A stretch of DNA of 64,000 nucleotides from Octopus sinensis (taxonomy: Eukaryota), in the NCBI RefSeq assembly GCF_006345805.1, contig NC_043025.1, forward strand, positions 14,322,001 to 14,386,000, given 5' to 3'. Shown here one piece after another: positions 1-64,000 of this stretch; position 1 is the first letter of the stretch, and each line of letters opens with the position of its first letter. The notes below the pieces were generated by a model. It was not told where the DNA came from. It ran no database searches and saw nothing but the letters and a program-made list of their open reading frames with translations. The position numbers and the translations under genes are program-made.

Positions 1-2065
1 CCTCCCTATATCAGATATTTCTGACAGTTGCTAACTTCTTGGCAGGGAGGTATTTCCTGTCTGTCTGTCTGTCTCCCCACCCACCCTTTCTGCTACCCCC
101 CCCCCGCTGCGAAGGGTCCCACATATTAACAACTGGTGGTGGTGATGATGATGAGGAGGATGAGGAGGATGTGGATGTGTGTATTTGTTTCTTTTATTTC
201 ATTCATCAGACTCTGGCCACGCTGGAGCAATACTGCCTTGAAGAACATTAGTTGAATCTACTCTGGTACATATTTTTTGTCTTTTTTGTTTTGTTTTTTA
301 AGCCTGGCTACGTATTCTTTCAGTCTCTTTTTGCCAAACTGCTAAGTCACAAGGACATAAATGCTCTGACACCAGTCGTCAAGCAGTGGTGGGAGACAAA
401 CACACACACACATATAACAGGCTTCTTTCAGTTTCCCTTTACCAAATCCACTCACAAGGCTTTGATCAGCCCATGGCTATATTAGAAGACACTTACCCAT
501 GGGACTATGCAGTGGGACTGAACCTTGAACCATGCACCTACAGAACAGGCTTCTTTCAGTTTCCCTCTACCAAATCCACTCACAAGGCTTTGGTTGACCT
601 GAGGCTATAGTAGAATTTTTTGGCCAAGGTGCCACGCAGTGGGACTGAACCCAGACCCATATGGTAAGGCATATGTGTGGGTGTGAGTGTATGTGTGTAT
701 ATACATATGTGTGTGTGTGTGTGCGTGCATGTGTGTATGCATGTGTATGTGTGCACATGTGTGTGTATGCGTGTGTGTGTGTGTCTTTGTTTGTTGCTCT
801 CCATCATTTTGTGACAACTGGTGATGGTTTGTTTATGTCCCTGCCACTTAGTGACTTCACAAAAAGTGACCAACGAAACAACCACCCAACCCCAATCTAA
901 AGAAGTTGGCCAGTTGGACCCCTAAAAACCATTCCAGACACATTTAGATACAGGCACACACCTGAATGTATCTTGGCTGTGTGGTAAGAAGCTTGCTTCC
1001 CAAACATAGCAATCTGGGTTCAGTCCCACAGTGTGGCACCTTAGGATAGGATCTCCACTTACTTGGGTGAGCCTTTGAGAGTTTTTGGTAGACGGAACTA
1101 AAGAAGCTATCTGTTTGTGAACAAATAAAGACACACACACATAGGAATAGTGGCTGTGTGGTAAGGCTACCAACCACATGGTTCCGGGTTCATTCCCACT
1201 GTGTGGATCTGGGGCAGTTGTCTCCTACTATAGCCTCGGACTGACCAAAGCCTTGTGAGTGGATTTGGTAGACGGAAACTGAAAGAAGCCCATAACATCT
1301 GTGTGAAACAGATAAACAACACACACACATACTTGGAATATATATATATGTATAGAGAGGAAGTGAAGGTAAGGGGTGGGGTTGGGGTGTAGGTGGTGAA
1401 GGGTGTTCAGGGAGGGGGGTGGGGTGTACCAAACATTGGCCACCTACACCACCACCCCCTTCTTTACATTTCACCACCCTTTTCAACATTAGCAGCAGAC
1501 GGGGGTGGGTGGGAGGTTCGAGGGATGGGATTATGGTTTGGATGTTGGAGGGGGGAGTGGATGGGGGGGCGCAGTGGAATGGAGTCAGACGCCTGGGGTG
1601 GCGGCGGTGGTGGTGTTGGTGGTGAGCCTTGGGGGAACAGACAGAGTATGCGGAGGGGAACAGCTCCCTTGATTCTTCAGTTCATCTGAGTCACCACCCT
1701 AGACACACTCCCTCCACACACACACACACACACCTCACACCCCCACCACCACCACCACCACCACCACCACCACCACCACCACCACCACCATCTCCTGTTT
1801 AGCACTTCATAATAATGCATAGGAGATTGTGCTGGTGGTGGCGGTGTTGCTGGCAGTGGTGGTGAGGAAAGCATCGGAGCCTACCTTTTGCTCCTCTCTG
1901 CTCATCCACCCTCTCCTCCTCTTCTGCCTCGTTAAAGAAAGATGATGAAGGGAGTGCGATGCGGGATCTCTGCTCGATCATCACTTCTCCCCCATCACTG
2001 TCTGTGACCATACATATATATATACATACATATGTATATATAATGTATACATACATACATACATT

Positions 2066-2100
<35 letters not shown>

Positions 2101-2459
2101 GTATGCATGTGCACATATATACATGAATATATATATGTGTGTGTGCATGTGTATACACACACACATATATATATACCCACATACACACACATATATGTAT
2201 GTATGTATGTATGTGTATATGTGCGTGTTCATGTATGCGTATGTTTATTGGTGTTCCTTGATGAGAAATAACCCCTTATTTGGTACCCTGGAGTAAGTAC
2301 CTCCAGGGATAGGGTGAAGAGCAGGGTGATGGAGGAGGGGGGCAGTGTTGAGGGGCCCTTTTAGGGGAGGGGGAAGGTCTTCAAAGAATCTCAAAAGTTA
2401 CAGTTGTCTCATAACTGTCTTTTTCCCTTTTTGCATTTTCGTTATATATACACATACAT

Positions 2460-2514
<55 letters not shown>

Positions 2515-2725
2515 CATATACATACAAACATACATATATATACATATATATATAAATATAGGCACAGGAGTGGCTGTGTTGTAAGTAGCTTGCTAACCAA
2601 CCACATGGTTCCAGGTTCAGTCCCACTGCGCGGCACCTTGGGCAAGTGTCTTCTGCTATAGCCTCGGGCCGACCAATGCCTTGTGAGTGGATTTGGTAGA
2701 CGGAAACTGAAAGAAGCCTGGCGTA

Positions 2726-2756
<31 letters not shown>

Positions 2757-3000
2757 GCGTTTGTGTGTCTGTGTTTGTCCCCCTAGCATTGCTTGACAAC
2801 CGATGCTGGTGTGTTTACATCCCCGTCACTTAGCGGTTCGGCAAAAGAGACCGATAGAATAAGTACTGGGCTTACAAAGAATAAGTCCCGGGGTCGATTT
2901 GCTCGACTAAAGGCGGTGCTCCAGCATGGCCGCAGTCAATGACTGAAATGAGTAAAAGAGTAAAGAGTAATATATATACTAGATACATATCTATATATAT

Positions 3001-3056
<56 letters not shown>

Positions 3057-3461
3057 CACACACACATGTTCTTTTCTTTATTTGTTCTTTTGTTTGTTTC
3101 AGCCGTTTGACTGCGGCCATGCTGGAGCACTGCCATTAGTCGAGCAAATCGACCCTGGCACTTATTCTTTGCAGGGCCTAGTACTTATTCTGCCGGTCTC
3201 TTTTGCTGAACCACTAAGTTACAGGGACGTAAACACACCTACATCAGTGTCAAGCGATGCTGGGGGGACAAACAGACACACAAACATATACATATATACG
3301 ATGGGCTTCTTTCAGTTTCCGCCTACCAAATCCACTCACAAGGTTTGGTCGGCCCAAGGCTATAGGAGAAGACACTTGTCCAAGGTGCCATGCAGTGGGA
3401 CTGAACCCTGGACCATGTTGTTGGTAAGCAAGCTACTTACCACACAGTCACTATTTTCATT

Positions 3462-3622
3462 TTATCTTCCCTTACATTTCCAGAGATAATGAATGAGGTC
3501 TCACTGATAAAACCCCACTGCCAGATCAACTGCCCTCTCTCACATGTGAACCTGGCACCTGCTTATCTCAAGATCTGTCAGTTATTATACACGTCGAGAA
3601 GACACAATTGATAATATTCCCC
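3462..3622 (+). promoter_or_regulatory. GATA-site cluster upstream of the defensin ATG, with weak kappaB-like sites
   Basis: WGATAA or TTATCW at 3462, 3484, 3505, 3563 and 3609. GGGGAATATT (reverse strand, 3613-3622) and GGGGTTTT (reverse strand, 3509-3516) each abut a GATA site. Confidence 0.4.
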
Positions 3623-3654
3623 ATTCTCTTCGACAGCAACAGATCTTCTCTACG

Positions 3655-3700
3655 ATGGCGTTCAAAGTGATTTTGGTAATTTTTCTACTCACCTTGTCAG
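3655..3700 (+). CDS. Defensin exon 1 (signal peptide [15 protein letters not shown])
   Basis: ATG at 3655, a basic residue followed by a hydrophobic run, and donor CAG|GTAAAA (phase 1). Confidence 0.88.
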
Positions 3701-4062
3701 GTAAAAATGATTACACTCTTGATCTCCCTACACACACACACATATGAAGGAGTTTGATCATTATGTGGACAACCCTTATGCTAGAAGTAGATCCGCTATG
3801 GTGTTACCACTAAGAAATGTTCTCAAGAAAAATTTAGCAAACACCAGAACGAAAGTGGATCTACTTCTAGCAAAAGGGTTGTCCACATAGTGGTCATCCC
3901 TCTCATATGAATGTAATACAATTTACTGAACCTTCAGATTTTTATATGCTTGACCACAGGTGTGAAATTGATGTTAATTAAATTAATATCCAGTTTCTTA
4001 CCCTTGTTTCAGATTTAAATTTACATACACACACATATATATAAACATATATGTATGTGTGT

Positions 4063-4115
<53 letters not shown>

Positions 4116-5487
4116 CATACAGACACATATACATATATATATGCACACACACGCACTCACACATACACACACACACACACATTTTGCATTTACTGGTATC
4201 TGATTGTTGGATATAGTTAACCAAAGGATAAAAGGCAAAGTCGACCTCGGTGGAATTTGAACTCAGAACACAAAGACAGATGGAATACCACTAAACATGT
4301 GTGCTAACGTTTCTTATTTCTTTATTGCCCACAAAGGGCTAAACACAGAGGGGACAAACAAGGACAGACAAACGAATTAAGTTGATTACATCGACCCCAG
4401 TGCGTAACTGGTACTTATTTAATCGACCCCAAAAGGATGAATGGCAAAGTCGACCTCGGCAGAATTTGAACTCGGAATATAATGGCAGACAAAATGCTGC
4501 TAAGCATTTTGCCCGGTCTGCTAATGTTTCTTGCCAGGTCACTGCCTTAAAGAAATAAATATTAATTAGGAGTATAACTATATTAATTTGGAGTGTGATT
4601 ATATTAACCAGAGATGTTTAAAATGCTTAAATTCAAAAGGAAGTGTAAAAATCTCCATCGGAATAAATGTGTTTTTAATTTTTATTTCCTTATTTTTTAC
4701 TTCCAGGCATCAGTACTGCAACTTCCGAAGGTAAGTGGACCCTATTCTATGCAAGATACAGGAGTTAAAAAAAGAATTAAGTACTGCAAACTAATGGTAG
4801 AGGATGTCCAATAAAGTACCTTGGTGGACACACATGTCCTAGTGGTTACAGCAGCGGACTCGCAGTCGAGGGATCGCGGTTCGAATCTCAGGCCGGGTGA
4901 TGTGTGTGTTTATGAGCGAAACACCTAAGCTCTATGCGGCCCCAGCAGAAGGTAATGGTGAACTTATGCTGACTCTTTTGCCACAACTTTCTCTCACTCT
5001 TTCCTCCTGCATCTTGCAGCTCACCTGTGATGGACAGGCGTCCCATCCAGGTGGGGAACCTATAAACCAAGGAAACCTTAGCAGTTTGCTGTGCTGAAGA
5101 CGACATGTCAAGCCAAACGAAATCTCAGTGGTGGCCAGTGCTGGTGACACATAAAAGACGTGTATGCGAGGGGGGGGGGACATGTGAAAGGCACCCATTA
5201 TACTCTTGGACTGGTTGCCAACTTTTGAACTTTTACCCACCCTATCTTCACACTTTGCCATTCTTTTTCCTTTTTCACTTCTTTCAACCTCTTCTTTTCT
5301 TCTCATTCAACATGCTGGACCGCTGACCTCTACAGGTTTCTTTCAATTTCTCTCTCTTTAATTCTCTTCTCTCTCTCTCTCTCTCTCTCTCTCATCTATC
5401 CATCCGTCTATCTATCTATTTAGTGTGTCTGTCTGTCTCTCTCTATCTATCTATCTATCTGCCTGTTTGTGTGTGTGTGTATATATA

Positions 5488-5533
<46 letters not shown>

Positions 5534-5784
5534 TATATATATATATATATATGTATATATATGTATATATGTCTATATATATATGTTTATATATATATGT
5601 CTATATATATATATATATATATACATACACACACACACACACATATATATATATACATACATATATATATATTATATATATATATATATATGTGTGGAAG
5701 GTTTACGAAAATAAACAAAAGACGAAGGCAGGTGGAGTATATCTATACATACATATATCTGTCCGTCTCTCTCTCTCTGCATAC

Positions 5785-5843
<59 letters not shown>

Positions 5844-6008
5844 TATATCTGTCTGTCTGTCTTCTATTTTCCAGAGAAGGTGCTCAGTGCCCGTGGTGTC
5901 AGCTGCAACGTGATGGGAAACATGGGTTGCTACGTGCACTGTGTCCGCCTGGGACACAGAAGAGGGGGCAGATGTAACGCTGCCAAATCGTGCATTTGTC
6001 ATCTTTAA
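3655..6008 (+). CDS. CS-alpha-beta (invertebrate/insect-type) defensin precursor, 67 aa, 3 coding exons: join(3655..3700,4707..4730,5875..6008)
   Basis: The spliced 204-nt ORF translates to [67 protein letters not shown]. Both introns are GT-AG and phase 1. Cys spacing is C-x7-C-x3-C-x10-C-x5-C-x-C with GGxC. AATAAA lies at 6038-6043. Confidence 0.92.
3741..3909. mobile_element. Small MITE-like element with ~55-bp terminal inverted repeats in defensin intron 1
   Basis: atgtggacaacccttatgctagaagtagatcc is mirrored by ggatctacttctagcaaaagggttgtccacat. Confidence 0.6.
4707..4730 (+). CDS. Defensin exon 2, 24-nt microexon (G-ISTATSE)
   Basis: Long pyrimidine tract ending ttccag, donor AAG|GTAAGT, symmetric phase 1-1. 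Confidence 0.85.
5875..6008 (+). CDS. Defensin exon 3 (end of propeptide plus mature peptide)
   Basis: Acceptor cttctattttccag; reads [11 protein letters not shown]...SCICHL-TAA and contains all six Cys. Confidence 0.93.
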
Positions 6009-6037
6009 ACAACATCAACAACAACAACAAGTGATGC

Positions 6038-6043
6038 AATAAA
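6038..6043 (+). terminator. Polyadenylation signal of the defensin gene
   Basis: AATAAA 29 nt after the stop; a second variant, ATTAAA, lies at 6055-6060. Confidence 0.7.
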
Positions 6044-7076
6044 GCCCAAACAACATTAAAATAATCAAAATGAAAAGTATTCTTATTGTCTTTGTTTTTA
6101 ATTATATTTTAATATACGTATAATTAATAATATTATACACGTCTGTGTGCGTGTATACATTTTATGCGTTTCCACATTTTTAGTTTTATTAAATGGCAAA
6201 TTTATCCAGGCAGGTCACTGCTGCATTACTGATCCCTAGAGATGCCCCCTTCTAGGAGAAAAAAATCGATAAAACTGAACGGACCACCCACTTTTAGCAA
6301 AGTTACACCAAATTGGTGTCAAGTACGGAATAAGGGAAATAACTGCTGAATTCTACCGTCATCTTCGCGAATTATCTCCCCTTTTTCCACACTCGCTGCT
6401 GCAAAGGAAATGGACTGTGGCCATACTGGAGCACTACATTCAATATTTAGTCGATTAGATGGACAGTAGTATTATGTCTGGTGTTTCTCTTCTCGGCAGT
6501 GGATCGGTAGAATAGTCAGTAGGTCAACTGGTTGGAATCCTGGTTCAAATTGTATCGATTTTAGATTTACCTTTTATTTGTTCTGGGGTGGATTTAATAT
6601 TCCTATAAAATATTCTGGATGTGAAGGGATTTATAATAGAAGACTAAGGCAACCTAGAGCAGGGATCGGCAAACCGGGGTAAATTATCCCAAGTGGGGTA
6701 AAAATGAAATTCTTGGGAACAGCAGTAGGGGTTCCTTGGCTATTTTTGCCTTTCATCCTTTCGGGGTCGATAAATTAAGTACCAGTTATGCACTGGGGTC
6801 GATGTAATCGACTTAATCCATTTGTCCTTGTTTGTCCCCTCTGTGTTTAGCCCCTTGTGGGTAGTAAAGAAATATATTTTTAGAAATGATGCCAAAAACC
6901 ATTTTTCAAAGTTTATTTTTAGAAATGATGACAGCAGAACTTTTTGGAGATTTTCTGTGTTTTAGTTATAGGGATAAGATTTTTAAACCCCAAATAAGAT
7001 TAATTTAACCATTGTTTGTTTAAGCTTGGGTTTGAATTTCTTAATAAAATCCTTTTCTTTCAATTTCAATCAGGTT

Positions 7077-7335
7077 TTAAAGTTTATGAAATGGGAATAT
7101 CATAAAAGTTTTCCGACCACATGTTGCCTGATGGTTACTCAGTGGTATTTGGCCGACTTCTGGGTTTTTAATTTGTTGTTGATGCACCCACAAGCATTCT
7201 GATAGTGCATTACCTGTCTGGCCAAAATACGGTTCTTCACAATTTGGGCATTTGATGCAGAAGTTTAAATTTCTGCTTTTGCAGGTCATGTTCGCCTTTG
7301 TGAATATTTTCCCTGTTTTTGTGTTCATATATGGG
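7077..7335 (-). mobile_element. Penelope-like retroelement remnant (GIY-YIG endonuclease fragment)
   Basis: Translation TCKSRNLNFCIKCPNCEEPYFGQTGNALSECLWVHQQQI matches the CxxC-YIGxT-x3-L-xx-R-xxx-H pattern of PLE GIY-YIG domains, in degenerate form. Confidence 0.7.
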
Positions 7336-9380
7336 CCGATATATATATATATATAAATATGCCGGTGGAACATAAAAAGCACCATCCGAACATGGCCAAT
7401 GCCAGCACCACCTTGACTGGCTTCCGTGCTGGTGGCACGTTAAAAGCACCAACTGATTGTGGCCGATGCCGGTGGCACGTAAAAAGCATCCACTACACTC
7501 GCAGAGTGGTTGGCATTATGAAGGGCATCCAGCTGTAGAAACACTGCCAGATCAGACTGGAGCCTGGTGCAGCCTCCTGGCTTCCCAGACCCCGGTCGAA
7601 CCGTCCAACTCATGCTAGCACGGAGAACGGACGTTAAACGATGATGATGATGACGATGTGTGTGTGTGTGTGTGTGTATGTAGGCATAGGAGTGGCTGTG
7701 TACATCGCTTGACAACTGATGCTGGTGTGTTTACATCCCCATAGCTTAGCGATTCAGCAAAAGAATCCGATAGAATAAGTATTAGGCTTACAAAGAATAA
7801 GTCCAGGAGTAGGGGGGGAATCAATTTGTTCGACTAAAGGCAGTGCTCCAGCATGGCCGCAATCAAACGACTGAAACAAATAAAAGAACAAAAGACTACA
7901 TATATTCACACACACACACACACGTATGTGTTTGTGTATCAAGAGAGAAAGGAACAAAAAAACAAAGTAAAAACACAAAGTTTTATGTCAGAAGATTTCA
8001 GATTTTTCGCTTGAATTGAAGAGTCAAGAGTCATGAAATGTTTTAACAAAAATATAGCATTATACATACATGCATGTTATGTGAGTGTGTGTATATACCG
8101 TATTTTAACGTGTATAAGGAACCCCTTAAATTTGGGGGCTTAAAATTTGAAACAAAAAAAAGGTTTTGTAAGGGATTATAATATTATCCATGTATAAGAA
8201 ACTCCCATTTTTTTTTACCTAATTTTTGATAAATAAGGGTTCCTTAGACACATTAAAATACAGTATATATAAGTATGTATGTTTGTATTATGTGTGTGTT
8301 TATATATATATATATACACACACATATATATGTATGTATGTATGCATGTTTGTATTATGTGTGTTTATATGTATATATACACACACATATAAATATATAT
8401 GTATGCATTTTGTATGAATGTGTGTGTATGTATATGTATATATACACACAAATATATATATGTAGGTATGTATATTTATATATACATGTATCTTTATATA
8501 TACATATATATACACATTTATATACAAATATATATGTATGTATGCATGCATGTTTGTATTATGTATGTGTGTGTTTATATGTATATATATACACACACAT
8601 GTATGCATGGTTGTATGAATGTGTGTGTATATATACTCACAAATATATAGGTGTGTGTGTGTTTTGTGTGTAGGTATGTATATTTATATATACATGTATC
8701 TTGTATTTACAAAAATATAATTATATAAATAATATACATTGAAATAATGAGTTCTTATTTCCGGTTTCATTGTATTAAATGAGAAAGAGTGCTGGAAATA
8801 GCAGCCAAATCTCCCTCGAATGACATGGCCTGTACCACCACTTTCTAAGAAAATAGCATGTTGGATGTTGGATATGACTGCGAGTTCTTTGTACATAGGA
8901 AAACAGACGTGATGGTCATAGGTGGAATGTCTTCTTTGGTGGCAACTCTGCTGGATGATGCCTGACCTGGGGGCTAAACAACATTTGTATACAATGCACG
9001 AACACAATTTCATACACATATATACACACCAAGATATACATACATACACAACATATAATATACATTTATATACATATATATATGAGAGAGAGAGAGATAA
9101 ATAGATATACATGCACACACATATAGCCACATATCCATACACACATCCACAACATGCGTATGTATGTATGAATATTTTTTTTTTTACTTGTTTCAGTCAT
9201 TTGACTACAGCCATGCTGGAGCACCGCATTTAGTCGAGCAACTCGACCCCGGGACTTATTCTGTTGTAAGCCCAGTACTTATTCTATCGGTCTCTTTTGC
9301 CGAATCGCTAAGTGACAGGGACGTAAACACACCAGCATCGGTTGTCAAGCAATGCTAGGGGGACAAACACAGACACACAA

Positions 9381-9427
<47 letters not shown>

Positions 9428-9588
9428 TATATACGACGGGCTTCTTTCAGTTTCCGTCTACCAAATCCACTCACAAGGTTTTGGTCGGCCTGAGGCTATA
9501 GTAGAAGACACTTGCCCAAGGTGCCACGCAGTGGGACTGAACCCGGAACCATGTGGTTGGTTAGCAAGCTACTTACCACACAGCCACT

Positions 9589-9622
<34 letters not shown>

Positions 9623-9904
9623 ATAAATACAGACAGCACAAGACGTTCATTGAGATTACTTTGGGGACAAAGTCTCTTAGTTTACAGTAACTGATAACAT
9701 TAAGCAGAGCATAGAACAATTAGCGTTTAAGATCCAGTAATTTTGATAACAATAACAACCATTTGATAACATTATCCCTCACCAGAAGAAGCAGCTTTCA
9801 CTGTGTACATACCAGCATAAATTACATACACACACACACATATATATATACACATATATACATACATATTAAGAGACAGACACACAGTCACACGTGTCCA
9901 CTGG

Positions 9905-10429
9905 TCAATGGGATTTGATACAAACGTAGATGCCGACATGTATAATAGTGTTCTTGTCCTTGTCAAACGACACCTCGTATGTCCACCTGTCGCCCTTCTT
10001 CTCCGCCAGTAAGCAATGCACATAGTCCATGGTCCTGTAAACCAAAAGATATCTGGGTTTGTCAGCCGAACAGTTCAACCATTTTACGGCCTTCATGTGG
10101 CCCTCACATTCGTAGAGGCGGACGCACTTGTTGTCCAGGAATTGCTCAGCCGTACCCGACGGGTAGTTGTCGACCACATCGAACAGAGAATAGACATCGC
10201 AGAGGGCCAGGCCGAACCACTTACCGTAGCATTCGTAGAAGACCCTCATCGTTGTGGTGGGTAAAGTGCTCCAGAACCGCTCCTCCTGTTCGGAACTTTC
10301 GATTTTCTCCCGTATCCGGCTGATGTTCCGTAGGATACTCCTCAGGGGAACATTCAGGTGGAGCAGCCGTCTGTAGCGGCGGAAATTCTTGTAAAACTGC
10401 CTCAGTTGGCGAGAATAAGATAGGGACAT
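9905..10429 (-). CDS. Unidentified intronless ORF2, 174 aa (MSLSYSRQLRQFYKNF...GIYVCIKSH)
   Basis: Non-repetitive globular-looking sequence with visibly G/C-rich third codon positions in an AT-rich window. ATG has A at -3 and starts 2 nt after the ORF1 stop. I recognise no family. Confidence 0.7.
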   Translation of the reverse strand: MSLSYSRQLRQFYKNFRRYRRLLHLNVPLRSILRNISRIREKIESSEQEERFWSTLPTTTMRVFYECYGKWFGLALCDVYSLFDVVDNYPSGTAEQFLDNKCVRLYECEGHMKAVKWLNCSADKPRYLLVYRTMDYVHCLLAEKKGDRWTYEVSFDKDKNTIIHVGIYVCIKSH

Positions 10430-10431
10430 GT

Positions 10432-11700
10432 TCAGATCAAACAGGCGTTGGAGGTAGTGTTGGTGTTGGTTGTGGTGGTTGCGGAGGTGGCTTCGGTGGC
10501 TGTGGCCGTAGTATGGATCTTTCGACCAGGGAACAGCAATTCCAGGTAATAACCCTGCTGGAAGGCACAGGACAGCCTCACCATCGGAGATTCCCTCTCT
10601 TTGATTCTCAAATACTTCAATTTCTCAAAGTTGTTGGGACACGAATGTAGGATCTCGAAGGAAGATGTTGGCGCCACACACAAATGCTTCCTCAGGTTAT
10701 CCAAAGACACCTCCAAATGTTGTTTCGTTTCTGGTACATCTATGTTCCGCTGTAGCCTTGCCTTGATCTTGCCCCGGATGCCGGATGAACAAACCATTCG
10801 GCTTTTACCGAGCTGACTCCCTAACTCGCTCCTCAATATATTCAGAGGGTCCCCATCCAGCTCAAGATCCTTCTCACACTCACCGCCCTCCATCGCCGCT
10901 CCATTCGACGGGATGCCACTCTCTGCCATGTCTAAGTCCACCTCGTATTTCTCGTTCTGCGATGGAGTCGTGTCCCAAATATTATACTTGGACTCACCCA
11001 GGAAACGTCCTTCGGGATTTCCTTGTTGTGGAATAGAAACATCAAATCGCTGATCCGGCATCGGATAACATCCGTGGGAAGCAACCGAATGCTCCTGGTG
11101 TTGTTGCTGTTGTTGTTGGTGGTGGTTCTCTTCTGCTTCCTCCTCCATCTCATCTTTATAATCCGTGCTGACCGTCCCTTCACATTTGGGCCTGTCTCTG
11201 TGAGACGTGTCAAAGGTCAGAGCGGCCGAACCGGGGTCAGCGGACGAGTCCAGCTGCAGATAATTAAAGGAGTCGCACGTCGACCGTTTCCTTTCTGAAG
11301 TGGTGGTCGCATTTATGTTGATGTTGTTGATGCTGTTGTTGCTGGAGGCGGTGGTGTCGGAGGTGGTGGCCACCATCATCGCCGCCGCCGCCGCCGTCGT
11401 CGTCGCCTGTTCCGTGTAAGTCAAACCTTGACCTTCGACCTCGATCAACTTCGACGCCGACGGTTTCGCCATCAACAGCCTCAAAGGTCGGTATTTCTCG
11501 TCGAAGTAGCGCAGGGCGAATTCGATCTCTCTTCCCCTCGATTCGCCGCAGACCCTCTCCTCCCCCTCCATCTCCCCCTCCTCCTCGGTCGATCTCCACA
11601 TTTCGGACAAATAGGCGTTGGTCGTGATTCCGGCCTCGAACACCTCCGACCACATCTGCCTGACCACTTCGATGTTCTGGCCAAACGGATGGACGCCCAT
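10432..11700 (-). CDS. Unidentified intronless ORF1, 422 aa (MGVHPFGQNIEVVRQ...NACLI)
   Basis: 1269-nt open frame with GC3 bias up to the stop and a good Kozak context (agcATGG). Two ordered-looking blocks are separated by Thr/Ala/Asn/Gln/His/Glu low-complexity linkers. I recognise no family. Confidence 0.75.
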   Translation of the reverse strand: MGVHPFGQNIEVVRQMWSEVFEAGITTNAYLSEMWRSTEEEGEMEGEERVCGESRGREIEFALRYFDEKYRPLRLLMAKPSASKLIEVEGQGLTYTEQATTTAAAAAMMVATTSDTTASSNNSINNININATTTSERKRSTCDSFNYLQLDSSADPGSAALTFDTSHRDRPKCEGTVSTDYKDEMEEEAEENHHQQQQQQHQEHSVASHGCYPMPDQRFDVSIPQQGNPEGRFLGESKYNIWDTTPSQNEKYEVDLDMAESGIPSNGAAMEGGECEKDLELDGDPLNILRSELGSQLGKSRMVCSSGIRGKIKARLQRNIDVPETKQHLEVSLDNLRKHLCVAPTSSFEILHSCPNNFEKLKYLRIKERESPMVRLSCAFQQGYYLELLFPGRKIHTTATATEATSATTTTNTNTTSNACLI

Positions 11701-11739
11701 GCTGGAGCACTCTTCTCTCTCTTTTTCTCTCTCTCTCTC

Positions 11740-11935
11740 CGTCGGTTTCTTTGTAATCCAAGCGTCAGGAGTTCGATTCCTGCACGAGTCAGCAGAACGG
11801 GGAACAGCTTTTACGTAACACCGTCATTGTCAGCGTCACCTAGCGGCGGTGACGATGGCAAACCTTTCCCCTCTCGACTTCTGTTCCGTCGAGTTTCACT
11901 TCGGAACAAAAAGCGATGTTATTACTTCCTGGATA
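11740..11935 (-). promoter_or_regulatory. CpG-rich promoter/5' leader of the ORF1-ORF2 locus
   Basis: CpG-dense island with TTACGTAA (11811-11818), four CGTCA/TGACG half-sites, ETS-like ACTTCCTG (11924-11931) and a 12-aa uORF (11827-11789). Confidence 0.45.
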
Positions 11936-11940
11936 CACTA

Positions 11941-12281
11941 AACACACACACACACACGCACACACACATACACACGCACACACACACACACACAGACGCA
12001 CACACAGACACGCGCGCACATACACACACACACGCACACACACATACACACACGCACACATACACACACACACATACGCGCGCACATACACACACACACG
12101 CACACACACACATACACACACGCACACATACACACACACACATACGCGCGCACATACACACTCACACATACACACACATACACACACGCACACACACACA
12201 CACGCGCGCACATACACACACATACACACTCACACACAGACGCACACACACGCGCGCACATACACACACACACACACACAC
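11941..12281. repeat. Compound (CA)n/(CG)/(TA) microsatellite
   Basis: About 340 bp of CA-dominated dinucleotide repeat. Confidence 0.95.
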
Positions 12282-12864
12282 TTTTTAACGGAACAACGTT
12301 GAACGTTAGAATAATGACTGTAAAACGACATTTTATAGATTTCTCCAACACAAGAACGACTGATGGAGTTTTTATTGGCAGCATGTGTTATGATCGGAGA
12401 CATTCCGACTGTGACCATCCTGTCTTATATTCAGGCATAGTGTATCTAGGACTACATTATCTAATGTGTCCTGCCTTGTTGTTTAGCCCCAGGTCAGTCC
12501 TGATCCAGTAGGCCTATGATCAAAGATGTTCCACCTGTGACCATCCCGTCTTTTTTTCAGGCATAGTGTATGTAGGACTACATTATCTAATGTGTCCTTT
12601 GCTGCTATTGCTTTTTAGCCCCAGGTCAGCCCTGATCCAGCAGACATTTGATAAAAAATGCACAAGAGCCTGTGTGTGTGTGTGTTTGCTTCACAACCAA
12701 CGTTGTGGGAAGGAAGAATTTGATTGATGACTTTGTAGAAAATACTCTAGCAAGTCAGGAACCGAGGGAACTGACTTGTTGTATTGACAATCCAGAGTGG
12801 CCTCCACAGCTGGCTGCTCTGGTACTGGAAAGAAGGGAATTTTTCTACTTAACAGACTCCTTTT

Positions 12865-13185
12865 AATAATAATAATAATAATAATAATAATTGTGTACAG
12901 TGCTCAGGTGCACTACAACTCGTCTAAAGTGTATGTATAATCAGGTGTAGTTTCGGAGGATTTTGGAAAGCATGAGGGCCTTAAAGGATGCAGTGTCATG
13001 GCAGTCAACAACTGATGCTGGCAGTTTATTCCATGCTTCAGCAACTCTGAGCGTGAAAAAATGTTTCCGAAAGTCATGGAAGGAGCTGTGCTGTTTTCTG
13101 ACTTTGTAGGCATGTCCACGTGTGTTAGACACATGGAGATCAAAAAGGTGTTCAGTGTTGTTGTTAAGGAAGGACTACAGATTTC
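12865..13185 (-). mobile_element. CR1-type LINE 3' end (single copy) with (ATT)n tail
   Basis: Translation [37 protein letters not shown] is typical of a CR1 ORF2 C-terminus; the (TAA)n run lies at 12865-12891. Confidence 0.8.
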
Positions 13186-13859
13186 TCCATGGGGGCCCCG
13201 ACTTGCTGGTGTGGGGTTGCTTGAAGTATTAGAGGTTTATTGCCTCAATATGGGTTAAATTTGTAATGGATTTCTTAGTCCAAATAAATTGAAAAATTGT
13301 AAGAGGGTTAATACCTCAATGAATGTGAAAGAACAATGTTATAGAGAAGCAGAGGGTCGGAGGGTGCTTTCTGTCTTCTCTCATCCTTATCAATCTCGTA
13401 TCATTATCATTCATTCCATTAATGTCTTGTCCAGCCCTTTATGACAAATTTGATGAAATAAAGTAGCTTGCTTACCAACCACATGGTTCTGAGTTCATTC
13501 CCAGTGTGTGGCATCTTGGGCAAGTGTCTTCTAATAAGCCCCAGGCCAGCTGAAATCTTGTGAGTGGACTAATAGACAGAAACTGTCTACTAAATCATAA
13601 GGCGGCAAGCTGGCAGAAACGTTAGTATGGTGGGTGAAATGCTTAGTGGTATTTCGTCTGCCATTACATTCTGAGTTCAAATTCTGCTGAGGTCGACTTT
13701 GCCTTTCATCCTTTCGGGGTTGATTAAATAAGTACCAGTTATGCACTGGGGTCGATATAATCGACTTAATCCGTTTGTCTGTCCTTGTTTGTCACCTCTG
13801 TGTTTAGCCCCTTGTGGGCAATAAAGAAATAAGAAAAGTTAAGGAAAAGAGGGATTAAA

Positions 13860-14100
13860 TGAGCCATGCCGGAGAGGGGGGAATGCGATGGTTTGGGTGT
13901 GTGATGAGTATGAATAAAGACAGCTGCGTATAGAAGTGTCTGTCACTGAAATTGGATGGTACCCGTGGAAGAGGTAGACCCAGGAAGACACGGGATGAAG
14001 TGGTGAGAACTGATCTCAGGATCTTAGGGCTCGCAGAGGAAATGACAATGGTTTGAGATGCCTGGCAATATGAGGTTCTAGTGAAAATCCGTTCACGAAG
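13860..14100 (+). mobile_element. RTE-clade LINE ORF C-terminal remnant
   Basis: Reads GTRGRGRPRKTRDEVVRTDLRILGLAEEMT with in-frame stops, the typical RTE tail motif. A related copy lies at ~59703-59900. Confidence 0.7.
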
Positions 14101-15351
14101 CAGAGTCGTGTCCCACCCACATGTAACAACACACTCCACCCCTAGAAACCGAACTACCCTTCCTCTTCTGAACTGCATCTTTCTCTTCCTCACATTTCCT
14201 GCTCATAATCTACGATTGTTTTCCAATCCCCTTTCTTGCTCTGCTCACTGTATCCCCACTCCTCCCACCCTATTTTTCTACCCAGGTTCTATGCTAAGAT
14301 CCTTGTTATTTGTGAGTAAACCCTAGCACTCTCTTACACTTTTGCTGTTTCCTACTCTCTCTCTCTCTCTCTCTCTTTCCCTTGGTCCCTCTCTTTCTAC
14401 TTCGCTTGTTTTTCCTCTGACTCAGGAACCAAGTATCTCTTTTACGTCAGCACCCTTGTTTCTGGCCCCTTTCTTGTACCTCTCTCTTACCCTTAATCTC
14501 TCTCTCTGGCTAACCATGTACCTCCTCTATAGCAAGACACCTATTTCTGCCTCTCTATTTCTCTGTCACACTAACCTATCATCATCTGCTTCTAGATCAC
14601 CTCATCTATTGGCCCCTAAGTTGTGGCATGACACCTGCTTCTGTCTCTCAGTCACACTCTAACCTTCCACCCTTTAATACAAGTCTCCCTCCTCAAATCC
14701 CCTGCCCCTCTCATAATTCTTTGTCTTGCAAATTATTTGGTGACCCTGCAGGTGCTGGTGCCCTGTAAAAAGCATCCAGTCCGTACTGTTAAGTGGTTGG
14801 CATTTGGAAGGGCATCCAACCTTAAAATCCTTGCCAAAACAGACACAGTAGCCTAGGGTAGCTTTTCTACCTGGCTGGCTCTTGTCAACCATCCTACTCA
14901 TGCATGCATATATATATATATGTAGGTCAAAATTCTAGATCAGAAATGTTCAGTGGTTGCATGCATATGTATAAATATAGTCTGAAGAACTGGAAAATTC
15001 CACTTATTCTGGACTGACTTCATATCTTTCCACTTAAGGTCCAAGGGAGATAACCCCTTTACCTTTTTTCCTTTATTTTTTTTCCACATTTTAGTTTTTG
15101 TGCTTTTATTTTCTGATTTTTGTTTTTTGCTTTCTGTGTTTTTCTAAATTCTGCCTTCTCAGTTTTTTTCGTGTTTCTTGTATTATTCAATGTTTCTCCT
15201 GGTTTGCACCTGAAGAATATGTCTGTGGTATTTCTCATCATCTGAAACTATTAGTAGCACTAAAATACATGTATTCTGACCTAATAAAGTACATTTATCT
15301 CTCACCAAATGGAGAACCTATTTTGTTGAATTTTCTGTCATGGAATGGTAC

Positions 15352-15426
<75 letters not shown>

Positions 15427-15476
15427 TATATATAGCATGGAAAACGGACGCTAAACGATGATGATGATGATGATGA

Positions 15477-16046
15477 TATTGGGTTGTCAGGAAAGTTTGT
15501 GCTGATTGATAGTAGCTTACCTTTCAACTTATTTTAGAAGCTGGTTGAGTCCCTAAAACAGGATTTGACTACACCTCCATTTAGAGCACAGTTTAAGCTA
15601 TCTTTTCGTGGAAGAAGGTTTATGTTCCTATAACCTGTGTTAATTCTGTAACCCTTTAAAATGGAAGAAAAGGAAGTTCATTTTCAGCACTTGATGCTTT
15701 GGGAACCAGACAAAAATTGCTGCAGCTCGGCCGGGATGTGTTACCCGACCCTCCACATTCACCAGATGTTGCTCCTTCGGATTCCCACTTATTCAGGTCT
15801 CTGCAGAATAGTCTTAATGGTAAAAATTTCAATTCTTTGGATGACGTAAAAAGATACCTTGATGAATTCTTTGCCATGAAACCCCCTCAATTCTGGGAAG
15901 AGGATAATTTCAAGTTAAAGGAAAGATGGAGATGCATTGTACAACAAAAGGGTTCATATTTGGTTGATTAAAAATGTAATGGCAAGTATTTATTGACCTT
16001 TTTCTTGCCTTTAAAACTCGGCACGAACTTTCCGGACAACCCAATA
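15477..16046 (+). mobile_element. Internally deleted mariner element with both TIRs
   Basis: 29-bp TIRs (tattgggttgtcaggaaagtttgtgctga / tcggcacgaactttccggacaacccaata; 3 mismatches) with TA ends. Transposase C-terminus reads PHSPDVAPSDSHLFRSLQNSL. Confidence 0.9.
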
Positions 16047-16152
16047 TATTGTTGTATTTCAGGGTGGGCCTTTTTTTTTTTGCCAAAGAAACACACACAC
16101 TATATATTCGTCCTTCACTCACTTATTGCTGTTCTTATTCTAACTCTTGTCC

Positions 16153-16333
16153 ATTGTCCGGAAATCCTTCATCACACATCTGTGACCTCTTCAGCGACAC
16201 TTTCCATCTTCATGTGTTCTCTTGCTTCACGGATTCCATTCTCAGAATGGAATAAGCGAAGCAAGAGTACACACAAAGAGGGAAAATGTCTCTGAAGAGG
16301 TCACAGATGTGTGACAGAAGATTTCTGGACAAT
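16153..16333. mobile_element. Old foldback MITE-like hairpin (~89-bp arms)
   Basis: The arms are roughly 85% complementary around a 3-nt loop, and many mismatches look like CpG decay. Confidence 0.55.
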
Positions 16334-17739
16334 ATATGCAAGTGATTATTTGGCAAAATATAGATATAGGTGCAAGAGTGGCTGTGTGGTAAGTAGCTTG
16401 CTTACCAACCATATGGTTCTGGGTTCAGTCCCACTGCGTGGCACCTTGGGCAAGTGTCTTCTACTATAGCCTCGGGATGACCAAAGCCTTGTGAATGGAT
16501 TTGGTAGACGGAAACTGAAAGAAGCCCATCGTATATATATGTATGTGTGTGTATATGTTTGTGTATCTGTGTTTGTCCCCCACTCAACATCGCTTGATAA
16601 CTGATGCTGGTGTGCTTACGTCCCAGTAACTTAGCAGTCCAGCAAAAGAGACCGATAGAATAAGTAATAGACTTACAAAAGAATAAGTCCTGGGGTCGAT
16701 TTGCTCAACTATAAAGACGGTGCTCCAGCATGGCTGCAGTCAAATGACTGAAACTAGTAAAAGAGTAAAAGAGAGAGAGTAAAGAGTAAAAGAGTATATA
16801 TATATATGGGTAAGGTGTTGCTGCTGATGAATGTGGCTTGTAACAATCTAACGAACTAATATTAATTAAACAACAAAATATCAGAGAATTATTTTTTTTT
16901 TTAGAAGTAATGAAAACAATACAAGAGACGAAATGTGTTTTGTTGCTGGGTTAGGTTTTAATATTTAATCATATCAACAGAGAACATTTGTGTTTAAACA
17001 GTCCACATCATTCAAATAACTGAAATAAAGAAAGAAAGAAAGAAAAAGAAAGAAAAAGAGAAAAAGGGAAGAAGCATAACAATATATAAGCAAAGATATT
17101 CGTTAACACCTCGAAATAAGATTCGTCAAGATTTGATTGGCTGCAAAAATAAATAAATAAATAAATAAATAATAAATAAAAAACCAAAAAATAAAAATAA
17201 AAAAACTACATTGTCATTTGCTTATATATTGTGTCACTATTTCTCTTTGACTGTTTGTTTCTATGGTAACAAGGAATTCAGAGTAACAATCCAAGAAGCA
17301 GGCGCTTCGTATCGTAGTCGTTATGGGTACAAATTCTGTCTTTTTTTTATAACGAGGAATTGTTTCTTTGTTTGTAACAAAAAAACAAAAGTTGATCTTG
17401 TTTACGGTGGTTTTTATCAATTCAACAACCGGTTTATGAAAAGATATTTCTTTCGGGTTTTTGGGTAAGAAAGTCCCCCGACAAGGGTGAGAAGCCATTT
17501 ATTGTTAAGGGACTATGAAGAAAGAGATATTAAGATGAAAGGAATGGATTTACTTTGGACTTGAAAGAGTTCAGGTCAGAAGGATGGAAGTGATGGAGAA
17601 CAACGAACAAACACAGGAAAAAAGAAACATCTTAAAATAGACAAAAAGATGAAGACAGAGACAGCTTCTTAGAATGCTAAACAGGGAAGTTAAGTGACCT
17701 TTATATATTTCAGGCGAGAGGATATGTCATTAGAAGTGA

Positions 17740-18335
17740 GCAGCTTAGAGAAATACAAGTTCCTGATGATGGGCTTTTGTGCCCAAAATATAAAATGGTT
17801 GCTTAACTTTCCTGTTGAGCATTTTTTGTTTGTGTGTGTATTTGTGATTCCCAAATAAGGTGAGAAGCCACGAAGTGTAAGGGTCTATAAAGACAGAGTT
17901 ATTGAATTGAGAGGAACGAATTTGCTTTAGATTTGAAAGCATTCAGCTCGTAAGAAGAGGGAGAGCAATGAGATAGAAGAGTGCTCCAAAACCTGGAAGT
18001 TGAAGGAAAAAAGCTGCAGCCATAGAAAGACTTGCTTAGTTGTGGAAACACGACAACATTTGGATGAGGGCGATGTGAGTTTTGGGTCAAGTGAGAAGAC
18101 ACAGAGGGATCTGGGACTAAGAGAGGAAGTTCATCAGAGCACTTCCTGTGGCAATAACGACAGAAAAGACTAAGGCAAGTGATGTCATGGCAACGTGACA
18201 AAGGTTGCAGAGTAGAAGCAAGAGAGGGATCAGTCAAATTAGGGAGTTGCTTCTGGACCTGGTCGAGGAGATTCCTAGTGACAAGATGGTGCCTCTGCCC
18301 AAATATGACAAAAGTATTTCGTACAAGGATGAATT
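17740..18335 (-). mobile_element. LINE (CR1/L2/jockey-group) RT C-terminal remnant; second fragment at ~18900-19170
   Basis: Reads LLDQVQKQLPNLTDPSLASTLQPLSRCHDITCLSLFCRY...SFFPSTSRFWSTL, the post-RT tail of this LINE group, in degenerate form. Confidence 0.7.
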
Positions 18336-21300
18336 GTGGACTTGTCATCATCATCACCATCACCATCTGCATAATTTAATGTCCGTTTTTCCATACCAGC
18401 TCTACCCCTGGGTCTCCTGATGGTTGGCTTAGCTTGAAGTATCCATCTTGTGATTCTTCCTGCAAGATTCTAATGACATGTCCACAGTACCAGAGCTAAG
18501 GGGGTAGAGTTTTCAGGGTCCCGTCAGAATCAACCATCATTACACTTTTTCTGCTGGATTCCCAAGCAAGACCAACTGAGAATAATAATATCCAACCATC
18601 TCATTCTTGGTCCCCTCCTGGGTCTCCTGCCACTTGGCTCAGCCTCAAGAATCTGTCTTGTGATTCTTTCCTGTGACATTTTAATCACATGTCCTTAGAG
18701 CCAGAGCTGTGACCTCTCAATATTGCTAAGTGGCCCCTTGACCTGGAGAGACTCCCTGATGTCTCTACTATGCACTCTGTCGACTTCTACATCCACGTCA
18801 ATCGGTAAACCACGCTGAGCTCCAGCTGTGAGCTGTTTCCTCAGAATGTGCAGACAGGTGAAATTCTCTCTGCCAGAGATTGGCTCACACACAATCATCA
18901 AATGTGAGAAACAATTTAGTAAGGGATCGTGAAGAAGGAGCTATGGAGATGAAAGAAATGAATTTACTTTAGGCTCGAAAAAGAGTTCGGGTTATAAGGA
19001 TGGAGAGTTCCAAAGTCTGGCAGTTGAAGGGAAAGAAGCTACGGACATAGAAAGACTTGCTTAGTTGTGGGAACAGAACTGCATCTGGATGAAAATGATG
19101 AGAGTTTTGAGTCAAGTGAGAGGGCACAGAGTGATCTGGGACTAAGAGAGGAGGTTCATCAGAGCACTTCCCTAAACAACAAACCCTTAAAGACCAGAGG
19201 AGAGAGAAATATTGGAGCTCTTTGTTTTAATTCTCTGCATTCTGATATCAAACCCCCAATGAGGGCACCTTTGCCTTTCAAGCTTTTGTTGGTTGGGGTT
19301 AATAAAAAAAAACTGCTGGTCAAGTACTAGGGGACAGTTCTCATCTCTCTCTCTCTCTCAGGCTCATTAAAGGACCAAGAAAGAAGCATTCGTAGGTGCA
19401 GGAGAGGCTGAGTGGTAAGAAGTTTGCATCTCAACCAGATGGTTCTGGGTTCAGTCCCACCGCATGGCACCTTGGGCAAGCGTTTTCCACTACAGCCTTG
19501 GGCTGACCAAAGCCTTGTGAGTAGATTTGGTAGACAGAAACTGAAAGAAGCCTATATATATATATTCCTTTAGCATTTGAACTCGCCATATTTGGACCAG
19601 ATCTGTCCTTTCACACCTATCCTGCAACATCATTTTAAAAATAAACAATCACCTCATTGAAATCTCAAAGCTATGGAGATAATGTAGGATTAATTCAAAG
19701 CAATGTGGATAAATAAGGATTACATCTGGCAGAGTAATCTGGATGCTAAAGTGACATACATAGATAAGACATTGGGTGTGGTTTGAGGGAGATTTGGCTG
19801 CTATTTCTAACAGGACCAACCACCATGTAGAGGTCACCACTGTTTCTTCGTACATAGATATATAAACCTGTAGCATCGAAACCAATCATATCCGGCCCAA
19901 ATATTCTCCTTGTTTTATGTTCAGACTGGCCAGATCCAGCCTCTCACACCAACCCTACAATGTCATTCTAAAAATAAACAATCACATCGTTGAAATGTCA
20001 AAGCTATGAGATAATCCAGGATTAAGTCAAAACAATGTCAATAAATAAGGATTACATCTGGCAGAGTAATCTGGAGGCTAAAGGGGAATGTCTTAGAGAA
20101 TTTGCTACATGGAAACTGTGTAGAAGCCTGCCATATGTGTGTGCATGTGTGTGTGAGTGTGTCTTTGTCCTCCCACCACTGCTTGACAGTGTTGGTTTGT
20201 TTATATCCCCATAACTTAGTGGTTCGGCAAAAGATACTGATAAAGGAAATAAGTAACAGAGTTGGCTAAAACCCTTGAAGATAGTGCCCCAGCATGGCCA
20301 CAATGAATGAAGCAAGTAAAAGATTAAAAAAAAAAACTACTGGCTCGGATCTGATGTATCAACAAAAAATAGATAAATACAAAAAATTATAAATGAATAG
20401 GCGTAGGAGTGTTTGTGTGGTAAGTAGCTTGCTTACCAACCACATGGTTCTGAGTTCAGTCCCACTGCATGGCACCTTGGGCAAGTGTCTTCTACTATAG
20501 CCTCAGGCCGACCAGAGCCTTGTGAATGGATTTGGTAGACGGAATTGAAAGAAGCCTGTCGTATATACATACATATATATATGTATGTATGTATGTGTTT
20601 TGTATGTATGTATGTATATATATATCTATGTATGTATATGTGTATATATATGTAAATATACATGTATGTATATATATATGTGTGTATGTATGTATGTATG
20701 TGTGTGTGTGTGTATATGTTTGTGTGTCTGTGTTTGCCCTCCCCAACATCGCTTGATTAATTCAAAACAAGGCCAGATCCTGCCTCTCACACCTATCCAA
20801 CAATGTCATTCTAAAAACTAAACAATCACATCATTGAAATCTCAAAGCTATCAGATAATCCATAATTAATTCCAAACAATGGGTGTAAATAAGCAATCAC
20901 ATTTCACAGAGTAATCTGAATGATGAAGGGTTAATTAATAAAGAGAAAAACCATTAAATAATTAGGCTGCTTAACGACCTCTGTGATATTTTGCCCCTGT
21001 TCTTTTTTAACCACCAAAGTTCTTCTAATGCTGCAGAAAGTCGAACGGATGAGTGAAGAACGAGAGAGTGCCAGCACCATTCTTCCTGGATTTACGAAAT
21101 AAATGGGGTTCTTTCACATTGGAAGACTGATGGCAAGTCTTGGGGTGGGGTTTGTCTGCTTTATTTTTGCTTTTAAGACATGTTGGTCAGGGGAGGAAGG
21201 ACAGGGTCCAGCCCCAGAAGTATATGTATGATATGTGTGTATATTAGAGAAGTGGGTCCGGGTTCAGTCCCACTGCATGGCACCTTGGCAAGTGTCTTCT

Positions 21301-21668
21301 ACTATAGCCTCAAGTTGACCAAAGCCATGTGAGTGGATTTGGTAGACGGAAACTGAAAGAAGCCCATCGCATGTGTGTGTGTTTGTCCCGCCAACATCGC
21401 TTGGCAACCGATGGTGGTGCGTTTACGTCCCTGTAACTTAGTGGTTCAGCAAAAGACACCGATAGAATAAATACTAGGCTTACAAAGAATAAGTCCTGAG
21501 GTCGATTTGCTCGACTAGAGGTGGTGCTCCAGCATTGCCGCAGTCAAATGACTGGAACAGGTAAAAGAGAAAGTGTAAAAGTCTGCTGTGGCATTTTGCA
21601 GTCCCTCCCACACAATCATGTATACATACAAATACACACACACATATATATATGTAAATACATATTAA

Positions 21669-21707
<39 letters not shown>

Positions 21708-21711
<4 letters not shown>

Positions 21712-21790
21712 TGTGGACCAAAAGTTGTGCTACCATTTAATATATATTGTCATATTAATTGGTTGTGAGACTTTTGGGCCACCCTGTATA
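21708..21790. mobile_element. Tiny Tc1-like TIR element between TA repeats
   Basis: cagtgtggaccaaaagt ... acttttgggccaccctg form imperfect TIRs with TA flanks. Confidence 0.45.
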
Positions 21791-22879
21791 TATATAATAT
21801 ATATATATACAGACACACACACATGCATTACCATTGTCATCAGTCAACTCCCGTTTTCTATGCTGGCATGGATTGGATGGTTCGACAGGAGCTGGCAAGG
21901 CCAGGAGCAGCAATTGTCTGCCTTGGAAATGGTTTCTATGGCTGGATGCCCTTCTTAACACCAACCGCTTTACTGAGTGTGAAGGGTGCCTTTTTATGTG
22001 GTATCAGCACCACTGCTTTTTACTTGCCACCAGCACATGTCTATGTATATAGGCATGTATGTATATATATTGTTATATTTCGGAATGGTCATTTTGCCAG
22101 TTTAGCCAATAAAAACCCACGCACTATATATTTGGTGTTATTTTGCTTCAGTGTTATTTATTTTTTACATTAATCTTAATCTTATTAAGAGTTCTTTCGT
22201 CACACTCCTGTGACCGCATCAGTGGTCCTTTGTTTTCTTCTTTCTTATTTGTGTGTCTCTCCTTACTAACCGTCAAAATGACCATTCCGAAATATAACAA
22301 TATCTGTTTCAACACACGGCTTCACATAAAAAATCTTGCACAACAAATATATGTATATATATATATATATATGATGTTTTTCAGACCCTCCTATGCTGCT
22401 ATTTATCACACAGGGTGTTTCAGCTAAATTTGAAGAATGCTTCAATGTCTCCTTTTTCCCAAGAATGGATTGAGGCATTCATTAGCAATCTGCAGCATCT
22501 CTCTCTTTACTCTTTTACTTATTTCAGTCATTTGACTGCGGTCATGCTGGAGCACCGCCTTTAGTCAAGGAAATCGACCCCGGGACTTATTCTTTGGATG
22601 CCTAGTATACTTATTTTATCGGTCTCTTTTTGCTGAACCACTAACTTACGGGCACGTAAACACACCAGCATCAGTTGTCAAGCGATGTTGGGGGGACAAA
22701 CACAGACACACAAACACACATATATACGACGGGCTTCTTTCAGTTTCCCTCTACCAAATCCACTCACTCCTGGTTGGCCCAGGGCTATAGTAGAAGACAC
22801 TTGCCCAAGGTGCCATGCAGTGGGATTGAACACGGAACTATGTGGTTGGTAAGCAAGCTACTCACCACACAGCCACTGG

Positions 22880-23650
22880 AGAGCAGAAAGATTAAAGTCG
22901 AAGTTGAGGGAATATTAGTCGATACGGAGGACTGGAAACCATCTGAATATTGGGAAATAGTTACCTGCATCATGAGGATTCACCCTGGGTATCCAAATGC
23001 TGACATTATGGCTGCCGCTCAATGCTCTGTGGACCCTGAAGGTTGTAAGACATAACGTGGACAGCTATGGCCAGCAGGAAGGGACACAGCAGGCATTTGG
23101 GTTGTATCTACATGCTGGAATTCATCCCCATGTCTTCGAATGGGGCCTTATGCTCAATTCAGATGGCTTTGTGAAGCTGCTGGAGAATGGTCAATCCCTG
23201 GCTGGAGAGGGTTGCTTCTGGAAGGCCATATGTGTGGCAGCAGGATTTGGCTCCTTGCAATACCTTAGGAAAGAGTCAGAAATGGTTGCCAGGGGGTTTC
23301 TTCAACTTCACATGACCCAATCCCCTCGATTGTAACCCCATCGATTATTTATTACATGTGGGGGTGCTGTTGAGAAGGACCCTGCCTGTAACACCAAGGC
23401 CAAGCTGGTGGCCAAGAGGAAGCAAGTGACCAATGTCCTTACCAAGATCACAATGAAGAACATATGCGCAAGGTTCTGGCACCTTCTTGAGGCCATGTTG
23501 GAAGCTGAAGGCAGCGACTTTGAGGGAAGTGTTTCATGTTTGGATGGGAGAATGTGTTTTCTTTATCTTTTCATGCAAAGTTGTTATGGAATGGAATATG
23601 GCAACTGCATATATACACCTATATAAACCTATATATATATACAGGTCACT
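22880..23650 (+). mobile_element. maT/DD37D (Bmmar1-like) transposase pseudogene
   Basis: Frameshifted pieces read WKPSEYW..., PWLERVASGRPYVWQQDLAPC, PLDCNPIDY and RFWHLLEAMLEAEG. Confidence 0.75.
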
Positions 23651-26215
23651 TTAAAATACAAACCTTTCACTCTGCAACACTGTATATAAATTCTCTACTG
23701 GGACTACCATCTGGATGGAAACTGTGTGGAAGCCTGCCATGTGTGTGTGCATTTGCGTGTGTGTGTGTCTTTGTCCTCCCACCACTGCTTGACAGTGTTG
23801 GTTTGTTTATATCCCCATAGCTTAGTGGTTCGGCAAAAGATACTGATAGAGGAAATAAGTAACAGAGTTTGGCCAAAACCCTTGAAGATAGTGCCCCAGT
23901 ATGGCCACAATGAACATCTGGATGTGCTTTGTGCAACTAATGGAGCCTGCATCGAAGTATTCTCATATTTCCAATATCTCTTTATCGATCTCTTCCAATA
24001 AACACTGCTGAGTTAGACCTATATTTCGTTTATTACTGAATTTTTAAAATTGTAAATGTAATTTATGGACATCCTGTCTATAACATATATATACATATAC
24101 ACACTCATACAAGATGTCCTTTAATTATCTTTACAAATTCCACCATCTATCATCTAGATGTGTTACGTGCAAGCAACAGACCCCACAAGGAACTGCTCTG
24201 TTGTTTCTAAAAAAAACTCTATTTCTTTGCCCATGTTTTCCAATAAACTTGCTCAGTTATCCTAATTTGCCATTCATTTCTGAATTTTTCAAATTGTAAA
24301 AGTAATTTATGAACAAGCTGCATGCTGTCATGGTCAGAAGTTTGGGACACAGATCTGGAAATTAGAATTTTTATATTAAATACCCAAAGTTATATTTGAA
24401 TCGAATTATACTTGGGCAAAACAAGTTTAATTTTTCCAAAGAAATGTTCCAAACTTTTGGCCAAAACTGTGTGTGTATATATATTCAATAATGAGGGTGA
24501 ATAAAATTATAGATATTAATTCAATAATACCCTTATTTTAACACCAAGCGATCTAGCACAAAAAAAACGGGGATACAAATTCATATTTATCCATAAATAT
24601 TAGAGAGCCAACTTTGAATATGTTAACTCTAAGTGCTAGAAATAGACCCACAGCGCTAAGAGTACCATCCGAGCGTGATTGTTGCCAGAGCGGTTAACTG
24701 GCTTCCGTGCTGGTGGCACGTAAAAAGCTCCATTTGAGCGTGACTGTTACCTGCGTCACCTTACTGGCACTTGAGCCGGTGGCACGTGAAAAAACATTTG
24801 AGCGAGATCATTGCCGGTGCCGCTGGACTGGTTCCTGTGCAGGTGGCACATAAAAAACACCATTTGAGTGTGGCCATTGCCAGTACCGCCTGACTGGCCC
24901 TCATGCCGGCGGCATGTAAAAGCACCCACTACACTCTCGAAGTGGTTGGCGTTAGGAAGGGCATCCAGCCGTAGAAACTCTGCCAGATCAAGATTGGAGC
25001 CTGGTTCAGCCATCTGGTTCACCGGTCCTCAGTCGAATTGTCCAACCCATGCTAGCATGGAAAGCGGACGTTAAACGATGATGATGACGAAGATGTGTGT
25101 CCAACACAAAACATTGCTATATAAATAGAGTCCCTAAAATTGCTGTTTCTCAAAAAAAGGGAAGAAAATAAAGTAAAACGTAATAATCTGTCAGATGTCA
25201 ATAATGGCAGAAAGCAGCAGATCAAGTTTCAATTCCTACTCTCTCTCTTTCTTTCTTTCTTTTACTTGTTTCAGTCATTTGACTGTGGCCATGCTGGAGC
25301 ACCACCTTTAGTCGAGCAAATCGACCCCACAAGGTTCTGGGTTCAGTCCCACTGTGTGGCACCTTGGGCAAGTGTCTTCTACTATAGCTTCGGACCGACC
25401 AAAGCCTTGTGAGTGGATTTGGTAGATGGAAACTGAATGAAGCCCGTCATGTTTATGTGTCTGTGTTTGTCCATGCAACATCGCTTGACAACAGATGCTG
25501 GTTTATTTATGCCTCCGTAACTTAGCGGCTCAGCAAAAGAGATCAATAGAATAAGTACTAGGCTTACAAAGAATAAGTCCTGGGGTTGATTTGCTCGACT
25601 AAAAGGCGGTGCTCCAGCATGGCCGCAGTCAAATGACTGAAGCAAGCAATAGAGTAAAGAGTGAAAGAGTAATTAATAATCACACATACACACATACATA
25701 CTAATTAAACGATAACAGTTAATTAACCACCAACACAATAATACTAAAAAAAAACATTGATCTATGCAGAGGAAGTACAAACCAAATTCTCTCGTCTTAA
25801 CGAAGGAATGAGAGTAGATTAAAATTAACGAAGGACGTGGTATTGAGACATAATTAGATGAAGGTTTAGTTTGTAGATCTGCCCTATGTCTTCAGTGCCA
25901 GGGTTTAATTAAAACCGTTAATTGAAGTGTCTGCAATTATGGTTTAGGAATTTTTGTTTGTTTATCAAACTTTGAAATCTTTGAAAGAATAAAGAAAAAA
26001 AAATGAAATACCGTTCTTGGACTGCATCAGATGATGAGACAATAAGGATGAGGATGAGTGTAATTTTGAGGGGAGGGGGAAGTAGGTTGCCTGACCCTGA
26101 AATTGACTTCAGTGACATTTGAACTCATAACATAAAGATGAGTTAAATGACACTGATATGCTAACGAGTTTACTAGCTTGCTGCTGTAATAACAACAACA
26201 ATAGTAATAGTAGTA

Positions 26216-26263
<48 letters not shown>

Positions 26264-26265
26264 TT

Positions 26266-26440
26266 ATGATCAAGAAGGGAACCGAAAATTATATGAGAAT
26301 GATCCCTGGCTTACCATCCCTGCAAGAAGTGCAAAAGATTGTCTTAACTGGTACATCACACTTATTGAGAAGAGCATTGTCGATGTGAGAACTATTACTA
26401 CCCATATATTCTAATTTAACTTTAAAAAAAAGAAAACAAA
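26266..26440 (+). mobile_element. 5'-truncated R4/Dong-like LINE 3' end in an (AAT)n tract
   Basis: Reads MIKKGTENYMRMIPGLPSLQEVQKIVLTGTSHLLRRALSM*, directly after an (AAT)n microsatellite. Confidence 0.6.
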
Positions 26441-27885
26441 GAACGAACTAGTGAGTTTAGTTTAATGGCCTACCAATGTATACTATGAGTTTCTTTGCCC
26501 TAGGAGTCGGGAAAACACCCGACAAGAAATGGAAGCAAATTTGAAAGAAGAAGAAAAACCCATAAATAATAATAATAATCCTTTCTATTATAGGCACAAG
26601 GCCTGAATTTGGGGGAGGAAGACTGCCAATAACATTGACCCCAGTGTGTAACTGGTACTAATTTTATTGACACTGAAAGGATGAAAGGCAAAGTCAACCT
26701 CAGCAGAATTTGAACTCAGAACGTAACGACAGATGAAATACTGCTCAGCATTTTGCCCAGTGTGCTAACGATTCTGTCAGCTTGCCACTTTAAGAATAAT
26801 AATAATAACGATAATTAATTTTAACATAATTAAATTCCATGGTGGAGAAGAGGGGGGGGGAAAGCCATGTTTGACTATACCAACACCTACTTTTGCCCCT
26901 GGGATATGACTGGTATAACAGACAGGTCCAGACTCATCTGCATGGGTGAGTGTATGGGGTGGTGGGTGGTGGGGCTGGTTAAATTCTGAGAATGCAAAAA
27001 TGAAGAAAGGGGTCAGATTTAGTATAAAGGGCAAGGAGACCCTATTGTTCATCGGTCTGTCTGTTTGTCCACCTGTCCAACCATCTGCCTGCACGACACT
27101 TAATAAGATTCTACCCACAATCCAACCATGACGAACTACAACCGGACTTAATTGGTAAATTGTAGTTTCCATTAAACGAGGCCCCGAGACCCACGGAGAA
27201 TGGAAACCCTTGGATGTCACTTTGAGTGCATCTTCACATTGGTACCAAGCGTATTACTGGTACACAGCAACAGCAGTAAGTAGCAAGCAACAAAAAAAAA
27301 AATTTATTTAAAAAAAAAAATTGTTTGTTTTTTTTTCAATTTTTTTCTTTCTTTTTATCTTTTTATCTTTTCACCAAAAAACATTGGAGGGCAAAGGTCA
27401 GAGGCTCAAATCTTAAAACCGAAAAATTTTGAACTCAATACTGCAAAAAAAAAACAAACAAACAAAAGAAAAAAAACAACAACAACAAAAAATAAAAACA
27501 CAAACACAAAATAATAACAATGATAATAATAAAGTTTAGTGTGAATCTCTAGTACGTTGGTTCAATCTACCCGTCCGACCCCTAAACACTAACAACAACA
27601 ATAACAACAACAACACAGATGTCTATCATTTCTACAAAGGTTCGTAATATAGAGATTTGGGGTTTATCAAGGGGGGGGGGAGTTTTCGCAAAAAAATATC
27701 TGTACAGTTTCCTTTTTTTTTTGTAATTATATATATATATATTTAATTGTTTTTAAAAAGTTTTTTCTTCTTATTTTTCATTTTCATTTTTCTGCTGTTA
27801 ACTTTTGGGTGTGTGTGCACATGCACGAGCAATATATATATACATACATACATGTGCATACAAATATATATATATCAATATATAT

Positions 27886-27920
<35 letters not shown>

Positions 27921-28450
27921 GATTATATGCACATTCGCGGTGCCCCAGCATGGCCACAGCTCATGAGCTGAAACTAGAATCAATCAATCAATCAATCATT
28001 CAATATGTATATATGTGCATATATGTGTGTGTGTATATATATATCTATATATATACATATATATATTGATATGGCTTGCTCGCTTAGCCAGCGGGGTGGC
28101 GTCATTCGAAGGCTAAAACAATGCGAACGCATTGTGACCAGCGATGTGTAACAACATCTGATGGTCTGGTCGTAAAAAAAAAATATATATATATATATAT
28201 ATTGATATATATTTGTATGCATATGTGTGTGTATATATATATATGTTTGTATATGTATATATGTGTGTGTGTGTATATATATATATATGTATGTATATGT
28301 GTGTGTATATATATATATATGTATGTATATATGTGTGTGTGTGTATATATATATGTATGTATATATGTGTGTGAGAGTGTGTGTGCATAATGATCAAATA
28401 TATTGTGTCTGTATATGTGCTAATACACATATATCAGTTTCTATATACAA

Positions 28451-28481
<31 letters not shown>

Positions 28482-28713
28482 CCCACACATGCGCACACAC
28501 CCCTACATTCATTCGTATTCGAAATTTTGTTCTCTTTTCTGCCCCCTTCCCAGCCACCTCCCTTTATATTTACCATATTTAAATGCTCTTTTGAGCCCCC
28601 CCTCCATGCCCACCCCCCAGCAAAACAAAAATAAAAAAAAAACTGCCCCACCCACTAAAAAAAATACAACAACACAACATCAGTTTAATTTATGCAGCAA
28701 GAGATTTAAGCAA

Positions 28714-28753
<40 letters not shown>

Positions 28754-28955
28754 AAGGTAAAAATAAAAAATAACAAAAACAAACAACATTATAAACAGTG
28801 TATTGGACCAGGTTCAATCTCAGCTCAAAGCAGTTGGGGTTAACATGAAATATCTGAGGAGCGGGGCATGGGTGGATATTTTATTTTCAAAGCAGTTATG
28901 AAAAATGGAATGTATATATGTTGTATGTGTGCATAGGTGTATGTTTATATCTGTG

Positions 28956-29001
<46 letters not shown>

Positions 29002-29197
29002 CAAGAAAGAGAGAGGGAGGTGGTGATGGTGCTGTAGTTTGAAACTATGAGGAAAAAGGTGGGATATTGTTATATATTATATATATATAGGTGTGTGGTG
29101 TGTATATATATATATATATATACATATGTATATATATGTTTGCATGTCATTACCATTACAGGAATATGTGGTGCCTTTATGTGTGTGTACATCTATC

Positions 29198-29237
<40 letters not shown>

Positions 29238-29336
29238 ATATATATATATATATATAATATATATATATATATATAAATACATCTGTTTGTTTTGTAACCC
29301 ACCTGTCTTCATCTTTGTTTTTTTCGTAAACTTTCC

Positions 29337-29409
<73 letters not shown>

Positions 29410-29701
29410 GCTTTTCTTTCCATGGATAAACCCTATCTGCTTCCCTCTTTACACTTACATCACGACATTTCTGTGATACACGATCCCTATTGATCGTTTC
29501 TTTTTTTTTCTCTTTCCTTTTTACGATCCCTTTTGATCGAAAACCTACCCCACTTTTTTTTACTCTCTCTCCCCAAAAACAAAAGCTCTACTTTGTAATT
29601 TGTCCCGTCTGTGTTCAGCCCTGTGTGGCTAATAAAGAAACATATATATATATATGTGTGTGTGCTGACCAACACTGTATTTTTATCTTCATTAATAAAG
29701 G

Positions 29702-29793
29702 GGCTGTTAGCCTCTGGCCAGCAGGCCTGATGAGTCCCCTATATTACTGAGAGTGATAATAGGCCTGAAACCAATGGTACTTCCAGACCAGCC
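29702..29793 (+). ncRNA. Degenerate type I hammerhead-ribozyme-like motif (Penelope-type)
   Basis: CTGATGA (29727-33), a ~10-bp stem II, TGAAA, minimal stem III ACC-aat-GGT and a GTA cleavage triplet. Stem I is imperfect. Confidence 0.45.
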
Positions 29794-30863
29794 ACAACCA
29801 TTATATATATATATATGTTCCAGGTTCAATCCCACTGCGTGGAACCTTGATTTTTACATTTTTCACATCTCTCAAACTCCGAAACGCGTATACAGTTAAT
29901 CAGAGCCAGGTGGATTTGTTTTTTTTCTCTCTTTACCTGCGTCAGTTGTAGAGCATTGCTGACTGGGAGATATCTTATGGTAGTGAAATGGTAGTTTAAC
30001 TGCTATTTCTAAATTTCAGTATGTGGTGAAGCAAATTTTTGCTGAACCCTAATTATAATTATACTCATAATTATAGAATTTTTGTTTAAGTTTACCGATA
30101 ATGGTTCTTTTAACATACCAAACTACTTGGTAAAATTATCAATTATTAATTAATTTTACACTTTATTATTATAGATAGATAGAGAGATGCTGCGTTGATT
30201 GTGAAATCACAGGTGATCTGGAGCTAAATTCTGTTTTTAAATGACTCGCTTCGAGAATTGCATTCTGTACGATTTGTTTATATTTGGTAGTTATGACTTT
30301 AAGAGTCCCTCCTAGCGTGCGGCATTTACGTGTAATAGTGCCCTCTATATAATATAAATAGATAAATAGATAGATAGATAGATACACACACACACATGCA
30401 CGAGAATATACACTCGTTACACAATCGATTAAGTTACAAGCCATTATTTTGTACAGCCAGCAGCAACCACCAAAACTATTCCACTGTTCCTCTCTCCTGG
30501 TTTTGTTCATGGCTATTCAGTGTTTGTGTGTGAAAGATATATATATACATTTATTTCTGTTTTGTACGAATGTGTAAATGAACACACGAACATATATATA
30601 GGTTTGTGTGAGTGTATATGTGTGTGTATATGTATATATGCATATATATATATATATATATATGTAAACAGCAGTGGTGTAATTCCCTTATAGGACTGTC
30701 ACGTTAAGTTGACAGTATACAACCACTCTATATATATATATATGTATGTATATATATATGGATCAAAACGATTTGCTTCAAATTTGTTGGTACTCTGGAT
30801 TTTCTAGACACTTCAAACTCAAGAGTACTAATGAATTTGATTTGATCCATATATATAATATGC

Positions 30864-30902
<39 letters not shown>

Positions 30903-32053
30903 AGAGAGATACATATATACACATATACACATGTATATCAGGGCAATTCCATAAAAACAAGATATCTAACAACAGTTGTCACACACACACACCACATTGT
31001 ATAATATATAAAAGTTGTGTATCTATGTGTATATATGTATGTATATACACACATAACATATATGTTCTATACACAGAAAATTAAAGATAATATGATTGAT
31101 TTAGCAGTAGTTTGTTCAATGTATGAGTAAAGATGCAAATTTGTATATATATATAAGTATATAAATACATATACAAGTTACTATGCACATACATGCATAC
31201 GTGTGTATATATATATATAAGAAAAAAAATGACAAAGGAAAAAATGATTACCCTATGAACTTCATTGGCTTACAGTCGTTTCTGCTATAGGATGCAATGA
31301 ACTCACAGTTGAGTGCTAGAAATTGCACTTCACACACTTACACATTCAAAGTTCTGATGAGGATATAAGGTATAGCTCAGGCACTCAACCAAGTGTCCAC
31401 TGTATCTCACAGCAGAAACACCCGTAGGCCAATGAATTGCATAAGATTATTGTTTTTCTTTTTGTCCTTGCTTTTTTTTCTTATTCTTGCTCTATACTTG
31501 TCTAACACTTTGTTCTGAAGCACATGTATGGTGTGTTCTGCAAAAACATTATTAGCCTTGCAATGTCTGACCAAATTATTAAAGCATATATGTGTGTGTG
31601 TGTACACAAAGGATTTGGGAATGTGTTTTTAATGTGTGTGTGTGTGTGTATATATATATATAAATGAGTATGTATGTGTGTGTGTGTGTGTGTTTATATA
31701 TAACACCAGGAATGTGTGTGTGTAAATGCATATATGTAATTACACATTCGTTAAGTTACAAAATAATAAAATGTAAACAAAAGCATAACAAAAAAGAAAA
31801 AGAATAATGCAACATGTGAAAGCATGAACTGAAAGACTAAAGAAAATGTACAAAAGATCATCAGGTGATGTTGTGGCTAGCATCATCTTCAGTTGAGTGA
31901 AGAGACGGAAGCTGTCAATATGTTTTTGTGTGTATATATATATATATATAAGATAATAAATAGTATGTCTATGTATATACATGTATACTGATCTGTAAAT
32001 ATATACATATATATATATATAACATATTATATGCATATATACACACCATACAT

Positions 32054-32105
<52 letters not shown>

Positions 32106-32195
32106 TTGCACATACATATTTGGGTTTACAAATAAGGGAAATGCATGCAAAACTTGAATGAGTATTTTTTCTTTTGTTTGTACACAACCCAAACT

Positions 32196-32227
<32 letters not shown>

Positions 32228-32463
32228 CATTTACATGCAATAGTAAATAGACACCCTGCATTATGCCGTTGCATCAGTGGCAATCATCATTGCCTGGTGC
32301 TCTGATCTCAATCTATTATGCTCCAAGACACCATGTCTGTTAAATATGAAATTAATTACTTAACAACATTATTTTCTTTCTAGAAATAAATCTTTCAAAA
32401 ATGATGGCATCTATTCACTTTTGCAACGTCTGTTTTTTATGTATATATCTATCATTTATATAT

Positions 32464-32510
<47 letters not shown>

Positions 32511-32544
32511 ATATATAATATATATAAAACTGTTTGATCTATAC

Positions 32545-32579
<35 letters not shown>

Positions 32580-32659
32580 GGATCAAGCAGTTTGTTTCAA
32601 ATTCCTTGGTACTTCAAGTTTCAAGTGTGACGTTTGTCTTCAGTCACTGGAATTAGAAT

Positions 32660-32702
<43 letters not shown>

Positions 32703-33036
32703 CACACACACACACACATATTTATATATGCATGTGTATGAGTGTGTATATAGATATGAGGGAAGGGAAAAACGAAATAGAATTTAGGGGACAAGTTTGA
32801 CATCACAGCAAGAAAGGTGGATTAAGAGGCAGGGGTCAGTAGAAAAGAAAAGGAAAAAAATGGGTTACAAGGAGGGGAAAAAAAAGGGGTCAAGAATGAA
32901 ATATGAGTATCCAATATAACATTGAGGAGAGGAGGAGGAGGAGGCCAGAGGGGGAGGAAGAGGAGGAGGAGGAGAAGGGGGTGTCTGTTGGGAAACAGGT
33001 GGGGGGTGGGATCACAACAGGATTGGTGGGTTACTG

Positions 33037-33125
33037 CTATTTGTTCTCAATCAAGGTTTGTATCCGTAGGACGAGTTCTCTGGCAATTTTGAGAACCTGT
33101 CGAGCGTTGTGGCGTTCAGCCATTT
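33037..33125 (-). CDS. SGSM1/2: SGSM last coding exon ([29 protein letters not shown])
   Basis: 89 coding nt, phase 1 start, TAG stop. Confidence 0.95.
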
Positions 33126-33702
33126 CTGTGGGAAGAAACAAAAGAAAAAGAAAGTTTCGAAAATTATTTCAGGAAATTTTTTTTGATTAATTAATTAATT
33201 ATGTCTTTTTTTTTTTTTAAATTGTGTTTATTATGGCCAATTATCCCATTTGTACTAAGACAAGTCTCTCTGTCCTTCTATCATATTCCAACCTCTCACC
33301 GGGCACATGGTCATTTCTTCTCAGACCCCCTCCTCTCCTCTCAGAGGTCATTGTTTTGCAAGCTACTTGGCGACCCTGTGGGCACTGGTGCCACATAAAA
33401 CAGCACCAGTGCTGGCATCAATGTCACCATTATCTCTTATATATATATATATTTTTTTCTTTTCCGACCAGACCATCAGATGTTGTTACACATCGCTGGT
33501 CACAATGCGTTCGCATTGTTTTAGCCTTCGAATGACACCACCCCGCTGGCTAAGCGAGCAGGCCAACAGAGTTAATGCGGGAGCCTCGTGGAGCTTTTAG
33601 GTGTTTTCGCTCAATAAACACTCACAACGCCCGGTCTGGGAATCGAAACCGCAATCCTGCGACCGCGAGTTCGCTGCCCTAACCACTAGGTCATTGCGCC
33701 TC

Positions 33703-33740
<38 letters not shown>

Positions 33741-35080
33741 TACACGACTGGCTTCTTTCAATTTCTTGCTACCAAATCCACTCACAAGGCTTTGGTTGGT
33801 CTGACGCTACAGCAGAAGACACTTGCCCAAGGCGCCACGTCAAATGGATAGGGGGTCCATCTGAGTATAAGAGAAATCAAAGGGGTCCATAGGTAAAAAC
33901 TGGCTGAGAATCTCTGAGATAAAGTATAGACACACATTGCACTTGACCACATTAACTCTATTCTGATTGGCTGGTTGCAAGGAGGCCTTTTATTGGCTTG
34001 TAAACTATTTGCGGTCTGACATCAAACTATTTGCTAGAAAATTTGACGTTACTTTGTGGAGGGAAGAAAAAGACTCACCATTGAAGAATTTGATAATATC
34101 TGTAAAGTCCATGTTGTTGTCGAGAATGATGTCTCGATAGTATTCGACCAAGGCCAAAGCAATGAACAGGACAAAATGAGCTGAACTGATGTGCTTAGCT
34201 GCCCAAATTGTTTCCCACACGGAGAACACATCTTCATAGACCAACTCTGAAACAGTTGCAGAATATATCGTTAATAAACACAAGGAAAATGCTTAAAACT
34301 GGTTTTATAATTAACATAGGAGTGGAACATTTAAAAAATATATTTATTTCTTTATTGCCCACAAGGGGCTAAACATAGAGGGGACAAACAAGGACAGACA
34401 AAGGGATTAAGTCGATTACATCGACCCCAGTGTGTAACTGGTATTTATTTAATCGACCCCAAAAGGATGAAAGGCAAAGTCTACCTCAGCGGAATTTGAA
34501 CTCAGAACGTAACGGCAGACGAAATACCGCTAAGCATTTCGCCCGGTGTGCTAACGATTCTGCCAACGCCGCCTTATTAAAAAAATATATTGATTATATA
34601 ATTAACACAGGTGAGGCATTTAAAAATATACTGGTTTTATAATTAACATGGGGGGGGGGGTTATTAAAAAAAAATATTGTTTATATAATTAACACGTAAC
34701 AGAATGATGAAAAGCAGAATTGACTACAGATGGGATTTGAACTCAGTATGTACGAGTAATGGGCCATAATGTTAATAGCACCAAGTTTGATGCTATAAGA
34801 AGTTTACTTAGATAGAGAGAGATGGATGGATGGATGGTTAGATAGATGGATAAATAGACAGACAAACAGACAGAAGTCACTTGGTCTTCTGTAAGACTCT
34901 CCACATAATTTTCTTTATTTCAAGGCAAATATGATTAAGAGGTTGAATAGAGGAGAGAGACTCTGGGGGTTGTGGTGAAGGGAGTAATGAGAGAGAGACA
35001 GTAATAGGGAGCTTTATGAGGGCTGTTGGGGAAGAGGTTGCAGTGCAATGGGTTGGGGTAGTAATAAAGATGAGTGATGG

Positions 35081-35112
<32 letters not shown>

Positions 35113-35638
35113 CAGGTGTCAACAACGAGCCACATGGAGGGGTGGAATAGAGAGAGAGAGAGAGAGAGAGATAGAGTAATGGCTTGAATGGATTATATAA
35201 GAGATAAGAAACTGAGCTGAATAGCTACATGAGGGTTGTTGGTAATGAGGTTGGATAGAACAAGAGTACGTGCAGCATGATGACAGCTGAAGGGAAAGGA
35301 TGAGTGAAGGGAAAGGAGGCAGAATAGATGTCAACGAAGCATCACATGAAGATGCGGGTGGGTGGGTGGGTGGAGAGAGAGAAAGAGGGTGATTGCGAGT
35401 GAGATGAGAAACTGACCTCGTTTAAAGTCCAGCAGGAACCATCTGTAGCAGAAATAGAAGTGGGTGTAGTCACCGTTCTGATGCATGTGTTCAAACAGCT
35501 CGCAATCCAAGATCTACGGAGAAAGACATCGAGAAGACGGCATCAATATTGATGTTGTTGTTGCTGCTGCTGCACCACCACCACCACTAAGCCCATTGTA
35601 TATATATATATATATATATGTATATTATATGTATATAT

Positions 35639-35682
<44 letters not shown>

Positions 35683-35826
35683 TTATTATACATATACATA
35701 TATATATATATATATATAATATAAATCATTACATATAATATATATATATATAATACATATATATATATAATATATTATATATATGTAATATATATATAAT
35801 ATTATATAGTATATGTATATATATAT

Positions 35827-35858
<32 letters not shown>

Positions 35859-35891
35859 TATGTATATGTATATATATATATTATATATGTA

Positions 35892-35928
<37 letters not shown>

Positions 35929-35980
35929 TATATATTTATATGTATATAATATATATTATATATATCTGTATCGTATATAT

Positions 35981-36013
<33 letters not shown>

Positions 36014-36035
36014 TATATCTATATATGTATATAAA

Positions 36036-36067
<32 letters not shown>

Positions 36068-39000
36068 CTATATATACTATACATATATATATATTTATAT
36101 AGTATATATATATTGTATGTGTGTGTGTGTGTATGTTGTGTGTCTGTGTTTGTCCCTCCAACATCGCTTGACAACCGATGCTGGTGTGTTTACGTCCCCG
36201 TAACTTAGCAGTTCGGCAATAGAGACCGATAGAATAAATACTAAGCTTACAAAGAATAAGTCCTGGGGTCGATTTGTTTGACTAAAGGCGGTGCTCCAGC
36301 ATGGCCGCAGTCAAATGACTGACACAAGTAAAAGAGTAAATATATATATATATAATTGAAATCGATCAATGGAAATTGCAGATGTGTTACCAGTGCTGGT
36401 GGCATGTAAGAGAACCATCCATTCGTGACCATTGCCAGCACCGCCCCGACTGGCCTCGTGCCGGTGGCACGTAAAAAGCACCATCCGTTCGTGTCCATTG
36501 CCAGCCTCGCCTGGCCCCTGTGCCGGTGGCACATAAAAAGCACCATCCGTTCGTGGCTGTTTGCCAGCTCTGTCTGGCACCTGTGCGGGTGGCACGTAAA
36601 AAGCACCCACTACACTCACGGAGTGGTTGGCGTTAGGAAGGGCATCCAGCCGTAGAAACACTGCCAGATCTGACTAGGCCTGATGAAGCCTTCCGGCTTC
36701 CCAGACCCCAGTTGAACCATCCAACCCATGCTAGCATAGAAAGCGGACACTAAATGATGATGATGATGATGAGATATATATAATATATATATAATATATA
36801 TATAATATATATATATATACGTATATATATATATATATATATATAAGTACAAAGTGAGATAGGGGTTATGAGTGTAACCCACTATGGGATATCATTTATC
36901 CAATATACTGGCAATAAAGTACCCAGAAAGCCTAATGTATATTGTTTTATTCTGTTGTGATTGGATGTTCGTATTTAATCTAAATAATTAGTTAATAAAT
37001 TATATGAATTGGTATTTTCTGGAAGTTGATGATTGAAAGAAATCTATTCCTCCATTTTCTTATTTTGTGTGTATATATATATATATTATATATACACACG
37101 CACACACGTGTGAGTGTTTAGGTTAAAGTTGGTTTCTCACCACTGCTTGACAAACGGTGTTGGTGTGTTTATGTCCCCACAATTTAGTTGTTCAGCAAAA
37201 GAAATTAATAGAATAAATACCAGTTTAATAAAAAAAAAATAAACGATAATTACTGGTGTCCATTCATTCAACTAAAACCTCTTCGTGATGGTGCCCCAGC
37301 ATGGCCACAGTCTTATGACTGAGACAAGTGAAAGACGAAAGATAAAAGATAAAGACGTGACAAACCTGAATGAGGGAACGCATATTAGCAAAATGATTGT
37401 CCATAGCGCCACCATGTGGGAAATTACAGGCCATTCTCTTCATTAATTCGCAAAAACAGCTGTAGGTTAATGCCTCTGCGGAAAAATATAGGGGAGAGTC
37501 AATGGATTAGCGATTGGGAATTGAGGATGGGGTCTAAAGGGTCAGGGTGGAGTGTGTGTGTGTAAGAGAGATATGTTTCTTTATTACCCACAAGGGGCTA
37601 AACACAGAGGGGACAAACAAGGACAGAAAAACGGATTAAGTCGATTACATCGCCCCCAGTGCGTAACTGGTACTGAATTTATCGACCTCCAAAGGATGAA
37701 AGGCAAAGTCGACCTCGGTGGAATTTGAACTCAGAACGTAACGGCAGACGAAATACCGCTAAGCATTTTGCCCGGCGTGCTAACGTTTCTGCCAGCTCGT
37801 CGCCTGCCCAGAAGTAGTATCGGTAGATCGAACACAGAGACACAGACAGAGCGCGGTCGATGCTATGTTGATGGAACGAACTCACAGACACAGAGATGTC
37901 ATCTTTATAGCATAGATACGCAGGCTTTGATCAAATCAACGGGACGGACACACAGACACAGACGTGGAGTACAGATACATACACACATGTAATCACACAC
38001 ATTATTTTCTACTCTAGGCACAAGGCCCGAAATTTGGGAGGAGGGGGCCAGTCGATTAGATCGACTCCAGTATGCAACTGGTACTTAATTTATCGACCCC
38101 GAAAGGATGAAAGGCAATGTTGACCTCGGCGGAATTTGAACTCAGAACGTAAAAACAGACGGAATACCGCTAAGCATTCTGCCCGGCTGCTAACATTTCT
38201 GCCAGCTTGTCGCCTGATGGTCCTTGTTTCTCTGAAGGATGAACAACATTATATAAAGCATATTAGGGCCTGCCTGTGCATAATGTGAAGACTGGGTTTG
38301 TCAAACCCTGCGGAAGAAGCTTTCAAATTTCAACAAACAGGAAGGCAAGATGAGGGAAGCAAAACACGTTGGTCCCCCACTGCTTCTGTCCCCGTCTGCA
38401 GCCATCTTGACCTGGTCTTGCCACTGGATTGGGGATGGCGGCTTTACTTCAAACAAAGTCACCGGTCATCCATAAGGATAACTGGCCGGCCCTCGTCACT
38501 CCGACAGATGAACAGGGTAATCTATATATATATAAACGGCAGTTTGTCTGTCTGTGTGTCTGTCAGGTTGTACCCTCACCCTGGCCACGGCTTTCAACCA
38601 ATTCTGATGAAACTTGACACACACGTAGCCCAATGTCATAATTCAAAACTAACACAGCGAAAATTTTGAAAAGTTCCCCCAGTACTGAAAGAATCGATAA
38701 ATTCGACATGGGGTCGAGAATCTAAGCTTTTTATATGCAACACATTTTCTGTCTAGGGGACACAACTCGACCTTTTTATCGCCCAAAGGGACAGCTAGGA
38801 ACATCGTATACACAGAAGTATTCGAGTGAAGAGAAGACATTGCAACCTACACATGCGCCTTCGTTCCCTAGAGGGAAAGGACTAGATTGGGATTAGCCGT
38901 TGCCTACTAGGGGCTCTTACATACCCGGGCAACGCCGGGCTATGCTGCTAGTTCCTAATAAGAACTGAGTCAGACCATAGTGGTCAGCCAGCCGCACCTA

Positions 39001-42000
39001 AGCAAGCATGGAAAGAAAGTGGACAAATGATGATGATGATGATGATGATGACTATGATGGTGATAGGAAATGTGTGTGAAGAAGACCCTGCAGAGGCTGA
39101 CCCCAACTGGACGCTACTTACCATCATCAAATATAACCAACAACGGTGCCACAAGATCACACATCCCTTGAACATAACCGATTTCAAGATGCTCCCAAAC
39201 ATACCTGAAAATAGAAGGAATTATAAAGGGTTTAGGTATTACAAGATGAAACCCGCAGTACTTAGGACTGGACAGGTACTTCCACTGATGTGATGGTCAG
39301 TACTAATAACTATCTTTATCTTTTTTATACACTTTTACTTGTTTCAGTTATTTGACTGCGGCCATGCTGGAGCACCGCCTTTAGTCGAGCAAATTGACCC
39401 CGGGACTTATTCTTTGGAAGCCGAGTACTTATTCTATCGGTCTCTTTGGCCGAACCGCTAAGTGACAGCGACGTAAACACACCAGCATCGGTTGTCAAGC
39501 AATGCCAGAGGGACAAATACAGACACACACACACACACACATATATATACACATATATACGATGGGCTTCTTTCAGTTTCCGTCTACCAAATCCACTCAC
39601 AAGGCTTTGGTCGGCCCGAGACTATAGTAGAAGACACTTGCCCAAGGTGCCACGCAGTGGGACTGAACCCGGAACCATGTGGTTGGTTAGCAAGCTACTT
39701 ACCACACAGCCACTCCTGTGCCTATAGGTGCATTAACTTCACTACCATGCACGACTGTATCACCAATGTATACCATATTTTCTGGCATAAAGTTGAATTT
39801 TCAGATGAAAATTTATAGTGTAGGAGTGGCTGTATGGTAAATAGCTTGCTTACCAACCACAACACACAGCCCGGTCTGGGAATCGAACTCACTACCTCAC
39901 GATTGTGAGCCTGATGCCCTAACCATTGAGCCATGCACCTTCACACCATTTAAGCATATGCCTCTCTCCTTCTCTTTCATACACACACACACACACACAC
40001 CTGGGTCCAACTCCAACGTCTGGCAGCTGACTTGGCAGACACCCATAAAATAATCAACCATCGTACAAAGAATAACTCTGAGCACCTTTTCAAACTCCAC
40101 CTGTCTAACACCCGTGGACATGTTTACAAAGTCAGAAAACAGCACAGCTCCTTCCATGACTTTAGGAAACATTTTTTCATGCTAAGAGTTGCTGAAGCAT
40201 GGAACAAACTGCCGGCATCAGTTGTTGGTTGTCGGAGCACTGCATCCTTCAAAACCTCCATGCTTTCTGAGATTCGCCAACACTACACCTGAGCTTTCTC
40301 CCCTCCATACACACGCTGAAGCATGGAACAAACTGCCGGCATCAGTTGTTAGTTGTCGGAGCAATGCATCCTTCAAAACTTCCATGCTTTCTGAGATTCG
40401 CCAACACTACACTTGATTTTCTCCCCTCCATACACACGCTGAAGCATGGAACAAACTGCCGGCATCAGTTGTTGGTTGTTGGAGCACTGCATCCTTCAAA
40501 ACTTCCATGCTTCCTGAGATTCGCCAACACTACACCTGATTTTCTCCCCTCCATACACACGCTGAAGCATGGAACAAACTGCCGGCATCAGTTGTTGGTT
40601 GTTGGAGCACTGCATCCTTCAAAACTTCCATGCTTCCTGAGATTCGCCAACACTACACCTGATTTCCTCCCTTCCATACACACACAAGCATGTATCTGAC
40701 TCATACATTGTTCGCTTTCCAGACATTTCTACACTACTCTACATATACTCTGACAAGTTGTGGGGCACCTGAGCACTGTATACAATAATTTCATTATTAT
40801 TATTATTATTTTTTAAAGAAACGAACGAGTCCCCTTACGTGCACATAATGTTCCTTAACTTGTCGAGGTTTGCGGGGGTGAAATACCAGTAATTTCGGTC
40901 ACACCTCTGCACGTCCTTATCGATGCGGTGAAGGTTAAGAGCAACATTATCGAGGAGTTCAGGCTAAAAGAGAAATAAGAATACTCTGTAGCGAAACATG
41001 ACGTGTATGAGGGGTGGGGGATATTGTTGAGGGGTGGAGTGTAGGAGAGTATGAAGGTATGTGAGTGTGGGTAGTGTGAGCAGGTAAGGTAGAGTGTGGG
41101 CAATTGAGTGAGAGTGTGGGCAATTGAGTGAGTGTGTGTGTAGTTGAGTGACAGTGTGGGCAATTGAGTGAGGGTGTGTGTAGTTGAGTGAGTGTGTGTG
41201 TAGTTGAGTGAGTGTGTGGTCAATTGAGTGAGAGTGTGGGCAGTTGAGTGACATGTGGGCAATTGAGAGAGAGTGTGGGCAATTGAGTGAGTGTGTGGGT
41301 AATTGAGTGAGAGTGTGGGCAATTGAGTGAGAGTGTGGGCAATTGAGTGAGAGTGTGGGCAGTTGAGTGACATGTGGGCAATTGAGAGAGAGTGTGGGCA
41401 ATTGAGTGAGTGTGTGGGTAATTGAGTGAGTGTGTGGGCAATTGAGTGAGAGTGTGGGCAATTGAGTGAGAGTGTGGGCAATTGAGTGAATGTATGGGTA
41501 GTTGAGCTGATTGCAAAGCAGACTTCTTGCCATACACCTAAGGTATGTAAATATTTTCTTAACTGAATTAATAAGAAACAAACAAAAAAAAACCATTTAA
41601 CATGCATGCAATTACACAATCAATGAAATCTGAGAAATTAATGTCCAGGAAGATTTTAATTGAATTATTAATAAGACATAATTAGATTTTGTTGTGTCTT
41701 GGGAGAATCTCATTAACACACGCACTGGTTCATTTCCATCATCATCATCATCATCATCGTTTAACGTCCGCTTTCCATGCTGGCATGGGTTAGATGGTTT
41801 GGATGAGGTCTGGAGAGCCAGTGGCTGCACCAGGCTCCAATCTGATCTGGCAAGGTTTCTACAGCTGGATGCCCTTCCTAATGCCAACCACTCCGAGAGT
41901 GTAGCAGGGGCTTTTTATATGCCACCAACACAAGAGCCAGTTGGCGGGCCTGGCATTGATCACATTTAGAAAGTGTTTTTTATGTGCCACCGGCATGGGG

Positions 42001-43753
42001 GACCAATCTGGTGGTACTGGCATCGGGCATGTTTGGATGGTGCTTTTTACGTGCCACAGGCACAAGAGCCAGTCAGAGGGCACTGGCATTGGCCACGTTC
42101 AGTTGGTGCTTTTTACATGCCACTGGCATGGGAGCCACTCAGGGGGAACTGACCAGAGCCACAATATTGGTTTTACTTGACTCAACAGGTCTTCTCAAGC
42201 ACATCATATCGCTTGAAGCATCAGGAGTATTCGTAACGGGTCCGGACATGCGTGGCTAACTTATAATAAAGGAGTGGAATTGAACCAGTGTGTGTGTGTT
42301 AATAATATTGACATAATGACCATCTCTAGATACAACAAAATTTGTTTCAACACACAAATTCACATAAAGAATCTAGCAAACGAGATACGAAACTGAAGTA
42401 TAATTAGATTAATTTATTAAATTGATGGAATGAGATGAGATATTATTTTTCAATAAAATTATGAAATTAGGATTAAAATGTTAAAGAGAGAAAGAAAGAA
42501 AAAAAGATAAAATGACAACAGAGAATAAAATAGAAGTAAAAAAGATGGACATAAATAGCAGGATAATTAATAAGTCGTTAATATTGATCACATGATACCA
42601 AGGGATGATATTTGATGAGGAATTTACCACAAATGGGAATATCGAAAAAAGATAAACGGAATGGAAGAAGATATACAGGAAGATGAAAGAAAGGGACGAT
42701 TATATTTAGGGGGTTATTTAAATAGGGGCTGGAAAGGGATGTGGGAGTGGAACCACAAATGAGATGAAGGGAGAGGAAGGAAGGAGGGAAGGAGGGATAC
42801 TGAGACAGAAAGCCACATTGAGATGAAAATTGGAAATGGAATTAAAAAGAAAAAAAAACACCATATACATACATATGCAGCTGATATGTGTGTATAATGT
42901 GTTTATACGTGTGTGTATATATATATATTCTTTTATTCTTTTACTTGTGTCAGTCATTTGACTGTAGCCATGCTGGAGCACCACCTTAAAGGGTTTTACG
43001 TTGAAGAAGTCACTCCCAGGACTTATTCTTTGTATGCCCAGTACTTATTCTATCGGTTTCTTTTGCCGAACCGCTCAGTTACGGGGACATAAACAGACAC
43101 AAAGACCCCCTCCACACACAAATATATACATAAACATATATATATATATATATATATATATACGATGGGCTTCTTTCATTTTCCATCTACCAAATCCACT
43201 CACAAGGCTTTGGTCAGCCTGTGGCCATAGTAGAAGACACTTGGCCAAAGTGCCCTGCAATGGGACAGCCACTCCTGCACCTATATATATATATATATAT
43301 TTATGAAAAGTGTGTTCTGTATGATCATATCCAATGGAATCAACAATGGTTAGCATCCAATGAATATGGGAAATCCATCACTAAACCAGGATGAAATGGT
43401 TAGCGGTATTTCGTCTGCGTTACGTTGTGAGTTCAAATTCCGCCAAAGTCGACTTTGCCTTTCATCCTTTTGGGGTCGATAAATTAAGTACCAGTTACGC
43501 ACTGGGGTCGATGTAATCGACTTAATACCTATGTCTGTCCTTGTTTGTCCCCTCTGTGTTTAGCCCCTTGTGGGTAGTAAAGAAATAGGTATTTTGTCTG
43601 TCTTTATGTTCTAAGTTAAAATTCTGCTGAGGTTGACTTTGCCTTTCATCCTTTTGGGGGTTGATTAATTAAGTACTAGTTGCGTACTGGGGTCGACCTA
43701 ATTGACTGGCTCCCACCCCAAAATTTCGGGCCTTGTTCCTAGAGTAGAAAAGA

Positions 43754-43814
<61 letters not shown>

Positions 43815-44257
43815 ATACATACATACATACATATATATGTATTGGTTGTTCAGTTTGATAAGTGCTAACGGACACACAAAACTCTTAAACCACGAGTCAC
43901 TCTGCTGCTTCAGCTAAATATTAATAAAAAATAATATATATATATACATAAATACATACACACGTATATGTGTGTGTGTATATATGGTCACACATACATT
44001 GATAAGGAATAAAGAGAATGTTTTAAAAAATATAAAAGAGAAGAAAAAAAAGGGAGACAGACACAATCAATGAATGTAAAAAAGAAATAACAGGAAAAAG
44101 GTGAAAGGGAGTTGATGACCTTGCCTAAGGTATGCAATGACTCACCTGAACATACTGTAAATTACAGGTAAGGACTAATAAATAACAGGGTAAGAAGAAA
44201 ACACCAAACCGCTATATATATATATATATATATCTATATATATATATATATATATAG

Positions 44258-44314
<57 letters not shown>

Positions 44315-46008
44315 GGGGTTCCATGGTGTTAAGGGTTAAGAAACAATGACACACCCAGAAATTATCTTGGGGGGTAAGGAAAAAAAGCAAGTTATACTTA
44401 AGCAATTGGATAAAGAAATTTTAAGGGGAGATAAAAAAAAAACAAACAAACAAACAAAAAATACAAGGGACTAATCGGTCCCTTGTTGGTTTTTTTTTGT
44501 TTGTTTTTTGTTTGGTTATGTTTTGTAACCGTCAAAGACCAATCTCAACAGCCTGGGAAAATGCCAAGATGACCATCTTGTGGGAAGATGGATGAAGCCG
44601 TCAATTTGTTTGATGTGGATATTTAGAAGTGTTTAACAGTTAGAGAGCTTCTAACGAGTTTCTATTGATCAGTTAACGAGCATCTAATGGTTAGCTATAA
44701 CCCTTATGCACTTAAAAAAAGGCAACTGTTCCTCTTGTGAACATTATGTATTACCCGATGAGGTTTAATATGGCTGAAACATGCCCAGAGTTATAGGCCC
44801 TAACTACTAAACATCACAATACCTTTCCTCTTACCCATCTATCTACCTGAATGTATGTCCATGTATCATTCTATTTTACACCTGTGTCATTGTCGATGCA
44901 CACGGTGGTCTTGATTGCTGTGAGCTGGCAGAGTCGTTAGCACACCGGACGAAATGCTTAGCGGTATTTCGTCTGCCGCTACGTTCTGAGTTCAAATTCC
45001 ACCGAGGTCGACTTTGCCTTTCATCCTTTCGGGAGTCGATAAATTAAGTACCAGTTAAGCACTGGGGTCAATGTAATCGACTTAATACCTATGTCTGTCC
45101 TTGTTTGTCCTCTCTGTGTTTGGCCCCTTTTGGGTAATAAAGAAATAGGTATTGATTGTTGTTATCATTACTCTCTCACAGTTATTTCCATCATCTCAGC
45201 AGCCAGTTGAAGACGAGGCTTTGGAATAATATTTAAAAATGGCTGACTGACCCCTAATCAGCAAGGTTTATCATTAAAACAACTAATGACACATACCATA
45301 CCCTATTTATGGCCAATCATTCCCAGCCTTTAAGGCGGCCACCTGGCAGAAATGTTAACACGCCGGGCGAAATGCTTAACGCTATTTCATCTGCCGTTAC
45401 GTTCTGAGTTCAAATTCCGCCGAGGTCAACTTTGCCTTTCATCATTTTGGGGGTCGATTAAATAAGTACCAGTTACGCACTGGAGGTCGATGTTGTTTCA
45501 GGAGCTCCGATCTTAGTGGTTGGCATTAGGAAGGGCATCCAGCTGTAGAAACCTTGCCAGATCAGATTGGAGCCTGGCGCAGCCTCCTGGTTTGCCGGTC
45601 CTCAGTCAAACCGTCCAACCCATGCCAGCATGGAAAGCAGGCATTAAACAATGATGATTAATTAATGAAACAAATTAGTCAAAGTGGGCATGGCTGTGTG
45701 GTTAGGGAGCTTGCTTCCTAGCTATATGGTTTCGGGTTCAGTCTCACTGCGTGGCACTCTGGGTAGGTGTCTTCTGCTATAGCCCCGAGCCGACCGAAGC
45801 TTTGTGATGGAATTCAGTAGGTGGAAGTTACTGCTATGTGTGTGTATGTGTGTGTGTAGGTGCTTGTGCCTCTCCGAAAGAGAGAGAGAGGGTGGTGCTG
45901 GTAGTAGTAGTAATAATAATATTTAGCAGTGGTAGTAGTCGTTTCATCTTGCACAGCCAGTGAGAAGAGGTATATGCATATATGTATATGTGTGTGCGTA
46001 TGCATATA

Positions 46009-46041
<33 letters not shown>

Positions 46042-49000
46042 AAAAGGAAATGAAGAAAATGCTGACAAAATAATTTAAGTAAGGGAGAGTGTATTTAATT
46101 AGGTGAAAGTTCTTTACCGGTTGCGCATTTGTTATGCTTATCAAAAGATATTTTTTTAAGAGAGATAGAGTTCCTTTTGATAGATGTTTTTCTCTTAAGA
46201 AAAAATAAGAGAAAAAAATCTATCAGAAAGGAACTCTATCTCTCTTAAAAAATATCTTTTGATAAGCATAACAAATGCGCAACCGGTAAAGAACTTTCAC
46301 CTAATTAAATACACTCTCCCTTACTTAAATTATTTTGTCAGCATTTTCTTCATTTCCTTTTTTTATATATCACAACTCGTGTTCCACATCTCCTTTTTTT
46401 AAATATATATATATATATATACATATGCACACACATATATACACACACATATATATATATGCAGGTACGGCACACAAAAACACACGCTGCAAATATTGGT
46501 CTGGTCATTGGTAGAAGTACTTACTTTCATTCTCAGCGTCATGTGCTTGACACCCTGGATGATGGATGAAAGAGAAGAGAAAGAGAGAAAGAGAGAGAGA
46601 AGGTAGTAGTAGTAGTAGTAGTGGTGGTGATAGTAGTAGTAGCAGTAGTAGTAGTAGTAGTAGTAGTAGGATTCAGTTTCACAGACTTAGAGGCTGGGGG
46701 TGTCCCCGCACAAGACGTGGAGGGATGGAGGTGGTGGTGGGGGGCATGGGCAGTGGGTGTGATGGTAGAACAATCAGATGGCAGGCAGCGGTGCCCCGGT
46801 GGAAACAGGTGGTTGAAAGATGGTTTTAGGACATGAAACAGTGGAAGACGATCAACGGAAAGAAAAAAAGAAGAAAAAAAAAACGAGATATGAAAAATGT
46901 GACGAATGTAATTAAAAGTATAACGAAGATTAAATAATAAAACAAAAGACAATTCTTCGTTATCAAATTATATGTTTTTTTGAGAGGAAATTTTAATACT
47001 AGTTTTTTTTTTTTTTTTTGTTAACCATTCCGATGTCAATCTGTCCAAGAGCAAACTTGATTGCATGATACAAAATTACTGTTTTAATTAGATCTAAATT
47101 AAAATGGACCATCAAGATTTTGAGTTCGTTTATGTTCCAAACACAAGCTTAAAATAATAACGAGAAAGTTATTTTACTAAAGTCTCCGTCATTAATTTCA
47201 AAATTAATTGAATCACAAGCAGTTTATTTCAACAGCTGCCGGCATCAGTTGTTAGTTGTCGGAGCACTGCATCCTTCAAAACTTCCATGCTTTCTGAGAT
47301 TCGCCAACACTACACCTGATTTTCTCCCCTCCATACACACGCTGAAGCATGGAACAAACTGCCGGCATCGGTTGTTAGTTGTCGGAGCACTGCATCCTTC
47401 AAAACTTCCATGCTTCCTAAGATTCGCCAACACTACACCTGATTTTCTCCCCTCCATACACACGCTGAAGCATGGAACAAACTGCCGGCATCAGTTGTTA
47501 GTTGTCGGAGCACTGCATCCTTCAAAACTTCCATGCTTCCTGAGATTCGCCAACACTACACCTGATTTCCTCCCCTCCATACACACGCTGAAGCATGGAA
47601 CAAACTGCCGGCATCAGTTGTTAGTTGTCGGAGCACTGCATCCTTCAAAACTTCCATGCTATCTGAGATTAGCCAACACTACACCTGATCTTCTCCCCTC
47701 CATACACACGCTGAAGCATGGAACAAACTGCCGGCATCAGTTGTTAGTTGTCGGAGCACTGCATCCTTCAAAACTTCCATGCTTTCTGAGATTCGCCAAC
47801 ACTACACCTGATCTTCTCCCCTCCATACACACGCTGAAGCATGGAACAAACTGCCGGCATCAGTTGTTGGTTGTCGGAGCACTGCATCCTTCAAAACTTC
47901 CATGCTTCCTGAGATTCGCCAACACTACACTTGATCTTCTCCCCTCCATACACACACTGAAGCATGGAACAAACTGCCGGCATCAGTTGTTAGTCGTCGG
48001 AGCACTGCATCCTTCAAAACTTCCATGCTTCCTGAGATTCGCCAACACTACACCTGATCTTCTCCCCTCCATACACACACTGAAGCATGGAACAAACTGC
48101 CGGCATCAGTTGTTAGTTGTCGGAGCACTGCATCCTTCAAAACTTCCATGCTTCCTGAGAGATTTGCCAACACTACACCTGATTTTCTCCCCTCCATACA
48201 CACACAAGCATGTATCTGACTCAAACATTGTTCGCTTTCCAGACATTTCTACATTACTGCATGTAATTTATATGCACTTTCTGACAAGTTGTGGTGCACC
48301 TGAGCACTGGATACAATAATTTCATTATTATTATTATTATCATTATTATTATATAAGATTTTGAGTTCGTTTATGTTCCAAACACAAGCTTAAAATAATA
48401 ACGAGAAAGTTATTTTACTAAAGTCTCCTTCATTAATTTCAAAATTAATTGAATCACAAGCAGTTTATTTCAACAGAAATATTCTAACAAAAGGGGTTTA
48501 TGTCTGTATGTAATACAGGGGCCATATAGGTTGTGTACACAACCTGGGTAACACATAGCTTCCCCGGGTACTGTTTATATTGACTTTCAGCAGACGTGGG
48601 TGGGTCTGGTTTGATCATGATGGCTAATAGCTTCTTTAACCTTTTTCATACCAATCCACCTGAGACCACCCCCACTGGTTCTATGATACAAACTTCCTGT
48701 TTTAAAGTAATCTAAATTAAAACTGTCCATTAAAATTTCGTTTTAATTAATGTTCCAAACTCCAGATTGATTAATTAATGACAAAGCTGTTTCCCTAAAT
48801 TTTTCATTATTTTCAAATTAACTGGAACAAAGGAAAATGTGGATCAACAGAAATATGGGAACAAAAAAGATTAATTAAAAGAAAAACAGTACCTTTAATT
48901 AATATAAATCGTAAATTAGATTACAGTTGTAGATGGTTTAAACCTTATTTTTGAAGATAAAGAATTTTACAGGATTCACAGACATATTACAATTCAATCA

Positions 49001-50406
49001 TTTGGATCTCTAGCAGACTGGTTCAAGAGTTTTATTCTTTAATATGAATGCGGTATCAGGCTGGATTTGAACTAGGAATCGCAATTTTGACAGTAAGGAT
49101 AACAAAGACCTAATCTACTAAGCCACTGGATGAAGACCGTTCTAAGTCTACAAAGACAGTAAGAATACAGTGTAGTGTTGGCATGGCAACAGTACAAAGA
49201 ATTATTGCTAAGGACTTAACCCTTTAGTATTTAAACCGGCCCAAAAATGCTTCCTGCTTTATGTTCTAACTGGCCAGATCAAGCCTATCATACCTACCCT
49301 TCAATGCCATTATAAAATATACAGTCACATCATCAAAATTTCAAAGCTGCAAAACAATGCAGGATTAATTAAAAACAATTTGAATGAAAAAGGGTTACCT
49401 TTGACAGAATAATCTGAATGCTAAAGGGTTAAACATGTGCAAACTTTGTTCTGAAGGTGCTTAGCAAGGGGCATCCTGGGGTAATGAATTACTTCACAGT
49501 GATGGGCAGCAAAACGGCCCCTCAGCCTCCCTACAGCCTGGGCTTTGCTGAAGGAGAATCTGAAGGACAGTCATTTTGGAAATGAAGGAGGCTGTGACAA
49601 GGGCCCTGGATATCTTCACTTTGGAGGGCTTCCATGGGGCCTTCACAAAAAGTGGCTGGGGTGCTACAACAAGTGCACTGAAGTCAGAAGGTCTTACTTT
49701 GAAGGAAATTAGGGTTTTGTAGTTCTTTGAAACGAATAAATGTCTCTCCTGAAAATGTCTGAAGACTTCCAGAATGCATCTTGTGTATTGCTGACAAAAA
49801 ATAGTCAAAATGAAGTGTGCCATTATCACCATCATTTAACGTCTATTTTCCATGCTGGTATGTCATGGCTGGCTTGGCAGGATCGAGCTCCAGTGTCATA
49901 GTTTCTACAACTAGATGCTCAGGATCTTTACCTTTTGACCGACAGATTTAAAAAATAATATTTTGTAACTGAACACTTTCAAACTTCGGACACTGGTAGA
50001 ATGTGTCATATAAAACATCTTTTACCCTTAGCATTTTTGAGAAAAACTTATATTTACGAAGTAATTTCACGTTAAAGTTCTCGTATTTCGGTAATTTCAA
50101 CCAATCAATGACGTTTTTATTTTTTAAAAATTTTATCTAGTTTCAGCTCACGAGCTGTGGCCATGCTGGGGCACCACCATTACATATTTCTTTTACATTC
50201 TTATTTTCATAATTGTCATTTTACTTATAACTACAGCTTTTCAGTTTTAAAACCCATAAAAAAATTATTTTTGAGTGGCTTTCAGTGACTGGAACAGATT
50301 AATTATATTTTAGTTAATTTCAATGGGGAAACTTGATTTGTAAAACGAGTAAATCGTAAGACGAACTTGGTCATGGAACGAACCAAACTTGTACTACGAG
50401 GTATCA

Positions 50407-50470
<64 letters not shown>

Positions 50471-52018
50471 AAGCACTCCGTCAGTTACGACGACGAGGGT
50501 TCCGGTTGATCCGATCAACGGAACAGCCTGCTCGTGAAATTAACGTGTAAGTGGCTGAGCACTCCACAGACATGTGTACCCTTAACGTAGTTCTAGGGGA
50601 TATTCAGTGTGACACAGAGAGTGACAAGGCCGGCCCTTTGAAATACAGGTACAACAGAAACAGGAAGTAAGAGTGCTGAAAGAGTACAGCAGGGATCACC
50701 ACCATCCCTGCCGGAGCCACGTGGAGCTTTTTAGGTGTTTTCGCTCAATAAACACTCACAACGCCTGGTCTGGGAATCGAAACCGTGATCCTACGACCGC
50801 GAGTCCGCTGCCCTAACCACTGGGCCATTGCGCCTCCACACATATATATATACATACACACACACACACATTTCTGAAGTAAATATACACTGTAAAGGTA
50901 ACTAGTTCAATTCCAGCCTGGGAACCTGTGCTGAGATTAATGCTATGGGTACATAAAGTATCAGTCTAAGAAATAAGTTGTACCTAGGGTAGGGGGGTCA
51001 GAGATCATTCTGAGACCCAAAAAGGTAAAATATTAAGGATTTTAAAAAACAACTTAATATTGAGAGAAATTAATAAAAGAGAAAAAAATAATTAAAAAAT
51101 GATAGAAGCAAATTAAGAGAAATTGTGAGATAATGAGGTGGTGATGTGATAAAGTCGTTTACGTGTGTGAATTGGAGATGGATGCATAACGATGTTTGAT
51201 AGGTTGGGAGAGAGAAGTACTTACAGAATAGATACCACCGTTGGAGGCAGGTGATGCCGGGGAGATCAGACTTTCTTTTGATGCTGACAAACGTTGAGCT
51301 GTTTCTGAAGGAATACAACAACAACAATATATATATAAATTAGAAAAAAAACAAACTACCTTTTATCAATTCAACAATGAAGAAATTTAATTATAGGAGT
51401 GGCTGTGTGGTAAGTAGCTTGTTTACCAACCACATGGTTCCGGGTTCAGTCCCACTGCATGGCACCTTGGGCAAGTGTCTTCTACTATAGCCTCGGGCCG
51501 ACCAAAGCCTTGTGAGTGGATTTGGTAGACGGAAACTGAAAGAAGCCCGTTGTATATATGTATGTATATATATATAAGTGTGTGTGTTTGTGTGTCTGTG
51601 TTTGTCCCCCTAGCATCGCTTGACAACCGATGCTGGTGTGTTTACGTCCCTGTAACTTAGCGGTTCGGCAAAAGAGACCGATAGAATAAGTACTGGGCTT
51701 ACAAAAGAATAAGTCCCGGGGTCGAGTTGCTCGACTAAAGGCGGTGCTCCAGCATGGCCGCAGTCAAATGACTGAAACAAGTAAAAGAGTAAAAGAGTAA
51801 AATACCATATAAAAAAAATTACATCCTATAGAAAAAATTAAATATAAGATAAAAACATATACTAATGATTAAATACAATTAAATTTTTTCATTGTGGAAT
51901 TGATAAAAGGTGGGTTTTTTTCTAATTTATATATATATATATATTATATTTTGTGAAATTTGATTTAGTATTTCTAAATTGAATTTTTCCCTGGAAGTTT
52001 GGAATAATATTCCCTAAT

Positions 52019-52054
<36 letters not shown>

Positions 52055-53615
52055 TATATACATACATATGTATGCAAGAGACATATGTATATATGGCTTC
52101 TTTCAGTTTCCACCGACCAATTCTACTCACAAAACTTTGGTGAGCCTGGGGCTATACTAAAAGATACTTACCCAAAGTGCCACACGGCAGGCCTGAACCC
52201 AAGATGACATGGTTGGCAACCAAATGTCTTAACCCCACAACCATGAGCAAGAAGAATATATTGAAAAATGAAAAAGAAAAAAGAAAGAAATAAAAAGGCG
52301 CAGGAGTGGCTGTGTGGTAAGTAGATTGCTTCCCAACCACATGGCTCCGGGTTCAGTCCCACTGCGTGGCATCTTGGGCAAGTGTCTTCTGCTATAGACC
52401 CGGGCCGATCAATGCCTTGTGAGTGGATTTGGTAGATGAAAACTGAAAGAAGCCTGTCGTATATATGTATATATATATATATGTGTGTGTGTATGTGTGT
52501 GTGTTTGTGTGTTTGTTCCCCCAGCATTGCTTGACAACCGATGCTGGTGTGTTTACATCCCCGTCACTTAGCGGTTCGGCAAAAGAGACCGATAGAATAA
52601 GTACTGGGCTTACAAAAAGAATAAGTCCCGGGGTCGATTTGCTTGACTAAAGGCGGTGCTCCAGCATGGCCGCAGTCAAATGACTGAAACAAGTAAAGAT
52701 AAAGAATACACTCACCAGATCCCGAGGGATTCACGAAACTGTCCCCTTTTTTCTCTGCTTGTTCATCATCCTCTTGGACATCAATCAAGTCTTGAGGCTG
52801 GTTCCCTCGAGAGGGCTCGCTCAGTTCTCCCCCGCTAAAATCGTCGTCGACACCGGCGCTGTCCAGGGATGATTTCGTAACAATGATGCCTCGCTCTATA
52901 CTTCCTTCATGAGTTAGCTTCGAAATATCGGTGCCTTCCGAATCTCCGGCAGAATCCAGCTTGGAGCGGTCGGCCAGGGAGCCGGGCCGTGCGATGGAGT
53001 CCCCGAGGCCGTCGTCTGGGCTGCTGTCCGGAACAATGCTGCTCTGGCTCGCGGGACGGCCTCCAACACTATGGACATCCGTCTGGGTGTCTTGATCGGA
53101 TTTCGGGGCCGCAGCGGAATAATTGTAGATCTCCCGACTGTTGTTGCTGCTCCACTTCGGCTCAGCAGTGGGAGTCGTTCCGGCGGTGGAACTTTCTTCA
53201 GGAAGCGTTTCCGGATGGGACGAGTCTTCTGAGTCAAAGCTCGTGGATATGAAGACGTCATTGCTGAGATTTGAATCCTTACGTACCAACGGTATGTGTC
53301 CGTTACTCTCCGATGATAACTTAGCTAAGTTAGCAGCCATAATCTCTTTGTCTCTCTGCCTGACGATCGCCTCAACAGCCAGCCACTCGGACATCGTCTG
53401 TTCGTATGCGGTGTGGACGACGATGTCAGCAGCTTCCCTTTCCTTTTCCGTACTGTCGAAACCATAATGGCCAAGTAAGTATGGCCAAACCTGAAATTAA
53501 ATAAAAATAGCAGCAGTAGTAGTAGTATTAGTAGTAGTAGTATTAGTAGTAGTAGTATTAGCAGTAGTAGTATTAGTATGAGTAGTAGTAGTATTAGTAT
53601 TAGTAGTAGTAGTAT

Positions 53616-53647
<32 letters not shown>

Positions 53648-53756
53648 TGAGTAGTAGTATTAGTATGAGTAGTAGTAGTAGTATTAGTAGTAGTGGTAGT
53701 AGTAGTAGTAGTATTAGTAGTAGTAGTATTAGTAGTAGTAGTATTAGTTGTAGTAT

Positions 53757-53791
<35 letters not shown>

Positions 53792-56700
53792 ATAATGATA
53801 ATAATGCCTCCTCATTGATATGACTGTCCCAATCGATATAAACGTATCTGTCAAAACCTACCAATAAACTGAGCAAATATAAAGATCTTGAAATAGAAAT
53901 TAGCAAAATGTGGAAGCTGAAGACTGTTGTCATAGGTGCCCTTGGGATGATAGCAAAAGGGGCTGATTGCTACCTAGCTCAGATACCAGGAAACCCCAAA
54001 ATGGCAGAAATTCAAAATCACAAAAATTTGGAGAATGAAAACCGTAAAGGTTTTGCCGATAATAATTGGTGCATTGGGAACTGTGAGTAAAGATATAGAG
54101 AAATGGTTAAAGGAGACTGGAATAGAATGCTCAGTAGAACTTCTTCTATACAGAAAGTTTACCTCTTAGGGACAGATTATCAGGAGGGTCTTAAACCTTT
54201 TGTTACTAACCCGGCCAAAACCGGCTCTGGCTCTGTAGTACAAATGTCTTGTTTTCATAAGTTTTGAATTAAAATCCTCCACCAAACCTTAGTCACAATT
54301 TATGTTCCTAACACTAGCTGAATGATAACTAAGTTATTTTACTAAATTCTTTGTTATATTTGAAGTAATTGAAAGAAACACAGAGCATCTCAACAGAAGA
54401 AATATGGTAACAAAAGGGTTAAAATATATAATAGAGAAACAATTATTAATCCTTTTGATACCAACCTGGCTGAAACCACCTCTGACTGTGGTACAAATGT
54501 CTTGTTTGCATAAGTTCTGAATTAAAATCTTCCACCAAACCTTAGTCACAATTTATGTTCCTAACACTAGCTGAATGATAACTAAATTATTTTACTAAAT
54601 TCTTTGTTATATTTAAAACTAATCGAAAGAAACACAGAGCATCTCAAAATAAATACAGTAATGAAAGGGTTAAGCATTTGATAGACTATTGAAAGATTGT
54701 GGATTGTTATAGGTAGGAACCCGCTACCCACATAAATTCTACCAGGAAAAAGAAATGACCCCAATAAAGGGTTGGTTTTGTCAAATAAGTGAAAAGTTCA
54801 GAGTGAGAGGAGGGTAAATTTCTGAAGGAAAGGGAAGTGTGGGGTGGGGTGGGGGGCAAAAGAGCTAAAAGATTGGGATGGGGGGGAGTGAATTTGCGGG
54901 GACAATGGAATGTCTGAGAGAGAGAGACTCACCTGTTTTCTGATGTCATGAGAGACTCCACCATAGTAAACCAAGCGATACATTTCATCAGGATTTGGTA
55001 TCTGGAGATATTACAGCAGAACGTTAATTAATTAATTAATACCAATATTACACCTTCATTGTTAATTACATTTCTATCAGTAAAAGGTAAGGGGATTGCA
55101 CCTCAAAAGTTACCCTCCGAGGCGCAAGTCCGGGAAAGGTTGTTTATGGAAGACCAGCAGTCGCCCATGCATACTAGCCTCCCCTCTACACGCCACCAAT
55201 GTTATCCAAGGGAAAGGCAAAGGGGCCAATACAGAGAAAGGGAGAGAGAGAGAAAGAGAGAGAGAGAGAAATAGAGAGAAGAATTAATTACTTTACCTTT
55301 CCATCAATACAAATACTGGCCCATTTCTCAGGTGTGAGCCCCAAGGTGGCATTGTTTGGTTGTACAGGTGAGATGATATTGTGATGGACTAAACCGGACA
55401 GATGGGTGCGTACAGTCTTCAAGTGGCGGCAATGAGCGAGCCCTGGGGACGAGAAACAGAAGAAAACACCAGGGGTAACTTAATCACTGACAGCATAAAA
55501 CAAAATGTGTGTGTGTGTATGTGTGTCCCCACACCACTGCTTGACAACCAGTGTTGGTGTGTTTACATCCCTGCTACTTAATGGTTCAGCAAAAGGGATA
55601 AATAGAATAAAGATCAAGCTTTAAAAAAATATTTACAGGAGCTGGTTTGTTTGGCTAAACCCCTTCAAGGCAGTGCCCCAGCATGGCCACAGTCCAGTGT
55701 TGGTGTGTTTACATCCCCCCGTAACATCGGGGGGTCTGGCGAAAGAGACCAACAGAGGAAGTTTGTTTTGTTTTGTTTCTTTGTTCGTTCCTACTCGAGC
55801 CATGCCTGGCTCATAAGGGCCAGTTTCCCGGTTTCCTTGGCATATAGGTTCCCCACCTGGACGGGATGCTGGCGGAATTCGAACAGAGAATGTAACAGCA
55901 GACGAAATACCGCTAAGCATTTCACCCAGGATGCTAACGTTTCTGCTAGCATGCTGCCTTTCAAGTGTGGCGTATTGCCAGGGGTCTCGGTCACCATAAC
56001 TGCCTCTGTGAGGCCCTAGGTTTATAGGCTGCTTTTTATGTGCTACTGGCATTTGTCAAAAGCGATTTTCATCCCCAAATTCTGTAGTTTCCTGTTATCA
56101 TCATCATCATCGTTTAACGCAGTGGTTTTCAACCAGGGTTCCGCGGAACCTTTGGGTTCTGCCAGCACAGTCCAGGGGTTCCGCAAGAGGTTACAAAACT
56201 GTTAAAATCGGCAGTAATTTTTAATTCTCCTGTGCAGATATGTGTGCATAAGACTATTAAATTATTGCACAGGTGCCAGGGGAGGCTGGCAGCGGCCATG
56301 ATCAGCTGGTAGTTTTTACGTGCCACCGGCACGGAAGCCAGTCAAGGCAGCCCTGGAATCGGCCACGTTCGGATTGTGCTGTTTATGTACCACTGGCACA
56401 GGTATCACAACTACAATTTCCATTTGATTTTTTGATGTTGATGTTATGTATATATTAATTAATTAATTAACGAGTGTGATTAGTACTTACATCCATAAAA
56501 AGCTCTGGAGATGATCTGTTTCTTCATTGTGTCACACAGTTGTTTGATTGTGGCTCTGCTTGGAAAGGGAATAACAATAAAAATATTCAAAATATCTGTA
56601 TTTACATAATGCATGTGTGTGTTTGATTTCGTTTATATACCTCAAGCTAATATATATACCTCGTTTATATACCTTGAGCCTCTGATTCATATTTCAATTT

Positions 56701-59700
56701 ATTCTGTGCCATGAGACGTTGGGACATGTCAGCAGATAATTTTCAGGCGTAGGAGTGGCTGTGAGGTAAGTAGATTGTTTACGAACCACATGGTTCCGGG
56801 TTCAGTCCCACTGCGTGGCACCTTGGGCAGGTGTCTTCTGCTATAGCCTCGGGTTAACCAATGCCTTGTGAGTGCATTTGGTAGACGGAAACTGAAAGAA
56901 GCCCGTCGTATATACGTACATATATATATATATGTATGTGTGTGTATGTGTTTGTGTGTCTGTGTTTGTACTGCCAACATTGCTTGACAACCGATGCTGG
57001 TGTGTTTACGTCCCCGTAACTTTGTGGTTCGGCAAAAGAGACCGATAGAATAAGTACTGGGCTTACAAAGAATAAGTCCTGGGGTCTATTTGCTCGACTA
57101 AAGGCGGTGCTCCAGCATGGCCACAGTCAAATGACTGAAACAAAGTAAAAAAAAAACATTCAGCATATAGACATAGTCAGCAATATGGCTGGCAGCAAGC
57201 CTTGTTCAGTCTGTGGCACTGATGTCTCCAAGAAGGGACCTATGTCAGTTGTCTCCCCTTGCTTATAACTTACTTTCAAGGGTTTTTAACCCTAGGCACG
57301 CTGAGAAGGTATACCCTGATGCCTAAAACACAGCTGACAAACTAACAACATACACACCTTGTATGTGTCCGATTTTGTTTATTTATATATATATATATAG
57401 GCGCAGGAGTGGCTGTGTGGTAAGTAGCTTGCTAACCAACCACATGGTTCCAGGTTCAGTCCCACTGCATGGCATCTTGGGCAAGTGTCTTCTGCTATAG
57501 CCCCGGGCCGACCAATGCCTTGTGAGTGGATTTGGTAGACGGAAACTGAAAGAAGCCTGTCGTATATATTTATATATATATATAATATTGCTTGACACCG
57601 ATACTGGTGTGTTTACGTCCCCATCACTTAGCGGTTCAGCAAAAGAGGCTGATAGAATAAGTACTGGGCTTACAAAGAATAAGTCCCGGGGTCGATTTGC
57701 TTGACTAAAGGCGGTGCTCCAGCATGGCCGCAGTCAAATGACTGAAACAAGTAAAAGAGTAAAGAGAATGTGTGTGTGAGATTTGTGTGTGTGTGTGTGT
57801 GTGTGTAGGCATGGCTGTATGGTTAAGAAGCTTGTTGTATTCAGACTCATAAGGTTGTAGGTTCAATTCCTGACCTAGACAGACAATGTGTCTTTGAGCA
57901 AAGCGTTTCATTTCAGAAGCAGCACCGGATAGAGAAACGAACAGCGCCAACTTATTGCACCTATCAACAACAAAGTGAACTGAGCCATCAACAAAGCTAT
58001 CACATACACAGTGTGCTATCACTGCCTCCCCCCCACTTCATGAATGCAAAAGATGTTACGGACTGACGTGACGTACACAAAACCTCCATTTACCTGTGAT
58101 TAGATGCAACTCGTGAAAGACAGGTGTTGTTCTGTTCCTCCTGGGACCGGGCATACGACTGCATAGTTGACTGTGTCGGTGGTACTGGGTCAACCGTTTG
58201 GAATGGCCAGGGGAAGTTGTCCATCTTCACATTCAGCTTTGGGTCCAACATTTCGGGGGCTGAAGAGACAGAGAAGACATTAATGTTAAGTTTCACTTTG
58301 GGAAGAAGACCAAAGGGTCCGTCCCCTTGGAAGATACAAGGACCAACTCAAAGCGACACTAATAGCCCCTGGAATTGAACCCAAATCGTTTGAGACACCA
58401 GCCAGAGACTGTACCAGGTGGTGTTGTTGAGCATTAAGAAATGTTACTTATGTATGAGAGCAGTAGTAGCAGTGGTGGTAGTGGTGGTAGTGGTGGTAGT
58501 GGTGGTAGTGGTGGTGGTGGTAGTGGTGGTGGTGGTGGTAGTGGTGGTGGTGGTAGTGTTGAGTGTGGGTAAAGAGTTGTCAAATATGTTCTCATTATCA
58601 GTTGAGTGAGAGTGTGAGTGAGGGTAGCAGTAAGAGTGGTGGTTTTTGAGAGCATGGTAAGAGATGTCAGTGAAAGGGGTCACTTTCAGATAAGTGTGTA
58701 GCAGCAGCAGTAGTAGTAGTGATCATGGTGGTGGTGGTGGTGTTGAGGGCAAGGTGAAGTGTCACATTAGAGAGTAGTAGTGGTAGTGATGGTGGTGGTA
58801 GTGGTGGTGGTGGTAGTGGTGGTGGTGGTAGTGGTGGTGGTGGTAGTGGTGGTGGTGGTGGTAGTGATGGTGGTGGTTTTGGTGGTGGTGGTGGTAGTGG
58901 TGGTGGTGGTAGTGAGGGTGATGGATTTTGCGTGTAAGCCAGAGAGAGGTGTGTCACTTACGAATGTTCTCAGGTTTAAAAGTGGCCACGATTCGGAACA
59001 CGTAGTCGGTCGCTTCTTCCTCGTCTGTACTGGAGCTGCTGGTACTCCCTTCCTTGCTGGACATTTTGTTGCATTTACGACGGAGCTTTGGAAATACTTT
59101 CCCTGATAAAAAGAAAAATGAAAAAAAACAGAAGCAACGATAAGATGGATGGCACCAAAAACAATTTGGATCTCTTCCGGTGAAAACACATCTTTAAAGG
59201 TACCACTTTAGTGTAGTACGGTCTGTGAGGTTGGGGCATTCAGCTCATGATTGTAAAGCTGTGATTTTGATTCCTGTCGGTGCACTGCATCCTTGAGCAA
59301 GATACTTCACTTCAGTGTGCTCAGCAATGAGCTATAACTCTAATTTAAAGGGCCAACCTTGTCACATACATTGTTTCCCATTGAGCTCTTCACATCTGAA
59401 GAGTTAGCCTTCTGTATCTGTTTTGATTTGTACTATGCAATTTATAATATACTGTGAAGTGGTTGGCATTTGGAAGGGCATCCAGGTGTAAAAACCATGA
59501 CAAAACTAACCTCATCTGTGCTGGTTCCACGTAAAAAAAAACACTGAGTCCACTCTGCAGAGTGGTTGGTGTTAGGAAGGGAATCCAGCTGTAAAAAACC
59601 TGCCAAAACAGACAGAGTAGCATAGGGTAGTTTTTCTACCTGGTCAGCAACTGTCAACCATCCTACCCATGCATGCGTGGAAGATCGACATTAAACAATG

Positions 59701-61928
59701 ATGATGAAGTGGTGAAGCACGACCTTCAAACATTAGGCCTCACCGAGATAATGACCAGTAACTGAGACTTTTGGAAATATGCTGTGCTTGAGAAGACCCG
59801 GCAAGCCAAGTGAGACCATAACCTTGTGGCCTATGCCAGGGGTGTAACCAGCCCACTTATGCGTACATTCCCTTCATTGGACACTGCTTGCAAAGACCTG
59901 TTGAGGCAAGTGAAATCGAAATCAAATTCGATGATTGGCATCCGTGCTAGTGGAGCACTAAGAACACCATCCAGATAACTGGTGTCTGTGCCCATGGCAC
60001 GTAAAAAGCACCGTTCAAGCGTGATCGTTATCAGTATTGCCTTGCTGGCACTTGTGCCGGTGTGCAGGTGGCACATAAAAAAAACACCATTTGGGTGTGG
60101 CCGTTGCCAGTACCGCCTGACTGGCCCTCGTGCCGGTGGCGCGTAAAAGCACCCACTACACTCTTGGAGGGGTTGGCGTTAGGAAGGGCATCCAGCTGTA
60201 GAAACTTTGCCAGATCAAGAGTGGAGCCTGGTGCAGCCATCTGGTTCACCAGTCCTCAGTCAAAGCATCCAACCCCTGCTAGCATGGAAAGCGGATGTTA
60301 AACGATGATGATTCATAACTTAGTGATGGTAGTGGTGGTGATGGTGGTAGTAGTGAGGGAACAAGCACTCCAGACATCTTCAACAAACACTCCACGATAT
60401 CTCTATTCAATAATTCCTACGACCTGTAGCGGGGGTTGAACCTGAGACCATGTAATTGCAAAACAAGTTGTTTAACCACACAACCGTGGGAGAGAATTTC
60501 AGTTGGAAAAAACTTACCTTTCCCTCGCTGTGACCAGAGAGGGGGGTCGAGTTGTCCGTGGGGTAGGAGTCCGTTTTCCAGACAGGACAAGAAGGCTAAC
60601 AGGTGACCGCCTTTGGGGAAGTGGATAGGAGGCCGCTGGACTCCATCTTGGCCGACAAGCACGATTGTTCCACCATAATCGGCTGAAAAAAATGAGACAG
60701 AGATTTATAATGAGTAATTGTATAGGACTTACCGTTGTTCAGATGTATTCGGCACATTAAATATACTGCATGTTTAATATTACTTACAGGGTACCTGTAC
60801 ACAATATGTACAGGTACCCTGTGTATGCACTGTGTACGCAGCTCTTCAACAATAGATGTACACATCACATGCAGATGCATATAGATCATAATTTATGCAT
60901 ACCTCACATGTATACACACTTTAAATTATGCATACTTCCCATGTACACGTGGTCTGATCAGTAAGTATCCATACTGTTGCTATAGTAACAAAACTAAAAT
61001 ACACAGAGTGATGCTGTTTGGCACAGATTGACCTTGAACTCTGCTGTGCATGTGCACAAAGTTTTAACGTCCTAGCTCACTTCCATTGTTTACAGCAGTG
61101 CTTGGAAGGAACGTGTGTAGCATGTGATTGTCGCATTGACCATGACAGAGAAATTTGAGCAGAGAATCTGCATCAAATTTTGCTAAAAGGTTGGCGATAC
61201 CTGCTCAGAGGCCTATTATACATACTTTACTAGTACATAAATCCCACATTTTAAACGCTGAACCTGGAACCATGTGGTTGGGAAGCATGCTTCTTATTTC
61301 TTTACTACCCACAAGGGGCTAAACACAGAGGGGACAAACAAGGACAGACAAACGGATTATATTGACCCCAGTGCGTAACTGGTACTTATTTAATTGACCC
61401 CGAAACGATGAAAGGCAAAGTTGACCTCTGCAGAATTTGAACTCAGAACATAGCGGCAGACGAAATACCTATTTCTTTATTACCCACAAGGGGCTAAACA
61501 TAGAGGGGACAAACAAGGATAGACAGACATGGATTAAGTCGATTATATTGACCCCAGTGCGCAACTGGTACTTAATTTATCGACCCCGAAAGGATGAAAG
61601 GCAAAGTCAACCTCGATGGAATTTGAACTCAGAACGTAATGGCAGATGAAATACCGCTAAGCATTTCGCCCGGCGTGCTAACGTTTCTGCCAGCTCGCTA
61701 CCTTGGGAAGCAAGCTTCTTACCACACAGCCATGCTTGTAAATTTCAAGAGAAGGAGAGAGGGGGAGTGTGTGTTTGTGAATGAGTCAGTGGATGACATA
61801 GAGAAAGTCATTAGCTCATCGTCACCATGGTAATCGTTAAGGCAGAGGTTTCCTACTTACGTTGCTGGTGACAGTGGATGTAAACAATTTCATCGACGTA
61901 TATAGTCAAAGCATAATCCCAATATAAA
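33037..61928 (-). CDS. SGSM1/2: Small G protein signaling modulator 1/2 ortholog (RUN/TBC Rab-GAP, RUTBC), 5'-partial, 15 coding exons in the window
   Basis: All 15 exons have GT-AG ends and compatible phases. The protein contains [47 protein letters not shown] fingers IDKDVQR and YVQG, and ends IQTLIENK*. Confidence 0.96.
34079..34246 (-). CDS. SGSM1/2: SGSM exon ([15 protein letters not shown]...DIIKFFN)
   Basis: 168 nt, phase 1 to 1. Confidence 0.96.
34345..34575 (-). mobile_element. SINE family B (representative; copies at ~4300-4550, 13595-13830, 37575-37805, 38000-38215, 43395-43745, 44925-45150, 45330-45490, 61290-61700)
   Basis: Recurrent ~230-bp unit: ctggcagaaacgttagcacgccgggcgaaatgcttagcggtatttcg...gagttcaaattcc...gtaaagaaata. 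Confidence 0.85.
35417..35513 (-). CDS. SGSM1/2: SGSM exon (ILDCELF...[12 protein letters not shown])
   Basis: 97 nt, phase 0 to 1. Confidence 0.96.
36355..36770 (+). mobile_element. RTE-LINE 3' UTR / RTE-tailed repeat, family C (copies at ~7350-7655, 24655-25090, 41740-42200, 59920-60310)
   Basis: Internal gccggtggcacgtaaaaagcacc subrepeats and a ggaagggcatccagc...cgttaaacgatgatgatg tail; joined to the RTE ORF end at ~59703-60310. Confidence 0.75.
37366..37475 (-). CDS. SGSM1/2: SGSM exon (EALTYSCF...[10 protein letters not shown])
   Basis: 110 nt, phase 1 to 0. Confidence 0.96.
38521..38951 (+). mobile_element. Non-autonomous Helitron
   Basis: Starts TC, ends CTAG, sits between A and T, and has a GC-rich subterminal hairpin (cccgggcaacgccggg) just before the 3' end. 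Confidence 0.7.
39122..39204 (-). CDS. SGSM1/2: SGSM exon ([27 protein letters not shown]; Gln finger)
   Basis: 83 nt, phase 2 to 1. Confidence 0.96.
40000..40810 (+). mobile_element. CR1 LINE 3' fragment with 4 tandem copies of a 123-bp terminal unit
   Basis: ORF2 C-terminus ([32 protein letters not shown]); the unit starts at 40191, 40315, 40438 and 40561; (ATT)n tail. Confidence 0.85.
40839..40963 (-). CDS. SGSM1/2: SGSM exon ([28 protein letters not shown]...; Arg finger)
   Basis: 125 nt, phase 0 to 2. Confidence 0.96.
41045..41490. repeat. ~20-bp minisatellite (gtgtgggcaattgagtgaga)n
   Basis: About 20 diverged tandem units, ~80 nt from an SGSM acceptor. Confidence 0.9.
44146..44154 (-). 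CDS. SGSM1/2: Candidate 9-nt SGSM microexon (YVQ) or recursive splice site
   Basis: Pyrimidine tract ...tttacag|TATGTTCAG|gtgagt inside a phase-0 intron; frame-preserving with no stop. Confidence 0.45.
46035..46370. repeat. Near-perfect long palindrome (~157-bp arms, 8-nt loop)
   Basis: 46041-46197 is the reverse complement of 46206-46364 with about 4 differences; TA repeats flank it. Confidence 0.95.
47236..48354 (+). mobile_element. CR1 3'-end array (~8 copies of the 123-bp unit) inserted in a TTAA MITE, flanked by a 122-bp direct repeat
   Basis: Unit starts at 47341, 47464, 47587, 47710, 47833, 47956 and 48079, plus a partial first unit. 47114-47235 matches 48355-48476 with one mismatch. 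Confidence 0.88.
49216..49432. mobile_element. piggyBac-like MITE (TTAA|CCCTTT...AAAGGG|TTAA); relatives at ~19560-20090, ~54190-54422, ~54447-54672
   Basis: CCCTTT/AAAGGG termini with a TTAA duplication. Confidence 0.7.
49440..49790 (+). mobile_element. Mariner transposase C-terminal remnant
   Basis: Frameshifted pieces read [39 protein letters not shown] and [15 protein letters not shown]. Confidence 0.7.
50469..50840 (-). mobile_element. tRNA-headed SINE, family D (partial copies at ~4830-5105 + and ~33590-33710 -)
   Basis: Head ggcgcaatggcccagtggttagggcagcggactcgcggtcgtaggatcacggtttcgattcccag carries A/B-box-like motifs. Confidence 0.7.
51225..51304 (-). CDS. SGSM1/2: SGSM exon ([27 protein letters not shown])
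   Basis: 80 nt, phase 1 to 0. Confidence 0.9.
51392..51800 (+). mobile_element. tRNA-derived SINE, family A (representative; further copies at ~2560-2970, 3073-3450, 9170-9590, 16368-16790, 21250-21570, 22505-22875, 39330-39725, 42925-43285, 52275-52700, 56745-57150, 57400-57765)
   Basis: Recurrent ~400-bp unit: ggagtggctgtgtggtaag head, ggttcagtccc B-box-like motif, internal (TA)/(TG) tract and gtaaaaga tail repeats. Confidence 0.9.
52716..53490 (-). CDS. SGSM1/2: SGSM large exon (VWPYLLGHY... plus acidic/Ser-rich TBC insertion)
   Basis: 775 nt, phase 0 to 1; contains [17 protein letters not shown]. Confidence 0.95.
53510..53805. repeat. (AGT/ATT) compound trinucleotide microsatellite
   Basis: About 300 bp of agt/att repeats next to the acceptor of the large SGSM exon. 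Confidence 0.95.
53805..54020 (+). mobile_element. R4/Dong-like LINE restriction-like endonuclease remnant
   Basis: Reads [48 protein letters not shown], a PD-(D/E)xK RLE pattern, directly after taataat repeats. Confidence 0.7.
54933..55001 (-). CDS. SGSM1/2: SGSM exon ([23 protein letters not shown])
   Basis: 69 nt, phase 0 to 0. Confidence 0.94.
55297..55442 (-). CDS. SGSM1/2: SGSM exon ([19 protein letters not shown]...IDGK)
   Basis: 146 nt, phase 1 to 0. Confidence 0.94.
56491..56555 (-). CDS. SGSM1/2: SGSM exon ([21 protein letters not shown])
   Basis: 65 nt, phase 2 to 1. Confidence 0.93.
58094..58259 (-). CDS. SGSM1/2: SGSM exon (PEMLDPKLN...RVASNH)
   Basis: 166 nt, phase 1 to 2; a poorly conserved linker, but it is required for phase. 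Confidence 0.85.
58962..59102 (-). CDS. SGSM1/2: SGSM exon ([10 protein letters not shown]...[15 protein letters not shown])
   Basis: 141 nt, phase 1 to 1. Confidence 0.93.
60518..60682 (-). CDS. SGSM1/2: SGSM exon ([13 protein letters not shown]...LWSQRGK)
   Basis: 165 nt, phase 1 to 1. Confidence 0.95.
61861..61928 (-). CDS. SGSM1/2: SGSM exon ([22 protein letters not shown])
   Basis: 68 nt, phase 2 to 1; ttgcag acceptor, gtaagt donor. Confidence 0.92.
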
Positions 61929-62650
61929 CTGCAATAAAAAACAACAATAATGTCAACATACAACAAACAACATCAAATCAAACATCATCGCATAAATATA
62001 AATACAGTGATGGCAACACATTACAACAATACTAAGCAAAATAATATTACATAGTACACCAACATAAACTATAATGTAGATACAAAGTAAATTGGTCTAT
62101 TTCATTACTAATTTATTGGGTATTTATGCAATATGTTTGTGGATAGTTGATAGGTTATATGTGATACTGATGAGAGAACAATAACTCCTGAAACATGGAT
62201 GTACACACTTTATCTATTTTTTTTTATCTTAATCACACTGTTTACATAAAGGTACTCATATATATGAAACCTAACTCTCAGTGCAGGCTGTGAATTCTAT
62301 GAGAAATCTAGAGAGATAAACTTAGAAATGCAATACAATAAAGTCAACATATAACATCAGTAATATTGGATCTCGAAGTACATCACATAGAGCTTTAAAT
62401 AACGGCATGTAAATATGAAGGTTGGCAGTGATTCCTTCAAAGTTTTGGACTGTTAGTCTGTTAGAGGAACTCACAACAAAGCAAATAAAAAGCAAGTAAA
62501 AAAAAAAGTTAAACATAAGTATATAACAATAAAAAAATGTGCAAATTTGTTTTCATTTATTAATTCTTTTTTAAATGTTTTTTTTTTTTCATGAACTTTC
62601 TCAGCATGCAACAGGGTCAACCCAGAAAATTACTGAAGCAAAATTTAAAG

Positions 62651-62680
<30 letters not shown>

Positions 62681-62685
<5 letters not shown>

Positions 62686-63078
62686 GGAGATGTACTCGCA
62701 TAGCAAGTGATTTGATCTGAGATCATGTGCTGGAACGAAAACAATTACAGCGTGGAAGGTGTTTATAAGCCATTTAAGAAACACACAAAAGCCATTCGAT
62801 TCACTTCAACATTTAAGTTTAATTTGTCAAAATATTTTCATTGCTAAAATCCGCGACCTGTTCACTGACAAAAATCCGTGCTGCACGGATTTTTGTCAGT
62901 GAACAGGTCGCGGATTTTAGCGACGAAAATATTTTGACAAATTAAACTTAAATGTTGAAGTGAATCGAATGGCTTTTGTGTGTTTCTTAATGGCTTATAA
63001 ACACCTCCACGCTGTAATTGTTTTCGTTCCAGCACATGATCTCAGATCAAATCACTTGCTATGCGAGTACATCTCCAT

Positions 63079-63124
<46 letters not shown>

Positions 63125-63267
63125 TGCAGCACGGACTTTGTCAGTGAACAGGTCGCGGATTTTAGCGACGAAAATATTTTGACAAATTAAACTTAAATGT
63201 TGAAGTGAATCGAATGGCTTTTGTGTGTTTCTTAAATGGCTTATAAACACCTTCACGCTGTAATTGT

Positions 63268-63270
<3 letters not shown>
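62681..63270. repeat. ~200-bp-arm palindrome (centre 62882) plus a third partial arm copy at 63121-63268
   Basis: attatggagatg...ccgtgc-t-gcacgg...ctccataat with about 4 arm differences; TA flanks. Confidence 0.9.
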
Positions 63271-63298
<28 letters not shown>

Positions 63299-63355
63299 TA
63301 TATATAAGCAATAATAAATCTCTGAACGAGGTATAGACAGTGGCTGCACGACTAA

Positions 63356-63594
63356 GTGAAGTATATTTGCCACTTAAATGTGGCTAACCACAAAGGGTGG
63401 ATGCTACTGTAGCTTGTAGCCCTGGGAGATCATCTTCTCCAGCTGGCTATTGACACACTTTCTGTGCCCTTTCTATGCATAGGGCACAGAAAGTGCATTA
63501 GTAGCCAGCTGGAGAAGTAGTTCTCCTGGGGCTACAAGCTACAGTAGAATCCACCCTTTGTGGTTAGCCACATTTAAGTGGCAAATATACTTCA
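63356..63594. mobile_element. Foldback MITE-like hairpin (~115-bp arms, 10-nt loop)
   Basis: gtgaagtatatttgcc...tgtgccct / agggcaca...ggcaaatatacttcac, with about 10 mismatches. Confidence 0.7.
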
Positions 63595-64000
63595 CATATA
63601 TATATATAAGAAAAATTAAAATATTTAACAATCTGACCCCACAAAGAAATCCCTTAACAAAAGAAGAAAAACACTTCAGGCAATTTTGCAAACAAAAAAA
63701 GGAAATACATACCCCCACCCACACCCCTGCACACAAAACAAGCATTTATAGATTTATGGTTAGAGCAAGCAAAAGAAAACGAAAAAAAAAAGTAAAATTA
63801 GCAAGAAAGAGAGCAAGAGGTCACTAGAGGTCACAAAAGGTCACCAGAGGTCATGCAGTTATTTCCATACTTCCAGCTGCTCATAGTTCTATTGTATTCC
63901 CCCCCCCACCACCTCCACCCTCGCTTCTCACCAATGTTAAGGGTCAAGATCAGTAGCAGCAGTGGCAGCAGTAGTAGCACTAATAGTAGTAGTAGTAGTA

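What the first reader, a model, noticed from the sequence alone, without database searches (positions are those of the whole stretch)
9905..11700. Orphan intronless stop-start ORF pair (422 aa + 174 aa; TGA-AC-ATG): dicistronic gene, viral relic or 1-nt indel
Seen in sequence: two GC3-biased, intronless ORFs sit 2 nt apart in a region where neighbouring genes have many introns. ORF2's frame (-1 relative to ORF1) is open for 65 codons upstream of its ATG (10624-10430). I found no XXXYYYZ slippery heptamer and no UGGGA TURBS motif near the junction. Adding one T to the TTT at 10439-10441 fuses the ORFs into one 598-aa protein (...NACFDLNMSLSY...). A NAGNAG acceptor (cttccag/cag, 10559/10556) inside ORF1 and a perfect donor (CG|GTAAGT at 10225) inside ORF2 offer splicing routes. 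I recognise neither protein. Inference: a termination-reinitiation dicistronic unit, an endogenised viral or transposon cassette, or a single gene with an assembly error or null allele.
Basis: partly seen in the sequence, partly recalled or inferred. Interest (0 to 1): 0.75.

Follow-up and report, generated by a model that had tools for sequence, protein, structure and literature searches.

The report
One octopus gene split by frameshift
The two adjacent reading frames are the two halves of one ordinary intronless octopus gene that is uninterrupted in three related octopuses; here one single-base frameshift splits it, so it is not a two-protein (dicistronic) unit.

Summary
On the minus strand, ORFs of 422 aa (10432-11700) and 174 aa (9905-10429) lie 2 nt apart. 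They are GC3-rich and have no recoding signals. They are not orphans: O. vulgaris (99% identical, collinear locus), O. bimaculoides and a third octopod encode both parts as one continuous protein of 583-613 aa. Against O. vulgaris the coding span differs by 12 substitutions and exactly one 1-nt length difference, which lies in a length-variable Thr/Asn low-complexity tract. A conserved domain found in distant relatives runs across the ORF1/ORF2 boundary. The ORF2 part is under strong purifying selection (omega about 0.05). The stop-start juxtaposition is therefore a by-product of one frameshift. I cannot tell from sequence whether this is an assembly or polishing error or a young, possibly heterozygous, null allele. 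Dicistronic reinitiation is not supported.

A side result: the gene belongs to an undescribed family with no Pfam or PDB relative. Members occur in cephalopods, in a unionid mussel (three tandem copies), and as the end gene of a multi-copy virus-like element that carries an A32-type packaging ATPase, a dNK and a fibre-like protein. No other gene of that element is present in the window.

The parts
9905..11700 (-). One intronless protein-coding gene of about 598 codons, orthologous to the O. vulgaris hypothetical protein P0001 and to O. bimaculoides A0A0L8HGS4. In this window one frameshift breaks it, so it reads as a 422-aa ORF followed by a 174-aa ORF.
11407..11700 (-). N-terminal conserved block of about 98 aa. 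It is found only in cephalopod sequences (matches P0005 and P0007).
9905..10710 (-). Conserved C-terminal family domain. It has a helical part with the SLxxL, KLKYL and AFQQGYY motifs, then a variable Thr/Asn low-complexity linker, then an alpha/beta part. It runs across the ORF1/ORF2 boundary.
11885..12340 (.). (CA/TG)n-rich microsatellite block just upstream of the gene. It is a neighbour, not part of the gene.
9816..9901 (.). (CA)n/(TA)n microsatellite just downstream of the stop codon. There is no poly(A) remnant.

Best explanation
The two ORFs are the two halves of one intronless gene of about 598 codons. It is conserved as a single ORF in other Octopus species. In this window, one single-base length difference shifts the frame. 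It lies inside a length-variable low-complexity (Thr/Asn-coding, ACC/AAC-type) tract near the end of ORF1. ORF1 then runs into an out-of-frame TGA. The ATG two bases later is simply a conserved internal Met codon of the full-length protein. Nothing suggests a mechanism that couples translation of the two ORFs. The frameshift is either a residual assembly or polishing error (my estimate about 60%) or a very recent, possibly heterozygous, null allele (about 35%). The intact protein has a cephalopod-specific N-terminal part and a C-terminal domain of about 270 aa from an undescribed family. In family members outside mollusc genomes, that domain carries a Cys-His-Asp arrangement on a papain-like-looking scaffold. 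The octopus copies lack the Cys, so by inference they would act as non-catalytic binding proteins. Shown here: orthologue continuity, a single frameshift, selection, and a domain spanning the boundary. Inferred: the cause of the frameshift, the fold class and the function.
For:: P0001 (O. vulgaris), P0002 (O. bimaculoides) and P0003 (Logan SRR11869394) each contain the ORF1 and ORF2 sequence in one protein of 583-613 aa; the O. vulgaris ORF also extends to the same upstream ATG.

over the coding span the window and O. vulgaris differ by 12 substitutions and one 1-nt gap. Against the third octopod, all gaps but one are multiples of 3.

read in ORF2's frame, the residues just upstream of the ATG are those of the orthologues.

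the locus is collinear with O. vulgaris over 21.7 kb. The 5.4-kb block around the gene has 39 gap openings, and only one is in the 1.8-kb CDS. From the flank rate 18.8 would be expected (Poisson P about 1e-7).

ORF2 versus O. vulgaris shows 6 synonymous and 0 non-synonymous differences (P about 9e-5 under neutrality). Omega is 0.048 for ORF2 and 0.28 for ORF1 against the third octopod.

in distant relatives such as P0006 (E 6e-11, profile positions 349-557), one contiguous domain covers both sides of the boundary.

no slippery heptamer and no TGGGA.
Against: No reads, transcripts or peptides from the source animal were available, so a real split gene in this lineage cannot be excluded. Only about 5 substitutions in ORF2 can be polarised (2 on the window's lineage, both synonymous), so selection after the frameshift cannot be measured. 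In another cephalopod (L008/L009) the homologous locus is disrupted several times, yet an ORF2-equivalent stays open and starts at the same Met directly after a stop. That shows the gene can be lost. It also leaves a small chance that the ORF2 part works alone.
Confidence: 0.9

Rival explanations
1. The frameshift is real. The source lineage or individual carries a null allele or a very young pseudogene. ORF1 would give a truncated protein lacking the C-terminal half of the conserved domain, and ORF2 would not be translated.
For: The tract holding the frameshift varies in length between species through in-frame gaps. That makes it slippage-prone in vivo as well as in assembly. The gene can be lost: a more distant cephalopod carries a multiply disrupted copy.
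Against: The gene is strongly constrained in Octopus (omega 0.05-0.28). Only one indel occurs in the CDS against about 19 expected from the flanks. The window lineage has no non-synonymous change in ORF2. These facts are also compatible with a very recent event, so this rival is not excluded.
Confidence: 0.33
2. It is a true dicistronic unit. Ribosomes terminate at ORF1's TGA and reinitiate at the ATG 2 nt downstream, or shift frame, and so make two proteins.
For: The stop and start lie 2 nt apart. ORF2 begins at a Met that is invariant in the three orthologues. A second cephalopod has an open ORF2-equivalent directly after a stop.
Against: The arrangement is absent from all three orthologues. 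There is no UGGGA-type motif and no slippery heptamer. The split would cut a single conserved domain in two. The residues upstream of the ATG in ORF2's frame still match the orthologues, as expected from a recent frameshift and not from an evolved junction.
Confidence: 0.03
3. It is a recently endogenised viral or transposon cassette, and the ORF pair is a relic of a mobile element's gene pair.
For: The gene is intronless and GC3-rich in an AT-rich, repeat-rich region. Family members P0013 and P0024 are the end gene of a multi-copy virus-like array with an A32-type ATPase, a dNK and a fibre-like protein.
Against: A tblastn of every protein of that array against the window hits only this gene. 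The flanking direct and inverted repeats are dispersed SINE-like copies, 13-24 per window, and not element ends. The locus is syntenic with O. vulgaris, and the gene is under purifying selection across octopods. No family member was found in IMG/VR. An ancient exchange between a virus and molluscs, in either direction, remains possible (my estimate 0.3-0.4), but it would not explain the ORF split.
Confidence: 0.05

Closest known systems
Annotated hypothetical proteins of Octopus vulgaris (P0001; GCA_951406725.2, OX597843.1) and Octopus bimaculoides (UniProt A0A0L8HGS4)
   Same: This is the same gene. P0001 is 99% identical over ORF1 (79% for O. bimaculoides) and identical over all 174 aa of ORF2. 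The O. vulgaris locus is collinear, and the gene is intronless.
   Different: In those species the reading frame is continuous. Here one frameshift splits it.
Termination-reinitiation (TURBS-dependent stop-start coupling of some RNA viruses) and programmed -1 frameshifting
   Same: The stop and start codons lie within a few nucleotides of each other, and the second ORF is in the -1 frame.
   Different: There is no upstream 18S-complementary motif and no slippery heptamer. The arrangement is not conserved in orthologues.
Papain-like cysteine peptidase fold of the Josephin type (weak Foldseek matches: ubiquitin clippase BpJOS 9f5t; YopQ 8brf)
   Same: In the AlphaFold model of family member P0014, an invariant Cys sits at the N-terminus of a helix, an invariant His at the start of a beta-strand, and an Asp follows the next strand.
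   Different: The matches are not significant (E 0.04-0.4, TM 0.24-0.5), and there is no Pfam or PDB sequence hit. The octopus proteins have Val or Ala in place of the Cys, the more distant cephalopod fragment P0004 has Ile, and the mussel proteins have Gln in place of Cys and Asn in place of His.
Host genes shared with endogenous large DNA virus-like or Maverick/Polinton-like elements
   Same: Relatives sit in a dense, intronless array next to an A32-type packaging ATPase. The array occurs at least twice, with different flanks, in one assembly.
   Different: No capsid, polymerase or integrase gene was identified in the stretches I could read. The element type is unknown, and the octopus locus has only the single gene.

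Membership tests
Termination-reinitiation dicistron (TURBS type) | Stop of ORF1 and start of ORF2 overlap or lie within a few nucleotides | tested here: met
   TGA-AC-ATG
Termination-reinitiation dicistron (TURBS type) | 18S-complementary motif (UGGGA core) within about 100 nt upstream of the junction | tested here: not met
   No TGGGA in the last 150 nt of ORF1
Termination-reinitiation dicistron (TURBS type) | Two-ORF arrangement conserved in relatives | tested here: not met
   Three orthologues have one continuous ORF
Programmed -1 ribosomal frameshift | Slippery X_XXY_YYZ heptamer in the overlap of the two frames | tested here: not met
   None in frame, and none in any frame, in the 195-nt zone where both frames are open
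Orthologue of the Octopus hypothetical protein (A0A0L8HGS4 / P0001) | Collinear locus and high identity over both parts | tested here: met
   99.3% nucleotide identity over the CDS. The locus is collinear with OX597843.1 over 21.7 kb
Orthologue of the Octopus hypothetical protein (A0A0L8HGS4 / P0001) | One uninterrupted reading frame | tested here: not met
   One frameshift relative to the orthologues. Whether it is real or an artefact cannot be tested here
Orthologue of the Octopus hypothetical protein (A0A0L8HGS4 / P0001) | Purifying selection on both parts | tested here: met
   Omega 0.28 (ORF1) and 0.048 (ORF2) against the third octopod. 6 synonymous and 0 non-synonymous differences in ORF2 against O. 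vulgaris
Papain-like (Josephin-type) cysteine peptidase | Significant structural or sequence match to the fold | tested here: inconclusive
   Foldseek best E 0.038 (8brf) and 0.36 (9f5t). No Pfam hit and no PDB sequence hit
Papain-like (Josephin-type) cysteine peptidase | Nucleophile Cys with His and Asp/Asn partners | tested here: not met
   The octopus proteins have Val or Ala at the Cys column (Ile in the cephalopod fragment P0004), with His and Asp kept. Eight of the nine members from metagenome or unplaced assemblies show Cys, His and Asp; the ninth, the fragment P0011, covers only the Cys column, where it has Cys
Endogenous viral element / Maverick-Polinton-like cassette at this locus | Hallmark viral genes (packaging ATPase, capsid, polymerase or integrase) next to the gene | tested here: not met
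   A tblastn of all array proteins of L003 and L006 against the window hits only this gene
Endogenous viral element / Maverick-Polinton-like cassette at this locus | Terminal repeats or an insertion boundary around the gene | tested here: not met
   The flanking repeats are dispersed, 13-24 copies in 64 kb. The flanks are collinear with O. vulgaris
Endogenous viral element / Maverick-Polinton-like cassette at this locus | Relatives of the gene encoded in viral genomes | tested here: inconclusive
   Relatives lie in a virus-like array in two ENA contigs. None was found in IMG/VR, JGI metagenomes or BFVD structures
Processed retrogene | Intronless copy with a poly(A) remnant and an intron-bearing parent gene | tested here: not met
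   The gene is intronless, but no poly(A) tract follows the stop. All family members seen are intronless, and no parent gene was found

The most novel reading that the evidence does not exclude
The gene family would be a virus-linked, papain-like domain that molluscs acquired from, or donated to, an undescribed large DNA virus-like element and kept as a catalytically dead protein. In addition, the C-terminal ORF2 part would be able to work alone, translated from its conserved Met. That would explain why an open ORF2-equivalent directly after a stop is seen in two cephalopod lineages.
Probability: 0.07. Interest if true: 0.6.

Novelty: already known. Interest (0 to 1): 0.22.

Why it matters
For the scan, this is a caution: a striking stop-start ORF pair in a eukaryotic assembly can come from a single-base frameshift in a low-complexity coding tract, and one orthologue comparison resolves it. 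For annotation, the locus should be treated as one gene, either low-quality or a null allele. The side result is of modest biological interest. An uncharacterised, intronless mollusc gene family with no Pfam or PDB relative is shared with a multi-copy virus-like element and appears to have lost its putative catalytic Cys in the mollusc genome copies.

Tried and rejected
- ORF2 alone in the word-indexed protein search found nothing, although the orthologues contain it. This is a limit of the index, not evidence of absence.
- Exact look-ups of the 422-aa and 174-aa products found no record. No read-derived assembly could therefore be used to test the tract.
- P0002 has no DNA on record.
- The first AlphaFold run, on the full-length octopus protein with 3 sequences, was useless (pLDDT 28.5). 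The second, on P0014 with 14 sequences, gave pLDDT 77.9.
- Pfam on the ORFs and on nine family members gave nothing above cut-off.
- A profile search of PDB sequences gave nothing.
- Foldseek against BFVD gave nothing.
- Scans of IMG/VR and JGI metagenomes found no relatives.
- Pfam, PHROGs and PDB searches on the neighbours in the virus-like array identified only the A32-type ATPase, the dNK and a fibre-like protein. I rejected the capsid idea for the 492-aa protein for lack of any hit.
Both sites lie in conserved codons and are in the wrong order.
- Literature searches found nothing on this protein.
- I did not build a joined ORF1+ORF2 product. I used the natural orthologues instead.

Full report
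**1. Observation.**
The minus strand carries an ATG-to-TGA ORF of 422 aa at 10432..11700 and, 2 nt further on, an ORF of 174 aa at 9905..10429. GC3 is 0.66 and 0.69, against 0.39 GC in the rest of the window. The other long ORFs of the window run through microsatellites or tandem repeats.

ORF2's frame is open for 65 codons upstream of its ATG. The zone where both frames are open has no X_XXY_YYZ heptamer, and the last 150 nt of ORF1 have no TGGGA.

The splice-site-like strings are also present. They lie inside codons of family-wide conserved motifs, and the 'acceptor' precedes the 'donor' in the transcript. They are chance matches.

**2. The ORFs are not orphans, and they are one gene.**
A search with ORF1 returned three proteins:
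- P0001, Octopus vulgaris, 583 aa, 99% identical.
- P0002, O. bimaculoides A0A0L8HGS4, 593 aa, 79% identical.
- P0003, from a Logan assembly of SRR11869394, 613 aa, 72% identical.

Each contains the ORF1 sequence and the ORF2 sequence in one uninterrupted protein. The O. vulgaris frame also reaches the same upstream ATG as the window, so the 583-aa annotation merely starts at a later Met.

I aligned the window with the O. vulgaris locus (L002) and the Logan contig (L001). Over the coding span, the window and O. vulgaris differ by 12 substitutions and exactly one gap of 1 nt. Against the third octopod, every gap but one is a multiple of 3.

The frame change lies in the Thr/Asn-coding low-complexity tract that ends ORF1. 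This tract also varies in length between species by in-frame steps. I built no joined sequence and used the natural orthologues for all searches.

Read in ORF2's frame, the residues just before its ATG are those of the orthologues. The ATG is therefore an internal Met codon, and the TGA is an out-of-frame triplet.

**3. Orthology and selection.**
The window is collinear with O. vulgaris OX597843.1 over the whole 21.7 kb fetched, at 84-98% identity. The source is therefore a close relative of O. vulgaris. My guess, from general knowledge and not tested, is O. sinensis.

In the 5.4-kb block around the gene there are 39 gap openings, and only one falls in the 1.8-kb CDS. The flank rate predicts 18.8 (Poisson P about 1e-7).

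ORF2 differs from O. vulgaris by 6 synonymous and 0 non-synonymous changes (P about 9e-5 under neutrality). Against the third octopod, omega is 0.048 for ORF2 and 0.28 for ORF1.

Polarising with the outgroup leaves only 2 derived changes in ORF2 on the window's lineage, both synonymous. That is too few to say whether constraint continued after the frameshift.

**4. A domain crosses the boundary.**
A profile of the three orthologues was searched against 1.8 billion representative proteins. It found 12 further proteins:
- two fragments matching the N-terminal 78 residues (P0005, P0007; other cephalopods);
- one close C-terminal fragment (P0004);
- nine proteins of 203-394 aa matching the C-terminal region (E from 6e-11 to 9e-4).

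In these relatives the motifs that lie in the window's ORF1 (SLxEL, KLKLLY, AFHQGYY) and those that lie in ORF2 (the RxLQLY..LGxYRxLL helix, FW, the CF..CY.WF helix, LDxxDN, RYLLxY, GHC) are contiguous in one protein, with only a short linker. The octopus proteins carry the Thr/Asn tract in that linker. Splitting the gene at the boundary would cut this domain in two.

**5. What the family is.**
No Pfam family reaches its cut-off for the ORFs or for nine members, and there is no PDB sequence relative.

AlphaFold on P0014 with a 14-sequence alignment gave mean pLDDT 77.9. The model has an N-terminal coiled coil, a helical bundle and a C-terminal alpha/beta part.

Foldseek found nothing significant:
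- Best PDB matches were YopQ (8brf, E 0.038, TM 0.24/0.50) and a Josephin-type ubiquitin clippase (9f5t, E 0.36).
- BFVD gave nothing.

In the model, an invariant Cys (P0014 C239) sits at the N-terminus of a helix, an invariant His (H321) at the start of a strand, and an Asp (D337) after the next strand. This is the layout of papain-like peptidases, but it is a lead and not a demonstration.

Eight of the nine members from metagenome or unplaced assemblies keep Cys, His and Asp; the ninth, the fragment P0011, covers only the Cys column and has Cys there. The cephalopod proteins have Val, Ala or Ile at the Cys column. The two mussel proteins have Gln at the Cys column and Asn at the His column. 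If the fold reading is right, the mollusc genome copies are non-catalytic.

**6. Where relatives live.**
*Mussel.* In Sinanodonta woodiana the family gene is intronless. It occurs three times in tandem, about 6 kb apart, within the span of a zinc-finger gene.

*ENA contigs.* P0013 and P0024 lie on two contigs of one ENA assembly (ERZ25070167). There they are the last gene of a dense, intronless array coded on both strands. The two copies share about 9.5 kb at 91-97% identity and then diverge into unrelated flanks, one of which holds a reverse-transcriptase element. The array includes:
- a Pox_A32-type packaging ATPase (30.3 bits, cut-off 22.8);
- a deoxynucleoside kinase (55 bits);
- a 350-aa fibre-like protein (PHROG tail-fibre families, E down to 1.8e-16, plus a weak ConA-like lectin match).

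This looks like a multi-copy integrated virus-like element of unknown type. In the L006 copy, the ATPase gene and the family gene each appear to be broken once.

*Other sources.* P0015 comes from TARA and other ENA marine metagenome scaffolds. No member was found in IMG/VR or JGI metagenomes.

**7. Is the octopus locus a viral cassette?**
No. A tblastn of all 24 array ORFs from L003 and L006 against the window, L002 and L007 hits nothing but the family gene. The direct and inverted repeats that flank the gene are copies of dispersed SINE-like repeats, present 13-24 times in the window. The locus is syntenic between species. An old exchange between such an element and molluscs is possible, but its direction is open.

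**8. Another cephalopod.**
Two identical Logan contigs (L008, L009; SRR8281686 and SRR8281672; about 47% protein identity to the octopus C-terminal region) carry the homologous locus. It has several frame changes and in-frame stops in the upstream part and a shortened C-terminus. Yet an open 159-codon ORF2-equivalent begins at the same Met, directly after a stop.

This shows the gene decays in some lineages. The open ORF2-equivalent could be chance (rough estimate P about 0.07 from the upstream disruption density). I note it as the only hint in favour of an independent ORF2.

**9. Verdict.**
This is one gene and one frameshift, with no evidence for coupled translation. Whether the frameshift is an assembly error or a real young allele cannot be decided without reads. 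I lean towards error, for three reasons:
- the gene is strongly constrained;
- the break is the only indel in the CDS;
- it sits in low-complexity sequence.

The finding as framed is ordinary. The undescribed family and its link to a virus-like element are a minor but real by-product.

Noticed in passing
L003:1-9575 and L006:2189-11730 (ENA ERZ25070167, contigs ctg369407 and ctg391100): Two copies, 91-97% identical, of a dense intronless gene array with different flanks. The array has an A32-type packaging ATPase, a deoxynucleoside kinase (seen in L006, just outside the shared stretch), a fibre-like protein with a weak ConA-like lectin match, and the family gene as its last gene. It looks like a multi-copy integrated virus-like element of unknown type. 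In the L006 copy the ATPase gene and the family gene each appear broken once.
   Followed up: partly
L007:4695-5423, 10061-10795, 16722-17516 (Sinanodonta woodiana CM100994.1): Three intronless paralogues of the family lie in tandem, about 6 kb apart, inside the span of a zf-C2H2 gene. They have Gln at the putative catalytic Cys column and Asn at the His column.
   Followed up: partly
L008:1-1799 and L009 (Logan SRR8281686 / SRR8281672): The homologous locus of a more distant cephalopod has several frame changes and stops upstream. It still keeps an open 159-codon ORF2-equivalent that starts at the same Met, directly after a stop codon.
   Followed up: partly
window:47236-48203 and 40191-40683: Two arrays of the same 123-nt tandem repeat (7.9 and 4.0 copies, 96-97% matches). 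The larger array creates a spurious 356-aa ORF.
   Followed up: no
window:41091-41493: A 20-nt tandem repeat (20 copies, higher-order period 119). It creates spurious ORFs of 210-254 aa on the minus strand.
   Followed up: no
window:9499-9574, 6745-6874, 7703-7793 and many other places: Three dispersed SINE-like repeat segments are each present 13-24 times in the 64 kb, in both orientations. Their translations recur in many of the listed ORFs, for example the [20 protein letters not shown] strings.
   Followed up: partly
window:52564-53394 (-): A 276-aa Ser/Asp-rich ORF that looks like a real coding exon of a neighbouring gene. Its C-terminal end runs into a SINE-like repeat.
   Followed up: no
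The word-indexed protein search found no hit for ORF2 alone, although P0001-P0003 contain it at 94-100% identity. The index evidently samples words unevenly, so its negative results are weak evidence.
   Followed up: no
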